From: Bugula neritina
Lineage: Eukaryota; Animalia; Bryozoa
Reading direction: 5' to 3'
NCBI GenBank assembly: GCA_964035545.1
Contig: CAXIUT010000019.1
Span: forward strand, 1 to 9,625
Length of the DNA stretch: 9,625 nucleotides
The notes beneath the pieces are model-generated. The model ran no database searches, had not been told where the DNA came from, and saw only the letters and a list, made by a program, of their open reading frames with translations. The translations under genes were made by a program, and so were the position numbers. Below are positions 1 through 9,625 of the stretch, piece after piece. Position 1 is the stretch's first letter; each line of letters begins with the position of its first letter.

Positions 1-65
1 CCCAACCCCAACCCCAACCCCAACCCCAACCCCAACCCCAACCCCAACCCCAACCCCAACCCCAA
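1..65. repeat. Left telomere, (CCCCAA)n, Tetrahymena-type C4A2 repeat
   Basis: Perfect tandem CCCCAA from base 1 to 65, C-rich on the + strand as expected for a left chromosome end. Confidence 0.98.
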
Positions 66-116
66 TTGAAATGATATTCTATACTTCCACAATTATAAAT
101 TAACCTTTAATAATTA

Positions 117-1242
117 ATGAAATTACTCAATAAATTATCTGTCTTTTTTTGTTCATAAAAACAACATAAAACCAAACTAACCAAACTCACATCTCGTAGT
201 CTGCTTGTTATCAACGGACCTGACACTCATAAGTATTAATTTATATACTAAGACTCCTACAAGGTCTCATGACTAATGACATACGCTCACTCAAATCTTT
301 TACTTCAGGTGGAAAACAATATACTAAAAATGCTTTTTTATACTTTGTTTCTGCAAGCAAAAGGGAAAATACTAACTGATGCTTTTATCATTCAACCGAG
401 AATGTATGTTGGCGGTCGACCATAATATTCAAAAGATGAGTTGTGGATTGATCTGCCTAAATAAAATAAAAATTTGTTGAAAAAACATCTTGAAAGAATG
501 ATGTGGAAAAAACAAGTCGACTTGCATGATGTTGAAGAAGGTTAAGAGTAGTACAAACCAACAGTTTATTCTGGCTATGTAAAATTATATTGATAAAGAA
601 TGAAGGGAATAAGAATTAAGAAGGAATGCTGGGAGGATCTGTGGAATTAGAATAGTTCTAGAAGGGTGAAGATGGTTCTTACGCTAACTTAATATACTTT
701 GATCCTAGAGGAAGTAATTTCGGGTTGAGAGTTATATCGATGCAACCTGAATTTTCAGTTGAGGGACATTTTTAGTATCTAGAGGAAAAGAAAAGGAATC
801 TATTGTACTAGAAGTTAGGATAGGTTCCTAGTTAGTATGGACGTAATAGGTTGCCATTCATGTTCAATTATGATTTTATGAATGCAATATCTCTCAAGAA
901 AGGATGTTTTTTGGGTCAGTAAACTGTTTCTAGAGGGTTAATGGCAGGTATAGTCAGAAGAAGATTATTTCCTTTCATCTTATAAAATCAAAACAGTAGT
1001 CTTTAGGCAAACAGTGTTATTAAAACTGAAGAGGGTGAAATAGGAAAAGTTCTTTTTCTGAAAGTGGACAAGGAATGGTTTTAGTTAACTATCTTGGATT
1101 GTTGTAGAAGAAAACCAAATGGCCTATTGCTTTTGTGACTCCTCAAGCTGGACAAATCATCAATCCTTTTGGAGAACTTCTGGAGAAGTATTATTAATAG
1201 ATGAAAGGCAAACAGAAGATCATGGAAGATCTTTAACTTTGA
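117..1242 (+). CDS. IBA57: IBA57/CAF17 (YgfZ family) mitochondrial Fe-S assembly factor, about 361 aa; introns 233-252 and 579-598; apparent +1 indel near 334-339 and -1 indel near 1053-1057
   Basis: With TAR=Glu: MKLLNKLS...SRSLLVINGPDTHK/LLQGLMTNDI...TLFLQAKGKILTDAFI...FDPRGSNFGLR...LPFMFNYDFMNAISLKKGCFLGQE(TAA 920-922)TVSRGLMAGIVRRRLFP. KGC[YF]xGQE is the YgfZ/IBA57 signature. TGA at 1240-1242 is reached after correcting the second indel. Confidence 0.9.
233..252 (+). other. Spliceosomal intron, 20 nt
   Basis: gtattaatttatatactaag; removal joins GPDTHK to the conserved LLQGLMTND. Confidence 0.9.
579..598 (+). other. Spliceosomal intron, 20 nt
   Basis: gtaaaattatattgataaag; contains an in-frame TGA, and removal restores the frame leading to DPR and KGCFLGQE. 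Confidence 0.85.
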
Positions 1243-1434
1243 TTATGTTATATTAAAGTATATTGCTCATAAATACCTGATAAATATTGTAGAAATATCA
1301 CAAGATTACCTCTCCTATTCATTATATCAAACACTTTATAAATAAAATCTATTCATAAAATCAAATCATAAAATATATTTCATGATATATTAAGCAAAAA
1401 TCAGATAATATGACGGATTAGTTAAATTTTATCA

Positions 1435-2742
1435 ATGTTTAAAAAATCAACAACTCCCAGATATCGTACTTCTATTATCTAACCTCTCCTTAAGATCATA
1501 ACTCTCACACTTCTGTCCATTTTCCTTCTTGTCTTCATGACTCAATCCTCTCCAGAAACCATCCGCAAGTATTTGAATTCATATCCAGCAACATCATATT
1601 CGGATTGGTCGTTTTCGCTATGATCGGCAATGTCTTCATGCCCAGAGGACCAATATAAGGTGCATTCGTTGTGGTTTGGCGATCAGTAACTGGTTTGAGT
1701 CTTTACTACCTCTTAGGTCTGATTTTCATGTTTTTCCACGTAAGTTTCCTTTTATTTAGACCCAACAGTAATCAAAAAATCTTATCTCTACTTACATCGA
1801 TCCTTCTCTATCATTTCTCAACTATGAATAAAGTTCATATGCTGAATAATGTACCTTAACAAGCACAAAACTCTACAACTCCTTCTTTGACTTTTTTGCC
1901 TTTAGTCATTTCGCAGGTTGGTTCTGCAAAACCTTGATATGTCGTGATGCTAAGTTACTTGTTTTCTCATCAATTGCTTTTGAAATGATTGAATATTCGT
2001 TAAGAAATGTGTTGAATAACTTTAAATAGTGTTGGTGGGATCATGTATTTACAGATATTCTTGGTTGTAATTTATTTGGTATGATTCTTGGTTTTTACTT
2101 CATTGATTTGGTCAAAATGGACAGATATCGATGGAGTTTGAGAACAGCACCATTGCAATATTCACACTGGACCATACTTAAAAACTTCATCAAGACTTGG
2201 GATCTAACACCAATATAAACAAAAACTTTCACATCATTAAAAAGATTCTTAAAAATGATGTTTCTTGTCATTTTAGTATTTTTTTAACTAATATAGTTCC
2301 AATTAAACGATTTAACTCTCTTCTTCATAAAATATCTAATGCAAATACCTCCAAATCATTTCATTTGCACATCTAGGGTAGCTATCATGGGTTGTCTAAG
2401 TTTAAATGCAGTAAAATAATACTATGACTTCATGCAATCTAAAAGCAAATCTCCAAAAACTAACATCACTCTCCTTGGCGCCATCATTTCTCTATAAGTG
2501 TTGCTGATTATTTACCAAGGACAAAGTAATATTGATATTATTCAGATCAATTTAACCATGCCTACATTGATCCTCTCGGACATGTTTTTCTAATAACTTT
2601 GTTGGTTGGATTTTTGATAGTTTTAGGAAAGATAGCTGTGAGTGATATCATTCGTGGAGTCAAAAAAATACAAGGATGCATTGAATAAAACAGAAAGATT
2701 TCAGAAAGAATGTAGAATGCCAAGATGATAAGATAGTTATGA
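1435..2742 (+). CDS. PTDSS: Phosphatidylserine synthase, base-exchange type (PTDSS1/2, PSS family), about 408 aa, multi-pass membrane protein; introns 1569-1588, 1740-1759, 2276-2296, 2526-2545
   Basis: MFKKSTT...IITLTLLSIFLLVF...PRGP...WRSVTGLSLYYLLGLIF...IDPSL...SYAEEC...DFFAFSHFAGWFCKTLICRD...SIAFEMIEYSL...NNFKE(TAG 2027-2029)CWWDHVFTDILGCN...FFIKYLMQIPPNH...KEYYDF. NFxECWWD is a PSS hallmark. The last ~25 codons are less certain (A7 run at 2662-2668). Confidence 0.93.
1569..1588 (+). other. Spliceosomal intron, 20 nt
   Basis: gtatttgaattcatatccag; joins the ATG-1435 frame (first TM helix) to the conserved PSS frame. Confidence 0.8.
1740..1759 (+). other. Spliceosomal intron, 20 nt
   Basis: gtaagtttccttttatttag; required to reach the IDPSL...ECWWD frame. 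Confidence 0.92.
2276..2296 (+). other. Spliceosomal intron, 21 nt (in frame, no TGA)
   Basis: gtatttttttaactaatatag; fits the GTA...AYNNAG consensus, but the frame does not force it. Confidence 0.72.
2526..2545 (+). other. Spliceosomal intron, 20 nt
   Basis: gtaatattgatattattcag; removal gives the final TM helix HVFLITLLVGFLIVLG. Confidence 0.85.
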
Positions 2743-2834
2743 TTTTTATTTGATATTTTATGACAATTATGGCAAAAAGTAAATAGTCAAACAATCAATA
2801 GACAATGGGGAATACTATTCTCGAGAATCACTCT

Positions 2835-3382
2835 TCATCTTCTCCTTCTATCTCTCCTTGAAGATTCAGAACTTGAAGAACTTGAACTAGAAGAAGATGA
2901 CGATGAACTGTACTTTCTTTTCCTGTGCTTCTCAATCTTTCTCGATTTTCTGTTGAATTAACATATCAATACCTCTTGTTTCTTGATGAATCAGAACTAG
3001 AAGAACTGGATGCACTTCTTCTTCTCAATATAATTATTCATTACCTTCTCGAATTAGGACAGTTCTTTTGCCTATGTGTATTTTAAATTTACCAATGTCC
3101 TTTCTTTCCGCATGATCGACAGACATCTTCATTTTTCGGTCCTCTTTCTCTTGATAGTTCGACTCTTAGTCTGTTTCCTTCGTAATCTTCTCCATTCATT
3201 TTTCTTGTTGCTTCAACAGCTCCAGAATGATCTTTGAAGACCTCTATAGTATAGAACAATACAACAAATGCAAAATCTCTCACCATTCTTACGTCACTGA
3301 TCGCACCATAAACTCCAAAAAGAGTTTATAGATCTCTTTATCCTGCTTTTTTTGGGAATCCTCGGACATAGACAGAAGTCAT
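2835..3382 (-). CDS. SR-family splicing factor (RRM + CCHC zinc knuckle + R/S-rich tail; SRSF7/RSZ-like), about 153 aa; introns 3242-3262, 3072-3092, 3024-3044, 2950-2972
   Basis: MTSVYVRGFPKKAGERDLETLFGVYGAISDVRMVRDFAFV/VFKD...AVEATRKMNGEDYEGNRLRVELSR...CRSCGKKGHW/QKNCP...RRRSASSSSSSDSSR...RRDRRRR-TGA. RNP2 and RNP1 are recognisable; CX2CX4HX4C forms only after splicing. Confidence 0.9.
2950..2972 (-). other. Spliceosomal intron, 23 nt
   Basis: gtattgatatgttaattcaacag; contains an in-frame TGA and restores the R/S frame. Confidence 0.85.
3024..3044 (-). other. Spliceosomal intron, 21 nt, GAG acceptor
   Basis: gtaatgaataattatattgag; in-frame TGA forces splicing. An alternative AAG acceptor 3 nt downstream is possible. 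Confidence 0.8.
3072..3092 (-). other. Spliceosomal intron, 21 nt (in frame, no TGA)
   Basis: gtaaatttaaaatacacatag; removal restores the HX4C spacing of the zinc knuckle. Confidence 0.88.
3242..3262 (-). other. Spliceosomal intron, 21 nt, GAG acceptor (in frame, no TGA)
   Basis: gtattgttctatactatagag; removal restores the RNP1-like RDFAFVVF. Confidence 0.72.
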
Positions 3383-3408
3383 GTTTGATTATAAAAGATA
3401 TATACAAA

Positions 3409-4371
3409 TCATTTCAACTTTTTAGGTTATGGAGATTCCTAGTCAATGACATAACTTTCCACTTAATCCCCAAATTTACGTAACTCATCTGAAAACTATA
3501 CACTACCTACATGTTTGCCTCTTTGAAGTTTTTTCGGTTGAGATTAATGAAATTTCCAAGCAATAAATTTACTCATTGCAAAAGTTGCAGTCACTGATTA
3601 ATCTTTTTGATATTGCCCATGATAGAGTGCACTTGCAGCTAGCAGTAAATCTTTGAATACACCTTTTCTTCTTCCTCTTAAGAAACCTGTCTCACCCATT
3701 TCTTGTAGCAAAACAAGCAAATCAACAAAAGATTCAAATTGAACTTATTACTAGTGTTGAAGAATGGTGATTAGTTCATAGTTGGAACTGGTAAGAAAAG
3801 ATCCTGTTTATCCAAGTGATGGAAATGGAAATATCTTTGGACTCATACCTCCACAACGCTAATTCTACGCCAATATATATGCCCAGTATAATTACTTCAA
3901 TGTTCCCTAGACAAAAGATGTTCCAACAAGTGCTCCATCAGGTTGAAGACTTCTCAAATATTTTCTATAAAGATCTTACTAGCTGTTACAATGATGATTT
4001 TGTAAAGAAGAGATCAACAAATCATAGCTATTTTAATCTGGCACCCAGTTATCAGGACCAGATATATATCTCATTTATTTGACACCATTTTTACCAACCA
4101 ATTATTCTTTTTTTTGAGCTCTTATGTAATCAACTAAAGTTATATTGTATTAATTTTTTCCATATTTTTTGTTATGTTATTCTAAGAAAGGCAAAATTAG
4201 TTATGGATGTTATCCTGTGATGCAAATATTGGTGAAAGGACGTTTGACATCCATGATCATGTCTTGGATTTGATTAGAAGATAGAGAAGAAAGTGCTAAT
4301 TGTACAGGATTTGATGTAGATAGACGAGATTGATGCAATTTTAATAACTATGTTACTATTTTTCTTTTCAT
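3409..4371 (-). CDS. NDUFAF5: NDUFAF5-like SAM-methyltransferase-fold complex I assembly factor (arginine hydroxylase family), 320 aa, intronless
   Basis: ...DVKRPF...ENSYDLLISSLQNHHCN...SLQPDGALVGTSFVEGTLKELYWAYILAENERCGGMSPKIFPF...LLQEMGE...DLLLAASALY...VTATFAMSKFIAWKFHESQPKKLQRG. This follows the NDUFAF5 motif series (LKPDG, TLxEL, AExERxGGxSP, MGE, ATF, WK...SQPKPxxRG). TGA at 3409-3411. Confidence 0.88.
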
Positions 4372-4505
4372 TGTTATTTATAATCTAACTTTTATAATAT
4401 TCAGAAATTGGTATTACTCATGAGTAAAGAATTGGTTAGTATCTTGATGATGATTTAAAATGGTTGCTAGCTCATATTATCATAGTTCAAATTTATTGAA
4501 TTGAA

Positions 4506-6010
4506 TCATTTCATCAAAACCTCAATATCTTCTATAACTATCTTTCCACTATTTTCAACTTTTTTATCTTCACTCAATGCAAATTGAACAAACCCTTTAG
4601 CCATATCAAGAGCTGCCTCTCCCTGGTCCATAGGTATCAAATGCCCTCCATCATTAATCATTCTTAATTCCAACTTACCCACCCTCTTATAAAACCCCTT
4701 AACTGAATCTCTAATTTTCCAAGGAGTCAATAAAGTATTTCTATATAACAAAAAAACTACTTGAAATTATCTCCATCCATAAGATGTAAATTCTAAACCC
4801 AAGCCAAAGTACCAGGAGTATTACATATTATATCATTCTGACCAGTATAAATCAACATCTTGGTTTTGTAATTTTGAAGAATACGGTTCACTGCATCAAC
4901 TTCACTTTTCATAAAATCTTAATACAATGCCTCAAACACATTGGCAGCTTGATGACCATACTTTACCTTAGGATTGAGGTTGAATAAATTGATAGTTTAA
5001 GTGCTATCGAAATAGGTATTCAATATCTACATAGGATAATCTTTGTATTTAGTCATATCGTAGACATTCACTCCACCTGTCACATCAACTATCGAATCCA
5101 GAACTTAGTAGAAAGATACCTGGAGATCTCTCCATCGCTAGTTTATATTTTGATAGGTTGCATTTTGTATCACTTATTCGATTTTGCTTCTTTCTTGGTA
5201 ATCAAGTAATCCAAAATTATATGCATATTAGCCCATCTTTGTCAATGTACTAAATGGGTTAGTAAATCCATCGCCAATAGCTACTCCTTTTAGTCCAGTC
5301 AAAAAACCACCAGCTGAGGCTTCAGATAAAATCTTATCACCAATAACTGGAGCATATTTACCACCGTAGCTTTATCCAAATACAAAAAGTGGATTAGAAC
5401 CTTTGAAATTGAGATGCTGGAAACATCCATTAGGTGATTGATAGAGTTATTTCAGTGCGTGATAGAAATCTGCAGCCATTTATTTCATATTAGTCACATA
5501 TACGTTTGGTTGGGCTGGGTCAGCGTAAGATAGACCTGTGCCGACAGGTTGATCAATAAAAAGAACATTGTATTCAGTTGTCCAGGCAAATTAATTCCGA
5601 GTTATCTAGTAGGGATATACTTTGCTGGGATTAACTCTGAATGGTCCAAGTTACATAAAGTTACCAATCTGACTGGATGACCCTGGTCCTCCATTCAACC
5701 AGATAATAGTTGGTACATTGACTACTTGATTTCTTGCTACATTTTCTTTCCCAAAGAAAATAAAAGTCAAAGCTGAGTTTCCTTTTCCTACATCAAGGGA
5801 ACCTGACATGACAGTTCCATTATACATATAAGGAGCCCGCGTGAGATTGATATCATGACATTGTGTCTAAAATGTTAGCTGGTAGTCAGAAAAGTCATGG
5901 AGCTTGTTGTCAGTGACATCAAAGCCACGGTTTAGCCAATATTTAGGGGATTGGAATATGGCAAGAGTCACTGAAAAGAGAAGAAGAAGGGATATGATGA
6001 GTTTTGACAT
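4506..6010 (-). CDS. Serine carboxypeptidase, peptidase family S10, secreted/lysosomal, about 494 aa; intron 4741-4760
   Basis: Signal peptide MSKLIISLLLLFSVTLA; WLNGGPGSSSQIGNFMELGP; NVLFIDQPVGTGLSY; catalytic Ser in FGE(TAA 5372-5374)SYGGKY; GVAIGDG; catalytic Asp in YTGQNDIICN; catalytic His in DGGHLIPMDQ. Confidence 0.96.
4741..4760 (-). other. Spliceosomal intron, 20 nt
   Basis: gtagtttttttgttatatag; required to join the catalytic-Asp exon to the catalytic-His exon. Confidence 0.92.
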
Positions 6011-6171
6011 GATATTTTAATGAATGAATTATCTACTAGATCAATTAATGAATAAATGAATAGATATTTAATTGATAATTCAGATTATTTGGAAATTAAC
6101 AAAAATAGTAATAATTGACCTTCTTAGGCTATCTCAATCGAATATCAATTATAAAAATATCTTTATACATA

Positions 6172-6461
6172 ATGTCAAAACGCAATAAATCAAAATCAAA
6201 GCAACCTCAAGTCGAACAACCATAATAACATGACCCATCCCAGTACTTTTGTATTTGATTCAGACACCGACTCAACTGCATGCATCGTTTCATTCAAGAC
6301 AAAAACTCACTGAAAGGCTAAGATCTGAAAAACTTCCTCAAAGTATAAATTTGTTAATTTAGGAAATAAGTGAACCTCATGTCAAAGGAAGTTTTTCAGT
6401 AAGTGAAACAAAAATAGTGGAATATTATGATAAAATTGATTCAAAGAAAAAAGAAGAATGA
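6172..6461 (+). CDS. Small hypothetical charged protein, about 82 aa; introns 6243-6263 and 6343-6362
   Basis: ATG after an AT-rich leader; MSKRNKSKSKQPQVEQPEEHDPSQ/HRLNCMHRFIQDKNSLKGEDLKNFLK/EISEPHVKGSFSVSETKIVEYYDKIDSKKKEE-TGA. Two consensus tiny introns support expression. No family recognised. Confidence 0.7.
6243..6263 (+). other. Spliceosomal intron, 21 nt
   Basis: gtacttttgtatttgattcag; contains an in-frame TGA and fits the consensus. Confidence 0.75.
6343..6362 (+). other. Spliceosomal intron, 20 nt
   Basis: gtataaatttgttaatttag; fits the consensus. Confidence 0.75.
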
Positions 6462-6609
6462 TACTATTGTTTAGAATTGAGTTATTTACATTTATTAAAG
6501 ACAATCAAAAGATGAATCTTTATCATTTTTTCTTAATAAAGTTAGTTATGGAGTATTATTTCTTATTTATCAAGTCAGAAATATCAATGACTCTTTTAAA
6601 ATATCATTT

Positions 6610-8177
6610 TCATTCTCTATTTTTCCCAAAATACCCTGTTCCACTCCTACTTTGCCTATTTATCCATCTTTTTCCATTCTTACCAGCTCTTTCTGAAGGA
6701 TATTCACCTTCTCTAACCATATTAACACTTCCAATCTGTAAATTCAGGTTCAAATTGACCACATTATTCCTGCCTTATTGTTTAATTTTGCCTAATTTAG
6801 CAAACAAAGACTCTTCTAATCCAATATTAGTAAAAGACTAAGTAAATTATTTGTGTTTTGATTGAAGTTCTTTATCTGATGTTTTGTAGGAATGGACTTT
6901 ATGACGTAATGGAAGATCTGTTTTGATATTTTTTACACTTGTTTTGTTCGATTTTATCTTGAAGATGTTACTTGGCTGTTTATATGGTTAGGGTTCATGT
7001 TGAGATAAATCAGTATAACATCTTTTAGATAGTTTTTTTGTTACTAATCTTGATTTGGTACTTTTTTGTGGTTGTTGAGATTGAACTGATTGTTTTTGTT
7101 AGATTTTAAAAGAATCACTATTGCTGAAGTTATCTACCTTCAACTAAAAGCATTGTTCTATATCTGATTGCTATGTTTTGGAAACAGCTCTCTTTCTCGG
7201 TTGAATTCTGATCTATCTCTTTTTGGTTTCCTTTTCATGAGCTAACTATCCTCCTCTTTTTTAGGTTATTTATGATTCTTGGGAACAACATCGCTATCGA
7301 ATAAACTATCTCAATCTTCCTTCCATTGTTTTCAACTTTCTACTATTATCAGTTTTCTCAACTTTATCTCCATTACTATTTCCAATTAGAATAATCTATT
7401 ATTGTTAATTTTACTATTCCAAGAAGAAGTTATCTATTTCTATACATGGAGTTCTATGAACAGGTTAAATGTATTATACAGTTGAATTGAAGGTTACTTT
7501 TGATGGTAAAGATTTTTATTGCTATTTTCTGTAACTTAAACCCTGATAATTTGGCATATTTCTCTTTTAACTATTTACTAACGTGTTTCTAACCATTTAC
7601 TAATGTTATTGTTGCCATTCTTTATTAAAAGTTTCTTGTAATCTTCTCATTTATTTGTTATTAACCAACTTCTTCAACATAGTAACATACTTATTCTCAA
7701 TTTTTATCTAACATTTACTTTACACCATCTACACAACATCATCTATACTCCATGCGAATCTTCCAATAAAATAAGCACAAACTACTATCATACTCTTACT
7801 ATCCACTTCCTTACTAACAATCATTACTCCTTCACACTTATCTTCCATACAATTTTCAATATTCTTGATAATATTTATCAGTTTTTTTGGACTTGTTGAG
7901 TCTACATCTCCTTTTTTATTGCTCAAAAAATACTACAAATTAGTAACTTGATTGTTTGGTTTAACACTTTGAGGTTGGGCATTGATAACCAGTCCTATCT
8001 TATTATTGTTGATGAATTATTAATCCTATATTGAGGTAGAGATACGCTGGCTCCATGATTATTTGAGAGGAAGAGACCGTCAATGAGTTTGATTGTGATT
8101 AACTATGTATTGGAAGTTGGAGGTTCAGAGTAGTATGCGGGTGATATTGTTATTGGGTAGATCGAAGGAGTGAACAT
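6610..8177 (-). CDS. Dual-specificity-phosphatase-like protein with degenerate active site and long low-complexity C-terminus, about 515 aa; intron 8026-8045
   Basis: IKLIDGLFLSNNHGAS/DEEFINNNKIGLVINA...IENCMEDKCEGVMIVSKEVDSKSMIVVCAYFIGRFAWSIDDVVEMV follows DSP fold order (GLFLG, ITHIIN, VLVHCxxGxSRS, AYLM). The frame stays open to TGA at 6610-6612. Confidence 0.82.
8026..8045 (-). other. Spliceosomal intron, 20 nt
   Basis: gtatctctacctcaatatag; joins the GLFLS exon to the DEEFI frame. Confidence 0.87.
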
Positions 8178-8246
8178 GTTTATATTTATTATTATTAACA
8201 AGTTAAGAAGGAATCAAATAACTTTCCCTTAAATCTAATTGATTTA

Positions 8247-9443
8247 TCATTTTCTACGAATGAATTTAGGTTGTTATTCTTCCATGAATAGCTGTTTACC
8301 TGTCGATCCCATAGGAATAAACGAGGTTCTTCTTGTTTTCTTTGATGAACTCAAAGTATAACGTCTGTTCTCACCTTCAATCATATCAATTTATCCTTAT
8401 TTCTTTGATGACTCGAATTCTTGCTACTTTTATTTGACAATAACAATTGTAGGCTAATTCTACTGTTATCTATTGTTGACTGATTTCTCTTTTAAAACAT
8501 GATCTGAATCAGATAGAAAAGATGTTAGCTGAGCTAGGGTTTTGGATGTCTATAGCTATTGATATCGTTTTTTTATGGCTGCTATTGGAGTCTTAATGTA
8601 TAGTTAAAACTATTGTGATTGTTTTGATGTGTATTTGTAGGTATAAAGATGATCTCTTTTTAGTTATTCTATTTTTTATTATTTTTGCATTATCTATGCT
8701 GTTAATCTGTTTATCTTAGCATACAACTAAAGCTAATTTTCATCTTTTTTGTTATTTATACTCACAATATCCTCTATTTTCGAAAGTAACTATTTATTTT
8801 TCAACTATAATCTCAATATTTCTTTCTAGTATATTTCTCTTTATCTTTAAAACTATTTTTCTATCTTCTACACCATTTTCTCACTTATTTTTAACTTCTA
8901 GCAAACATTTACATATTCTTTACTCTTTAACACAAAATCTCCATCAAATCCACTCCCATCATCATCTCTCTACCTCACCAAAGCTCCTTCTATACCTTTC
9001 CTTATCATCAGTACTCGTTTATTTATCCCTTCTAATATTTACTAACTATTTCCCTTTCTCACGATCTCCTGACCTAACAAAAATGAATACCGACTATTAT
9101 TAGAATTACATTGATGATCAACTTGATATTTCAGTTTAGTTTTAGTTTTTTATAAGTAGTGTTGTTCATCAATCAACTTGTCATACTATCTGAGCAGAAT
9201 TGATTACTAGCAATGTTATTATAGAGATGGTCTAAGTTAATATTAAAAGAAATTGTATTTTTACTTGATTGAATGATAGAGTTGGAAGTTATTTTCATAT
9301 TATTTGGACAATTTTTATCTCAACTAATCGAAGAATTGATTTTTATTTGAGGTACTATTACTAGATACTTTACTATCAGTTGAATTCATTGATTTCCTCC
9401 TGTTTTTAGCGATTATATTCTATTTATTCTAAGCAATTAGCAT
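8247..9443 (-). CDS. Hypothetical E/K-rich coiled-coil protein, 398 aa, intronless, with N-terminal KEN-box-like motif
   Basis: A 1197-nt TGA-free frame: MLIAENKENII...KMVEKIEKEFEREREIYEKEILRLELKNKELLSKIEDIV...AEIMQKEEKIEELKRD...QPKFIRRK-TGA. No family recognised. Confidence 0.8.
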
Positions 9444-9517
9444 ATCCGTTATAATAATAACTATTATTAGAACTATTAGTATATTATCATATAAATTGAT
9501 ATTTTTAAGAAACAATA

Positions 9518-9625
9518 TGGGGTTGGGGTTGGGGTTGGGGTTGGGGTTGGGGTTGGGGTTGGGGTTGGGGTTGGGGTTGGGGTTGGGGTTGGGGTTGGGG
9601 TTTGGGGTTTGGGGTTGGGGTTGGG
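9518..9625. repeat. Right telomere, (TTGGGG)n
   Basis: Tandem GGGGTT to the end of the window, G-rich on the + strand; two TTTGGGG variants at 9601-9614. Confidence 0.98.

Follow-up and report, generated by a model that had tools for sequence, protein, structure and literature searches.

A complete ciliate macronuclear chromosome within an animal genome assembly, with TAA and TAG apparently read as glutamate

The sequence analyzed here, a window of 9,625 nucleotides, spans contig C28 in full and represents an entire somatic (macronuclear) chromosome of a ciliate. Very probably, this small chromosome carries nuclear genes written in NCBI genetic code table 30 and belongs to a ciliate, most likely one of the sessile peritrichs, that grew on the animal whose genome was sequenced. 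The 9.6-kb chromosome sits inside a 216-Mb animal assembly, and that animal is referred to below as the host. Direct reading identified telomeric repeats at either end of the whole contig, and its completeness follows from this. Judging from codon alignments, glutamate is routinely encoded by UAA and UAG in this ciliate, and UGA is the stop. The features of the chromosome are the following:

1-65, forward strand: 5′ telomere, (CCCCAA)n, C4A2 type
330-1138, forward strand: gene 1, YgfZ/IBA57 (CAF17)-like; 20-nt intron 579-598; contains TAA 920-922; stop TGA 1136-1138
1410-2617, forward strand: gene 2, phosphatidylserine synthase (PSS); 20-nt intron 1740-1759 and possible 21-nt intron 2276-2296; contains TAG 2027-2029 and TAA 2417-2419; stop TGA 2615-2617
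3038-3382, reverse strand: gene 3, small RRM and CCHC zinc-knuckle protein; in-frame 21-nt introns 3242-3262 and 3072-3092; end ...RR-TAA-TGA
3409-4371, reverse strand: gene 4, probable NDUFAF5-like methyltransferase; TGA-only reading frame with 16 TAA and 8 TAG in 320 codons, including TAG 3859-3861 and 3865-3867; stop TGA 3409-3411
4506-6010, reverse strand: gene 5, S10 serine carboxypeptidase; 20-nt intron 4741-4760; 494 codons with 10 TAA and 5 TAG, including TAA 5372-5374 (G-E-SYGG) and TAA 5651-5653 (FM-E-LGP); stop TGA 4506-4508
6172-6461, forward strand: gene 6, small open frame (TGA-only frames); likely introns 6243-6263 and 6343-6362; stop TGA
6610-8079, reverse strand: gene 7, long TGA-free frame; 489 codons with 20 TAA and 15 TAG
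8247-9420, reverse strand: gene 8, long TGA-free frame rich in TAA and TAG; upstream limit uncertain
9519-9625, forward strand: 3′ telomere, (GGGGTT)n, G4T2 type, the final two units being GGGGTTT

Databases were searched with stop-free pieces only, while read-through or spliced models carrying X at every TAA and TAG were aligned to the retrieved proteins and loci. The family matches of the YgfZ-like, PSS and S10 genes ran on in one frame across TAA and TAG codons, and TGA was absent inside them. In gene 1, the stop-free piece 836-919 matched TIGR03317 (NCBIfam), and the read-through match to this family (845-1060), which crosses one TAG and two TAA codons, scored 45.5 bits, under the family cut-off of 49 bits. 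Three stop-free pieces of gene 2 matched Pfam PF03034, and the whole PSS match (1769-2512) reached 187 bits across two TAG and seven TAA codons. Pfam PF00450 was found on five pieces of gene 5, with the order of the profile kept.

A sequence-only reading of this DNA had proposed that TAA and TAG encode glutamate and that TGA is the sole stop, as in table 30 and not table 6, and all tests run agree with this proposal. The codons on which it relied were all found where it had placed them, and all are in frame; some other in-frame TAA or TAG codons that it may have counted lie in the small introns at 3072-3092, 4741-4760 and, probably, 2276-2296. Four of the codons it had assigned to family-conserved glutamates indeed lie opposite glutamate. 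TAA 920-922 faces E in the KGCFIGQE motif of a YgfZ-family gene of the host. The two PSS paralogues of the host have E (NFAECWWD) at TAG 2027-2029, which is the sole profile column missed between the Pfam PSS matches 55-113 and 115-168. For the S10 protein, 81 of the 83 retrieved homologues could be aligned, and the columns at TAA 5372-5374, next to the catalytic serine, and TAA 5651-5653 held E in 30 of 31 and 54 of 62 homologues, respectively. A further assignment, TAA 2417-2419 in VK-?-YY of PSS, was not confirmed: a single host PSS paralogue aligns at this codon, and it has Q (AIKQYY). At the less conserved TAA 5591-5593 of the S10 gene, the homologues carry N or K. Counting GAA and GAG alone, the S10 protein would contain 2.6% glutamate, which rises to 5.7% when TAA and TAG are added. 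The accompanying claim that conserved glutamines are encoded by CAA or CAG (DQPVG, GQ) and tryptophan by TGG was borne out by direct reading.

Gene 3 matched Pfam RRM_1, and its zf-CCHC match was under the cut-off; excision of intron 3072-3092 yields a perfect CX2CX4HX4C knuckle. The RRM columns at its ERDLE sites, also cited as conserved, are weakly conserved. Gene 4 had no family match in Pfam, NCBIfam, PDB or the host; we take it to be NDUFAF5-like, with LAENER presumably aligning to LAETERE of NDUFAF5. Genes 7 and 8 gave nothing over the cut-off in Pfam. Within the chromosome, TAG 2027-2029 is the only verified site of TAG as glutamate, and other evidence on this codon came from other contigs. 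These were assigned to the same ciliate because they share the code and the C4A2 telomeres, the latter shown for most of them; the C4A2 repeat also opens contigs C10, C11, C14 and C15.

Alignment of the alpha-tubulins on contigs C87 and C16 with 120 references placed E in the conserved columns at 10 of 10 TAA and 2 of 2 TAG codons. The controls behaved as expected, with GAA/GAG at E, CAA/CAG at Q and AAA/AAG at K, and CAA or CAG stood at Q in 18 of 18 conserved tubulin columns. One and the same glutamate site is TAA in one alpha-tubulin paralogue and TAG in the other. When the eRF1 of the ciliate (contig C314) was aligned with host eRF1, E was opposite TAG at all four sites and opposite TAA at three of five, the other two, less conserved, having P and A in the host. 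The codon survey covered seven genes, and log-odds scoring was based on 25 TAA and 7 TAG sites. For TAA, glutamate was the sole residue with a positive score (+61.3 bits), the runner-up being glutamine at −40.0 bits. For TAG, glutamate scored +8.6 bits and the runner-up, aspartate, −3.4 bits, a gap of 12 bits; the glutamate reading of UAG is supported by fewer sites than that of UAA. The control codons GAA, GAG, CAA, CAG, AAA, AAG, TAT and GAT were all assigned correctly. In ordinary genes, about half or more of the glutamate positions are TAA or TAG, and these codons are avoided in the most highly expressed genes. Separately, we observed actin genes so dense in TAA and TAG that no long stop-free piece remains.

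The search for tRNA genes with UUA and CUA anticodons that the sequence-only reading had suggested yielded, for one anticodon, two tRNA(CUA) genes on small AT-rich contigs, each followed by a T-run terminator:

contig C10, 16787-16858: tRNA(CUA) gene, on a contig with C4A2 repeats
contig C256, 3983-4054: tRNA(CUA) gene

As to isotype, the two genes are only about 63% identical to the sole ciliate tRNA-Glu(UUC) that was located, and the 3′ half of one of them resembles host tRNA-Lys. Four IUPAC patterns detected no tRNA(UUA) on the ciliate contigs, the ciliate assembly being incomplete, and neither a tRNA-Glu-like D-arm pattern, BLAST with tRNA(CUA) nor a tRNA(CUA) D-arm pattern returned Glu-type or UUA-type paralogues. 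The suggested inspection of the eRF1 N-domain did reveal substitutions: the ciliate protein is without Thr32 of the GTS loop and has YNCDSRF in place of YLCDNKF. Most likely, UAG and UAA would be decoded by dedicated tRNAs with CUA and UUA anticodons, the former represented by the genes described here and the latter presumed, both presumably charged with glutamate, while an eRF1 with the observed N-terminal divergence would no longer recognise UAA and UAG. The same logic of suppressor tRNAs and a UGA-only eRF1 applies to the standard ciliate code (table 6; Tetrahymena, Paramecium and Oxytricha), in which UAA and UAG likewise went to one residue with UGA as the sole stop, the residue being glutamine there and glutamate here.

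The observation that all eight genes end in TGA was partly true by construction. The actual support comes from genes for which homologues define the end: TGA was found at the expected C-terminus in 6 of 6 genes, namely S10, eRF1, both alpha-tubulins, beta-tubulin and EF-1alpha, a small sample in which S10 alone is from this chromosome. These ends bear on the improbable scenario that TAA and TAG are glutamate internally and yet end some genes, comparable to context-dependent ciliate codes or to the trypanosomatid Blastocrithidia (table 31), in which UAR is glutamate, UGA is tryptophan and UAA also terminates. The shared glutamate reading is the likeness to Blastocrithidia; here, UGA is the stop, and UAA terminates none of the genes with fixed ends. 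Occasional stopping at TAA may occur nevertheless, in gene 3 with its TAA-TGA end and in the PSS gene with TAA-TAA six codons upstream of TGA, the true ends of both being ambiguous from DNA. Against this stands alpha-tubulin 1, where TAA codons 5 and 10 codons ahead of TGA, within the acidic tail, face E or D in the references, which indicates that nearness to the 3′ end does not make TAA a stop there.

Table 6, under which TAA and TAG would be glutamine in this ciliate, deserves consideration as the commonest variant in oligohymenophoreans, and it could draw on the Q opposite TAA 2417-2419 in the host PSS paralogue and on TAA 5480-5482 of the S10 gene, where Q is among the residues seen in homologues. 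Yet glutamine lies behind glutamate by 101 bits for TAA and 13 bits for TAG, the conserved tubulin columns under these codons are all E (12 of 12) and distinct from the glutamine columns under CAA and CAG, and the near-invariant S10 columns are E as well. The conserved-site alignments therefore refute it, leaving it only the slightest probability. Equally small is the probability that UAA is lysine and UAG glutamate, the split code of Oligohymenophorea sp. PL0344, an oligohymenophorean with UGA as its stop (PMC10553269). Both ciliates, apparently oligohymenophorean alike, share UAG as glutamate with tRNA(CUA) genes, and UGA as stop; a split would also fit the recovery of tRNA(CUA) only, the tRNA-Lys-like 3′ half of one of these genes, and the K at some variable TAA sites of the S10 alignment. 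Its TAA part, however, is refuted by the conserved-site alignments, since no K occurs in the conserved TAA columns of S10 or alpha-tubulin, lysine scored outside the best four residues for TAA, and the two tubulin paralogues exchange TAA and TAG at the same glutamate site. The introns differ too, with a median of 57 bp in PL0344 (PMC10553269) versus 20-21 nt here. Least credible of all, to the point of being negligible, is that the in-frame stops reflect decayed pseudogenes or assembly errors. This was worth weighing for contaminant DNA in the assembly of another organism, some of whose ciliate contigs appear chained, but the residue specificity of the TAA and TAG positions refutes it: the supposed stops are specific to glutamate columns, the frames run unbroken by TGA for hundreds of codons, conservation extends along the full length of tubulin and eRF1, and tRNA(CUA) genes are present.

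Glutamate for UAA and UAG with TGA as stop is NCBI table 30, already described for peritrichs. The code of Vorticella, Opisthonecta, Carchesium and Campanella is identical, and each of its three assignments was tested here and matched. Sanchez-Silva et al. reportedly described it first, in a 2003 paper that is listed in PMC4967479. The C4A2 repeat is the telomere type of Tetrahymena and Paramecium, and the best named full-length relatives of the S10 protein are from Tetrahymena spp. and Paramecium. With the tiny introns of narrow range (20-21 nt on this chromosome), these features would fit an oligohymenophorean, although they are weak as phylogeny. Glutamate as the meaning of UAR in peritrichs is stated, with citation of its reference 4, in a study that also reports C4A3 telomeres on phyllopharyngean contigs (PMC11687900), and three peritrich genomes are reported to have narrow, Paramecium-like intron-length distributions (PMC13685798). 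A peritrich is thus favoured on indirect grounds, that is, by telomeres, S10 relatives, intron size and life on a marine sessile animal. No ciliate SSU rDNA was present in the assembly: host rDNA was the sole match to both the Rfam RF01960 model and a universal 18S word, so that the peritrich-specific SSU primers Peri974F and Peri1403R (PMC4103560) had no rDNA target in it. Our literature search returned no description of small multi-gene peritrich chromosomes of 5-25 kb. It seems unlikely that a non-peritrich oligohymenophorean lineage reassigned UAA and UAG to glutamate independently, a scenario in which its tRNA(CUA) genes would not be recent copies of its tRNA-Glu; if true, it would be a second origin of the glutamate code within ciliates.

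The code has been textbook knowledge since 2003-2016, and the present instance of it adds little. Added value would arise if the organism proved not to be a peritrich, or if studies of UAR decoding as glutamate made use of its tRNAs and eRF1. For annotation, about 300 contigs of the animal assembly are to be flagged as ciliate and translated by table 30. When set to the standard or bacterial code, gene callers cut such genes into fragments, of which public protein collections are full. Among the proteins from the other contigs, an alpha-tubulin piece and the full EF-1alpha matched only environmental proteins, at 84-95% identity. The EF-1alpha of one close relative is held at NCBI under a bacterial MAG.

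Telomere repeats were read directly at both ends of the window, (CCCCAA)n at positions 1-65 and (GGGGTT)n at positions 9519-9625. Since these repeats cap both ends of the whole contig (C28), the window is a complete ciliate macronuclear chromosome, 9.6 kb in length and with a G+C content of ∼31%. When TGA was taken as the only stop, long frames were present on both strands, and the gene models were coherent once very short GT..AG introns (20 or 21 nt) were allowed. Family assignments were made from stop-free pieces, each of which was searched separately.

Genes and introns of the window
330-1138, plus strand: gene 1, YgfZ/IBA57-like
1410-2617, plus strand: gene 2, phosphatidylserine synthase (PSS)
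3038-3382, minus strand: gene 3, small protein with RRM and zinc knuckle
3409-4371, minus strand: gene 4, TGA-only frame
4506-6010, minus strand: gene 5, S10 serine carboxypeptidase
579-598, 1740-1759 and 4741-4760: three 20-nt introns, GT..AG
3072-3092 and 3242-3262, minus strand: two 21-nt introns, GT..AG, in frame, with TAA codons inside
2276-2296: possible further intron

For gene 4, which is probably NDUFAF5-like, searches of Pfam, NCBIfam, PDB sequences and the genome of the host (the sequenced animal) gave no match; three further frames of the window gave no family match. No part of the window or of the loci resembled human, viral or toxin sequence. Removal of 3072-3092 restored a perfect CX2CX4HX4C zinc knuckle. 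With three introns of 20 nt and at least two of 21 nt, intron length in this ciliate is not strictly fixed at 20 nt.

The assembly that includes this chromosome comprises 216 Mb in 321 contigs. Its large contigs belong to another eukaryote, the host, whose eRF1, PSS, tubulin and actin genes use the standard code and are interrupted by ordinary introns. A telomere search of the assembly gave more than 8,000 matches overall; contigs C10, C11, C14 and C15 were among those that start with C4A2. Besides its C4A2 start, C10 (21,272 bp) has three G4T2 tracts in its interior, all oriented alike, at 9694-9747, 10934-11011 and 19627-19680, and unrelated AT-rich DNA comes after each of them. Contigs C11, C14 and C15 are similar in appearance. 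Such contigs are either small chromosomes joined in a chain or artefacts of assembly. Contig C73 (G+C ∼19%), with an organelle-type tRNA in duplicate (6136-6178 and 17708-17750), is probably ciliate mitochondrial DNA, and C214 has a cluster of bacterial- or organelle-type tRNAs, more than 11 of them within ∼4 kb.

TAA and TAG are sense codons in the genes of the window. In a six-frame search, 1769-2512 formed one PSS match of 187 bits that runs through two TAG and seven TAA codons. Neighbouring stop-free PSS pieces matched profile positions 55-113 and 115-168, which leaves a single profile column for the TAG at 2027-2029. Likewise, the S10 pieces matched the Pfam profile in order, and the YgfZ signature domain was matched through one TAG and two TAA codons, while no TGA occurred inside the PSS, S10 and YgfZ family matches. 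According to codon counts, TAA and TAG together outnumber GAA and GAG in the S10, gene 4 and YgfZ-like genes; the Glu share of the S10 protein is 2.6% without the TAA and TAG codons and 5.7% with them. Whereas TAA and TAG carry half or more of the Glu in ordinary ciliate genes, both are absent from the EF-1α (L082 on C60) and β-tubulin (L078 on C10) genes, a strong, expression-linked avoidance of the reassigned codons.

The sequence-only reading had placed conserved Glu residues at several of these codons. For S10, a search with a 71-residue piece yielded 83 relatives, 81 of which were aligned to the gene model with X for TAA or TAG. Glu was found opposite the TAA at 5651-5653 (FM-?-LGP) in 54 of 62 homologues and opposite the TAA at 5372-5374 (G-?-SYGG, adjoining the catalytic serine) in 30 of 31. 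Even at the variable sites 5447, 5480, 5606 and 4793, Glu was the most frequent residue; Asn, Lys or Val occurred at variable sites such as 5591. The host's own standard-code genes served as further references: the TAA at 920-922 lies opposite the Glu of host KGCFIGQE, and the TAG at 2027-2029 opposite Glu in both host PSS paralogues (NFAECWWD). The proposed conserved Glu at the TAA at 2417-2419 was not confirmed: the one host PSS paralogue that aligned there has Gln.

Genes on other ciliate contigs extended these observations. The ciliate eRF1 (C314, stretch L067 7036-8373, minus strand) was aligned to the host eRF1 exons, where TAG was opposite Glu at four of four sites (GKEKK, DFEPF, RLEKRHNY and VAETA) and TAA at three of five (GGENG, QAIE and IQEK), the remaining two being Pro and Ala. 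Two α-tubulin genes, one on C87 and one on C16, were set against 120 α-tubulins across eukaryotes. In conserved columns (≥80%), TAA corresponded to Glu at 10/10 and TAG at 2/2 positions; among the controls, GAA/GAG corresponded to Glu (25/25), CAA/CAG to Gln (18/18) and AAA/AAG to Lys (25/26). At the FFS-E-TG site one paralogue has TAG where the other has TAA, and many positions with TAA in the C16 gene have GAA or GAG in the C87 gene. A log-odds score of the Codetta type, computed across S10 and the two α-tubulins, favoured Glu for TAA (+61.3 bits; next Gln, −40.0; 25 sites) and for TAG (+8.6 bits; next Asp, −3.4; seven sites), with eight of eight control codons decoded correctly. Because this scoring picks Glu, and in line with the conserved columns, the common ciliate code of table 6 (TAA and TAG as Gln) was excluded, as was Lys for TAA, the assignment in Oligohymenophorea sp. 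PL0344 (PMC10553269).

TGA serves as terminator: the S10, eRF1, both α-tubulin, β-tubulin (C10) and EF-1α (C60) genes all stop at a TGA that coincides with the end of their homologues. α-Tubulin 1 has TAA 5 and 10 codons upstream of its TGA, in the acidic tail, where the references have Glu or Asp. The C-terminus of gene 3 (3038-3043) reads Arg-Arg-TAA-TGA, and PSS (2591-2617) has TAA-TAA six codons ahead of TGA. From the sequence, the terminal TAA of these two genes could be either Glu or a first stop backed by TGA.

The N-domain of the ciliate eRF1 is divergent. HMMER aligned its NG-SVV to human NGTSMI; the GTS loop is thus one residue shorter and lacks Thr32. The YxCxxxF motif is YNCDSRF (human YLCDNKF), and the NIKS region, matched by eye in the translation, is RASQIKD as opposed to human TASNIKS; a short piece of this region had no PDB match. 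Such changes may restrict the factor to UGA. A tRNA-Pro(UGG) gene lies directly upstream of eRF1 on C314.

Pattern searches across the whole assembly found two tRNA(CUA) genes on ciliate contigs, both accepted by ARAGORN and followed by a T run:

C10:16787-16858 (L068 48-119): tRNA(CUA), 72 nt
C256:3983-4054 (L069 42-113): tRNA(CUA), 72 nt

Pattern searches gave no UUA counterpart on the ciliate contigs; as the assembly covers the ciliate genome only in part, this is not evidence of absence. The two genes are ∼75-80% identical to each other but only 63% identical to the ciliate tRNA-Glu(UUC) on C54. With this tRNA-Glu the C10 gene has in common the end pairs U1-A72, C2-G71 and C3-G70, the GGTTAGGA D-arm and a variable loop of four bases; its 5′ half is Glu-like, and its 3′ half is as close to host tRNA-Lys as to anything else. 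Host chromosome C5 (1314247-1314321; L071 28-102) has a tRNA-like gene with a TTA anticodon, called 'tRNA-Stop' by ARAGORN, which is probably a pseudogene or tRNA-derived repeat.

The assignment of TAA and TAG to Glu is thus well supported, and the table 30 reading proposed from sequence alone stood for TAA, TAG and TGA, each of which was tested. Since all three assignments match the known peritrich code, the code itself is not new, and in the light of published work the finding is an ordinary one. The peritrich UAR = Glu code was reportedly first described by Sanchez-Silva et al. in 2003. A passage of PMC11687900, citing its reference 4, gives UAR as Glu and UGA as stop for peritrich nuclei, and the codes used by Carchesium and Campanella have been predicted (PMC4967479).

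The ciliate is very probably a peritrich, and an independent lineage with the same code seems improbable. The former is favoured by the C4A2 telomeres, the top named S10 relatives (Tetrahymena and Paramecium), the tiny introns and the sessile marine animal on which the ciliate lives. C4A2 is the telomere type of Tetrahymena and Paramecium. By contrast, phyllopharyngean contigs carry C4A3 (PMC11687900). Three peritrich genomes are reported to have narrow intron-length distributions like that of Paramecium (PMC13685798), to be compared with the 20-21 nt found here. No ciliate SSU rDNA was present in the assembly despite hundreds of ciliate contigs; the only places with a universal 18S word were the C6 rDNA array of the host and copies on C135, so that published peritrich-specific 18S primers have no target. 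Protein searches led to environmental relatives. An EF-1α labelled 'Bdellovibrionales bacterium' from a MAG (MCB0368484.1; P0269) is 85% identical to the ciliate EF-1α and probably stems from ciliate DNA that was wrongly binned with a bacterial genome.
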